Below, one piece after another: positions 1-64,000 of a DNA stretch of 64,000 nt. The notes under the pieces were generated by a model that saw only the letters and a program-made list of their open reading frames with translations, searched no databases and was not told the origin of the DNA. The DNA comes from Haliotis cracherodii. Lineage: Eukaryota. The DNA lies in the NCBI RefSeq assembly GCF_022045235.1, contig NW_027266264.1:48918001-48982000 (forward strand), read 5' to 3'. Every line of letters starts with the position of its first letter. The stretch's first letter is position 1. Made by a program: the position numbers and the translations under genes.

Positions 1-22
1 TTCCCAAGTAGCCATCCGCCAT
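1..22 (-). CDS. Possible start of a divergently transcribed neighbouring gene (MADGYLG..., runs off the window)
   Basis: Minus strand reads aacATGGCGGATGGCTACTTGGGAA, a strong Kozak context (A-3, G+4), with CGGAAG (ETS-like) at 34-39 in CpG-retaining DNA. Only 7 codons are visible. Confidence 0.3.
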
Positions 23-1239
23 GTTCCAACCAACGGAAGCACGATATATCACATGAAATAATTTCTCACAAGAATAATATTCCAAAACTTTAAAAATACG
101 TCATTTTGTTTCTAAAAGAGACATTCGAGCAAAAACAGAATGCATACAACTGTTATTCACTTTCAACGTGGAAACTCGAATATACGTTTGTTAAAACTAT
201 ATAGGTTAACGAACTGTATGGAAAATCGGGTCTTTCAGCAGGCGCCGGCAGGCGATTGGTGTAATCTGGTTACCAGTTCCCTTTGCGCTATGACATTTGC
301 GACATTTATATCATACATTTCAGCTTTGCAAGGCATTGTATGGCATTAACAAAGAGTCGGAGCCCAGTTTATCAGATGAACAGACCCCTAACAACTGGTA
401 TTAAGTAATTAGGATTCACTGTTGCTGACGGACAAAACGGCAACAACAGCACAATTAAATACGATAAAATAAGTAATACAGCATTTTTGCCAACTTATCA
501 TTATCTAAGCAAATAGGACTGAAGTTGATTTTGTTTCTCAAATAAACTGTGTCAAGTGACCGGTTTACATTTTCGTGTATATGAAAGCCCGGCAGGGGGG
601 ATCACGTGTTCAATTTCATTATTAAATGTTACATACTGGCATTTCAAAATTCTTATTGACATTACATTTGACCGGTTACATATAGTTAAAAAAACCACTT
701 GGTAATTAAATCTAAGGGTGAGAACATTAGTTGATGCGTCTGTAAAATCTAATTTGACACACAGTTCAAAGGAGTCGGCAGACGATGAAAAAGAAACGCT
801 TTTTCCTGATTGCTATGTCACGCAACAAAACCTATGAATGTTTGACATTACAAAGCAAACCATGTTCTCGTGAAGGTTCACATAATTTGGAATACATTCT
901 GAAATCCGTGGTCATCTGAAGGGCGGTTTGGCGCAACTGGCTAGTCCTCGTAGTCGTATGTTACATTTCCGTAGCTTTAGTTTAGAGACATGTTTATCAG
1001 TTGAGCGGCGAAGGAAAGCTATTTTATTTATTCTTTCGAAATAACCTGTAATGTAAAATATTTGTTGTGATGTATAATTATATCTTTTGAGGACAGTATC
1101 TTTATTGTTGAAAAAAAACAAAACGTTTTCAGTTTGTTTGTTCAGTTACTTGTCCATCCATATACTTGTTGGTTCAGTCTCAGAGGCCTTAGATACTCTA
1201 TGTTTGTCCCTTGGTCCCCTATATGTTTATAGAACTGCC

Positions 1240-1522
1240 TCCGAGGTCTAGTGGGAGAGCGGCCGCCCGAAAGCGGAAANNNNNNNNNNNNNNNNNNNNN
1301 NNNNNNNNNNNNNNNNNNNNNNNNNNNNNNNNNNNNNNNNNNNNNNNNNNNNNNNNNNNNNNNNNNNNNNNNNNNNNNNNNNNNNNNNNNNNNNNNNNNN
1401 NNNNNNNNNNNNNNNNNNNNNNNNNNNNNNNNNNNNNNNNNNNNNNNNNNNNNNNNNNNNNNNNNNNNNNNNNNNNNNNNNNNNNNGGTGTATAAGTGAC
1501 ATAATCTTGAATTTCATTTCAT
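1240..1522 (+). mobile_element. Probable tRNA-derived SINE spanning the assembly gap
   Basis: A-box-like GGTCTAGTGG and a tRNA-like stem (CCGC-ccgaaa-GCGG) lie just before the Ns. A (ATTTC)n tail follows the gap. Confidence 0.35.
1280..1486. other. Assembly gap (207 N)
   Basis: Run of N. Confidence 1.
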
Positions 1523-1539
1523 TTTATGAATCCTCATTT

Positions 1540-1584
1540 CACCTCACCGCACCTCACCTCACCTCACCTCACCTCACCTCACCT
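1540..1584 (+). repeat. (CACCT)n microsatellite
   Basis: About 9 units seen directly. Confidence 0.95.
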
Positions 1585-1712
1585 TCGTCACGCCGAAGAC
1601 CCGGGTACGATTCCCCACATGGGTACAATGTGCGAAGCCCATATCTGGTGTCCCCCGCCTTGGTATTGGTGGACTATTGCTAAAACGCGGAGTAATAACA
1701 TACTCACTCACT
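1585..1712 (+). mobile_element. 5'-truncated tRNA-derived SINE, family A
   Basis: Homologous to 9877-10039, with B-box-like GGGTACGATTCCC and an (ACTC)n tail. Confidence 0.85.
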
Positions 1713-2739
1713 TGTGTATTTGGGATGACTCATGATGTACGTACTGCACTGGTTTATAATAGGGTTCAACCCCATCCCCACCATTGAAAAACCACATACA
1801 AATGAATAAAATATCAATAGAAGATGAATATATGTGAAGTGATGTGTCTCTCACCCTCGATTATCCAGTGTATCATCACTCTAATTTACAAGGAGCCACT
1901 GGCACTGGTTTGGGTTCGAATCCCACCTGGTCAGTTATAATATGTCCATTTTGCGCATATACAAATGGCACGTATTATACCCGAGGCACGTGATTTGCTA
2001 TTATACTGATCTTCAATTAAACTAATCTAATAATCCACACAATTATGCAGAATGAAATCACATGTGAAATATGCTTAATTTTCATAGGTTTTCGCTGTAT
2101 TGCCTACACATGTCAACTTGTTTTTATTTTGGAGACTGTATGCCATATTGTAATATTTCAATTGTTCATTGTTTGTCTTTCATGAAACTTGGTTTGGCAG
2201 ATAGGAAAAGATAAAAGACGTACACGTAAAGTTGATTATTTTCACGCAAAATTATTTTTAAATGTTTGATTGAAATGAAATGGGAAATACTGTATAACCT
2301 TAGATTGAATACAAAACGGTGACGGCGTTGACTGTGTTTGTTTGTAAACCCACGAAGTTTAACCTGGTGAATCCATAATTCAGGAATTTGAAAAGAAGAA
2401 TGCAACATTTCTTCACGGAAAGTAAATCTTCTTCATTTGCTCTTTGTTACAATGAATTTTTATTTTTGACGTATGTCCCTTCCATGTTCAACAAGAAGAG
2501 AAGGAATCAACATTTTCAAAGTCTGAGACATCCAAACCTTTTGATGGTGCATTTCAACTGATCATGCGTTGGTGATACGTAATGGATTTCTCAAACTCAA
2601 AACCCTAAAAAGCAGTTTTCCACAGCAATACATAAGAAACGAATAATGAATTTATTTGAGAATCCCATGTAGCCAATTGAATATCCCATTTTCGGTAGAG
2701 TACTTTTCGAAAATATACCAGATAAATAGGTGTGCGGAT

Positions 2740-3520
2740 TATAGTATATATCAAATCGGCATCCTCCGTTCATATACGGAGAGAGCCGAAGTCAAAGTGG
2801 GTCGGTCGTGACAGTGGCGGCAGCAGCGAGTCATTGAAGCGTACAAAGTGGTTTATTATTAGCTGTTGACAATGACGGGTGGGATCCCATCGGCATGCCC
2901 TCAGTTGACGTCGGTTGGTTGTAAAGCAGCAAACACCCCTTTGGCTTCTCAATCGGGTGGACTGGCCAGTACTAGGGCAGGATGACTTGATAAGAGTTTT
3001 GACGTGTTGCACTCGCGTGCTCGGCCGTACACTTTCGTGATTTGGGAGGGAATCGGGGAGTGGTTGTTTTGCCCCCTCCTGCCATATCGACACGTCGAAA
3101 AGTTACAGAAAGTTGCTGAAAGTTCTTGGATTACACGTGACCGTATAATCAGCGACGATGGGACGCCTGAAAGTTTCAGAAAGAGTTGAGGAACGCGAAA
3201 ACATGAGCTGATATATGTCGATGTTGTACCTCGGCTCATCCAAAAAGTTTTCGAACTTGGTGATGTTTTCTGAATGGAATCTTAGAAGATAGACTACGAG
3301 CCAGTCGCTTTGTGTTTTTCATGTGCATGTGCCGCGTGTCGTGTCAGTTGAAATGTGAACGAATAGTGTCAGTAACGGATATACGACTGGATTTATTTAG
3401 TGTCAATAGAACTTGATCATGTCTGTGGGAGACACGTGTTCCGTAAGAGAGAGAATCAAGTGGTTGCGTAATCATATATCATTACATGTCGGACTGAACA
3501 CGCGTTAACTTGAATTCCAA
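2740..3520 (+). promoter_or_regulatory. CpG-retaining promoter/5' leader region of CHSY1
   Basis: Visibly many CpGs (TGACGT, CACGTG, CGCG) immediately upstream of the CDS, against a CpG-poor intron. TSS cannot be located. Confidence 0.55.
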
Positions 3521-3566
3521 TATTGTTTCTGTAGTATTATTTTTCTTGATTTAAACATCTTGACAG

Positions 3567-4370
3567 ATGCATGGCGAACTGGGAACTACTATGGCAAAGA
3601 AGCGTAATGGAGTTAAGACCTATGCCACTTGTTTGCTCTTGGGGTTCCTTGGGGGTATACTTCTTGAAAATTATTACAAAAATAAAGTTTCCACAGGATG
3701 TGGATTACCAGATATTTGGCGTGAAGAGATTGCGGCCAGCAATGCCCCAGATGAAAATATGGCCCAAACATCATCTGACGGGCAACAAAATCAAAAACCC
3801 ACAAATAATTTTGTTTTTGTTGGAATCATGACAGCCAAAAAATTTATTGATTCAAGAGGGCTAGCAGCTCATCGAACTTGGGTTAACACGATCAATGGAG
3901 AGGTGCGATTCTTCTCAAGTGAAGGTTCCATATCCAAACATGGAGTACCTGTTGTGGCTTTACCAAATGTCGATGATTCTTATCCACCCCAGAAGAAATC
4001 CTTCATGATGTTAAAATATATGCACGATCATTTTCTTGATCAATACGAATGGTTTGTCAGGGCCGATGACGACGTCTTTGTCAAGGGAGACAAACTTGAT
4101 AAATTTCTTCGATCAATTAATAGCTCCAAACCTCAATTTATTGGCCAAGCAGGTGTTGGAAAACCAGAAGAATTGGGTCTACTCAGTTTGACTGCAACAG
4201 AAAATTTCTGTATGGGAGGGCCTGGCATGATATTTAGTCGTGAAACACTCCGTCGGATGGCACCCTATGTAAGCAACTGTCTTCAGAATTTGTATACCAC
4301 TCATGAAGATGTTGAAATCGGAAGATGTGTGAGAAAGTATGCTGGAATACAATGTACCTGGGCCTATGAG
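3567..4370 (+). CDS. CHSY1: Chondroitin sulfate synthase 1, coding exon 1 (TM anchor + GT31/Fringe-like glucuronyltransferase domain); ATG 3591 is an equally plausible start
   Basis: Hydrophobic anchor ATCLLLGFLGGILL. Motifs FVGIMTA, FFS, DDSYPPQKKSF, WFVRADDDVFV, GQAG, FCMGGPG, HEDVEIGRC. Ends ...CTWAYE at donor GAG|GTAAGA, phase 0. Confidence 0.95.
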
Positions 4371-6930
4371 GTAAGATTTTATGTTTTTTATATTACCTGT
4401 CTCCTTTTTTGTTTTTAATCTTTGTAGTTTGTATTATTTTCTGTAATTGGTGATTTTTGTCACAGTAAACAGTTAAAAACTTTAAAAGTGAAGTTCTCAT
4501 TTGCTACGTTTCATAAAGTGGATTTACTTATTAATGTGTGCCAGATATGTTTGTACAGGTTTATGAATATCAAAAATGGATTTACCTTATAAGACCAAAG
4601 GGTCATCATAAAATCATTTTGTCGTCATTTTTGTAAAATGAGTGGTAAATGACCAACATATGTTGTGTTAAACTGAATGCAACAGTGATGTTGACTAGTT
4701 GGTAGCAGAATATTTCACTGTATAGCAATACACAGGCATCACAGTATATTGTGAGCATAGACCCTTGTTTATTGTCAGTCCAACCCCTTTCTTTGTAGTT
4801 TCAAGTTTTAACTAGTGCTGCAAATATGTATTATATTTAACTACTTCTTGCTTTGTTATGATTGCTGATGAGCAAGTCATCCATGTTCACTGTTCAAGCT
4901 GTATTGCAACAATTCCTCAGAAACAGTTCAGGGATGGGGAATATCCTTCAAGGAATATGGTATGGGAGAGAATCAGACATGATTTTCTGAAGCAGTGTTT
5001 TCCAATTTTATAAAGATGGGATTGAAGAAGGAGATTTATTGTACATAAACAGTGTTAGAAATCGGCACTAGTCCTGCAGTCCTTGCCAAACTGCCCAATA
5101 GTTAAGGTATCATAAGGACAAGTAGAAATTTGCCATTTTCAGGGTTTTTGCTATGTGTTATCATTATAAGGATTAGTGGACTGAAACTGTTAGTTTCTAC
5201 TCCTGCATAAACACCCACAGGGGGGCAGGGCACAGAGCATGAACATGACTAATTATAACAGAAAGTTTTAAACATTGATATACACAATGAAATACAGATA
5301 TTACTATGATTATCTTTTTGACATATGAGAATTTGTTCTTTTATACTTTGCCTAGTTATCAAGTGGGTTACTTCTGAGAAAATTGGGGTATTTCCCTTTC
5401 TACAAGTGAAGTATCAGAACTATTTATGTTGTGGTGAACATCAGTTTTGAAGGAAGCCCTTGCTTTCCAGTATATGAGTTTGTGAGTCTGTTTTGGTTTC
5501 CTAGTTCTTCTATTCACTTAAAGTGCCTAGGCTGGGTGTGTGCCCAATCATGTCAGTGTCAACATGCTTTTTGCTTATCTGCCTGCTTCATTTCCATAAT
5601 GAGGATTGGGGTTGTTTCATACATAAACAACCACTGGGAAAGTTGCTATGACTTGCAAGACACAGAGCTGTAAGGACATATTCTGTCAGGCCATGACAAA
5701 TAACTTTTTCAGTTTTCGCCTCGCACTTAGATCGCTTCACCACCAAACACCCAGTCTTACATCATTGTCCCAAGTGTGGTGACAGGATTTGAGTTTTCAG
5801 ATCTGTTTGTTTTCAAGGACATTGACTGAATATATTCCCAAGATATTATTCAAAATTGGTAATGATATCAAAAAGTTATTAATCATTTTAATGTCCTTAT
5901 GAAATCTCTTTCAATATCACAGTCTACAGTAAGAATGTTTGTTCTTTCAACATTGTTCCGGGCATCTGTGTACATTAACTGTTCATGTACATGTCATGAT
6001 GTGATTCATATGAAGCAAGGGTGTTTAATAGGTAGGATATGGAGTATTTCATCAACTGACAAAGGTTAGCACACAGTAATATTAAAAATTAATTTGCCTC
6101 CTTACCAACATTTTCAAAATAGAGATTAAAAATGTAATTATGAATGTTATGAATCATGTTTATATCTCAGAAGTAGGGCAAAATGCTCTGATTATCCATT
6201 TGATGTGTTCAACTGGTTCACACCCTTCCTTGGGCTCATTATGTCGGACAGTATTTCAAGCCTGCATCGTCAGGTTACTTTCCACCCAGACAATTGTGTG
6301 CACAGAGTTATGTTATTGTTTTGTGCAGTCTTCACAGAACCAGTTTATGCGATGACAAGGATGGGTGTTATCGTGAATCCTACCTGTTGTTAGCAGATGT
6401 AAAGGGTGTGCTTCTTTTCAAGTTCTGGGACATCAAACAGATGCATTGATTTGCGATTACAACTTTGAAGTTTGTTAGTTGTTCAAATACTTCGTCTTTT
6501 TGAGTTTTTTTAATTGATGTCTCATGTTCCTTAAACTAAACACTTTTGTTTCAGATGATATTGAAGTGAACATTGTCTGTAACTTGAGACTCTGGTTTTA
6601 AAGTTCAAATTCATGTGATAGTTTGAATTATCCTCTGCCTGTAACTGGTAGTCCTGATATTGAACTCCTCATCTATTGCCAGGCCTGGGAATGTTCCGTG
6701 TTCTCACATTGACACATCCAGTGTAGGGGGTGACAGAGACACTTATGCACACAGTATATCGGTCTGGTGTAGTGGGACTCCAAAATATATGTTGTAACCT
6801 CATGCAGTACAAGTTTTCTAGTCTTGTTAGATATTCTCAAGTGTTCACTTTGATTCTACAACCCTCTCTCATTTATTTTCCACATCTTTCTCATATATTC
6901 TATAGTTTGAAATAATGTTCAGTTTACATG

Positions 6931-6994
6931 TAATTGTATATTGTTGTAGTGCTAATTGCATATTGTTGTAGTGCTAATTGTATATTGTTGTAGT
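6931..6994 (+). repeat. 22-bp tandem repeat x3
   Basis: TAATTGTATATTGTTGTAGTGC repeated. Confidence 0.85.
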
Positions 6995-9726
6995 ACCACA
7001 TTGTAATCTAAGGTAATAATTAGTGTCAGTATGGGCTATGTTTGTCCCATGTTAATATGGTGTGGAAACCTTCATAATTCATTAAGTATATATACTGTGG
7101 TCCTTGGAAGCAGAGTCAATGAGCAGGTGATCTGTCTCTCTCTTTGCTGAGACGTTTAAATAATTTCAGTGCAATCAATGCGTCTCGTTGAATAATCAGT
7201 GCAGTTGCTTGTTCGTGGTTGGAAGATGAAGCAATCAATTACACCGGGCATGTTTTGTTGGAATGCTAATTTAGATAGCCCATATGTTTGGTCACTGGTG
7301 AAGTGTATGTTATGTCATGCCATGTCTCGTTCACCTGTGATATTTGCATTGGCATATTTAGAATATTAATATTTGACTTGTTGAGACATGATGCTTTTAT
7401 GTAGTTTTCTAATTTCTTTTCCTTGTGTACAGTGTTTCAAATTTAGCATGCAACTCAATAGATCCTTGTCGTTATCTGGAGGCCCTTGTAGACGGGCAAG
7501 TGTCATCCTTAAAACTCGAGTGGTTGGGAATTATTCATTTATGTATTTCTTATTGTTTTATTGCAGGAAAATATTGATTTATGATGGTCATAACTTGCCT
7601 GTATTGTTAGGTATGTTTATTTGAGTGGTTTATTCCTGTGTGGCTTCACAGCACTTGGCTACTGAAAATAACACAGCTTTCGGACTAGAAGATATTTCAA
7701 GATAACACCTTTCGCCTGAAGGCAGTGACCTTAATTAGCATTGTGTACTTCACACCCTTAGCTTATCAGCTGGGAGATTAACACAAGTCTGTTGCAGCTG
7801 CTTATCACAGTGTACAGAACCCATTGAGGCCTAATTAAACATCCATTATGTGAGCTGTAGATTAGCTTGCAATACCTTGTGACATGAGAAAGTGTGTAAG
7901 TTGGATGTGGTCAACATTGACACTGATGCTTTAGTTTGGGGATATTTAAAGTCACTGAGATAAGTAGTAATAACTGTTTATTTGCATATATATTTTTCTT
8001 TTGTGGGAATGGTTACAATAAATCTTTTTCCCCTGAGGATATGGCCTCTATAATGGAGGATCAATCTGCTTTTAAATGAGATTGATTCAAGGCTGTATCT
8101 GAATAAGGTAACAGGTTTATGGTCAGAAGGTTACCACCACCAAAATGAGGGATACTGAATGCATTGTTCTGGCCTTAGTGTAAAGTGCAGTTTAACACTG
8201 TATAATTGACACAGCTTAATGTCATTGATTTAGTTCCAATCCTGGAAAACTTCACCAACGGTGAAATGACTTTGTCAAATTTATTCCCCCATCCTGGGAG
8301 GATGTCTGGTATCACATGTATTTCTCTGTTAGAAAATAGAAACATTGGATATTGGACGATTTAAAATTCAATATTCTAACTTTTAAGATATCAATTAGAA
8401 CAGGGCTGTGGGAGTTTTATAGAACATCCATAGTGTGTGGGGGGTAGCGAGAGATATACGGAGTCAATGTTAATACAATGGCAGGAGCCGGGTTTGGTGC
8501 TGGAATCATAGATGGTCCATGACATTGGAGTGGGCAAAGGGAGGGGGGGAGGTTGTCTGGAATGTCTTCAGATCAATAGCCAACATGCATTCCATCATGT
8601 GTCTGTCTGCAGGCACATGGCAGTCGACTGTGAAATAACCGTCCTTGGCCCAGAGGGCTTGAAGTAACTACCCTGATGACAGTATGATAATACAGTTGTG
8701 TTAATTGCTTTGCCGGTCAGCACAGATCACCTGTACATGCTGTAGTGAGGCTTGTATTGAAGCCTTGATCATGCTACTTTGTCATTTCTTGTCTGGGATC
8801 AAAGAACTGTTCTGTAGGTCATGTAACTGATGTATGTAACATTTCCCAGTATTTTGACAGTTGTGCTTACTGCATTGCTTGATTCTGATGGCCTACATCT
8901 GGAGCAATGGAGGTCCTCCAGTGGTCCTGTCCAAGGAATTAGGTGTGATAATTAATACAGAAAGCAAACAGTATTCCAGGATTGTTCAGGTTGCTGATTG
9001 TTCTGAGAGTGCAATTGGCAGGCAAATTTGGCAACAAATTTATGATTGACTTTTTTTTTACTGTTTTGACTTTTGTAAATTGTAAGGAATAGGGAAATGT
9101 TTTATTCAATTTGGGAATTTTTGCTGTCTCGATCTTGATAATTCCCTGCTGGTACTTGAAAAAATGTTTCTTGAATGTGTCTGAAGGACCAGCATTAGTG
9201 TCAAATGCTGTAGAGACAAGCTTGTCAAGGTTAGAATTTGAACTCCCATACTCATAACAGGTAGTATATCTTCTGTTAAGTAGACACTGGATGTGATAGA
9301 GCTTAGACTATGAACAGATACTTTTTCACTTTTTCTCCAGTGTCAGGTTGATTCCCAATAGAGCCATATACCTAATCTCGGGAAGACACAATCACCTTTT
9401 ACGTCTCTACATGTGATTCGTTGGATAAGTTAATGTGTCAGTATTTTTAAATAGTCTCCTGGACAATTTATGTGACATCAGCTTGCATTATATAATTATA
9501 GCCTTCTTAAATTCTGACTGCACACCATTGTCGGTTTGCACATTGTTGCATCCAACACAATACAATGTAAACATATGTGATATATTGTCCACTGAGTGAA
9601 TCACTCAAAAAGAGGTTATAGGTGTAATGGCACTGGTGGATTTGGAAACATTGCATTACATTTGGTATAATAGTTGCAAAAAAAGGCATTAAGTAATATT
9701 CGCCCCATATGTTAAATTTGTATTGT

Positions 9727-9876
9727 AAAGTATGGCATTAATGACACATGTACCTACTATCTGTCAACTAAAGTTTGTTTCAAGGCATCAAAGGCAGTAA
9801 TCTGACTAGTTGCTGTAAATAATGGTGAGTTGTGCGAACTACTGATCCCTTCATACACAATTTCCCTGAAATAAAT
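9727..9876 (+). mobile_element. Internal fragment of the Tc2/pogo-like MITE family
   Basis: Aligns by eye with 15700-15850 (AAGTATGGCATT...TCTGTCAACTAAAGTTTGTTTCAAGG). Confidence 0.8.
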
Positions 9877-10039
9877 GGGTGCGGTCGGGTAGCCTAGTGG
9901 TTAAAGCGTTGCTTGTCACCCCGAAGACCCAGGTTCGATTCCCAACATGGGTATAATGTGTGATGCCCATTTCTGGTGTCCCCAACCATGATATTGCTGG
10001 AATATTGCTAAAAGGGGCATAAAACCAAACTCACTCACT
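9877..10039 (+). mobile_element. Full-length tRNA-derived SINE, family A
   Basis: A-box TAGCCTAGTGG, B-box GGTTCGATTCC, body, tail GCTGGAATATTGCT...(ACTC)n. Confidence 0.9.
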
Positions 10040-10095
10040 ATAAAGTTTATCTACCAGGACTGAAATCATCACACTCCAGTATGATATTCCTATTA

Positions 10096-10342
10096 GTTGG
10101 TTGGTTGGTTTGTTGATTTACGCCTCACTCAGCAATATTCCAGGTATATGACGGCGGTCTGTAAATAATCGAGTCTGGACCAGACAATCCAGTGATTAAT
10201 ATCATGAGCATCGATCCACGCAATTGGGATCGATGACATGCATCAACCAAGTCAGTGAGCCTGACCACCCGATCCTGTTAGTCGCCTTTTACGACAAGCA
10301 TGGGTTGCTGAAGACCTATTCTACCCCGGAATCTTCACGGGG
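10096..10342 (-). mobile_element. SINE family B (no tRNA head), single-core variant
   Basis: Reverse complement of 14469-14727 with a (CAAC)n tail. Degenerate TSD TATTCCTATTA/TATTTCTGTTA. Confidence 0.9.
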
Positions 10343-10890
10343 CTATTTCTGTTATTACTGAGCTTATATGTACCTTATTCAATGCCTTGCCTACGGGTTT
10401 CTCTGAAAGGGCATGTAAGGCCACATCATTCAAAGTATTTTGTTGATTTTAAGCTTTGGATTAACTTTCTGACTATCACCAGCAGCTAGGAGATGGTGTA
10501 AATCCTGCTGAGATAGCTGAGATACCCTAAGTCTCCATGGTCCATAGTATGGGGCCTGACATTGGTTGCTGGTGGTCTTCAGCACAATGTATCATTGTCT
10601 AATAGTGTGATATTTTTAGTTTTCTCCACCCAGTCGTGAGTATTCTGTGATAAAGTACTAGTGATTGTGATATAGTACTAGTGATAGTGATATAGTACTA
10701 GTGATTGTACTGTTCTTTAGCAATTTTGTTTTTAAATAATATCAATGTAGACTAGATCTAGATCAAGCCACAATATAGCTGAAAATTCTTTTGCTGATGT
10801 GACAGATTTTTTTTTCACTCACTCTTTCCTACAGAATACAATTTCATGTAGAAAATATTTGATGTGCCTCCTAACCATATTTCCATATTC

Positions 10891-11082
10891 AGGGGGCACA
10901 GGTGGCCCACTCAAAGGTGCCGTAGTTAACTGCAGTGTTCCGTCCCTTTGGCATCCCAAAAAGCTATTATCATGGGTTTGAATCCAAGAGTCGCCCTGAC
11001 TATATGTTTCTTGGTTTGTCAGCATCATACAAGTGTAATAAGCAAAGGCCTACCTGATTCACTCACTCACTCACTTACTCAT
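10891..11082 (+). mobile_element. tRNA-Leu-like SINE, family C (internally deleted)
   Basis: Homologous to 54820-55099, with B-box GGTTTGAATCC and an (ACTC)n tail. Confidence 0.75.
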
Positions 11083-11252
11083 CAGTGAAATGTTTTTGCA
11101 AACACTGTCAGTATACCTAACTGAAGCATCAAAATAATCCTTGTTATGCTAAAAAAGCTGTGATAATGGCCCCTTGAAGCCTACAGGACCTGCACTAACA
11201 TTAGATGAGCCTACCTTTGAAGAGGCAAAGTTATCAGATCCATGTGAGTGAG

Positions 11253-11412
11253 TGAGTATGGTTTTATGCTGCTTTTAGCAATATTCCATCAATATCACGG
11301 CGGGGAACACCAGAAATGGGCTTCACACATTGTACAGGTCTATGTGGGGAATCGAACCTAGATATTCGCAAGACGAGTGGACGCTTTAACCACTAGGCCA
11401 ACTAAACACCCC
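11253..11412 (-). mobile_element. tRNA-derived SINE, family A, with 18-bp TSD
   Basis: Reverse complement of 9877-10039, flanked by CAGATCCA(T/C)GTGAGTGAG at 11235-11252 and 11413-11430. Confidence 0.9.
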
Positions 11413-12197
11413 CAGATCCACGTGAGTGAGACTTTGACAGTTCGTTTCGGACCATGCATGGAATTATGACAACACCAGATGTAGCTCGGTATAAGGCTGA
11501 AATGTGTCGTTAGGGCTTCACAGAGGTTCCCAGACAGAAGTTTGAATCTACATCCAGCCATTTTGTGGCCACAGATCAGGATACATGATCAGGCATGACC
11601 ACAGGATTGAAAACGACAGTGGGTTAACCCTATGTAGTCTGTTCCATCCAAAATTTCAGATGATGTTAGTACAGCCATTATCTGGGTTACATCCAGTATT
11701 CAGTGTGAGGGATGTGAAAGGACTGAACTCGCTTAAACTTGTCAGAAACTCTCCATTACCTCCAGAACGCAATATCACAGCAGTGAAATCATTGAGGGTG
11801 TTCGTGGAGGAAGTTCATTGTGTATAGAGACATTAAGGAAATTATGGCCTCACACATGCATAGAGATCACTTCCACAATGTTGATGGAAATATAAACATC
11901 ATTCATTATATAATACTTTTTCAACAACAGGTAGGGTTTATTGTTGTGGTGGTTACAAAATGAAGGCATGTCGGGTTTGAAGCATTAGGTACATGTGAAG
12001 GTGAATTGCTGAATTGCTCAGGATTTTTGTAAAACCAGAATGTATTGACTACTTGCTATACCATGTAGATTCCCTTCTAACCTGCAGCAACTTCAATCAA
12101 TCAGGACACACCTGCAACTTGATATGTTCTTGATCTGTTGGCCAAGTCCAGAGTAGACATTGCTCCTGCTTGAGGTTTAGAGAGGTCAAGCTACACG

Positions 12198-12301
12198 GCA
12201 TTAGTGTGATTGTCTTCATTGTACTGTGGCCAGCATTAGTGTGATCGTCTTCAATGGACTGTGGCCAGCATTAGTGTAATCGTCTCCAATGTACTGTGGC
12301 C
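12198..12301 (+). repeat. 35-bp tandem repeat x3
   Basis: GCATTAGTGTGATCGTCTTCAATGTACTGTGGCCA units. Confidence 0.9.
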
Positions 12302-12311
12302 GGGACATCCT

Positions 12312-12380
12312 GGCAGACCTAGCAGTGTGATAAGGAGACCCTGGTTCAATACCTCACTTGGGTGTATGTGAAGCTCACTC
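12312..12380 (+). mobile_element. Degraded family A SINE remnant
   Basis: GAGACCCTGGTTCAATACCTCACTTGGG...ATGTGAAGCTCA resembles the family A B-box region. Confidence 0.4.
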
Positions 12381-13388
12381 TTTCTGCATAGAAGTTGTAT
12401 CAGGACTGCAGGACTGCAAATGTTGTATCAGGACTGGGGGCTAAGTTATGTCCTTGACTTAGTGAGTAAGTGATAATTATTTCAACCCTACCAGCAGTTG
12501 TGTGGCTATTCATGGCCTCTGCTGACTACAAAATGTTCAATGTACACCTATCATCTCTCCTATATTTGATTTATTCATTTCATTTTTTGTCAAATCATAG
12601 ACCACTTTAATATGATATAAATGACACAGCTTACTACCCACTGGACATGTAACATGTGACACCAATTTGTCTAATTGTTTTGCAAAATAAAATTTTAATT
12701 ATTTCAATCATGCGTATTGCACGAAAGCCTGTTTATGAAATACACCGTACATCACTGGTTAACAGATTATCGATAATATTTAGAATAAGGAGCATCTATC
12801 ACTTGTGAATTTGTCTTGAAAGTCAATTGCCAAGTTGTGTGATTCACAAATAATTCACTTAGGCAGGTAACCATAATTCCTTGTAACTTGTTACAAGTAA
12901 TAGCCAAGCATTATGGTGTTTACAAGCAGAACCTTAATGACTGTGACTTGTCCTACAACTGGTGTGGTGCTGCTGCAGGGGCTGCACATCTTTACCGCGT
13001 TGGATAGGCTTATCTTGTTGATGCATATTTCTCTGACATGTTTGGGTTCAGGGAGTGAGCTGGGATTGAAGGATTTAGGTTGGTGAGTTATACAGATTGT
13101 ATGATTTCATAAAAGAGGCAATATTGATGATGTGTAAGGATTAGATATTGAGGGGCGAGTTATTTGAGCTGCCAAGAGCCACTGTTGTTCCTGAGTCACC
13201 ACCTTCAACAGTGTCACAGTAGGGGATAATGTCACAGGAATGTTTTATGGCAGGTTGACATCGTTTATATGCAGGATAAGAGATAGATGACAAGAAGCAA
13301 GAAAACTGAGAGGGTAGGTCAGGGTTTAGTAAGCTGACGTTCAGTTTATTTCATCATTCATACCAGTGGACCAAAATTGGGATCATTT

Positions 13389-13689
13389 GGCCGCACAAAA
13401 AAATAATTCTCTCTCTTAACTTAAAAAATCCCCAATTGGTAGGGAAGGCGATTTTTAAAATTTCTTTTATTAATTTGATCTAAAATTTACAATCACACTA
13501 TATGAAAATAATGATGTAAAGAAGTTTTCCGATTTGAAAACTTGGGGAAAGTCATTGCGAATTGTCAGAATTCAGAATGTGCAATAACTTGGACATAGAC
13601 ACAGGAGCCTCATTTAGCATGCACAGTTTCTATTTCTGTAAATTTAGGGTCGGTAAGTGATGACAAACAGGATTGTTTTTGTGTAGTCT
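13389..13689. mobile_element. Degraded MITE-like element
   Basis: Imperfect inverted ends GGCCGCACAAAAAAA / TTTTTGTGTAGTC. Confidence 0.3.
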
Positions 13690-14468
13690 GATGTCACAGG
13701 GAACAAGACTAACCTAAATGCTACTTTAATGGTCTTTTGGGCCCATATTTAGTATCTTTGAGGTCTTTAAGCACACAATGTAGTACATTATTTGGCTAGA
13801 ACAGTGAAACTTAGAAAAATATTTTTGGAATTTTTTTAGTAAAAAAATGTTGGAAGTTAAATGAGATTTGGGTTTGTCAGGAACATGGTGGCATGGTTCA
13901 GAAGTTTTTAGTACGTTGGAAATATTTTCTTGGTGAACTACAGAAGATCTTAATGATTTTCACATTTTACAAGAAGCTGAACAATGAGTGTTGGTATTTA
14001 GAATAACCATATGTTTATCTCATTAAAAATCCAAATAAGAAACCCAAAACAAAGTTTCCCAAGTGATAACCTTGTAGTGGACTTTTTAAGGCCATTAAGT
14101 TTGTGTCAGAGTTTTGACATAAGGTTTTGTCTAGAATTTTGATAAAACATGACATGTGACATGCATGGGAAATTAAACACCAGCAATGATGTTTAATATC
14201 TGTCACTTGTCAGGGTCCTGCACTCAGCATGAACCAGGCTACTGTTTCAACTGGAACCCACTTCTCACCTAGCTGTACAGCCAGTGGTCTCATTCTCACA
14301 GTGGAAGTCGCAGCTTTCATGACTTTCTCAAGGATGATAAACATGCAGAGGAAGAGTTTGTGATCCTTGCCCCCAAATGACATTTGTTTGAAGAACACAA
14401 ATCTGCGTGAGATTAAATTTCAGTGCATTAGTAGTACAAGCATTGATGATCCTTTTACATACAGAAAT

Positions 14469-14727
14469 GACCCATGAAGATTCCGGGGTAGAATAGGTCT
14501 TCAGCAACCCATGGTTGCCTAAAAGGCAACTATGCTTGTTGTAAAAGGTGACTAACGGGATCGGGTGGTCAGACTTGGTTAATGCATGTCATCGTATCCC
14601 AATTATGCGGATTGATGCTCATAATGTCAATCACCGGATTGTCTGGTCCAGACTCTATTATTTACAGAGTGCCGTCGTATAGCTGGAATATTGCTGAGTG
14701 CGGCGTTAAACAACAAACAAACAAACA
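14469..14727 (+). mobile_element. SINE family B, duplicated-core variant, 12-13-bp TSD
   Basis: ACATACAGAAAT(G) at 14457 and 14728, with a (CAAA)n tail. Confidence 0.92.
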
Positions 14728-14990
14728 ACATACAGAAATGTTTGATACAGAATTGTTAAAAGATTTCCGCCGAATATCGTGTAGTGATGGTAGTCCGTCT
14801 CGCTGTCCCTGAACGATATTATTTTCCCTTCTGAGCCCTGACTTATTTATTTCTGTCAAAATTAAATTTTTTCAGAGACTAAGCATTAGTCTAAAGTGAT
14901 GGTAGCAGACTGGAAAACAACAACACATTAACTCTAGCACGACTTTTGTAAAAATTTGAATAGATACAAATTCCATTTGAGTATAGACTT

Positions 14991-15075
14991 GGACCCAGTT
15001 TCACAAAGGGATATCATTGTGGCTATTGTAACTCCTATACAATCAGTGCTACGATCACTTTGTGAAACAGGCACC
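14991..15075. mobile_element. Short hairpin MITE
   Basis: Inverted ends GTTTCACAAAG / CTTTGTGAAAC. Related to 17566-17685. Confidence 0.6.
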
Positions 15076-15077
15076 TA

Positions 15078-16038
15078 CCGTATTTTCTTGAGTATAGTGC
15101 GCACCTATGTATAATGCACACCCCCCTCTAGCGGGTTCAATATTTTGGAAAAAAAAGAAATTTGAATATTATGCGCTGAAAAGAAATTACACCGTATCCC
15201 CATCAGCGAAGTCCGGCAAACGAATGGGTGATGAGAAACTTCGTCAGTACAAATTCGAAATTTGAGATTAAAAATCACCAGACATGTTTATTTACCGTTT
15301 CAATTGTAATTTTTGTTCAGCTAGGCATTGTTTTATATCCAGGGATTAAGATTACCATGTTTTCTTGGATTCGGTCAAGACACACCCAATGATACAACTT
15401 TACAGGATTTTAATGCAAGGATTGGCAAAAGTTGTATCTGAAACTATTTTTTTATCAGGAATAATATATTCCGGTTTCTTGTTAATTTAGATGCAGCTTT
15501 TACTAAACATATTTAAAATAATAATAACCCTAAGCGAAGCAGCTGATCGCTATTGCCGGGTATTATTTTTAACATGGAACCAGTCTGACCAGTCACCATC
15601 AAGGCTCCCGTGCACATGATCGCATGATATCGTGATCGCAAGAATTCCGTGTTGACATAGAATCGTCCAACAAAAACAAATATGACTTTTAACGAATCAA
15701 AGTATGGCATTTATGATATATGTATCCATTCTCTGTCAACTAAAGTTTGTTTCAAGGCGTCAATAGCGGTAATGTGACCGTGGTTGCTGTTAATAACAGT
15801 GAGTTGTGCGATCTTCCGATCGCTTCACACACGATTTCGCCGAAATCAATTAAAACAATATTAAAAGGAGTTTTGAATAAAATTAATGAAATATGTTACA
15901 AACATGTTACGTGCTCACAGTAATGTCTTTCCATGGGGGAAAAAACATCAAAACTCATTAATTCGTGTGTAATGCGCACCCCCTTCTACACAGCTGGGTT
16001 TTTTTGGAAAAAAAGTACGCACTATAGTCAAGAAAATA
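15078..16038 (+). mobile_element. Non-autonomous Tc2/pogo-type DNA transposon (about 960 bp)
   Basis: TA + CCGTATTTTCTTGAGTATAGTGCGCAC left TIR. The right TIR GTACGCACTATAGTCAAGAAAATA lacks the final CGG. No transposase ORF. Confidence 0.88.
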
Positions 16039-16216
16039 ACTCAAGGCCTAACTCCCAACACTAGAGACAATGCTGAGTTATGATTTTGTGGCAAAACCAA
16101 ATTCTCTTTAGAACGGGACTAAATCTTATTGACATATTTTTCATTACCACAGTTGGGTAGTAGCTCTGAATGACCAAAAAACATTGTTCATGCAACAAAT
16201 ACCAACTGCTCTTTTG

Positions 16217-16475
16217 GACCCATGAAGATCCAGGGTAGAATAGGTCTTCAACCCATACTTGCCGTAAAAGGTGACTATGCTTGTCATAAGAGGCCACTAA
16301 CAGGATCGGGTGGTCAGGCTCGCTTACTTGGTTGATGCATGTCATCGTATCCCAATTGTGGGGATCACTGGATTGTTTGGTCCAGACTCGATTATTTAGA
16401 GTTTGCCGTCATGTAGCTGGAATATTGCTGAGTGCAGCATTAAACAATTGTTAACCAACAAACAAACAAAACGAA
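16217..16475 (+). mobile_element. SINE family B, duplicated-core variant
   Basis: Same sequence family, flanked by AACTGCTCT (16204-16212 and 16476-16484). Confidence 0.9.
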
Positions 16476-17271
16476 AACTGCTCTGATGTTGTTGACTTTT
16501 TATTTCAATATTTCTGAAATAATTGAGATGTAAACAATGTATCAAAAATAAAGACATTGCCCGTACATCAAAGGATACCTTTAACACTGGACTGAGTGAG
16601 TGCTAATTAATCATCCCTTTCGGATTGGCGGACAATGTGACCAAAACACAAATGTTCCAACAATACATTGTCATTATACAAGTCAAATTTTAGAATTATG
16701 ACCCAAACCAGGCCATGGTTTTATTATTTTTTATCAACTGATCAAAGCCAAATTTTAGGATTATTAAAAATAGACATCATTATCATCAAGACAAATGTCA
16801 ACTTGATAATCATGGTCATTGTCTATAGTTGAAACAATTTCAGCCAGTAGAATGGGGCCAGCTATAAACTGGGAATAGGGGCAGATGCAGGAAATACTTG
16901 CTCGGTATCTCAGTGATGGGGATGAAATGAAAGAGCTCTCCTCTTCTACTTGCTGGGGAAGTGAACATCCACATTCTCCTGTCCCCATGCCCTACCTTGT
17001 CCCAGTAAGTACCCTTGCCGTGTGAATCGTGTTCTTGCTGTGGGAAAGTGTTTCGTAGCTCCATGTGGCAGTCCACAGGTCCGTCGTCCACCCACACCCA
17101 TTACTACTATAACAATATTACCACTGATCTCTCCTGAGTGTCTCATGATTGTAGACTAGAACTTCGGGGCTACAGTGAACAAGTAAAACTACATTCACAA
17201 TGCTAATTATTAAAGGTGGTGTTTATTGTTTTTTGTGATTCTTTCTCACAGACCCCTATCAAGTATATAGA

Positions 17272-17390
17272 ATACTAAACAAGCTCCCATGTAATACCAA
17301 TTTTATGAAACGAGTGAATAGTTCTGTTATTTGACCAGAACTATTCACGAGTTTCTTAAAATTGGTATTACACGGGAACTTGTTTAGTAT
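17272..17390. repeat. Long inverted repeat (55-bp arms, 9-nt loop), probably a palindromic non-autonomous element
   Basis: 17272-17326 versus the reverse complement of 17336-17390: 5 mismatches by manual alignment. Confidence 0.85.
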
Positions 17391-17565
17391 TTCATATATG
17401 ACTTGCCATTTATAACTTTTTTTTAGAATTTGACTGTTAGGTATGAATAGGCAGACACCTACACGATCCACAAAGTAGTCCAATTTAACAAAATAATACT
17501 TCAAAACATGTAAAATGTTGACACATATTAATATGATACCTTACAACCACCCACCTTTTAGAATT

Positions 17566-17685
17566 CAGTCATCCGTTCCACAAAGTTATCGTAGCGCTAA
17601 GGTTATCCTAACTCACATACTTAAACAGAAACTTGCAACTACGTCGTTGCGCTAGAGTACGATCGCCTTGTGGAACGAGGCCCTG
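17566..17685. mobile_element. Short hairpin MITE
   Basis: Inverted ends CGTTCCACAA / TTGTGGAACG and inner TAGCGC / GCGCTA. Confidence 0.65.
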
Positions 17686-18213
17686 CACGACAAAGTTAAC
17701 AATCATGTCACAAAATACCCGATGACATAATTAGCGGAATTTTGTTGCAAGATCCATCAGCAATACAATGCCATATGATGCTAGCCTAGCAACAAGGTTG
17801 CTGGGGTCATTGAGTGTGCATAAGCTCCTCTCAGTGATCTATCATCTCCACAAGCATTGTCCTTGAATAAGCCAAGAAATGCTGAGAGCAGTACATAAGC
17901 ACACGCTTTGGTATTACACAATGTGTAATAGAGCTGTATGTTTATGAAACAGGTGATCTCTTTATGGGCAAGTAATAAATGCTGATATTGGGTCCGAAAA
18001 CATTCATTCACCTACTAACTCAGTTTTGTTACTGAACTCAGCATGTAATTACCTGACCCATTTAGTTGAAGAAATCATTGATATCTGATGTAATGAAAAT
18101 TGTATTAATGAGTCAGTTTCAGTTTGGATTTGAAATGGAATCTTTGATATCAACTGTTAATGCAAGGGATTCCTGGTGAAGTAAAATAGTCTGATGATAT
18201 GATGGTGTTCATA

Positions 18214-18563
18214 TTTCAATATGAAAGAACATCCCCTCACCCTCTTATAGACTAATCCTGTTCATACTGAAATATGAACATGCTAGTCTGTATAATGGAG
18301 TTCATATTTCATTATGAACATGCTAGTCTGTATAATGGAGTTCATATTTCATTATGAACATGCTAGTCTGTATAATGGAGTTCACATTTCATTATGAACA
18401 TGTTAGTCTGTATAATTGAGTTCATATTTCATTATGAACATGCTAGTCTGTATAATGGAGTTCATATTTCATTATGAACATGCTAGTCTGTATAATTGAG
18501 TTCATATTTCAATATGAACAGGATTAATCTATATAAGGGTGAAGGGATGTTCTTTCATTGAAA
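18214..18563. mobile_element. Fold-back element: about 65-bp TIRs enclosing a 40-bp tandem repeat x6
   Basis: ATGAAAGAACATCCCCTCACCCT...AATCCTGTTCATA is inverted at 18500-18563. Unit ATGAACATGCTAGTCTGTATAATGGAGTTCATATTTCATT at 18274-18520. Confidence 0.85.
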
Positions 18564-19663
18564 CTGGGTTGGTTCACTTTGTAGTGTACTCATAGAAGGA
18601 AGAGGCAAGGATTGATGCCCCGAAAACTAGCTCAGCAGGGTAGCTGGGTCATGCCCTGTTTCCTGTGTTAAATGGAATAATATGATAACACCAGCACTGA
18701 CTTGGTGTGTTGAAGTTTGCTGTGTCTTCACACATGCTGCAGACATCAGTAACCTTTCTGTATATAGGAGGTGAAAACTAAGCTGAAGTTATTCCAGGAA
18801 CATGAAGGATTATTTGTCTTGTTGATAACTGTGTGTCAGATATCCCCTCGCAGGCTCTTGACATTGCCCCATGAGGAAGGGGAGCACAGCTTCCCAGCAG
18901 GGCCATGTAATCCTCTGCTTTCAGGTCAGGGGAAATATTCCAGTGGAAATTTTGTTTTATCAGAGCTTTCTATGAACGCATGACTTCAGAACAATGGCTG
19001 TCCTTTATATCTAGACAGGATGTGTTTCCACATTATTTGGTATAAGTTTGTTAGATGTTTAATTGTTGTGGAGTTAAGGTGCACGGCTGCTTTTAGATTC
19101 AACAAGACAGCAACATTTGACTTGATGCTGACTTCAATCTGACTGTTTTCTCACACAGGCCTGTGTCGCCTCTCGTATGGTGTTTCGGACGCTTTTGAAA
19201 AGTCTCAGAGTGCCATGATAAGTCCCACTTTTTGGTTAGTCAGGTCCCTGGTTCTGTCTACGTTGACAGCCAGAAGTGTGAAAGCATCTGGTTGACAGAG
19301 ATCTTTGCAAAACGATGTGAAGAATTTTGTGAACTTTAGCGGGATTGACAACACACTGGGCAATAAACTCCGTGGCTGCCCTGTCCAGGAAACCGATATT
19401 GTTCGCCATAATATTTGCTTTCCAGTTTGTTGTCAGGGGTGCATTTAGACTAACAGGCACACAATTTTTGATGGAGTAATTTCAGCGAAATAAGGTCATA
19501 AACATATGAGCTATGATATTGTTTTGTGGAATTCTGGGAGATCGATCCCAGTGTGTGACATTGTTGACTGCATTGGTGCAGAGCTAATGTACAACAAAAT
19601 ACAACAGTAAATTAATTGGTATAAGCAAAGACTTTAAACAACATGTGCATTACTTGTTGATGT

Positions 19664-19871
19664 AACCAGTGAAGATCCGGGGTAGAATAGGTCTTCTGCA
19701 ACCCATACTTTCCGTAAAAGGCAACTATGCTTGTCATAAGAGGCGACTAACGGGATTGAGTGGTCAGGCTCGCTGACTTGGTTGATGATGCATGTCATCG
19801 ATTCCCAACTGCTTTGATCGATGCTCATGATGTCAGTCCCTGGAGTGCAGCATTAGACAACAAAAAAACAA
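19664..19871 (+). mobile_element. SINE family B, internally deleted, 12-bp TSD
   Basis: ACTTGTTGATGT at 19652-19663 and 19872-19883. Confidence 0.9.
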
Positions 19872-21472
19872 ACTTGTTGATGTCCTGCTTTTCATGTTCT
19901 ATTCTGTTATGTAGTCAGGACATAAACACATACTGGTGTGTACCATGATAAATCTAATATCATTTCCTCTCTAACTGAACTCTTCAAGGCAGAAACCAAA
20001 GCCATCTGATTTCAAGGCTGTCCTAGTGTCACATCATTTTGTTTTGGGGAGCATTGTCTCCCTTGAAATAGTTGTGTTAGTTGGGTTAGTGGTAAACTGC
20101 ATGAAAAACAATTTTCATCCAAACAAGTAGTGGTAAATCAATCATAAAATAATATATACAACAAAATTGAAATACTCAGCCTTGATATGCACAGATATTT
20201 TGACACTGCAGTCTTCTTTCATTAATGTATGCAGGTGTGATAAACAGGGATCAGGTTTTTTGTTTCAAGATCTTTGTGAATCATTGTTTGTCGTGTGTTC
20301 TCTTGCTATATTTGACCATCACAGCTTTCCACTTCCAAACCACTGCAAGTGTGTCAACACAGGTGTATTGTGGCTGTGAGTTGTGTGCCTGGTGAGCTAC
20401 AAGCATGAACAAGGATGACTTCCCAAGGGCGGATCCAGCATTTTTGGTGTGGATGGGTGTATCTTCAGCATGAAATTTGCCGATTATTTTATTTGACCTG
20501 AGTACATTTTGAGTACATTGTCTAGTAGATGGAATCAAGTTGATGTGGAGTTATCATACAACCATTGTGCTTGTACAGATGTTTGCCTGTAAGGCAGTGG
20601 TCATCTCAATATGCAGCCGTGATAATTTCTTGCCAGAGCATGACTGCAGTTACAGTCAGTGTTGCTACGCCTGCACAGATCATGGGGTCATGCCTTCTCC
20701 AGGTGACTCTTGGTGAGAGTATTATGGCACCTTGATGTATGAATGAAGAAAGTCAGTAAGCCATGCTATGACTTGCTACGCAAGTGAGGAGACTAATTGC
20801 TTGAGCAGATCCTGTCTGGTGTGCCTGTCATTAAAGCTGGGATTCCATTTTCTGTTTTCTTAAATGCTAGTTAAGGATCAGAAATACTGTAAAACAATAT
20901 GTCTGGTTGGAAGAAAATCACAAACAGAAAAATTATTTTTGAAATGTATCATGCAAACTTGTTACAGAAGACTTTTGATGTGGGGCTTTTTGAAGACAAT
21001 CTGGCTTGATTTATTTGCTAATGTGTGTGACGGCATATTTCCAGACTGCACACATGGACTCGGGTTACAAGGGGAATACACACTGATGTAATCAGCAACA
21101 GCCCCATGTGAAGCACTTGCACACAAAACTTCTGACATTTGGTAAACGCTTTATTCAATCACCAAACTGTTCATTTTTCTACTGGATTTGTCACGCTGCA
21201 GATCAGGTTACTGAAATGAAAGGGTTGGGAGGACAAGGGCAGCCATTTTCTCGCCCACCCTGAACTTAATGACAATTGTCTAGCCAACAGCAGCTGAAGC
21301 CAGTGGGTCACACTGTCTACAAGGTCTGGGCCAGGCTTATATCTATGTATTCAAAGTAGCTTCACGCACCTTTACCCAAATATTGACAACAGCCAAAACT
21401 GCTTTGAAAGAGCTTGTTGGCGACTCAACAAAAGTATTGTTGTAGATGTTGGGAATGGTCCGCATCATGACC

Positions 21473-22452
21473 ACACCTTGTCTCACTTGATACATACTTA
21501 GTGATAGTTGGTCAACACTGTTACACCTTCTCTCACTTGATACATACAGAGTGATAGTTGGTCAACACTGTTACACCTTCTCTCACTTAATACATACAGA
21601 GTGATAGTGGGTCAACACTGTTTCACCTTGTCTCACTTGATACATACAGGGTGATATTGGGTCAACACTGTTACACCTTGTCTCACTTGATACATACTTA
21701 GTGATAGTGGGTCAACACTGTTACACCTTGTCTCACTTGATACATACAGAGTTATGGTTGGTCAACACTGTTACACCTTCTCTCACTTGATACATACAGA
21801 GTGATAGTGGGTCAACACTGTTTCACCTTGTCTCACTTGATACATACAGGGTGATATTGGGTCAACACTGTTACACCTTGTCTCACTTGATACATACTTA
21901 GTGATAGTGGGTCAACACTGTTACACCTTGTCTCACTTGATACATACAGGGAGATAGTGGGTCAACACTATTACACCTTGTCTCACTTGATACATACTTA
22001 GTGATAGTGGGTCAACACTGTTACACCTTGTCTCACTTGATACATACAGAGTTATGGTTGGTCAACACTGTTTCACCTTGTCTCACTTGATATATACAGG
22101 GTGATAGTGGGTCAACACTGTTACACCTTGTCTCACTTGATACATACAGAGTGATAGTGGGTCAACACTGTTACACCTTGTCTGACTTGATACATACAGG
22201 GTGAAAGTGGGTCAACACTGTTACACCTTGTCTCACTTGATACATACAGGGTGATAGTGGGTCAACACTGTTACACCTTGTCTCACTTGATACATACTTA
22301 GTGATAGTGGGTCAACACTGTTACACCTTGTCTCACTTGATACATACTTAGTGATAGTGGGTCAACACTGTTACACCTTGTCTCACTTGATACATACAGA
22401 GTGATAGTGGGTCAACACGGTTACACTTTGTCTCACTTGATACATACAGAGT
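21473..22452 (+). repeat. 50-bp minisatellite, about 19.5 copies
   Basis: ACACCTTGTCTCACTTGATACATACAGAGTGATAGTGGGTCAACACTGTT. Confidence 0.97.
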
Positions 22453-22556
22453 AATAGGTCAACTGTGTTCGGACTGCACACAATACTTTTCCTTTGTAAC
22501 TCAACAGTTATATTATGTTATTGTAGCACCTGGGTGATCTGTTCATTGTCTGAGGC

Positions 22557-22800
22557 GTCTTCAGCAACCCATGCTTGCCGTAAAAGGCGACTATGCTTGT
22601 TGTAAGAGGTGACTAACAGGATCGGGTGGTCAGTCTCGCTGACTTGGTTGACGCATGTCATCGATCCCAATTGCGTGAATCGATGCTCATGATGTCAATC
22701 ACTGGATTGTCTGGTCCAGACTTGATTATTTACAGACTGCCGTCATGTAGCTGGAATATTGCTGAGTGCGGCGTTAAACAACAAACAAACCAAACCACCT
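22557..22800 (+). mobile_element. SINE family B, 5'-truncated, at the edge of a minisatellite
   Basis: Family B sequence flanked by the 29-bp direct repeat ACCTGGGTGATCTGTTCATTGTCTGAGGC. Confidence 0.92.
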
Positions 22801-23506
22801 ACCTGGGTGATCTGTTCATTGTCTGAGGCCTAACATGTACCACCTGGGTGATCTGTTCATTGTCTGAGGCAGTACGTGTACCACCTGGGTGATCTGTTCA
22901 TTGTCTGAGGCAGTACGTGTACCACCTGGGTGATCTGTTCATTGAGGCTGTACGTGTACCACCTGGGTGATCTGTTCATTGTCTGAGGCCTTACATGTAC
23001 CACCTTGTTGATCTGTTCATTGTCTGAGGCCGTACATGTACCACCTTGTTGATCTGTTCATTGTCTGAGGCCGTACATGCACCACCTGGGTGATCTGTTC
23101 ATTGAGGCCGTACATGTACCACCTGGGTGATCTGTTCATTGAGGCCGTACATGTACCACCTGGGTGATCTGTTCATTGTCTGAGGCCGTACATGTACCAC
23201 CTGGGTGATCTGTTCATTGTCTGAGGCCTAACATGTACCACCTGGGTGATCTGTTCATTGTCTGAGGCTGTACGTGTACCACCTGGGTGATCTGTTCATT
23301 GTCTGAGGCCTAACATGTACCACCTGGGTGATCTGTTCATTGAGGCTGTACGTGTACCACCTGGGTGATCTGTTCATTGTCTGAGGCCTAACATGTACCA
23401 CCTGGGTGATCTGTTCATTGTCTGAGGCCGTACATGTACCACCTGGGTGATCTGTTCATTGAGGCTGTACGTGTACCACATGGGTAATCTGTTCATTGTC
23501 TGAGGA
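22801..23506 (+). repeat. 41-bp (37-bp variant) minisatellite, about 17 copies
   Basis: CACCTGGGTGATCTGTTCATTGTCTGAGGCCGTACATGTAC. Confidence 0.97.
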
Positions 23507-24942
23507 TTCAGTAATTATTTGCTTGTGGCCAGGTTAACGGTGTTTGCAGATTTAACTGATTATATTCCCTAGAACATATTTATTTTTGATGATAAACAGA
23601 ATTCCAGTATCAATGGCAACCACTACATGTGTATATTTGTGTCAGGAGATAACTGTGATAGAAGTCATATTTCATTTTCAAGAACTGTGGAAAGTTTCTG
23701 AGCACTTTTAGAGAATGGTCCGAAGATCCTATTTAGATATCTAATGAGACAACCCAAGTTTAGGAGAGCAAAAATTTGTTCGCTCTGTTGACGTCATTGG
23801 ATTTACAGCTTTGTTAAGAGGAAACATTAATGAATGCTCATGTCTTTATGCTGATGAATAAGTAATATCTCCACTTAGCTTGAATCTACAGACACTAAGG
23901 GTTGCTCCACTTTTTGCACCCCCAACTGAGTGATCACTACCTTGACCGAGTATGTAGGCAGTGCCAATGTCTTTATCTGGGGCAGGCAGCAAGGGAAGAT
24001 TAAGCCATCACAGCCTCCCCAGCCAGATAGTGATGCCGGTGTTGTGAGAGCAGCTCCTGAATGAACTGTTTGTTTCATGAGTCATTTCACAAGCAGAGAC
24101 CTTCGTGTGCCGTTACATATGTGTGGTGGTTGTTCCTGGTAACCACAGCGATGACACTAGGGCAGCCTTGTAATCGGATGGATTTGGTCTCTGCACATGA
24201 AGAGTCCACTTTGAGAGGATACTATAGATTTATCATGGCTGATACCGGTGTTATGTTTTTATCCAGACAACATAATCACTTTGGAAAGGTTGGCTTCATC
24301 TTTTGAAATAACACAAGAATAAAGAACTTGATGACATCTGATGCCACTTTTCCATAGTTATTTCATGTAACGTTACGTTAAACCATCACACTATTAGGCT
24401 GTTGCTGCAGTGCAACCACTGGTTTGGTGTACTCTTGTCATGTTTCAGAAGGGATGTTACTGAGAACCAAACAAGCCTGGAAAGTGTGTCCTTGCTATCG
24501 GTTTTGAAAAAATCTGTGGAAGTAAATTTGGTCATAAAATTTAATTATCCCATGCATATGATTTCCTTTTAGTGTTGCACCTATGAACACAATACTTAGG
24601 CACCCCCAGTTTCAAATCTTGTTTTGGGGCAAATGATTTCATAACATCTCCAAGACACCAAGAAGAGAGTTGTTATTGTCAGAGCCTGACTTGTGACCAA
24701 TTGTCTTTTTTCGTTTCCGCTTTCCTCACATTAGTGTGGTGAACGCTGGGTTCCTCAGAACTAAACAAGTTGTGTTTCTTATCATGGCTGCTGCTTCCAT
24801 CAATAGACGGGCCCTCTTCCCCACACAGTAAGCACCAGGACCCTGACAACATGATGGCTACACACAGAGACTCACTGCCCTGGGCCTGTGTGTAGAAAAT
24901 AACAACATTAGGTAGCAGATAGTCACAATGAATGAGGCAAGG

Positions 24943-26676
24943 ACTGTGCCAGGTCACAACACCAGGTGAGATGGTCTCAGTGAATGGGGCACAGTCTCTG
25001 TGAAGTCACAACACCAGGTAGATGGTCTCATTGAATGGGGCACAGTCTCTATCAGGTCACAACACCAGGTAGATGGTCTCAGTGAATGGGGCACAGACTG
25101 TGTGAGGTTACAGCACCAGGTAGATGGTCTCAGTGAATGGGGCACAGACTGTGTGAGGTCACAGCACCAGGTAGATGGTCTCAGTGAATGGGGCACAGTC
25201 TGTGTCAGGTCACAACACCAGGTAGATGGTCTCAGTGAATGGGGCACAGACTGTGTGAGGTTACAGCGCCAGGTAGATGGTCTCAGTGAATGGGGCACAG
25301 TCTCTGTCAGGTCACAACACCAGGTAGACGGTCTCAGTGAATGGGGCACAGTCTGTGTCAGGTCACAACACCAGGTAGATGGTCTCAGTGAATGGGGCAC
25401 AGTCTCTGTCAGGTCACAACACTAGGTAGATGGTCTCAGTGAATGGGGCACAGTCTCTGTGAAGTCACAGCACCAGGTAGATGGTCTCAGTGAATGGGGC
25501 ACAGACTGTGTCAGGTCACAACACCAGGTAGATGGTCTCAGTGAATGGGGCACAGACTGTGGCAGGTCACAACACCAGGTAGATGGTCTCAGTGAATGGG
25601 GCACAGACTGTGGCAGGTCACAGCACCAGGTAGATGGTCTCAGTGAATGGGGCACAGACTGTGGCAGGTCACAACACCAGGTAGATGGTCTCAGTGAATG
25701 GGGCACAGATTGTGGCAGGTCACAACACCAGGTAGATGGTCTCAGTGAATGGGGCACAGTCTCTGTGAAGTCACAACACCAGGTAGATGGTCTCATTGAA
25801 TGGGGCACAGTCTCTATCAGGTCACAACACCAGGTAGATGGTCTCAGTGAATGGGGCACAGACTGTGTGAGGTTACAGCACCAGGTAGATGGTCTCAGTG
25901 AATGGGGCACAGACAGTGTGAGGTCACAGCACCAGGTAGATGGTCTCAGTGAATGGGGCACAGTCTGTGTCAGGTCACAACACCAGGTAGATGGTCTCAG
26001 TGAATGGGGCACAGACTGTGTGAGGTTACAGCGCCAGGTAGATGGTCTCAGTGAATGGGGCACAGTCTCTGTCAGGTCACAACACCAGGTAGACGGTCTC
26101 AGTGAATGGGGCACAGTCTGTGTCAGGTCACAACACCAGGTAGATGGTCTCAGTGAATGGGGCACAGTCTCTGTCAGGTCACAACACTAGGTAGATGGTC
26201 TCAGTGAATGGGGCACAGTCTCTGTGAAGTCACAGCACCAGGTAGATGGTCTCAGTGAATGGGGCACAGACTGTGTCAGGTCACAACACCAGGTAGATGG
26301 TCTCAGTGAATGGGGCACAGACTGTGGCAGGTCACAACACCAGGTAGATGGTCTCAGTGAATGGGGCACAGACTGTGGCAGGTCACAGCACCAGGTAGAT
26401 GGTCTCAGTGAATGGGGCACAGACTGTGGCAGGTCACAACACCAGGTAGATGGTCTCAGTGAATGGGGCACAGATTGTGGCAGGTCACAACACCAGGTAG
26501 ATGGTCTCAGTGAATGGGGCACAGACTGTGTGAGGTCACAACACCAGGTAGATGGTCTCAGTGAATGGGGCACAGACTGTGGCAGATCACAGCACCAGGT
26601 AGATGGTCTCAGTGAATGGGGCACAGTCTGTGTCAGGTCACAACACCAGGTAGATGGTCTCAGTGAATGGGGCACA
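24943..26676 (+). repeat. 51-bp minisatellite, about 34 copies, with a 765-bp higher-order duplication
   Basis: AGGTCACAACACCAGGTAGATGGTCTCAGTGAATGGGGCACAGACTGTGTC. Rare variants recur 765 bp apart. Confidence 0.97.
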
Positions 26677-27084
26677 CCTTGGACTGCAGTCAGGACACAC
26701 TATGTTGTTATGTGCACAAAACCACTGATAAATGTAGTTTCACTGAACTAAACTTGATAAATACATTGGCAATGACAACATGAACACACTTTATGCACAG
26801 TATGAATTTCACAATGTGAAATCGTCTAGCTCATGTTGTTTCCTGAGTTCAAAGATTGATCCCAATTATTCCTCCCTTTGGCCAACTTACATTCCAATTC
26901 TTTATTTAGGAGTGTTCGGTGGCATACTTAAAAATAACAGCATATCTATTTGGGTTGAAACAATACAGCAAGGTCACGATATATAGGTCACAATATGAAA
27001 AATAATGGGATATCCATGTTTATGTCAAATCACGTTGAAACTTACTGACTTTTGATTTGTCAATAGGTTCCAAAGGAAAAGCCT

Positions 27085-27150
27085 ACCTGTGAAGATCCAG
27101 AGTAGAATAAGTCTTCAGCGACTATGCTTCTTGTAAGAGGCGACTAACTA
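27085..27150 (+). mobile_element. SINE family B 5' fragment
   Basis: ACCTGTGAAGATCCAGAGTAGAATAAGTCTTCAG...GTAAGAGGCGACTAAC. Confidence 0.8.
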
Positions 27151-28478
27151 ACTCCTTTGAAATGTTTATACAAGTCCTTCATCAATTTGTTTGAAGATTG
27201 CCTTTTGTATCAATTTAAACAGCAATGTTAAAAGATCAGCAATGGTAATGAAAATGGATTTTCCAATGTGCATCAACCAAACCCCAAGTCCTCAATGAAA
27301 ACAATGCTCTCGAATACTGCATATTTCACATTTTAGACCTAGACAACATTGCCTGTTTAAAAATTCGACACAGAAAACATTACCAGAATTTTGAAGGAAA
27401 GAAGTGAAATTCTGCCAATGTTAGTCTCTGCTTCATGTGCCGGTGTTCCCTTGCCACCAAATATTGTCCAAATTGCTGATTTATCCTGACCAAGTTTATG
27501 TAACTTGGAGACAAACCACCCTCTCTCTCACAGCAGGCGGAAACTACTGCAAGGAACATGACAGCATTTAATCCAAACCTTGAGCAAACCAGTGTCTCTG
27601 TGTCCTAGTCTCCCTGCCTATGCACACGCAGTTGATCAAGTCACTCGTCCCAGTCCAGGCAGAACTTTCCATAGTACAACATTCATAGAAAACAGGTGTG
27701 CATGTAAAAGCAAGCAATTCTCTGTGCTTGCATAAACACATATTTTATATTACACATTTGCAAAAGGCTACTCTTACACAGCCTACAGAAATTCTACACC
27801 ATGAAAGGCTCTGCCTAAATTTGTATATGGAAACAAAAAATGATTTAATTCAACGAGGTTATTAATGTTTCAGACACCGCTAAGGATGGATGTCATTTAA
27901 ACCCTCTCTTACTTGATGCATGAAATTGGAATTTCTTGAGGAATGGGTGGCAGATGGTCGGTACCAAATACTTCTCATTGTTCACACAGTATGGAGAATA
28001 ATTGAAGAAAATTTGACTTCCTGCTGCAACTACAGTTTGCCAAGAAAACATTGTGTTCAAATATTGAACCATCTTCTGATATGACAATCTGGTTTCACAT
28101 GCCAGTGGATTCTGACATTGGGCAGGTTGTGGTGTGCAGCAGTTTTAACTGCCAACTCATCCTGACGTTATACTATCGTGCACATCAAACATTCACTTAA
28201 TCCATCATAATCAAAGGCAGAGTTTCGTGCTCTGAAACCTTGGCAACGATCCCTGACATTCCGTGATTTGTATATTTGTATATTTAGGCTAATCAATTTC
28301 ACCTTACCAGTACCACTGATAATTGAATTGGATTTGCAGCTTAATCCTCTGATGTCAGTTTTGATGAGAAAAAAGTAATGTGGAATAAATACATGTACTG
28401 CAAGACAAGGTAGTGTTTTATCACAATACATACCTATTTGAAATTTTGACAGATGTATGGGCAACAAAAACTGAAACA

Positions 28479-28948
28479 CAAGGGTAGTTGTATTGATCCT
28501 ATTGCTGCAAGGGTAGTTGTATTGGTCATATCACCACAAGGTTAGTTGTATTGGTCATATCACCACAAGGGTAGTTGTATTGGTCATATCACCACAAGGT
28601 TAGTTGTATTGGTCATATCACCACAAGGGTTGTCGTATTGGTCATATCACCACAAGGGTAGTTGTATTGGTCATATCACCACAAGGGTAGTTGTATTGGT
28701 CATATCACCACAAGGGTTGTCGTATTGGTCATATCACCACAAGGGTAGTTGTATTGGTCATATCACCACAAGGTTAGTTGTATAGGTCATATCGCTGCAA
28801 GGGTAGTTGTATAGGTCATATCACCACAAGGTTAGTTGTATTGGTCATATCACCACAAGGTTAGTTGTATTGGTCATATCACCACAACGGTTGCTGTATT
28901 GGTCATATCACCACAAGGGTAGTTGTATTGGTCATATCTCTGCAAGGG
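28479..28948 (+). repeat. 29-bp minisatellite, about 16 copies
   Basis: AAGGGTAGTTGTATTGGTCATATCACCAC. Confidence 0.96.
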
Positions 28949-29526
28949 ATAGTTCATCCAAGTTCTGTTTTGTCAACAGTTGTCATAAACAGGTTACTTG
29001 TTGCTCAAACATTGCAACCATGATTAACTACCTGCACTTTAATGTACATAGTCCTTGTTCAAATGCAGTAAATAGTTATGTTGGGTTAAATCCTTAGCAG
29101 GGCATTCACTCAAGCGTCTTGTGTGTTTTGTGTCAATGCAGCGGCTGTCTGCTTCTAGATTTGTTAAACCAGCATGGCCCTTTGGGCTGCCCCATTGAAT
29201 GTGTGCTCACTAGCTGAGACTCTTCACACCGATACTTGAATAATAACTGCTTGAATGAAAATGAACAGACAAGCCCATTCCCACTGCATTCAGCAGGTGT
29301 GCATAATGTCTGATTCGTTCACTTCGTTGCTGCCAAAATTGTCTTAAAGCTATTTTTCAATTTTGGTAATGATATAGTGGAATAGCCTGTGAAAAGTTCA
29401 TGAGTCCTGACAATGTCCTGATGCCATGAGTGTATGGCAGTATCACTGGAAGAAGTGTTGTAGTTATTTTTTTCCAATTTAAAATATAATGTAGAGTTTG
29501 TGAATATTTGGTTTTGGATCACATTA

Positions 29527-29949
29527 GGGAGTTGTTCAAAAGGTTAATGTTAGACAAAAAGACTTAATTCTTCTGTGAGCAATATCAAGGAAGGATTTTG
29601 AACTGGCACAGTTTTCAAAGTATTTCATCTCATTTTATTAAAAATAGTGATGTTGTTTAATTTCAGAGTATGTCTGGTTGAGTATTGTGTTTTGTTTGTT
29701 AATTGAACTGTAGCGTCCTTAAAGGGTTGATTTTGGCAAATGGGAAATTTGCACAACTGTTAACGTCCCCACCCCAAAACTTTCACAACTGTTAACGTCC
29801 CCACCCCAAAACTGCACAACTGTTAACGTCCCCACCCCAAAACTTGCGCAACTGTTAACGTCCCCACCCCAAAACTGCACAACTGTTAGCCTATACTGAA
29901 CTTCAGGAATTCATATTTGTATCCAACATTAACCTTTTGGACTACTCCC
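29527..29949. mobile_element. MITE (PIF/Harbinger-like ends) with an internal ~32-bp tandem repeat x4
   Basis: tta-GGGAGTTGTTCAAAAGGTTAATGTT ... AACATTAACCTTTTGGACTACTCCC-aaa. Repeat TGCACAACTGTTAACGTCCCCACCCCAAAAC at about 29750-29888. Confidence 0.7.
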
Positions 29950-32900
29950 AAATGATGTCCACAAAATACAAATTAGAAATGTAAGGCTGTGGTTATTTTA
30001 ATTTCTTGATGTGATATAGCGAAACATCAAGGTATGTTTGAAAACCTATTAAAGGTATGTTATTGTTGGAGTGGGAGGAGCCAAATGAATTGCTTTCTAA
30101 CTATTTTCTAATTATCTTGTACGACAATCAGTGCTATGTCATAGAAAATATTATGTCTGTAGTAAGCCGTAAATTAAGTTTTTTCTTCAATGAAAGCAAA
30201 ATTAGGGTAACAGCCATTGTGTTTGTGAACTATATTTATCTAGTTGTAAAATCAACACACATAGTTAAATAGGTTGTACTTTGTCAAAAACAAATAATTG
30301 AGCAGTTTGTGAAGTAGAATTGTTAGAAATGTGCATGGAAGATAATGTAAATAATCAGTCCGGTGTCCAATTTGTCTGTTTCTACGTTATAAGGAAGGCA
30401 GTAGGACAGGCAGACGAGCTGAAACTCAGCCGATCATGTCATGTTTATTTTGTCTGCCATTCTGAGGGCTGTAAACAAACGCACAGTACCTGATAACCCA
30501 CCTTATAAAGTCTGTTTCAAACATCCCGTATTTGATCAGATCTGTGGCTTTGTGTCTTCGTGTCTTGACTATCACTACCACCATACAGGGGAAACGTTTG
30601 TTGGCACAAGTCAGGGCTCACGCATTTAGTGGGATCAAATTGGAAAAGCTTCAGCAAAAATGTATGGCATGTTTTTGATGGAATGTGATTATGCTGTCAA
30701 TATTATGTGGCAAATGATACGATTTTATGTTTATGACGGCTGTCATATTGAGAATAGTGTGTAGTAGTTTGAAAATGGAATTAATCAGTGTCCTAGAAAA
30801 TTGTATAATTTACATTTGTGAGTCTTAAACTGGCCTTGGGAAGGATTGTGAGGAAACTGTTGACAGCTGTAGAAACATGTTTGTGTTAGTTGTAGAAAAT
30901 GTCTGACCTGTCACATTCTGGTATTGTTTGTTATATCCTTCTATGGTTACATGAGTCAGATGCAAGGATGCTTTCATTGCCATCAGAGACAAATGTACCA
31001 GATTTGGCAAGAGGTGATATAAGAAGTGAAGGGTCACAAAGGCGTGATCATGGTGACCTGTATAGGTGCTAGTGCACGATGTACCCTAAGCATGTTGTTG
31101 CCAGGAGGGAGGGGCTGCGGAGACAAGCAGATCAGGTTGCTGTTGCACCCCGTCCCCACACATCCCAGTTTCCCCTAACTTGGAGGGAGAGGAACCCTGG
31201 GTTTATTTGAACACCATTGTTACCTGGTGAAGTCTGGCGGTGTGTATAATTCACTACAATTGCCAGATTGAACAAATGGCCTGCATATGTCGGACTGCTC
31301 GCCACTTCCGGAGACTGTCCTGAGAATCCCTCTCCCCAACTGGAATCCCAACATTTGCGATATGCTTTAGACCAACTATAAGTGACACTTCTTTTTAAAG
31401 GGAGAAATGACCAACAGTTCCAGGTATTGTCATTGTAGGCAGTTAGCAGTGGCACATCTATAGCAAGTGAGGCTGGTATTTCTCAACTGGTGCCCTCGGT
31501 TTGCTTCCAGTGTAGAGGGGGAGGGCCAAGATGAAAGGGATGAACCACACAAGGGGAGGCAGTCAGACTAGACATGCTTGTCATTTCAAATCTCCAGTGA
31601 AAAACTGAACTTGTCTTTTCGCAGGTGAGACAGTGGGTTTGCAGTGAGGTTTATACGATTGCAAGAGCTGAGGTTCCACATTCTAACGGAAACTGAGAAT
31701 TACCTTTTAAAATAACAAGATTTAACCAGACAAAAGTTTCCTTTCTACACAATATTTCCTTTAAGATTTCATGTTATTTTTCTCAAATATCAAGGATGTG
31801 ATTTGTTCAAATGACCTGTCTCTTTTGTTTCACAATGGATTAGCACTATTTTGTAGTAGTTTTTACATGTTTAGGATATCAAAGTCAGTAATTTCCTGAT
31901 CATATAATTAATGTAATCCTATAATCATCACGATTATGACTCCCTAAATAATTTTGGATGAAGCTGAACTGTTCCTTCAAACCCCCTCCTACATTTTTTG
32001 CCACTGCCGTCCACACATTTAAGCTCACATATGTTTCAAATGATCCTTTAAGCCATCAAAAATGAATTGAGATACAGTTACAAATAAATCTGAAACTGCA
32101 CCAAGCTAAATCCCTTGGAATAACATTCCAGTATCTTTTAATCCTCAGACCCTGTAAATCAAAGAGGTCATTCCTCTCTCTGTTATAGGTATTGGAACTT
32201 ATGGCAAGTTAAATGTTTGCCTGAGAGAAACTTTGTCCAACTTTGTGTCGTTGGAGATACCAGGTATTTTGATTGCACTCCTCTTGGTCTGTTGGTTTAG
32301 AACATCAGGCCATGGTTGGATTCCACCAATCCCATAACTAAAATGGGCTGTTTGTCGAGATCAGCATTGCATCAGTTTAAACTTGCCTCCTAGAGATTTG
32401 CATTTGTAAGAATTAGGGTTGGGTATTATGCTCACACCTCTATCCAGCATCAGCTGTGATTTCTGAGTCTTTGGAAACAATGCAATTGAAAACCATGCAT
32501 CATTTTTTATGCGTAAAATGGGCTTTCATACAGCCGTGTTTGTCTGACTTTAACTCTTAACTACACACATTATCCTTAGGGAACTAGTATTTTTTAGAGG
32601 GTTTTCGAAGAAAGAATTTGGTTTTCTTTGACTTTGAAATATTCATCTTCTGAATATCTTATTAAACATAATAAACATGATCTGTGTGATTTGGCCCAGA
32701 TTTATGCAGGATTCTTTCTTTAATCCATTAAAGTAAAGAGCATTTCAGTTTCTTTGCATCTGTGGAGCTTAAAAGTGAAAGCTTAGTATTTGTTTCTTAG
32801 CTGACATTGTGTTTGACTTCTTAGTTGAAATCATGTTATGTTATGAAGATACAAATGACTCCTTTCAAGCAGCTTTTCTTGTAATATGACTTCTCTCTTT

Positions 32901-33861
32901 CATGCTTTTGTCTATTTTGAATCCACACAACTGGGACTATTTTGTAAAAGGTTTGTTTATTGAGAGTGTGATTAGCTGTAAATCTGCTTCAAAGCAAAGG
33001 GAAGTTTGCAAGATAATAGCATAGCTTCCGGTTGATTGTACTGCACATTGGTAGAGTAAGCCACAATGGGCCCTGTTAAGAAGGTTAGCAATGTTAGGGG
33101 ACCAAAATTGCTTGGAAATTGAAGGTCATTTGTTATTTTCAATGACTGTGGCCCCTGGCAAGGAGTGATATCAATATTTTGGATAACAATATCCTGCTAT
33201 TGTATACTGAACAACAAAAGTTCCTGTGACATTGAATAAGATTTAATTCAAAGTTATGTTTTTTACCAAATCTGAAACAATTTCAGTCTGCAACAGATAA
33301 AACATTCCTGTAAGTGTTCAAATGGTTTAATGGATGCTTCTTGCAGTCAATGTTGCTGGCTGGAATCGATTTTGTAGGTGTGTTGTTTGAATCCAGTTGT
33401 CTTGTCAATTGGTTACGCAAGGCCTGCCACTCCATGAATGGTCTCTGACTGCATTCGACTAAATGGTGTTTCTGTGGACGTTAAATTGTCTTGCAACATC
33501 ACGTTGCCTCGATCCTGCTTCAAGCATACCAATGGCTCGCAGACGCTCATTTTCGGACAGGCGTGGCATTTCGTAATGTTGAATAATTGCATAATTTTGT
33601 TGTTTTTTTTGAGTGGTTGTCAGCACGATGCTAAGCAATGCATATGGAAGTCAACACACATGATTTTATACCCATTCTTGGGTAGTGAAATGCATGGGGC
33701 TTGCATAAAAATCAACTTTTTGCATGGAATGCATGCTTTTCTGTAGCAGTTGCGTTTTTGTGACTCGATTCGTTACATGTACTACAATATTGAAAACCAA
33801 ACTTTACTTGTTTGAAAAATACACTAAAATATTGGTGTAAACACACTGTAGTATGTGTATA

Positions 33862-33918
33862 GTGAGTGAGTGAGTTAAAGCTTTACATCACATCGGCAAT
33901 ATTCAGCCATATCGTGAC
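33862..33918 (-). mobile_element. SINE 3'-tail fragment (inverted copy of 34573-34630)
   Basis: Reverse complement identical except for a 1-nt indel. Confidence 0.85.
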
Positions 33919-34572
33919 AGTATGTGTATATAACACAGTAGTATGTGTACATAACACTGTATCATGTGTATGTAACACTGTATCGTGTATATAACACTGT
34001 AGTATGTGTACATAACACTGTATCATGTGTATGTAACACTGTATCATGTATATAACACTGTAGTATGTAAACATAACACTGTATCATGTGTATGTAACAC
34101 TGTATCGTGTATATAACACTGTAGTATGTGTACATAACACTGTATCATGTGTATGTAACACTGTATCGTGTATATAACACTGTAGTATGTGTACATAACA
34201 CTGTATCATGTGTATGTAACACTGTATCATGTATATAACACTAGTATGTAAACATAACACTGTATCATGTGTATGTAACACTGTATCGTGTATATAACAC
34301 AGTAGTATGTAAACATAACACTGTATCATGTGTATGTAACACTGTAGTATGTGTATATAACACTGTAGTATGTAAACATAACACTGTATCATGTGTATGT
34401 AACACTGTAGTATGTGTATATAACACAGTAGTATGTAAACAAAACACTGTATCATGTGTATGTAACACTGTAGTATGTGTATATAACACTGTAGTATGTA
34501 AACAAAACACTGTATCATGATACACATGATACAGTGTTATGTACACATACTACTGTGTTATATACACATACT

Positions 34573-34630
34573 GTCACGATATGGCTGAAATATTGCCGAT
34601 GTGATGTAAAGCTTTAACTCACTCACTCAC
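34573..34630 (+). mobile_element. SINE 3'-tail fragment inserted in the 21-bp array, 12-bp TSD
   Basis: GTCACGATATGGCTGAAATATTGCCGATGTGATGTAAA...(ACTC)n flanked by TATACACATACT. Confidence 0.85.
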
Positions 34631-37605
34631 TATACACATACTACAGTGTTATATACACGATACAGTGTTACATACACATGATACAGTGTTATATACACAT
34701 AGTGTTATGTACACATATTACATTGTTATATATACTCATGATACCCATGATACAGTGTTATGTTTACATACTACAGTGTTATATACACATACTACAGTGT
34801 TATGTACACATTCTACAGTGTTATATACACACACTACAGTGTTACATACACATGTTGCAGTGTTACATACACATGAGACAGTGTTATGTACACTTTCTAC
34901 AGTGTCATGTGCATGATACAGTGTCATATATACATGATACAGTGTCATATACACATTATACAGTGTCATATACACATGATACAGTGTCATATACCCATGA
35001 TACAGTGTCATATACCCATGATAAAGTGTTATATGCACATACTACAGTGTTATATACACATGATACAGTGTTATATACCCACGATACAGTGTTATATACA
35101 CATACTATAGTGTTATATACCCATGATACAGTGTTATATACCCATGATGCAGTGTTATATACCCATGATACAGTGTTATATACCCATGATGCAGTGTTAT
35201 ATACCCATGATACAGTGTTATATACCCATGATACAGTGTCATATACCCATGATATAGTGTTATATGCACATACTACAGTGTTATATACACATGATAGTGT
35301 TATATACCCACGATACAGTGTTATATACACATACTATAGTGTTATATACCCATGATACAGTGTTATGTATACACACTACAGTGTTTTATACCTATGATAC
35401 AGTGTTATATACCCATGATGCAGTGTTATATACCCATGATACAGTGTTATGTATACATACTACAGTGTTATATACCCATGATACAGTGTTATGTGTACAT
35501 ACTACAGTGTTATATACCCATGATGTAGTGTTATGTATACATACTACAGTGTTATATACCCATGATACAGTGTTACATACCCATGATGCAGTGTTATTTA
35601 CCCATGATAAAGTGTTATGTATACATACTACAGTGTTATATACCCATGATACAGTGTTATGTATACATAGTACAGTTTAATATACCCATGATACAGTTCT
35701 ATATACCCATGATACAGTGTTATATACCCATGATACAGTGTTGTATACCTATGATACATTGTTATGTATACACACTACAGTGTTATATACCCATGATACA
35801 GTGTTATACACCCATGATACAGTGTTATGTATACATAGTACAGTTTAATATACCCATGATACAGTTCTATATACCCATGATACAGTGTTATATACCCATG
35901 ATACAGTGTTGTATACCTATGATACATTGTTATGTATACATACTACAGTGTTATATACCCATGATACAGTGTTATATACCCATGATGCAGTGTTATATAC
36001 CCATGATACAGTGTTATGTATACATTCTATAGTTTTATATACCCATGATAAAGTATTATATACCCATGATGCAGTGTTATATACACATACTACATTGTTA
36101 CATACCCATGATACAGTGTTCTATACCCATGATGCAGTGTTATATACCCATGATACAGTGTTATGTATATATTCTATAGTTTTATATACACATGATAAAG
36201 TATTATATACCCATGATGCAGTGTTATGTACACATACTACATTGTTACATACCCATGATACAGTGTTCTATACCCATGATGCAGTGTTATATACCCATGA
36301 TCCAGTGTTATGTATTCATACTACAGTTTTATATACCCATGATCCAGTGTTATGTATTCATACTACAGTTTTATATACCCATGATACAGTGTTATGTACA
36401 CATACTACAGTGTTATATACCCATGATACAGTATTATATCATGGGTATCACCTTGCAGTCAGTTTCTTAACTATTGTCCACCTGTGTCCGTGTTCAGTGT
36501 GTATACCATGTGTAATGGTTGCCCTGCAGATGTTCAGCGTTCAGTGTGATTAGCTGTGTCTGTGTCTGTGTGTCACTATTCAGCCCCAGCACAGAGATGT
36601 GACCTGACAGTGAGGCCCAGTAACCCTCCAGCCTCATCTAGCCTCATCCAAACTTACTTAATTGCCCAATTACCAAAACCTCTGCACCTGCTGAACTGTT
36701 TCATTGTCAACTGAATTTCTCATACTCATTTTCTACTGTTAGGACGTGTTTTGTCAGGACCTGCATGACTTGAGCCGTGTCCAATGTTATTTCCTCATTC
36801 AGTGTACGGAATTATAGGTGTGGCGACCTGGGAGAGGGTTTCAGTTGAATGGTGTAATATTTGACAATGAAGATAGTTTGCTGTACTTCTTTCTTTTTTT
36901 TTGATAATGGAGATATAATTCAGCTTATGCTGTTCAACTAAGATTGTTAGTCAGCCATTTGGCTTTCCTGCTCATGTTTTGTAAGCATATTACTTATGTA
37001 TCAAACACAATCATCTTCAAATTCCTTTATTGACATCAACAATAGAAAGTATGTGGACCAGGTGAACACATCAGCATTGCAACTAAGCATTATCAATGCA
37101 ATTTTTGGAAGTGACTAAAAAGTGTTGACAACCTATCATCTGGTAGGTCCTTACAGCCAGATAGGAGCTGTTCACAGGCAGAAGACAGCAGCATGTAGAC
37201 ATTTTGTAGTATCTGTACGTCAGCAGTAATTATAGAAAATGTTTGTATAGAAAGCGTTTGTTCTGCAAACTGGAGCCCTGTTTGTATTAAGTTCCTACCT
37301 GTCTTAATGGAGCCACTCTTGTAAACACATGTTTTTACCTGCTTGTAATTGCCTAGGGCTGATCGATCGGAATAAAATTCATTCCTGTTGACTGGAACAC
37401 AAGCAATGTCTCCATGCACAAGGAAACGGTCGGAAGAGGCAGTTAAGGTAGTCAGAGACCTCGATACTGGCACAGACGGGATTGGATTTTCTATGATTAT
37501 TTATTCTTCAGTTTATTATCATGAAAGTGGTCGTTCTTGCATGTACTTTAATCCTGAGTTAGAGATGTAGATTTGAAATGTGCTGTCAAGCTGTCAGTGA
37601 TTAGT

Positions 37606-37831
37606 TGGTTTGTTGGTTGGTTGTTTTACGCCGCACTCAGTAATAGTTCAGCTATATGTCTGAAATAATCAAGTCTGGACCAGACAATCCAGAGACTGAT
37701 ATTATGAGCATCGATCCACGAAACTGGGATCGATGACATGCTTCATCAAAGTCAGTGAGTCTGACCACCCGATCCCGTTAGTGGCCTTATACAGCAAGTA
37801 TGGTTGCTGAAGACCTATTCCACCCCGGATC
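37606..37831 (-). mobile_element. SINE family B, single-core variant, 12-bp TSD
   Basis: TCAGTGATTAGT at 37594-37605 and 37832-37843. Confidence 0.9.
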
Positions 37832-38849
37832 TCAGTGATTAGTAATGCCTGTGACTGTCCATGACAGAATACTCATAACTGGGCCATACAGAAAGAGTTT
37901 CATGGTTGTTTAGCATGAAGACAGTGATGGTTGTCAGGCTGGAAAATGTGCTTCATCATTTCCTTTAAACCATTCATTCTATGAATAGTGTCCACATGCC
38001 TGAAATACAAAAGAATTTTTCTTTCCAACGTCATAAATACCTTGTTAAAGTATCTGGTAACACTGCTTGTATGCAGAATCCAATTTGGTAAAAAACTGAA
38101 ATGAGCTGTGGGTACCTGACACACAGCTGATTTCAGTTGGTCTGTAAATACATAGTCTGTGTTGAGTTCATGAGGCTGCATAAACTTGTTTTGATGTTTC
38201 TTGTTTCTCAAATGTGAGGAGGGGAGAGGAGTTTTTTCTTGTTTCTTTTTTAAAAGTGAAAACAAAAGTGATGACTGGAACACTTTTTGTTCGCTTCTCA
38301 TCAAGAATACAAACAAACACAACTGGGCACACACAGCCCTTTAATACAATTTAATTTAATGACAGTTGTTAATGAAGGATGACAGTCCACTTTTTATGAT
38401 TCAGGAAATTTGAGTTTTTGTTTTTTCTTTGGCAATAAAATTGACCGACCTGCAGGATTTAATGTGACATGCCGATGACCATTAAACACTTCCCTTTTTT
38501 GTTTAGCCTAATACTGTGGCTTCACAATAACTGTATGTGCCGCTGTGTGTATTCAGTGTTCCTACATCTCGGGCGCACCCTTGTTGTGCTAAGGGTACCT
38601 GCTAATTGCCCAGTCTTGTTCAATGGACAATATTATATCCTCTGTGTGAGAACACCATGCTACACCACACAGTTCTTTCAGTTTCTTTTAAATGAAATAC
38701 CATGAAATTGATTAAACGCGAGATCCATTCATCCATGTTTAGAATCATGACTAACAATGTTTGCCCACTCCGAGGTTGAGATCTCCAAAGGCTGTAGAAA
38801 CCTGAAGGAGAATATTATAGAATTTGGTTCACTTGGACCAGGAAGCTCT

Positions 38850-40636
38850 GTGTCATCATGTGTCAGTGATAGGTAGGTTCACTGGGAGTCTCTGTGACTT
38901 GTGTCAGTGGCAGGGAGGTTCATTGGGAGGCTCTGTGACATGTGTCAGTGGCAGGGAGGTTCACTGGGAGGCTCTGTGACATGTGGCGATGGGAGGGAGG
39001 TTCACTGGGAGGCTCTGTGACATGTGTCAGTGGCAGGGAGGTTCACTGGGAGGCTCTGTGACATGTGGCGATGGGAGGGAGGTTCAATGGGAGACCCTGT
39101 GACATGTGGCAGTGGTAGGGAGGTTCACTGGGAGGCTCTGTGACATGAGGCAGTTGGGAGGTTCACTGGGAGGCTCTGACATGTGTCAGTGGCAGGAAGG
39201 TTCACTGGGAGGCCTTGTGTCAGTGGCAGGAAGGTTCACTGGGAGGCCCTGTGACATGTGTCAGTGGTAGGTAGGTTCACTGGGAGGCTCTGTGACATGT
39301 GGCAGTTGTAGGGAGGTTCACTGAGAGGCCCTGTGACATGTGGCGATGGGAGGGAGGTTCACTGGGAGGCCCTGTGACATGTGGCAGTGGTAGGGAGGTT
39401 CACTGAGAGGCCCTGTGACATGTGTCAGTGGTAGGTAGGTTCACTGGGAGGCTCTGTGACATGTGGCAGTTGTAGGGAGGTTCACTGAGAGGCCCTGTGA
39501 CATGTGGCGATGGGAGGGAGGTTCACTGGGAGGCCCTGTGACATGTGGCAGTGGTAGGGAGGTTCACTGGGAGGCTCTGTGACATGTAGCAGTTGTAGGG
39601 AGGTTCACTGAGAGGCCCTGTGACATGTGGCGATGGGAGGGAGGTTCACTGGGAGGCCCTGTGACATGTGGCAGTGGTAGGGAGGTTCACTGGGAGGCTC
39701 TTTGACATGTGGCGATGGTAGGGTGGGTCACTGGGAGGCCTTGTGTCAGTGGTAGGGAGGTTCACTGGGAGGCCCTGTGACATGTGTCCGTGGTAGGGAG
39801 GTTCACTGGGAGGCTCTGTGACATGCGACAGTGGTAGGTAGGTTCACTGGGAGGCCCTGTGACATGTGGTGATGGGAGGGAGGTTCACTGGGAGGCTCCG
39901 TGACATGCGACAGTGGTAGGTTCACTGGGAGGCCCTGTGACATGCGACAGTGGTAGGGAGGGTCACTGGGAGGCCCTGTGACATGTGGCGATGGGAGGGA
40001 GGTTCACTGGGAGGCCCTGTGACATGTGGTGATGGGAGGGAGGTTCACTGGGAGGCTCTGTGACATGCGACAGTGGTAGATAGGTTAACTGGGAGGCTCT
40101 GTGACATTTGGCGATGGGAGGGAGGTTAACTGGGAGGCTCTGTGACTTGGCAATGGGAGGGAGGTTCACTGGGAGGCTCTGTGACATGCGACAGTGGTAG
40201 GGAGGTTCACTGGGAGGCCCTGTGACATGTGGCGATGGGAGGGAGGTTCACTGGGAGGCTCTGTGACATGTGACAGTGGTAGGTAGGTTCACTGGGAGGC
40301 CCTGTGACATGTGGCGATGGGAGGGAGGTTCACTGGGAGGCCCTGTGACATGTGGCGATGGGAGGGAGGTTCACTGGGAGGCTATGTGAAGTGTCAGTGG
40401 CAGGGAGGTTCACTGGGAGGCTCTGTGACATGTGGCAGTTGTAGGGTGGGTCACTGGGAGGCTCTGTGACATGCGAGTGGTAGGTAGGTTCACTGGGAGG
40501 CCCTGTGACATGTGGCGATGGGAGGGAGGTTCACTGGGAGGCTCTGTGACATGCAACAGTGGTAGGTAGGTTCACTTGGAGGCCCTGTGACATGCGACAG
40601 TGGTAGGGAGGCTCACTGGGAGGCTCTGTGACATGT
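38850..40636 (+). repeat. 41-bp G-rich minisatellite, about 43 copies
   Basis: GGAGGTTCACTGGGAGGCTCTGTGACATGTGGCAGTGGTAG. Confidence 0.97.
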
Positions 40637-41242
40637 ATACAAGACCCAAGCCTGTAGAATGTTGGTTATCAGTCTGCTTGGATAGTCATCCATAACAGAA
40701 ACATCCCTTAGTTCCCACTCCCTGTGACAATGGCCACGTGGCAAAATACCTACACCCTGACCAACCTTGGTGAGAGTTCTAGGAGGAACTGTACCCCTCA
40801 ACAGGTGCCCAACAAATGCAACACCAGCAAGCTGACGACTGGAGGTCGTAAGGTTGTCAGGCGCTTAATACATACACAAACACAAAGAGTAATATTTGGT
40901 CCAGACAATCTGGAATAGTAGCCTCAGATGTAACAGTGGAAAAGAGGCAACCATTATTTTATTGCTTTTGCTCCTTTGCATCCCAGGCAGTGTTTCTGTT
41001 GCTTTGCTTACATTAAAACCGTGGTTCTAGGTGCCGGCCTAAGCAGTAACAGATGGGAAAATATGGATTCTCCTGATGTTTGAATGTCAAATGGCAGCCA
41101 AAGATTATGTTTATTCTTTCTTTAAAATACTATAGTCTCTGTTAACTTTTCCTTGTATAAACATTGCTTGGCTTATAGGAGATATTTGTGTCCAAAACAT
41201 TGAATTGCAAGGTAATGATTGTCAAAATGTGGTTGATTCCAA

Positions 41243-42305
41243 AGGAATTGGTGATGTACTAGATGCAGAGGAATTGGTGATGGGCTAGATGCAGAGGATT
41301 GGTCATGTACTAGATGCAGAAGAATTGGTGATGGGCTAGATGCAGAGGAATTGGTCATGTACTAGATGCAGAGGAATTGGTGATGGGCTAGATGCAGAGG
41401 AATTGGTGATGGGCTAGATGCAGAGGAATTGGTAATGGGCTAGATGCAGAGGAATTGGTGATGGGCTAGATATGGAGTAATTGGTGATATACTAGATGCA
41501 GAGGAATTCGTGATGTACTAGATGCAGAGGAATTGGTGATGAGCTAGATGCAGAGGAATTGGTGATGGGCTAGATGCAGAGGAATTGGTGATGTACTAGA
41601 TGCAGAGGAATTGGTGATGTACTAGATGCAGAGGAATTGGTGATGGGCTAGATGCAGAGGAATTGGTGATGGGCTAGATATGGAAGAATTGGTGATATAC
41701 TAGACGCAGAGGAATTGGTGATGGGCTAGATGCAGAGGAATTGGTGATGGGCTAGATGCAGAGGAATTGGTGATGGGCTAGATATGGAGGAATTGGTGAT
41801 GGGCTAGATATGGAGGAATTGGTGATATACTAGATGCAGAGGAATTGGTGATGTACTAGATGCAGAGGAATTGGAGATGTACTAGATGCAGAGGAATTGG
41901 TGATGGGCTAGATGCAGAGGAGTTGGTGATGGGCTAGATGCAGAGGAATTGGTGATGTACTAGATGCAGAGGAATTGGTGATGTACTAGATGCAGAGGAA
42001 TTGGTGATGTACTAGATGCAGAGGAATTGGTGATGTACTAGATATGGAGGAATTGGTGATATACTAGATGCAGAGGAATTGGTGATGTACTAGATGCAGA
42101 GGAATTGGTGATGGGCTAGATATGGAGGAATTGGTGATATACTAGATGCAGAGGAATTGGTGATGTACTGGATGCAGAGGAATTGGTGATGTACTAGATG
42201 CAGAGGAATTGGTGATGTACTAGATGCAGAGGAATTGGTGATGTACTAGATGCAGAGGAATTGGAGATGTACTAGATGCAGAGGAATTGGTGATGTACTG
42301 GATGG
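41243..42305 (+). repeat. 26-bp minisatellite, about 41 copies
   Basis: GAGGAATTGGTGATGTACTAGATGCA. Confidence 0.97.
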
Positions 42306-43905
42306 AAACCATTAGACAGACAACAGACCCTATGATCGCACACAGTGCCAATGTCATCCAGGAAATTTAAAAATGTGAACCTAAATTAACTGAAAAAAAT
42401 AACAAATCCTGATTTTTAAAACAGTCTGCAAATCCTGTTAATGAGGCATTGAGTCATTGAGGCAGTCAGCATTTATCAGCTTGGGATTTCTGCTGTGAAA
42501 TATAACAGTTGTTTTTCTGTGGTATCTACTTGACACCTGTTTCAAGCAGCTGAGATCAAGACCAACCGCATAGTGTTGAAACCCAAAACATAAATCCTGA
42601 CAGACGGAAGCATAAAATAGCATAATTTTCACATCAGTGTTTTCTTGTTACTCTAATTACATCAAAGGAACAGATGTAGTCTTCTTTGTTGAATTTCAAG
42701 AATTTTCTAGAAATTGATGGCATAATTTGGCTTGTATGATGAATTATTTGATACAAGGGCCATGTCATCAACTGTATTGAGTAGACAGACAGATCTTCAG
42801 AATTTCTGATGTCATGCTGAATGGAAAAGGTCTTTTTCAGATTTCTTTAACTTGTATGACCACAATATAAAAAACCCCACCTGTTGAACTTATTGAAACA
42901 AAAAATGGTAAGATCAAATAATAAAACGTCATTTATTAATTGAAGATTGCTGAGAATCACCTTTTTTTCAAATATTTTATGAGACATCTCCCAATGTCAG
43001 TTCTGCTTGTTAGATGTCACATTAAAATATATATATTATAACTCCTTTCTTTGCTTTTTTGAGAATATTTTACATTCAACATAAAGTTCACTTTTTGAGG
43101 ACAAATGCTTCTACAACTCTTCTGACAGCCATCATGGGAGTGGGTTGTATTGCTGACAAACTGTATATCACACACTGGAGTGCCAGCTTGACATGCCACA
43201 TAGCCTGCAAAGGAATTTGTTGAGATACAGTACTCCTATAAAGTGTCTGTTTTGAGAAATATGGGACTTGATGGAAGCTGTAGCTGACTGGTTTAGGAGA
43301 GTTTTATTTTTGTAATACCTTTGGAAGGTTGTTTAAGAGAAGAATTCTTTTGCTTTTGTGGAAACATATTCCCATGAGCAGATATATGGGAATTAGTTTT
43401 CTATATTTCAGTCATAAGCGGGACAAGACATGCCCTCATCACATAGCGCTGGACTCGCATGGTCATTATTGTTGTGATGTTTCAGCTGCATGATATAGTG
43501 AAGCAGGCCCACTTCATGTACTCCTATTAATAGCGATGTAAGTGGTTACCCAGGACAGGAGAAAACCTTGTACTATTGTTGTTTCTAGGCTGTACACTGT
43601 CACGTGTGGCACAGCAGAGGGAAAGCTTTTACAATTAATAACTACCTGTCACGGCCCTTAGCCTGACAGGCAAAAACAAGAGATGGTATGCTACCTTGGC
43701 TAAAGTCAGTGTCATATCAGAGTTGGTTGAGAAATTTGAGACAAGTGGCCCTGTTCTTTGAACTCCTGAGGGTTATCAGTGCATGTGTGTTAGTGAGCTG
43801 TGTGGTGGTATGAGAGCAGTGTGGGGGATCATGGATGGAATTGGGTTACTGTAGGGGTAGTGGGGGAGAAAGGATCTTGTGGAGGTAGTGAGGTCAGTGT
43901 GGAGG

Positions 43906-44238
43906 TCTAGACCAGAGTACAGATGTGGCAACCTATGAACTGACTCTGGACCAGAGTACAGATGTGGCAACCTTTCAACTGACTCTGGACCAGAGTACAG
44001 ATGTGGCAACCTTTCAACTGACTCTGGACCAGAGTACAGATGTGGCAACCTTTCAACTGACTCTGGACCAGAGTACAGATGTGGCAACCTTTCAACTGAC
44101 TCTGGACCAGAGTACAGATGTGGCAACCTTTCAACTGACTCTAGACCAGTGTACAGATGTGGCAACCTATGAACTGACTCTGGACCAGAGTACAGATGTG
44201 GCAACCTTTCAACTGACTGGACCAGTGTACAGATGTGA
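43906..44238 (+). repeat. 39-bp minisatellite, about 8.5 copies
   Basis: TCTGGACCAGAGTACAGATGTGGCAACCTTTCAACTGAC. Confidence 0.96.
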
Positions 44239-44326
44239 TGACAGACAGTTTCCATGTGTACTACTAGCGGCCAGCATGTCTGATTGTTTAGTCAAGGATG
44301 TATACATGACAGTGTAGAACACACAC

Positions 44327-46032
44327 TAGCTGGGGTGTGCAGATTCCCTCCTGCACAGTGACGTGGCAGGACTAGAGACTCAGACCCATGCTGTGTGTAG
44401 CTGGGGTGTACAGGTCCCCTCCTGCACAGTGACGTGGCAGGACTAGAGACTCAGACCCATGCTGTGTGTAGTTGGGATGTGCAGATTCCCTCCTGCACAG
44501 TGACGTGGCAGGACTGGAGACTCAGACCCATGCTGCGTGTAGCTGGGGTGTACAGGTCCCCTCCTGCGCAGTGACGTGGCAGGACTAGAGACTCAGTCCC
44601 ATGCTGCGTGTAGCTGGGGTGTGCAGATTCCCTCCTGCACAGTGACGTGGCAGGACTGGAGACTCAGACCCATGCTGTGTGTAGCTGGGGTGTGCAGATT
44701 CCCTCCTGCACAGTGACGTGGCAGGACTGGAGACTCAGACCCATGCTGTGTGTAGCTGGGGTGTGCAGATTCCCTCCTGCACAGTGACGTGGCAGGACTA
44801 GAGACTCAGTCCCATGCTGTGTGTAGCTGGGGTGTGCAGATTCCCTCCTGCACAGTGACGTGGCAGTACTGGAGACTCAGTCCCATGCTGTGTGTAGCTG
44901 GGGTGTGCAGATTCCCTCCTGCACAGTGACGTGGCAGGACTGGAGACTCAGACCCATGCTGCGTGTAGCTGGGGTGTACAGGTCCCCTCCTGCGCAGTGA
45001 CGTGGCAGGACTAGAGACTCAGTCCCATGCTGCGTGTAGCTGGGGTGTGCAGATTCCCTCCTGCACAGTGACGTGGCAGGACTGGAGACTCAGACCCATG
45101 CTGTGTGTAGCTGGGGTGTGCAGATTCCCTCCTGCACAGTGACGTGGCAGGACTGGAGACTCAGACCCATGCTGTGTGTAGCTGGGGTGTGCAGATTCCC
45201 TCCTGCACAGTGACGTGGCAGGACTAGAGACTCAGTCCCATGCTGTGTGTAGCTGGGGTGTGCAGATTCCCTCCTGCACAGTGACGTGGCAGTACTGGAG
45301 GCTCAGTCCCATGCTGTGTGTAGCTGGGGTGTGCAGATTCCCTCCTGCACAGTGACGTGGCAGGACTGGAGACTCAGTCCCATGCTGTGTGTAGCTGGGG
45401 TGTGCAGATTCCCTCCTGCACAGTGACGTGGCAGGACTGGAGACTCAGTCCCATGCTGTGTGTAGCTGGGGTGTGCAGGTCCCCTCCTGCACAGTGACGT
45501 GGCTGGACTGGAGACTCAGTCCCATGCTGTGTGTAGCTGGGGTGTACAGGTCCCTTCCTGCGCAGTGACGTGGCAGGACTGGAGACTCAGTCCCATGCTG
45601 TGTGTAGCTGGGGTGTGCAGGTCCCCTCCTGCGCAGTGACATGGCAGGACTGGAGACTCAGACCCATGCTGTGTGTAGCTGGGGTGTGCAGGTCCCCTCC
45701 TGCACAGTGACGTGGCAGGACTGGAGACTCAGTCCCATGCTGTGTGTAGCTGGGGTGTGCAGGTCCCCTCCTGCGCAGTGACATGGCAGGACTGGAGACT
45801 CAGACCCATGCTGTGTGTAGCTGGGGTGTGCAGGTCCCCTCCTGCTCTGTGACGTGGCAGGACTAGAGACTCAGACCCATGCTGCGTGTAGCTGGGGTGT
45901 GCAGGTCCCCTCCTGCACAGTGACGTGGCAGGACTGGAGACACAGACCCATGCTGTGTGTAGCTGGGGTGTGCAGGTCCCCTCCTGCACAGCGACGTGGC
46001 AGGACTGGAGACTCAGACCCATGCTGTGTGTA
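44327..46032 (+). repeat. 71-bp minisatellite, about 24 copies
   Basis: GTAGCTGGGGTGTGCAGATTCCCTCCTGCACAGTGACGTGGCAGGACTGGAGACTCAGACCCATGCTGTGT. A 426-bp (6-unit) duplication is visible. Confidence 0.97.
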
Positions 46033-46741
46033 TATGTAGCCTGTAAGTGGAGGAAGTATTGGGCACAGCTCTAAGTGGGATACTTACAACAAGGAGCAGT
46101 TTTATACATATGCTCGGTGTGGATCAGATTCATTCTTTGAAAAATGTTGATTAAACTTCTATCGTGTGACATGCTTGAAGTAAACATGATACTCAAACTT
46201 TAGGTATCTGGTATCTGCTTGTCTTATGTTATGAAGAGATCAGTCTAAAAACAAAAAAACTCACTCTTCCTGAACACTAAACACACACCGCATACATCCG
46301 TCAAGGATTTATTGTGGAAAACAGTCACAAGAATCACGATACAGTGATGACAGTCTTCCAGCACATTAAATCCTTTGAGACTACACATACCAACTATCCA
46401 ATACATCAACGAACCATTTGCCAGTGCTTATACATAAAAACATGTTGCACAGTGGCCCTGACATTGAAAGTTAAGGCATGAAATTGGCTGACCCAAGGAT
46501 CTTAAGTCTTGCCATCAATAAAGGTGTTGGTTGTATATAAATGTATTGTGGTCCATTGAGGACCTATTGGCCATTATTAAGGTTGCTATGTATGTTGTCA
46601 GACTCTTGTCAAAGTAGGGCACTGTCATTTCACATGGACTATTGTTCCCCAGCCAGAATGGGACAGAATAGGGAGCCTGGACACCATCCTTGTCGGGGAT
46701 TGGGTCGTCCAGGTAGTAACAAGAACTGCTGAAGGTGAACT

Positions 46742-46960
46742 GTAGTTAAACCATGGCTCTTTTGTCTTTGACCGTGGTTTAACTAACTGAATTGTTAGTA
46801 ACTGAATTGTTAGTTAAACACCACTTGGCAGTGACGGAACTTCTTCTTTCCCATATCATTTATCTTGATGATAAAACAATTTTATGAAAAATGTTTGTTA
46901 TCAGCGGGATTCAAACCTGCAAACTTAGCACCGAAGGCTGACGAATGTAGTCTTCTGCCA
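46742..46960. mobile_element. Unclassified repeat with short inverted repeats and a minus-strand B-box
   Basis: TAGTTAAACCATGG / CCGTGGTTTAACTA inverted pair, duplicated AACTGAATTGTTAGT, and GCGGGATTCAAACC (reverse complement of a B-box). Confidence 0.35.
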
Positions 46961-47232
46961 CAGCAACATGGGAGAAATGGTATGAAATTAACAACTGAAT
47001 ATTTACTTACATCAATACCAATTGCTTATCCCTTTATGAACTGTGAAATGTGTTTTATGCATTTTTTATACAGTGTGTTATGCAATGCATTCTAGTATTT
47101 GTACAGTACTTGTGATTTTGTAGATTTTTGTTCAATGAAACAAACAGATAGAAAATAATTTACTATTATCTTGATTAGGGCTATGTTTGCTCATTATAGG
47201 CACATCAACATGGGCAAGTAATATTTAGGTTA

Positions 47233-47672
47233 CCGTATTTTCTTGAGTATAGTGCGCACCCATGTATAAAGCGCACCCCCTTCTAGCGGGTTCAATATTT
47301 TGGAAAAAAAAAAATTTGAACATTATACGCAGAAAAAAATTACACAGTACCCTTTCGGCGAAGTCCGGCAAATGAACGGGTGATGAAAAACTTTGTCACT
47401 ACAAATTCGAAATTTGAGATAAAAAATCACCAGACATGTTTATTTACCGTTTAAATAGTATTTATTGTTCTGCTAGGCATTGTTTCATATCCAGGCATTA
47501 AGATTACCTTGTGTATTTTCTCGTAAACTAAGCCGGAAACAGCAATCAGCTGTACACATGTTTTCTTGGAATCAACCGGTGATTCGGTCAAACACACCCA
47601 ATGATATAACTTTATTTCTACACAGCTTCGTTTTTTGGAAAAAAAGTGCGCACTATACTCAAGAAAATACGG
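47233..47672 (+). mobile_element. Complete Tc2/pogo-type MITE, 440 bp
   Basis: Perfect 27-bp TIRs CCGTATTTTCTTGAGTATAGTGCGCAC with a TA duplication on both sides. Confidence 0.95.
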
Positions 47673-47846
47673 TACTGATAAATGTACTTGAGTTGGTCCA
47701 AAAGGAATGGTATACTTGCCCCGGGACATGCATTTCATAACCCAAATCGGCAAAATCGGCATAGAGTTCCTGAATATCTTTCAAATTACCTTTCACAAAA
47801 CAATGTTTTTTGAGCATTTTAGGTGCCATTAATATTGGACATGGTT

Positions 47847-47982
47847 TAAGTATGTTAGACCACTCGGACCCCAGTGTCTAATCGTTGAAATGGTTAATTA
47901 AACAACTCAGCACTGCGTGCCTTGTGGTTTAATACGATTTTAACGATTAGTCACTGGGTCCTCATGATCTAACTTATACTTA
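47847..47982. repeat. Imperfect long inverted repeat (about 45-60-bp arms)
   Basis: TAAGTATGTTAGACCA...GGACCCCAGTGTCTAATCGTT versus AACGATTAGTCACTGGGTCC...GATCTAACTTATACTTA. Confidence 0.75.
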
Positions 47983-48494
47983 TATCAGTGACAACAAGAG
48001 AAGACTGACTTTCAGATGTGACCTCCCTCCCTCACACCCACTCACTCCCACTGGCTTGCTCCCTCATTTTGAGAGTTGCTGTGGATCAGCATGACATTAC
48101 TGAGTCTATAGTTTTATGGCATTTTTTACAGCACAGTCTAACCTGAATGTAACATATGATGTCCATGCCCCTCATGCATAAGGGAGTTGACATTATCCCA
48201 TAACATGGTGGCATTTTAAAAAGTTAATTGTGAGATGAGGGTTATTTGTCATTGTTTCGGTGGAAAGGGTATAGAACGGTAAGATGGATGCGATAGGATG
48301 TTGAAGAGGCCTGACTCTGGTGGGTAGGTACCTCCTGGAAATGGCAGGATTAGCAGCAGTTGAGTTCAAAAATACATTTAGAAGACATTCACACAGGAAT
48401 TTGTGATACCAAATTCAAACAATGACTACCCCATCTGTACCTTGTGAACAATATAGTCAAAGTTGAACAGATTTGAGATGGAACCAGATTATAT

Positions 48495-48633
48495 TTGTTC
48501 TTTTTTTTATTGTTTATCGCCACACTCAGCAATATTTCAGCTTTTTGACAGTGGTCTGTTATTAATTGAGTCTTCACCAGACAATTCAGTGATTGACTTC
48601 ATGAGCATTGATCTACGCAATTAGGATACAATA
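48495..48633 (-). mobile_element. SINE family B 3' half, degraded
   Basis: CACTCAGCAATATTTCAGCT...CCAGACAATTCAGTGATTGAC. Confidence 0.8.
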
Positions 48634-48663
48634 ACCAGTATCTGCCCTTGGCGCTGGTGTAAC

Positions 48664-49553
48664 TTGTTGTTCCCGTATCATGTAGGTTGTGAAGCCGGTG
48701 TTTTTCCTGTATCACGTAGGTTGTGAAGCCGGTGTTGTTCCCGTATCATGTAGGTTGTGAAGCCGATGTTGTTCCTGTATTGTGTAGGTTGTGAAGCCGA
48801 TGTTGTTCTTGTATCCTGTAGGTTGTGAAGCCGGTGTTTTTCCTGTATCACGTAGGTTATGAAGCCGGTGTTGTTCCCGTATCATGTAGGTTGTGAAGCC
48901 GGTGTTGTTCCCATATCATGTAGGTTGTGAAGCCAGTGTTGTTCCCGTATCGTGTAGGTTGTGAAGCCAGTGTTGTTCCCGTATCATGTAGGTTGTGAAG
49001 CCGATGTTGTTCCTGTATCCAGTAGGTTATGAAGCCGGTGTTGTTCCCGTATCATGTAGGTTGTGAAGCCGGTGTTGTTCCCGTATCGTGTAGGTTGTGA
49101 AGCCGGTGTTGTTCCCGTATCGTGTAGGTTGTGAAGCCGGTGTTGTTCCTGTATCCTGTAGGTTGTGAAGCCGGTGTTGTTTCCTGTATCATCTAGGTTG
49201 TGAAGCCGGTGTTTTTCCTGTATCACGTAGGTTGTGAAGCTGGTGTTGTTCCCGTATCGTGTAGGTTGTGAAGCCGGTGTTGTTCCTGTATCGTGTAGGT
49301 TGTGAAGCCGATGTTGTTCCTGTATCATGTAGGTTGTGAAGCCAGTGTTGTTCCTGTATCATGTAGGTTGTGAAGCCAGTGTTGTTCCTGTATCATGTAG
49401 GTTGTGAAGCCGGTGTTGTTCCTGTATCGTGTAGGTTGTGAAGCCGATGTTGTTCCCGTATCGTCTAGGTTGTGAAGCCAGTGTTGTTGCTATATTCTGT
49501 AGGTTGTGAGGCTGATGTTGTTCCTGTACCATGTAGGTTGTGAAGCCGCTGTT
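48664..49553 (+). repeat. 34-bp minisatellite, about 26 copies
   Basis: GTGTTGTTCCCGTATCATGTAGGTTGTGAAGCCG. Confidence 0.97.
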
Positions 49554-49849
49554 GTCAGGTGTGGGTTGGTAGATCCTCCTTACACATGCCTCAGCCAGGT
49601 AATAATTACCTGCTATCTCATATCACAGCTTTGTGTTTGTAGCTTGATGTTTGTTCAAACTTCAAATAGCTCTATGATTCATCTGTCTAAGAATCCGATT
49701 GAGCGAAAGAAGTTAAAAAAACAGGAACATTGTGTTTTTTAAGTAACGAAGACACCAAATGCTGCATGCTTTAGAGTTTGAAAAAAGATTAGAATAGTTG
49801 TTTATGATTCATAGTGTGAAAAAAGATTTATCGAGTGTTATGTGCAGTA

Positions 49850-50770
49850 AAAAAAACACATCTTATCCCTTCAGAGTATTTGGGTGAACGAACAGGTATG
49901 ACAATCTTGTATGAAAATTGATATTAAACATCACTAGACATGATGATTTACCAATTAGATTGTATTTCCTGGTCTCCAAGGCATGGTTTTATATGCAGAG
50001 ATTAAGATTACCGTGTGTATTTTATCAAAAGCTAAGCCGGAAATTGCTATCAGCTGTACACACGTTTTCAGTTAAAAAGTACCCAATGATACAACTTAAA
50101 GACTTTTGATGCTAAGGTCGGAAGCAATTGTATCAGAAGTTATTATTTTATCAGGAAGAATATATTCCAATATTGTGTTATTTTCGTAAACTTAGCACTT
50201 TGGTACAGCTGATTGCTATTGCAGGATATTTTTTACGTATGGAACAATCTGTCCAGTCAATGTTGGGACTTCCCATGTTACATATATTTTGATTGTGAAA
50301 ACTTTATGTTGACGTATCATAATCAACTTGCCACAAATATGCCTATTGATGAATCAAAGTATGGCATATATGATATATTTATCCATTCTCTGGCAACTGA
50401 AGTTTGTTTCAAGGCATTACTAACGATAATCTGACAATGGTTGCTGTAAACACACACGATTTCACTGAAATTAATGTAAACAATATTGAATGAAATTTTG
50501 AATATTACAAAATATTACAAACATAAGTCCAGCTATACAATGGACACGTTTTTATAACCAGATGGTATAAAAATGGGATTAAATTGTGTACTTAGTTTGG
50601 ATTTGTTGACTCGTATTTCCATTGTTACGTGCTTGCGGTGATCAGCTGATAATGTTTTTTTGAGATGGGGAAAAACATAGTGTCAGTGTGAAACTTGAGT
50701 TTATTAAAACATGTGCTATATAACCAAGTTAGTGCTATGAAAAAGGGTGCAATAGCAAGGGAACACTGTA
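49850..50770 (+). mobile_element. Old, diverged copy of the Tc2/pogo-like MITE family
   Basis: Colinear blocks shared with 15078-16038 and 47233-47672 (GATTAAGATTACC, CTAAGCCGGAAA, GAATCAAAGTATGGCAT). Boundaries approximate. Confidence 0.75.
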
Positions 50771-51303
50771 TCTGTCTTGATCAAGCTACTTCAGGTGAGT
50801 GTACTGCACTTTAGGCTATCCATATTTTTTTATGTGTTTCATATCTCCAACCTGCTAGGGATTGGACGGGCGAAATTTAGAAGAAGATGTGCCACTGTAG
50901 GAGTATTAAATTGGGGCATAAATTTCAGTGGGGGAGGAACTGAGATGATTTTTCGCAATGAAAAGACAGGGCAGGAAGGAGATGGGAATCACAGAAAAAA
51001 ATATGGATAGCCTTATCACTGCAGGTAATTTTATCAAACTTCTGTCACGTCCAGAGCTCTGTCTTGTAGCAGGGTTCCATACTGATTGTTGAAATCATTT
51101 TGCAAGTCTCTTTGGGTAGATTTCTTGTGATTATGAACTGTCGTGAGAATACAGATTGTCGTAAAAACAGGGATGAAACTTTTGGATAAATTTCTGTGTG
51201 TGGAGAAAATGTTTGTGTATTTTTCATTGACAGCCCTATGCCCTACCTTATAAGGGCATTGAGAGGGTTTCGTCATGGAGTTAGTGGTGAAAGATGTAGT
51301 ATA

Positions 51304-51670
51304 CAGGAAGCAATCTGGATTGTACACACAGTACATGTGGGAATCAGGAAGAAAGTCTAGATTGTACACTCAGTACATGTAGGAGTCAGGAAGTAAGGTT
51401 AGATTGTACTCTCACTACATGTAGGAGTCAGGAAGCAAGTTTAGATTGTACACTCACTAGATGTGGGAGTCAGGAAGCAAGTCTAGATTGTACACTCACT
51501 ACATGTGGGAGTCAGGAAGCAAGTCTAGATTGTACACTCACTACATGTGGGAGTCAGGAAGCAAGTCTAGATTGTACACTCACTATATGTGGGAGTCAGG
51601 AAGCAAGTCTAGATTGTACACTCGCTATATGTGGGAGTCAGGAAGCAAGTCTAGGTTGTACATTCAGTAA
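51304..51670 (+). repeat. 42-bp minisatellite, about 8.5 copies
   Basis: ATGTGGGAGTCAGGAAGCAAGTCTAGATTGTACACTCACTAC. Confidence 0.95.
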
Positions 51671-52186
51671 GTACAGGACAAACATCTGTCTGTCACTCCA
51701 CCGGTGTCTATTGCATTTCCTTGCTCTGCCACTGTACACAGTGTACACAGTGCAGCCGCAATCAGCCCAGGGGTAGACTGTCACCTTCTGTGTTACATGG
51801 TTTGTTGTTACAAGTGAAACCTGGGTCTCCCAGCAAACAGATCTGCTGGTGATAAGCTGCCACTGGGTCATGGAGCCTTGTCATTCAGTCAGTCGGATAT
51901 ACAGCATATGTCCGGACTGGAACATATATACATATATAGTTAGGTTGCAATAAATCTAATAACGTTTTGTCCTCAGTTGTATATTTAGTGTAGTAGGGAG
52001 GTGACAGTATTATGTTAGGTTGGGTCTGCTTGCTGTTGTAACTTACTAACTTTCCTCCTAGGCCAGGTTCACTCCTGAGATCTATTCACCAACAATATAT
52101 ATACATGTACATCACAACTATTGGCAGTGAAATCATGTCACTGTCTTCAGCAAGTCCTGCACATAACTTACAAAAACATTTTCAGA

Positions 52187-53345
52187 AGTGATGGTAGTCG
52201 TGTACAGTCAGTGTTCATTAAGTGATGGTGGTCGTGTACAATCAGTCTTCATTAAATGATGGTGGTCGTGTACGATCAGTGTTCATAAAGTGATGGTAGT
52301 CATGTACAGTCAGTGTTCATTAAGTGATGTTGGTTGTGTACGATCAGTGTTCATTAAATGATGGGGGTCGTGTACGATCAGTGTTCATATTTAAGTGATG
52401 GTACTCATGTACAGTCAGTGTTCATTAAGTGATGTTGGTTGTGTACGATCAGTGTTCATTAAATGATGGGGGTCGTGTACGATCAGTGTTCAAAAAGTGA
52501 TGGTAGTGTACATTAAGTGTTCAGTAAGTAGTGGTGGTCGTGTACAGTGTCCAGTAACTGATGGTGGTCGTGTACAGTCAGTGTTCAGTAAGTAGTGGTG
52601 GCAGTATACATTAAGTGTTCAGTAAGTAGTGGTGGTCGTGTACAGTGTTCAGTAAGTGATGGTGGTCATGTACAGTCAGTGTTCAGTAAGTAGTGGTGGT
52701 CGTGTACAGTCAGTGTTCAGTAAGTAGTGGTGGTCATGTACAGTCAGTGTTCCGTAAGTAGTGGTGGTCGTGTACAGTGTTCAGTAAGTGATGGTGGTCT
52801 TGTACAGTCAGTGTTCAGTAAGTAGTGGTGGTCGTGTACAGTCAGTGTTCAGTAAGTAATGGTGGTCGTGTACAGTCAGTGTTCAGTAAGTAATGGTGGT
52901 CGTGTACAGTGTTCAGTAAGTGATGGTGGTCGTGTACAGTCAGTGTTCAGTAAGTGATGGTGGTCGTGTACAGTCAGTGTTCAGTAAGTGATGGTGGTCG
53001 TGTACAGTCAGTGTTCAGTAAGTAGTGGTGGTTGTGTACAGTCAGTGTTCAGTAAGTAGTGGTGGTCGTGTACAGTCAGTGTTCAGTAAGTAGTGGTGGT
53101 CGTGTACAGTCATTGTTCAGTAAGTAGTGGTGGTCGTGTACAGTCAGTTTTCAGTAAGTGATGTGGTCGTGTACAGTCAGTTTTCAGTAAGTGATGTGGT
53201 CGTGTACAGTCAGTGTTCAGTAAGTGATGTGGTCGTGTACAGTCAGTGTTCAGTAAGTGATGTGGTCGTGTACAGTCAGTGTTCAGTAAGTGATGTGGTC
53301 GTGTACAGTGTTCAGTAAGTAGTGGTGGTCCTGTACAGTCAGTGA
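52187..53345 (+). repeat. 34-bp (30/33-bp variants) minisatellite, about 35 copies
   Basis: AAGTAGTGGTGGTCGTGTACAGTCAGTGTTCAGT. Confidence 0.96.
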
Positions 53346-54819
53346 CTTTCATGTACCTGCTGTAGTGTAAAATTCAAGCGGTATACACTTGAGGATGGTA
53401 CGCTTATTAATCAGAATGTTTGGTTTGAAACGGTGCTAGCTATTAAAGAGAGTGTTCACCAAGAGCAGTATTGAGAGTGATCAATAGCAACTTATCACTT
53501 AATATTCAATATTGATCAAAACCTTTTCATAACTAAGCCATGTCATGGAGCCTTCTTAGTGACCATCTTATCATGAGTGCACAGGGGGCTCATGGTTGAG
53601 CTTGCCAACAACAGTCCTCTCTCATTCAGGATATCAGGTAGTAAATACGGATCATATTGAAAGAAAATGTTTCAAAGACGTTTCTTATGGAATGTGTTGT
53701 ATAGGCCTCACCATGGTTGTTATGTGTTCCCATGGCTGGAGGTTGGGGACGTGCAATGACATGGCCTATGGCATCGGGTGAACGTCCTAACCTGGTCTCA
53801 GTACAGGGCGGTCACAAAACAATATCACTGCCACGTCTCCAACACAGACCTGACATCATGTGGGTTGCCCAAACTCTCTCAATATGTGATTAGTAATGTG
53901 GGTTGCATAACAATGCTTGTATATTCCATACTGAAGAATAGGAAAGAGAAAACAAACCAGAAGCATAACCATATAATGTACCTAAATTGTTTCTCTCTTT
54001 CTTGCCTTAAGGTGCCCAACCTGAGCAAAAGGCCATGAAAAGAAAATAATATAAAAAAAGATATATTTTTGTTTAATGTCTGCTCCATTTTTCGTGGATT
54101 GGGAAAACAGAAAGTTACACCTGCAACAGTAACTGTTAAACTTTCAGATAAAAACTGACCAGGTGCATCATTAATACATCATCATTAATACAGTCTCTGT
54201 CCACTGAACCCATCTAATGTAGAGAGCTGAGCCTTCACTGATATCCTTAGGACAGACGGAGTTACAACAAATAGTTTTGGAATTAGGGTTGAATCAGGAG
54301 TACCCTGATGATTCCCTTGAAATAGATAGCTTATTAATGTATGTGCATGGACTTCTTAACATTAATCATGAATTAAAGGGGTCACTGATAGTAAAAAACT
54401 AAATCTTGACTTCAAATGGCTATTTAGTCATTATTTTGGTGTAGTTGAATGTACGTTTCCTATGTATCCGACAGCGGTCGCGTCACAAGCTCCTTAAGGT
54501 CGGAAGTTATTTATGAACACAGTTTAGACGTGGAAATATATATGTTCTAAATATATAAATAAATAAATATATATATATAATGTATCAAAGGTAGTAAACA
54601 TCCAGTAAACTCATAGAACTTGATGACAATTAGAAGAACAAATATTGTGCTACACAACTTATTCATATTTTGACCCTCTGAAACTAATTGATTACCGTTT
54701 TGTTTTTGTTTTGTTTTGTATATATACTGAGTGAGCAGCTTCCACTCTTGGGTTCAAGTTTCGGGGAAATTGCTATTTGTATATTTTGTACAGTCAAAAA
54801 TATATCATATTGCTTCAGG

Positions 54820-55099
54820 GGGTACGTATGGCCCAGTCATCTTAAGGCGCTGCTATTCACTGTGCAGTGTTGCGTCCCTTGGGCATGCCAGAAACCTATG
54901 ATTGTGGCTTCAAATCCCGATTCGCCCTGATTATGTTTCTAGGTTTATCAGCACCATACCCGTGCCCATGGGTTTCACCGAAGTGGTAAATGTCTGAGAC
55001 ATGCATCACTTCAGGCTCTCCTCCTACATTAAACTGACACGCTGTGATATAACTGGAATACTGTTAAAAGCGGTGTTAAACCCAACTCACTCACTCACA
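54820..55099 (+). mobile_element. tRNA-Leu-like SINE, family C
   Basis: TGGCCCAGTCATCTTAAGGCGCTGC..TTCA..GCAGT resembles the tRNA-Leu(CAG) 5' half. Degenerate B-box GCTTCAAATCCC, tail ACTGGAATACTGTTAAAAGCGGTGTTAAA(ACTC)n, TTCAGG flanks. Confidence 0.75.
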
Positions 55100-55109
55100 T
55101 TCAGGTGAA

Positions 55110-57010
55110 CAAATAGGAGATAACAAAAAACTTTGTCAATAAAAATGTGAAATTTGTGATAAAACATCACTCGACAGGATGATTTTCAGTTTCAGTTGTA
55201 TTTCCTATTACCGGTATGCTTGCCATTGTTTTATATCATGAGATAAAGATCACCATGTGTATTTGTCTCTGAAACTAAGCCAGAAATAGCAATCAGCTGT
55301 ACACACATTTTGTACCAATGTTGAGTTTAAAAAAATACCCAAAATTATAACTGAAAAGGATTTTAAGGCAGTGATTGGAAGAAATTGTATCAGAAACTAT
55401 TATTGTCCCAGGAATAATATATTCTAATATATTGTTATTTTAGATGCAGCATTTACTCTACACACTAAAAACAAAAAATAACCATAAGTATAGCATTTTG
55501 GTATTCTGCAAGATATGTTACGTAAGGAATATTTTCATGTTCAGCGTTTGAGGCTCCCTGCAGTCTTGCAGTTTCGAATGCAAAAACAATATGTAGACAT
55601 ATAATGGTCAACTACAACAGATATGACTATTTATGAGTCTTTGTATTAGGGGTCCGGAAAATGTAAAATCCCAATCGGACATTTGCATTTATGCCACGCC
55701 CCCTTCAAATAGCATATTTTAGTACGACTTTTCAAACATATTTCAAGTTGTTACGTATTCATAATATGATGAAATAAACAATATAAACACCGATATTCAT
55801 GTTGTTTTATTTACATACATAAATATGAATATTAATAACAAATGACAAGGCCATATTTACAACTTTTCCTGTATCATCTATCTGCATGTTTCGCCTGCCC
55901 TTCCATCGTCGTAGCGTCGGTGTAGGGTCAAAGTTGTTCAATCTTGTTCCGCATTTTAGAATTACATGGAAAACATACATTTATTTCTGTTATAATATTG
56001 ATTTGTTCCATAGTGAACGGTCAGTCTTCTAATTAATATTCATGAATTGTATCTGCTTGAGTGTATGTGTTGTTACATTTGGATCGAGGCTATATCCCAT
56101 ATTTGGTTATCACGTGACCTCACGGGAAAAGATTTTATTTAAAACTGAAGACTTTTTAAAAACAAGACAGATAATATGACCACAAATACTAAAATATCGT
56201 TGATAGAGATAGATATTTGAATATCTTTTTCATCTGTACTTAAAAATTTATCGATTGTCACAGAAAACAAAATGGCAGACGATCAAGATTCAATATATGA
56301 CTGAAAACAATAAAATTCCTTTTACCTGAACATCATCTGCAAATCCTCACTGTATGTCAACCAAGTGAAAGTCGTTAACCACGACTTACAAAATGATCGT
56401 CCAGACTTTGAGGGTTTGGCAGATCCGCTCGACTGATCTCAAGTTATTGCCTATTACAGTGAATGACCACTTGGACTGTCATGCAGGTACAATGTATTTA
56501 CAGTAATCAAAACAAACAAAGCTTGTCAGTGTAGATGAACGTTATTGTGTTACAAGTGGAGACAGAAGTTGCTCAGTCCTAACTGTAGATGTCCAGTCAA
56601 AATTTAAGAATGTTCGGTCAAAATTTAAGAATGTCTGGACAGAAAAATTTAAGTGTCTGGTAAGAAATATTTCAAACCAGACAATTGAGATTCCAAATCG
56701 GACATGTCTGGGGCATATCCCTTGCTTTGTATGGCATTTTGATATATGTATCCATTCTATGACAACTAATGATTGTTTCAAGGTATCATTTGGGGCGATC
56801 TGATTATGGGTGCTGTAAATAATGGTGAGTGGGTGCAGTCTGCCAATCAGTTCACACTAGATTTCGTCAAAATTACTGTTCAGAATTGACAACAAACATA
56901 CATCAAGATATACAATGTACACTTTTTTTTACCACATAGTGTACTAAAAGGATTAACTAGTGTACATCAGAACAAATTTGTTGACTTTCTGTTTTCGGTG
57001 TCACATGTAA
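55110..57010 (+). mobile_element. Old Tc2/pogo-like MITE copy split by a nested insertion
   Basis: Homology to the family stops at 55646 and resumes at 56725. Outer boundaries approximate. Confidence 0.75.
55647..56724. mobile_element. Nested 1,078-bp non-autonomous hAT-like element
   Basis: Exact 8-bp TSD CTTTGTAT (55639-55646 and 56725-56732). Ends TAGGGG.../...CCCTTG, with subterminal CGGACA-like motifs. TIRs are degenerate. Confidence 0.7.
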
Positions 57011-60000
57011 TAATCAACTCAATGAGTATAGTGTCTCCTCCCCCCCACCCCTCTCTCCACAGATGTTTAGTGCGTGCGTGCATGTGTGTGTGCTATGCAC
57101 AGTAAAATCTGTTAACCATAAAGGAAAATAGTGTTGCCTAATTAAGACTCAATGGATAACATCCATCAAGGAAGTTTAACAATATCCAAACATTGCAAAA
57201 AGTGAGGGTTTTTTCTAGAATTAATTACATTGAAAACATGTGTCTGAAAGTCCATGATCTGAACTTTCCATTGCTTCCATAATTTCGAAATTACATGAAA
57301 TGAGTGTTTTTTAGATGGCAATTGCTGACCCATATGTAGTTGAAATGTAATATGTCTGTTTTTCTATACATAATATTCCTTAAGTCTATGCTCATTTAGC
57401 TTTCATGTTGAGATGTACAAACTGATATGAACTCACCTCTGGTGAACGAGGAATATCCCGAACACTTGTAAATGTGTGAAATGTGAAAAAAGTTTTCATT
57501 AAGTTTTTAAACAGAGGTCTTATGCTCAAGCCATAAAAGATCTTTGGAAATGCACCGTATTAGAAGGTTGAACATCAAGAGTTTGTTTTTGTGATGTTCT
57601 CATGCGATAAGTAATAACCTCACATGTGGTACAACTTATGAATCGACAGTTTGTCTCTCAGCGTTTAAAGTTGAAAGCAATATCAGTAGTCCATGTATTA
57701 TGATGATTAATTTAATGCCATATGAGAAGTGTCACACAAAGTGTAGGTATGTGTAGTTCATGGTCTGGATTAACGTGAACATATCAGCTTAGGCTAGTGT
57801 ATGGAAAAACAGGTCTGAGTTGAACAGTAATGAAGTGTTATGAGATGCTGTCCATCAAACTGCAGACTAACGCAACTAACAACTGCACTTCAATTAAAAA
57901 AGAGCCCCTGTGTGTGGGAGTTTCATAACCTAGTGAAAGTCTAGACTTGCTTTAATTAGAGCCATATCATTACAGTAAGGGCTGGGTAGAAGGGAAATTA
58001 TTATGGGTCAGGGACTGTGAGACAGACTTATCTAACAGCTAAGGTTATGTGTGTGGACAAACAGACCTAAGTTGAACACAGAATGAAGTGTGATGAAATG
58101 CTAGCTAAGCCATGTGTTCCTTTTGGCAGGCATTCAAGGGCAACTTACTTCCAGTGTTATATTGGCAGGGTCTAACTGCTATCATGGAAGATATGTATAC
58201 CTAAGTTCAAATGACATTTCCGTGAAAGACATATAAGCCATGCAACTCTGAAATTGGTCATCTTGTCTGCATGGATCTGAAGTAGGCCATCCTGCTGCTG
58301 TAAAGGAAGCTACACGGCAGCAAGTGGCCAGGCCAAACAGAAGGTGGAACACACATGTGGGGAGTGCAAGGGTTGCCCATGTGCTTCCATGTAATAGTAA
58401 AGGCATTCTTTGTCACTTGCCTCCCACTCCAGTGTTAGGGCTCTCTTTACTGTTTTCTACCACATTGCCAGGATTGTACTGTGCCGCCTCCGTCACCCGA
58501 TGTAGGCCAGGAGCAGACGGCCAAGTGCTTCCAGCAGCCCTCAATGTGCTGCACATTTACCCGCATTGTTGCCTTGAGTGGACACAATTCTATACAAGTC
58601 TTGCTTATCCCAATATTTGAAGGGTTGGACTGCTCCTCATTAGGCCAGGAATTCAGCATGGGACATGCTGTGGTTGGGTTTGAAAGAAGACCGGAAAAAT
58701 GAAGAATTGTATTCATCAGATTGATCCTTCTTATGAATGATAGAGCAGTATGCAAACATATTGGTCCTTCAGCCCAAATTTGACATTTCAAATTTGAGCA
58801 GGAATATTGTATTGGTACATATGTATACTATTCAAAAGAAGTTAAAGAACACCCAATGTTTTCATATGACTAATTCATCTGTCATAGCTGATTGGTATGC
58901 AAACATCCTTCCAGTTGTGGGTGTTCTTTAACTTGTTCTACTATACCTACTTGCATAGGTGGTGTTAGGCTAAGTTATCGTATGTCAGTTTACATAAGAC
59001 GTAACCTACCCTAGCTTTTTGATGAACAGAAGTGTAGTAACACTTGAGTCAGTAGTAAATAGCACACCCTAAGGAGAAAGTTTGTGTATGGTGGAGCGGA
59101 ACACAGTGTCCATGTGTAAGACATCTAACCTTTGTACACAGCTTGTGTAGGCACAAGACAACTTGTGGTAGGGATCCCTTCAAACATAGGTCAAGTGAAG
59201 AGGTATGGACCAGTAATGAAAACATTGCCAGCTTTGTTGGAGTGATTGCTCTGTAAGAAGTGCAGCAGACAAGCCCGAGTCAGGCAATACATGATTTAGC
59301 TGTAGCTAATGGCCTAAAACAAACTGGAAGGTTTATCATTTTCACATGTTGTGGGGCAGTGTTAGTTGACAGAGCATGGCGTTTCACTGGAAATTTAACT
59401 TTACCTTCGTTGACATACTGAAGATGTTTTGTATTTTATTCATGACAACTAGAAATCTTGAAATTTTTCAGTGAGATCAGATGATGGCGAAGGGCTCAAA
59501 TTCACACAATGCAGCGTTCATGCAGCTCCTATTAGCAAACCTTCTGCATCAAATCATTCTCAGTAATAAGTAATGTTTAGATAGGTTTATGAATTCTTTG
59601 AGCATTGCCTAGTCATTCTATATAAATTCTGTTGTACATTTGTGTAAACGTCGTGTTAAACAACATGTAAATTGAAGTTTGCAATACAACTTTTATATTG
59701 TAATCACCCAAAAGTTTTATTTCAACCCCCAATGCAATTGAAAATTGAGGAAAAACTCATTGTTGCATCTACTCCTGTGTTGCACCAGGGTGGCGGTGTA
59801 TTGTTTACACTCCAGTAGTGCTCAGTCACAATGTTCAACGGTGGCTGGCTGTATGCTTGGTCATAATGAAGCAAGAGTAATGTCCAGCTGCAGTTGAACA
59901 GTCACACTTACTGTGTGTGTCCACCACACCATAGTTGTTGTCATACACAGCAGATTATCCTCTGTGACTGACCCTAGGTATAGTGTTCATTGTTCTGGTC

Positions 60001-60432
60001 ACAGCAAAGTCCAAGCCTCCGCTATCTGATACAATTCTAAGTCACAAGTATGTGATGTACAGAATAGCTTATGTCCCCAATGACCAATGCTTGTAAGACG
60101 CTGTTGCCACGTAGCAGGGACAATATGCAGAGGCAAGACATCAACCCTATGCATTTGAATCTAAGGTCACAAATAAGTCCTTTTAGTAAGGGCCAATTGT
60201 ATTGTGTAAATAAATCAAGGTTTATAGCTGATATTAGATGCTTTGGGTATACTCAAGATGGCGAGGAAGTTTAGACTGGTTGTTTGTTCAAATCCTGAAA
60301 ATCATCATACAAATAGGATTCTGTTCAAAGCCACATTTTACTCCTCAGTTGAGGTTGATGGCTTTAGCATTTTTGTTGAGCTAGCACATGTATGTTATTA
60401 TGATTATGTACATGAACACACCTATGTTTCAG

Positions 60433-62016
60433 ATGCAGCAGATTCTGTACCAGAACTACAAAGAGGACAAGGGATCGTTCAAGAAGACGTTGAAGAGCAA
60501 GGAGGTGGAGAAGGCTGTGACCCTGCACCCAGTGAAGGACCCTGTGTATCAGTACCGCATCTACAACCATATCCAGTCCACCATCATCATGAACCTGCAT
60601 CAGAAAGAGCTGCAGCTTGTGCGCGAGGTCACCATGATGGAGCAGCTTCTGGGACTGCAGAAGTCCAACATCGTGGATGACAAGCTGGGCATCTTGCCCT
60701 CGCTCAATAAGTATCCACCAAAATCAGAGGAGGAGGTGCTCACTTGGGACTTTTTGGAAAAACCAATATATTCTCATAATCATTTGAATCCAAAACGGGG
60801 CATGGAGGCATCCTTGTCCGGGGCTTTGGATGATGTTGTGATGCAAGTCATGCAGTTAGTGAATAAAAATGCCCGCCAGAGAGGGAGGACTATAGATTTT
60901 AAAGAAATACTGTATGGTTATAGGAGGACTAACCCTTTATTTGGGGCAGATTACATTCTTGACTTATTGCTCATATATCGCAAACACAAGGGCCGCAAAA
61001 TGACAGTGCCTGTGCGTCGCCATGCTTATTTGCAGCAATCCTTTCTGAATATGTTGTTTACTGAGGAGATTCCCAAATATCATCCAAGGCCAAGTGTTGG
61101 GGGGCAAGTGATGAACTTGTTCAGGCAAATAGCAGGTGGCTCTGATGATCAGAAAGCTTTAGATAAAAGAAAAGAAACAATTCATTTGATAATGCCTCTT
61201 GCAGGACGATTAAAAATATTTCAGCGCTTTATGCGAAACATTGAGGAGGTGTGTTTAAAAACTGGTGAAAATGTGCATCTTCATGTGGTGTTGTTCAACA
61301 GTGAAAAGGAGGACATGGCTTTAGAGCGGAGCATCGATCTGCTTCAGAAGTATCAGAGAAAATATGGTGGCAATAGCATCGAGATCATACAAGCAAACGG
61401 TGCTTTCAATCGTGGTAGGGGACTGGAGTTGGGAGCTTCAAAATGCAAAAGTGATGCATTGTTGTATTTTGTGGATGTGGATATTGTTCTGAGGAGAGAT
61501 GCCCTTAATCGCATTCGCCTGAACACAAAGCAAGGCTTCCAGGTGTACTTCCCCATTGTGTTCAGCCAGTTCGACCCATCATCAGTGTGCCAGGAGGACA
61601 GCCAGCACTGTGTGTGCACCAGCACCAACAACTGTCTCATCAAGCCATACGACTTTCATCATGACACAGGCTACTGGAGACAGTTTGGCTTCGGTATTGC
61701 TGCCATGTATCGTAGTGACATGTTGTCAGTAGGAGGCTTCGATCTCAGCATAGAGGGCTGGGGGAAAGAGGACGTGGACCTCTACACGAAATTCATCGAA
61801 AGCAATATCACAGTGTTTCGCTCTATAGACCCAGGAATGACACATGCATTCCACCCAATAGAGTGTGATGCTAGTCTCGAGACAAACCAGATGACCATGT
61901 GTATCAACTCAAAAGCCCAGAGTTATGGGTCAGTGTGGCTGATGGCCAAGACGGTGTATGAAGAGGATGACATCATGCGGCGCCACGAGAAGCATGCACT
62001 GGATGTGCGATCCTAA
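60433..62016 (+). CDS. CHSY1: Chondroitin sulfate synthase 1, coding exon 2 (central region + GT7-like GalNAc-transferase domain), ends TAA
   Basis: Motifs TLHPVK..YQYR, GADYILDLLL, VPVRRHAYLQQ, PLAGR, FNRGRGL, FVDVD (DxD), YFPIVFSQF, GYWRQFGFG, GGFD, GWGKEDVDLY. 527 aa. The listed ORF start at 60388 is intronic. Confidence 0.96.
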   Translation: MQQILYQNYKEDKGSFKKTLKSKEVEKAVTLHPVKDPVYQYRIYNHIQSTIIMNLHQKELQLVREVTMMEQLLGLQKSNIVDDKLGILPSLNKYPPKSEEEVLTWDFLEKPIYSHNHLNPKRGMEASLSGALDDVVMQVMQLVNKNARQRGRTIDFKEILYGYRRTNPLFGADYILDLLLIYRKHKGRKMTVPVRRHAYLQQSFLNMLFTEEIPKYHPRPSVGGQVMNLFRQIAGGSDDQKALDKRKETIHLIMPLAGRLKIFQRFMRNIEEVCLKTGENVHLHVVLFNSEKEDMALERSIDLLQKYQRKYGGNSIEIIQANGAFNRGRGLELGASKCKSDALLYFVDVDIVLRRDALNRIRLNTKQGFQVYFPIVFSQFDPSSVCQEDSQHCVCTSTNNCLIKPYDFHHDTGYWRQFGFGIAAMYRSDMLSVGGFDLSIEGWGKEDVDLYTKFIESNITVFRSIDPGMTHAFHPIECDASLETNQMTMCINSKAQSYGSVWLMAKTVYEEDDIMRRHEKHALDVRS

Positions 62017-64000
62017 TGAACATCCAACCTAGGATCTCACTGGGGACCTAATTGCATTTTGCTCTGCATATATTCTACAGGGTCGGATGGGGGTTGTACA
62101 GGGGGACATTTGACAGGCTTCAGTGTTCATCTACATTAGACCATATGTGCCTGTTGATATATTCATGGATGTTTATATGTTTGTAAAAATGTAGAATTTG
62201 TTCATATGCTGCTTTGTCCTGTTTTGCTCAAGAATGTTACATCGTGTATCCATTGCCATGATGGGGAGTGGTAGAGCTACCACAACTGGGGAACAAATGT
62301 TATTTACAGAACAAAATAGGAGTTGTTTATTTGTTATCTTCATTCATGTGTGATAATGTGCACGATGTTATGCTTTGTGAATGTTGTAGTCCAAGATGAA
62401 TCAAAAGCTTTGTATGACAGAAACATTGTGTGCCTCTTGGAATGAGATAGACTTAGAGAAGTAGACGTCCATTATGCACCTTTTCTGGTGTAAATTGCCT
62501 CGGGAGTTCCCACAACTTACATGTGTAAATAATTAGTGCAGCTCTAGACCTCTGCACATGTTTAATCCATCCATCCAACCACTTCAACATCAGAATCACT
62601 TCACTTCATACATACTTCATTTCGGGAGGTATTTGAAGCTTTTTTATTGAGAAAATTATGAAGTGCTCGAATTCCCATTTTTAATATACAATAGTTATTA
62701 AGTTGCAGTTGAAGCTGTATTCAATATCAGAACTCCATTGATAGTAAAGGCTAAAGTTTCATCAGAACATGAATTTGAAACATGCTTCTCTTTATGTAAC
62801 AAGGCAGCAAAGTGGTTGACATTATTGAAATACATTCACATTATTTTTAAATGTTAGTCTTTTTAATGTTATAATATATATAATGTGATATTCATGAAAA
62901 CAATCCATTAGGAGCATTACAAGACACATACAATAACCTACATGTATACATTTGGCATGTTTGGAGACAAAGATCGTTTTGAAGTGATTTCATGAAGTAA
63001 GACTCAGAATTCATAGTTACAAGTGAGAGAGAAACAAGCTTTGTCTTCACTGTATGAATATGGTATTACGATGCAGTCTTTTTGGTACAAAAAGTATTAG
63101 ATAAAGTATTTTTATTCCTATTTATGACATAATTATAATTTTATGAGTTGTGTTTTTAATGGCATAGCAGAAGGGGGATGTACTGTAAATAGCAGTACAT
63201 TGTGAGATGCTCTTTGATGATGATGTCCATACCATACTGTACATATTCGTCTGTGTTGCATAAGAGAGGTTGAGTGTTGCTCAGCGTCCCCTGTTGAAAT
63301 TGGAAGCACAAGTAACTCGGAATAGAAAGTTGCAACCTGTAACCTGCAAAGAAGAGGAATTAGTTTTTAGGCGCAAAAGAAAGCTTTCTTTTTTTTTTCT
63401 TCTTTTATAGTGTGACAAAGATTTTTTCCATCATTCTTTTAATTTGAAAAAGTTTGCATACCCAGATTCATATTTTGTATTTAGGGTGGGTATGGGCTTT
63501 TAAGGGAAATATCTTTTTGACATCTGTATGTGTGCATATGTCAACAGTGCTTGAAAACTATATCAAATTGTCTTTGTGGGCCCAGTATGTACAGGAAATG
63601 CATGAATGTTATGCAAGTTAATTCTTGGTTGTGCATCAATTCACAGTTGTGTATCAATCACTTTAAGCAATGTTATTCATCCTTAGCATTAATCATGTAG
63701 GCAACTATGGCTCAGTCAGAGAGGGGTCTGTTTCTGTTAAGACTTTTTGTTTATGTTTCTTTTTCTCATTACATTAATAATCAACTAGCCACTTCAGGTG
63801 AGGCCTTATCACTAATTCCCAAATCATCCTCTCGGTATAGGCAGATAATTGTCTGGGTACCAATAGTTTCACAAAAACATGCATGCAATGTTAATCAATT
63901 TGCACAGTACAGTTAAAGATTTTGTTTGGAATATGAGTAATTTTGTATTCCTGCTCAAGTATAAAACTTTTAAGGAGGGTTTGCCACCATTTTATCATAT
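62017..64000 (+). other. CHSY1: Probable 3' UTR of CHSY1 (end not defined)
   Basis: U-rich and free of obvious repeats. I saw no canonical AATAAA by eye. Three TGTAHATA motifs. Confidence 0.5.

Follow-up and report, generated by a model that had tools for sequence, protein, structure and literature searches.

A covarying RNA fold at the 5′ end of a Haliotis cracherodii SINE and its counterparts in viruses

LP (LINE-promoter) SINEs have been described in abalone, oysters, periwinkle and scallops, and their head of about 70 bp is common to the 5′ ends of Nimb-17_LMi, I-3_DR and RTE-9_CPB (PMC4758252). That study read the head as a promoter, with the L1Tc promoter/ribozyme as analogy, and in its available text it left open the role of the head and which LINE, none being identified as partner, moves LP-SINEs. 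Judged by its head, size, TSDs and core, the Haliotis cracherodii SINE analysed here fits this kind, which is already known. It shares with Hdi_LP (255 bp) and Hmi_LP, Lsa_2 and Sgl_LP a tRNA-less, LINE-derived head of about 70 bp, a length of about 255 bp, TSDs and a terminal tandem repeat (PMC4758252); its head aligns to the 5′ UTR of a LINE copy of the same genome (L364) and has a core as in published heads, with the same core and architecture recognisable by eye in the scallop ‘Nimb-17 homology’ heads (Fig. S2 of PMC4758252). The 5′ 9-mer of the SINE is absent from the supplement text of that study. A preliminary description of the locus had likened the core to the Nin/Deu-type domain; this likeness was not upheld, as the Lottia Nin and Lsa_Nin sequences in the supplement of PMC4758252 lack the motif by eye, and here the motif is the head itself. 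Where PMC4758252 proposed a promoter and, in its available text, neither an RNA fold nor viruses, we find a covarying fold, viral homologues and a candidate partner LINE that carries a putative ribozyme together with the motif, none of which we found in Rfam 15 or the open-licence literature searched. In that literature the core sequence had no match and no paper gave this head a fold or function; the supplements of PMC10690425 returned 0 matches to the motif, three files excepted, which might list it.

Structured RNA ends of other kinds provide further points of comparison. Tandem xrRNAs in viral 3′ UTRs require a pseudoknot (PMC8374639), a noncoding sgRNA has its 5′ end at the first nucleotide of P1 (PMC6299227), and coremin-type xrRNAs consist of a short pseudoknot and a required second hairpin; Xrn1 is not stalled by H-type pseudoknots of the ordinary frameshift kind (PMC10321173). 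By 2021 xrRNAs had been characterised only in viruses, with cellular ones predicted (PMC8374639). For non-LTR elements, 5′ degradation has been suggested to limit use of the R2 template (PMC11331408), so that protection of the 5′ end would matter to such RNAs, and the R2 protein binds a 5′ pseudoknot (PMC12222951).

The window, by which we mean the whole 64-kb stretch of DNA analysed, contains eight copies of one SINE of about 255 bp. Copies and the parts of the 14469 copy are as follows, with the basis of assignment in brackets.

14469..14727, + strand: SINE copy, full-length, LP-type, with a 22-nt hairpin duplication (sequence comparison)
10090..10343, − strand: SINE copy, full-length, without the hairpin duplication, about 254 bp
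16217..16470, + strand: SINE copy, full-length; its 9-bp TSD stops 4 nt before +1
19664..19871, + strand: SINE copy, head intact, internal deletion, 12-bp TSD (19652-19663/19872-19883)
22557..22800, + strand: SINE copy, 5′-truncated, adjoining a tandem array
27085..27148, + strand: SINE copy, head only
37606..37831, − strand: SINE copy without the first ~11 nt, 12-bp TSD
48495..48635, − strand: SINE copy, 3′ half only
14457..14469, + strand: left TSD, 13 bp, its last G doubling as element +1 (sequence)
14470..14474, + strand: pseudoknot stem P1, 5′ strand, with one CpG-type change in the 14469 copy (permutation and alignment tests)
14475..14482, + strand: pseudoknot stem P2, 5′ strand (permutation and alignment tests)
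14484..14488, + strand: pseudoknot stem P1, 3′ strand, the G-run (permutation and alignment tests)
14489..14495, + strand: A-rich loop L3 with conserved AGAAT(A/T) (alignment)
14496..14503, + strand: pseudoknot stem P2, 3′ strand (permutation and alignment tests)
14507..14511, + strand: stem P3, 5′ strand, partner 14556-14559, weak in this SINE family (permutation test)
14516..14532, + strand: hairpin core, first copy, duplicated and decayed (sequence comparison)
14539..14555, + strand: conserved core, a 4-bp hairpin with a 7-nt loop, then CTAA (core search and alignment)
14671..14727, + strand: 3′ tail ending (CAAA)n, resembling the tails of I-group LINE copies L363-L366 and of a tRNA-headed SINE (alignment)
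14728..14740, + strand: right TSD of the 14469 copy (sequence)

The preliminary description had pointed to a common start of five copies, and this was borne out: the shared 5′ 13-mer has five matches in the window at up to 2 mismatches against 0.69 expected, with 0 of 100 shuffles doing as well, and the core motif has eight against 0.36 expected. TSDs delimit the copies at 14469, 19664, 16217 and 37831, confirming from sequence the boundaries claimed for the first two. We found no tRNA gene in the window, no A box in the head of the five SINE copies tested and no Rfam match to the window at gathering score, in keeping with the description of the SINE as headless. Many SINE copies contain the hairpin core twice (window 14512-14555 in the copy listed), and some loci elsewhere (L426, L146) hold tandem arrays of it.

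The head of about 70 nt is a covarying RNA fold, made up of an H-type pseudoknot and a conserved hairpin. Its strands follow the order P1a, P2a, P1b, A-rich loop and P2b, which is that of a classic H-type pseudoknot, placed at the extreme 5′ end so that the G-run in the loop pairs with the 5′-terminal CCCG; downstream lies P3, enclosing GC(N)TG, the 4-bp hairpin and CTAA. The exact 17-nt core pattern was found in 9 viral, at least 122 metagenome and 25 prokaryote-assembly stretches, and most of the metagenome matches listed have AGAAT(A/T) upstream of the core even though it was not part of the search pattern. The 214 motif instances among the matches listed fell into 51 clusters, from which we picked by eye 24 distinct, intact-looking families. 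When own stem partners were compared with swapped ones across these 24 hand-picked families, all three stems were supported, at 0 (P2), 79 (P3) and 931 (P1, the stem with the weakest support) of 100,000 permutations, while the cognate strand was the best partner in only 10 (P2), 3 (P3) and 5 (P1) of the 24. When 12 non-viral families were aligned with MAFFT, 86.6% of cells were paired and 17 were double changes, against 5.9 in shuffles, a count that 0 of 500 shuffles attained. The 17-nt core is nearly invariant, with a terminal hairpin that does not vary at all, and hence shows no covariation, an invariance partly forced by the search pattern. Within the SINE family itself, 27 copies varied too little for compensation in P2 to be seen.

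Several pairings had been put forward from the window sequence, with a covariation analysis and an Rfam search as checks. The TGAAGA/TCTTCA stem is real, being the P2-type pairing supported at 0 of 100,000 permutations, and so is the GTCG/CGAC hairpin, which is the conserved core. A 5′ pseudoknot was correctly anticipated as part of a conserved structure, but in a different register, since pairing of the loop G-run with the downstream ACCC scored 97,144 of 100,000 permutations; pairing of the 5′ ACCCG with a distant CGGGT likewise lacked cross-family support (58,314 of 100,000). Against Rfam, neither the 10090..10343 (−) copy, searched to E 10, nor seven viral loci, searched to E 5, matched any family, including hammerhead, twister, pistol and hatchet ribozymes and the described xrRNA classes as far as Rfam holds them.

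Loop L3 spans 3 to 143 nt in 55 instances, and by eye these elements still appear to start at P1. Host-associated metagenome repeats, among them L187, L226, L235, L237, L243 and L253, keep the pseudoknot ends around L3 inserts of 57-143 nt. The 25 core loci in prokaryote assemblies are mostly chance matches, and those with the fold look, from their sequence, like animal contigs that were likely included in the assemblies. Contigs of this sort with the motif, likely host DNA, are L304, L309, L310, L311, L312, L319, L320 and L321, with LINE ORF1-like frames 3′ of the motif in L310 and L320.

The genome holds 27,728 exact occurrences of the 5′ 13-mer and 5 of the reversed control. We sampled 60 evenly spaced 10-kb pieces (600 kb), which held 132 SINE copies, or 127 after five at locus edges were dropped; a further 51 tail-only matches, mostly from other families, were set aside. 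Extrapolation from the density of this sample suggests some 250,000 SINE copies per genome. Plotting the 5′ ends, a check that had been proposed at the outset, placed the start at model positions 2-7 in 67 of the 127 copies, with a minor group at positions 22-34, near the 3′ side of the pseudoknot (9/127), and no peak at the internal CTAA (3/127 at positions 84-91). Among 71 full-length copies, a pool that includes 30 best-match loci, +1 is G in 60 and the preceding base is mixed; 48 have a TSD, and in 40 of these 48 no more than 2 bases separate it from CCCG. The start stays 1-2 bases ahead of P1 though its letter differs among families, being mostly purine in four of the five families examined. 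The precise 5′ end that the preliminary description set against random truncation is therefore real, but a shared start alone marks only the normal full-length end of a SINE, because most copies of a tRNA-headed SINE that has this tail too begin at a single position (by eye about 33 of 38, in the same 600-kb samples). This tRNA-headed SINE and one further family (L031-L090) have the same 3′ tail, ending in (CACT)n. Small-RNA runs (n = 3) gave very few reads on the element, only 54 and 14.

An ORF 3′ of the motif in L310 led to a LINE family of this genome that also carries the motif (L324-L375), an I-group family with endonuclease, RT and RNase H domains in ORF2 and 815 exact ribozyme starts genome-wide, many copies being clustered at C2:20.8-21.7 Mb. 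At 26 of 30 LINE loci the motif lies directly behind a 57-nt HDV-like fold; one locus has half the fold, one a damaged motif and two have neither. These first 57 nt fit the full HDV descriptor with the match at G1, giving HDV topology with G+1 at the 5′ junction of the element; TSDs adjoin this first G in L363-L366, and RF02682 scores 27.5-29 bits (E 0.07-0.16) at six of six loci, below its gathering score of 44. The 5′ end of the LINE thus appears to be set by a predicted minimal HDV-like ribozyme. The motif behind it carries variant letters; ORF1 begins about 570 nt further on, and the RNA is predicted to lack a cap. In six of 542 LINE copies of the motif, the T that the ribozyme would place three bases upstream is missing, and of these six only L355 has its start at the motif; the count of such starts is therefore 1 of 542, or one or two if a chance T is allowed for, which argues against cleavage or RT stalling there. 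In the LINE context, RT does not stop at the 5′ edge of the motif, nor is the RNA cleaved there efficiently.

The tail of L363-L366 aligns with the SINE tail at a score of 55, where the best of 500 shuffles reached 45, which makes this LINE a candidate partner for the SINE. LINE subfamilies differ in their 3′ UTR, and a SINE-like tail right after ORF2 was seen only in L363-L366. An I-type LINE retrieved by RNase H search (L091-L149) was rejected as partner, since its tail differs and its 5′ end lacks the motif. A young I-type LINE family (L130-L149) has an inverted fragment of the 3′ part of the SINE in its 5′ UTR, within the first ~250 nt of the element. We looked in this genome for other LINE families that begin at the motif and retrieved only SINE copies, older relatives and one satellite. 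The ribozyme end had 0 exact matches ahead of the SINE among its copies. J1/2-P2 of the LINE ribozyme shares 9 of 11 letters with the first bases of the SINE (CTCGTGAAGAG vs CCCGTGAAGAT), probably by chance, since the same stem occurs in the viral contig L123.

Seven of the nine viral core loci have the whole architecture, six of them distinct, as L122 and L127 share one; the remaining two belong to a Mu-like transposase region and lack the stems. Two further viral scans added only L392, and a relaxed pattern gave no further true instance among 30 loci. Pfam identified RdRp or capsid domains in five small contigs (L122, L124, L126, L128 and L392), and none in L121, which also had no PDB match. 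All six small viral contigs carry the motif in sense orientation, with 5-123 nt separating it from the last stop codon and 90-184 nt from the end of the contig, and in two of them (L121 and L392), as in the repeat L213, it is in tandem; in L123, a 212-kb AT-rich contig of a large DNA virus, it lies between two ORFs. A model trained on 12 non-viral sequences scored the seven viral instances at 37-73 bits and loci with the core but without the stems at no more than 31 bits, with L306 (35), L192 and L251 (31) borderline. By their sequences, the carriers appear to be unrelated RNA viruses and one large DNA virus. Because the stems covary and the motif occurs in RNA viruses, its function must lie in the RNA.

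Our best reading, to which we assign a probability of about 45%, is that the head, a fold that also occurs in viral 3′ UTRs, acts as an xrRNA-like exonuclease block by which the 5′ end of the SINE RNA is set and shielded. SINE copies would be transcribed by read-through from host transcription, the 5′-to-3′ exonucleases Xrn1 and Xrn2 would digest the leader and halt at the pseudoknot, and the reverse transcriptase of a LINE would then copy the trimmed RNA from the shared tail. Ribozyme cleavage leaves a 5′-OH end, which Xrn1 does not attack. Cleavage in the LINE would hence yield an Xrn1-proof end, and LINE copies may keep their ribozyme because that end would escape Xrn1. We favour the exonuclease block because the motif would set a 5′ end without cutting and follows viral stop codons, singly or in tandem, and the start at a fixed 1-2 bases ahead of P1 despite the variation of L3 from 3 to 143 nt counts in its favour. 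The pseudoknot involves the 5′ end itself, and in viruses it has a 3′-UTR or intergenic position, in tandem in two of the six small contigs. It resembles coremin-type xrRNA-C/WCC (PMC10321173), xrRNA-D (PMC6299227) and the tandem xrRNAs of PMC8374639 in having a pseudoknot at the 5′ edge, a downstream hairpin, a 3′-UTR site after the stop, tandem copies and a 5′ end at P1. Unlike those viral xrRNAs it has no sequence or Rfam match to them, its stems are longer, its second domain is conserved and its home is a retroelement, and its resistance is a prediction. Several observations count against the exonuclease block: plain frameshift pseudoknots are not Xrn1-resistant, Rfam returned no xrRNA match, the 24 families were picked by eye from 51 clusters and the cognate strand came first in no more than 10 (P2), 3 (P3) and 5 (P1) of them, L121 matched nothing in Pfam or PDB, the mostly purine +1 is as expected of a polymerase start, and a near-invariant core without covariation suggests catalysis or protein contact more than a mechanical block. 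We hold it possible, with more reserve than the block itself, that the motif is a new xrRNA class common to RNA viruses and animal retrotransposons, one that gives promoter-less SINEs and LINEs a precise, protected 5′ end from read-through. If so, it would add a third route to a 5′ end to those by internal promoter and by ribozyme, and an animal genome would hold about a quarter of a million copies of an xrRNA.

That an internal promoter starts transcription at the 5′ end, as in the LP hypothesis (PMC4758252), with the fold serving cap-independent translation, binding of ribosomes or initiation factors (3′-CITE-like in viruses) or stabilisation, strikes us as rather unlikely, although the purine at +1 in four of five families fits it. 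L1Tc Pr77, both a promoter and a structured RNA (PMC3383444), provides a precedent, the near-invariant core would suit a protein-binding site, and the LINE motif, about 570 nt upstream of ORF1 on a presumably uncapped RNA, is where a translation element could act. However, the head has no A box, and RNA viruses, for which a DNA promoter would have no meaning, conserve the same letters just as strongly. These letters also shift relative to +1 by as much as 140 nt, and the LINE of this genome apparently relies on a ribozyme to form its 5′ end. We regard as improbable that the motif is instead a new self-cleaving ribozyme, of HDV- or hatchet-like geometry, cutting 1-2 bases ahead of P1. An exact end whose distance from the fold is constant and a near-invariant core within covarying stems would be expected of one, and ribozymes occupy this place in other non-LTR elements and apparently in the LINE as well, whose motif, with its variant letters, might be inactive. 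HDV-like ribozymes at non-LTR 5′ ends (L1Tc Pr77, R2; PMC11331408) are likewise structured 5′ modules that define or protect an RNA end, but unlike them the SINE head lacks HDV topology and has no ribozyme in front, whereas the first 57 nt of the LINE fit such a fold. A nested double-pseudoknot descriptor for HDV-like ribozymes had 0 matches in five SINE copies and one antisense strand, even though it is permissive, since it matched loosely five times in the viral contig L124; no CUGANGA-GAAA hammerhead core was found, and mapping the motif by eye onto the HDV, twister, pistol and hammerhead cores gave no fit. The statement that no canonical ribozyme could be fitted therefore stands, and the absence of Rfam ribozyme matches agrees with it. 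Self-cleavage at the head, as first suggested, is weakened further by the LINE, in which 26 of 30 loci keep the HDV-like fold in front of the motif and copies start at the ribozyme, with a single start at the motif among 542; cleavage would also cut off the last 90-184 nt of the viral RNAs, and 5′ ends show no peak at the internal CTAA.

Very improbable, in our view, is an end made at integration, either by RT stopping at the fold or by a LINE protein that binds the fold and finishes second-strand cleavage. The strong structure at the extreme 5′ end and the nine of 127 SINE copies starting near the 3′ side of the pseudoknot are what such a process might leave, but the main peak (67/127) lies on the far, 5′ side of the knot, and the viral occurrences are left unexplained. 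LINE copies extend past the motif as far as the start of the ribozyme, and the earlier suggestion of RT stalling at the structure is accordingly not supported. Under any of these alternatives, the motif is a structured RNA that we found neither in Rfam 15 nor in the literature searched. A 70-nt covarying motif found in viruses and in retroelements of several animal groups makes the questions of the LP head and of cellular xrRNAs testable in vitro.

The window is also rich in tandem repeats, with more than 10 minisatellite arrays at 18260-53344, some of them over 1.5 kb, and the SINE copy at 22557 is flanked by copies of the 35-bp unit of its neighbouring array.
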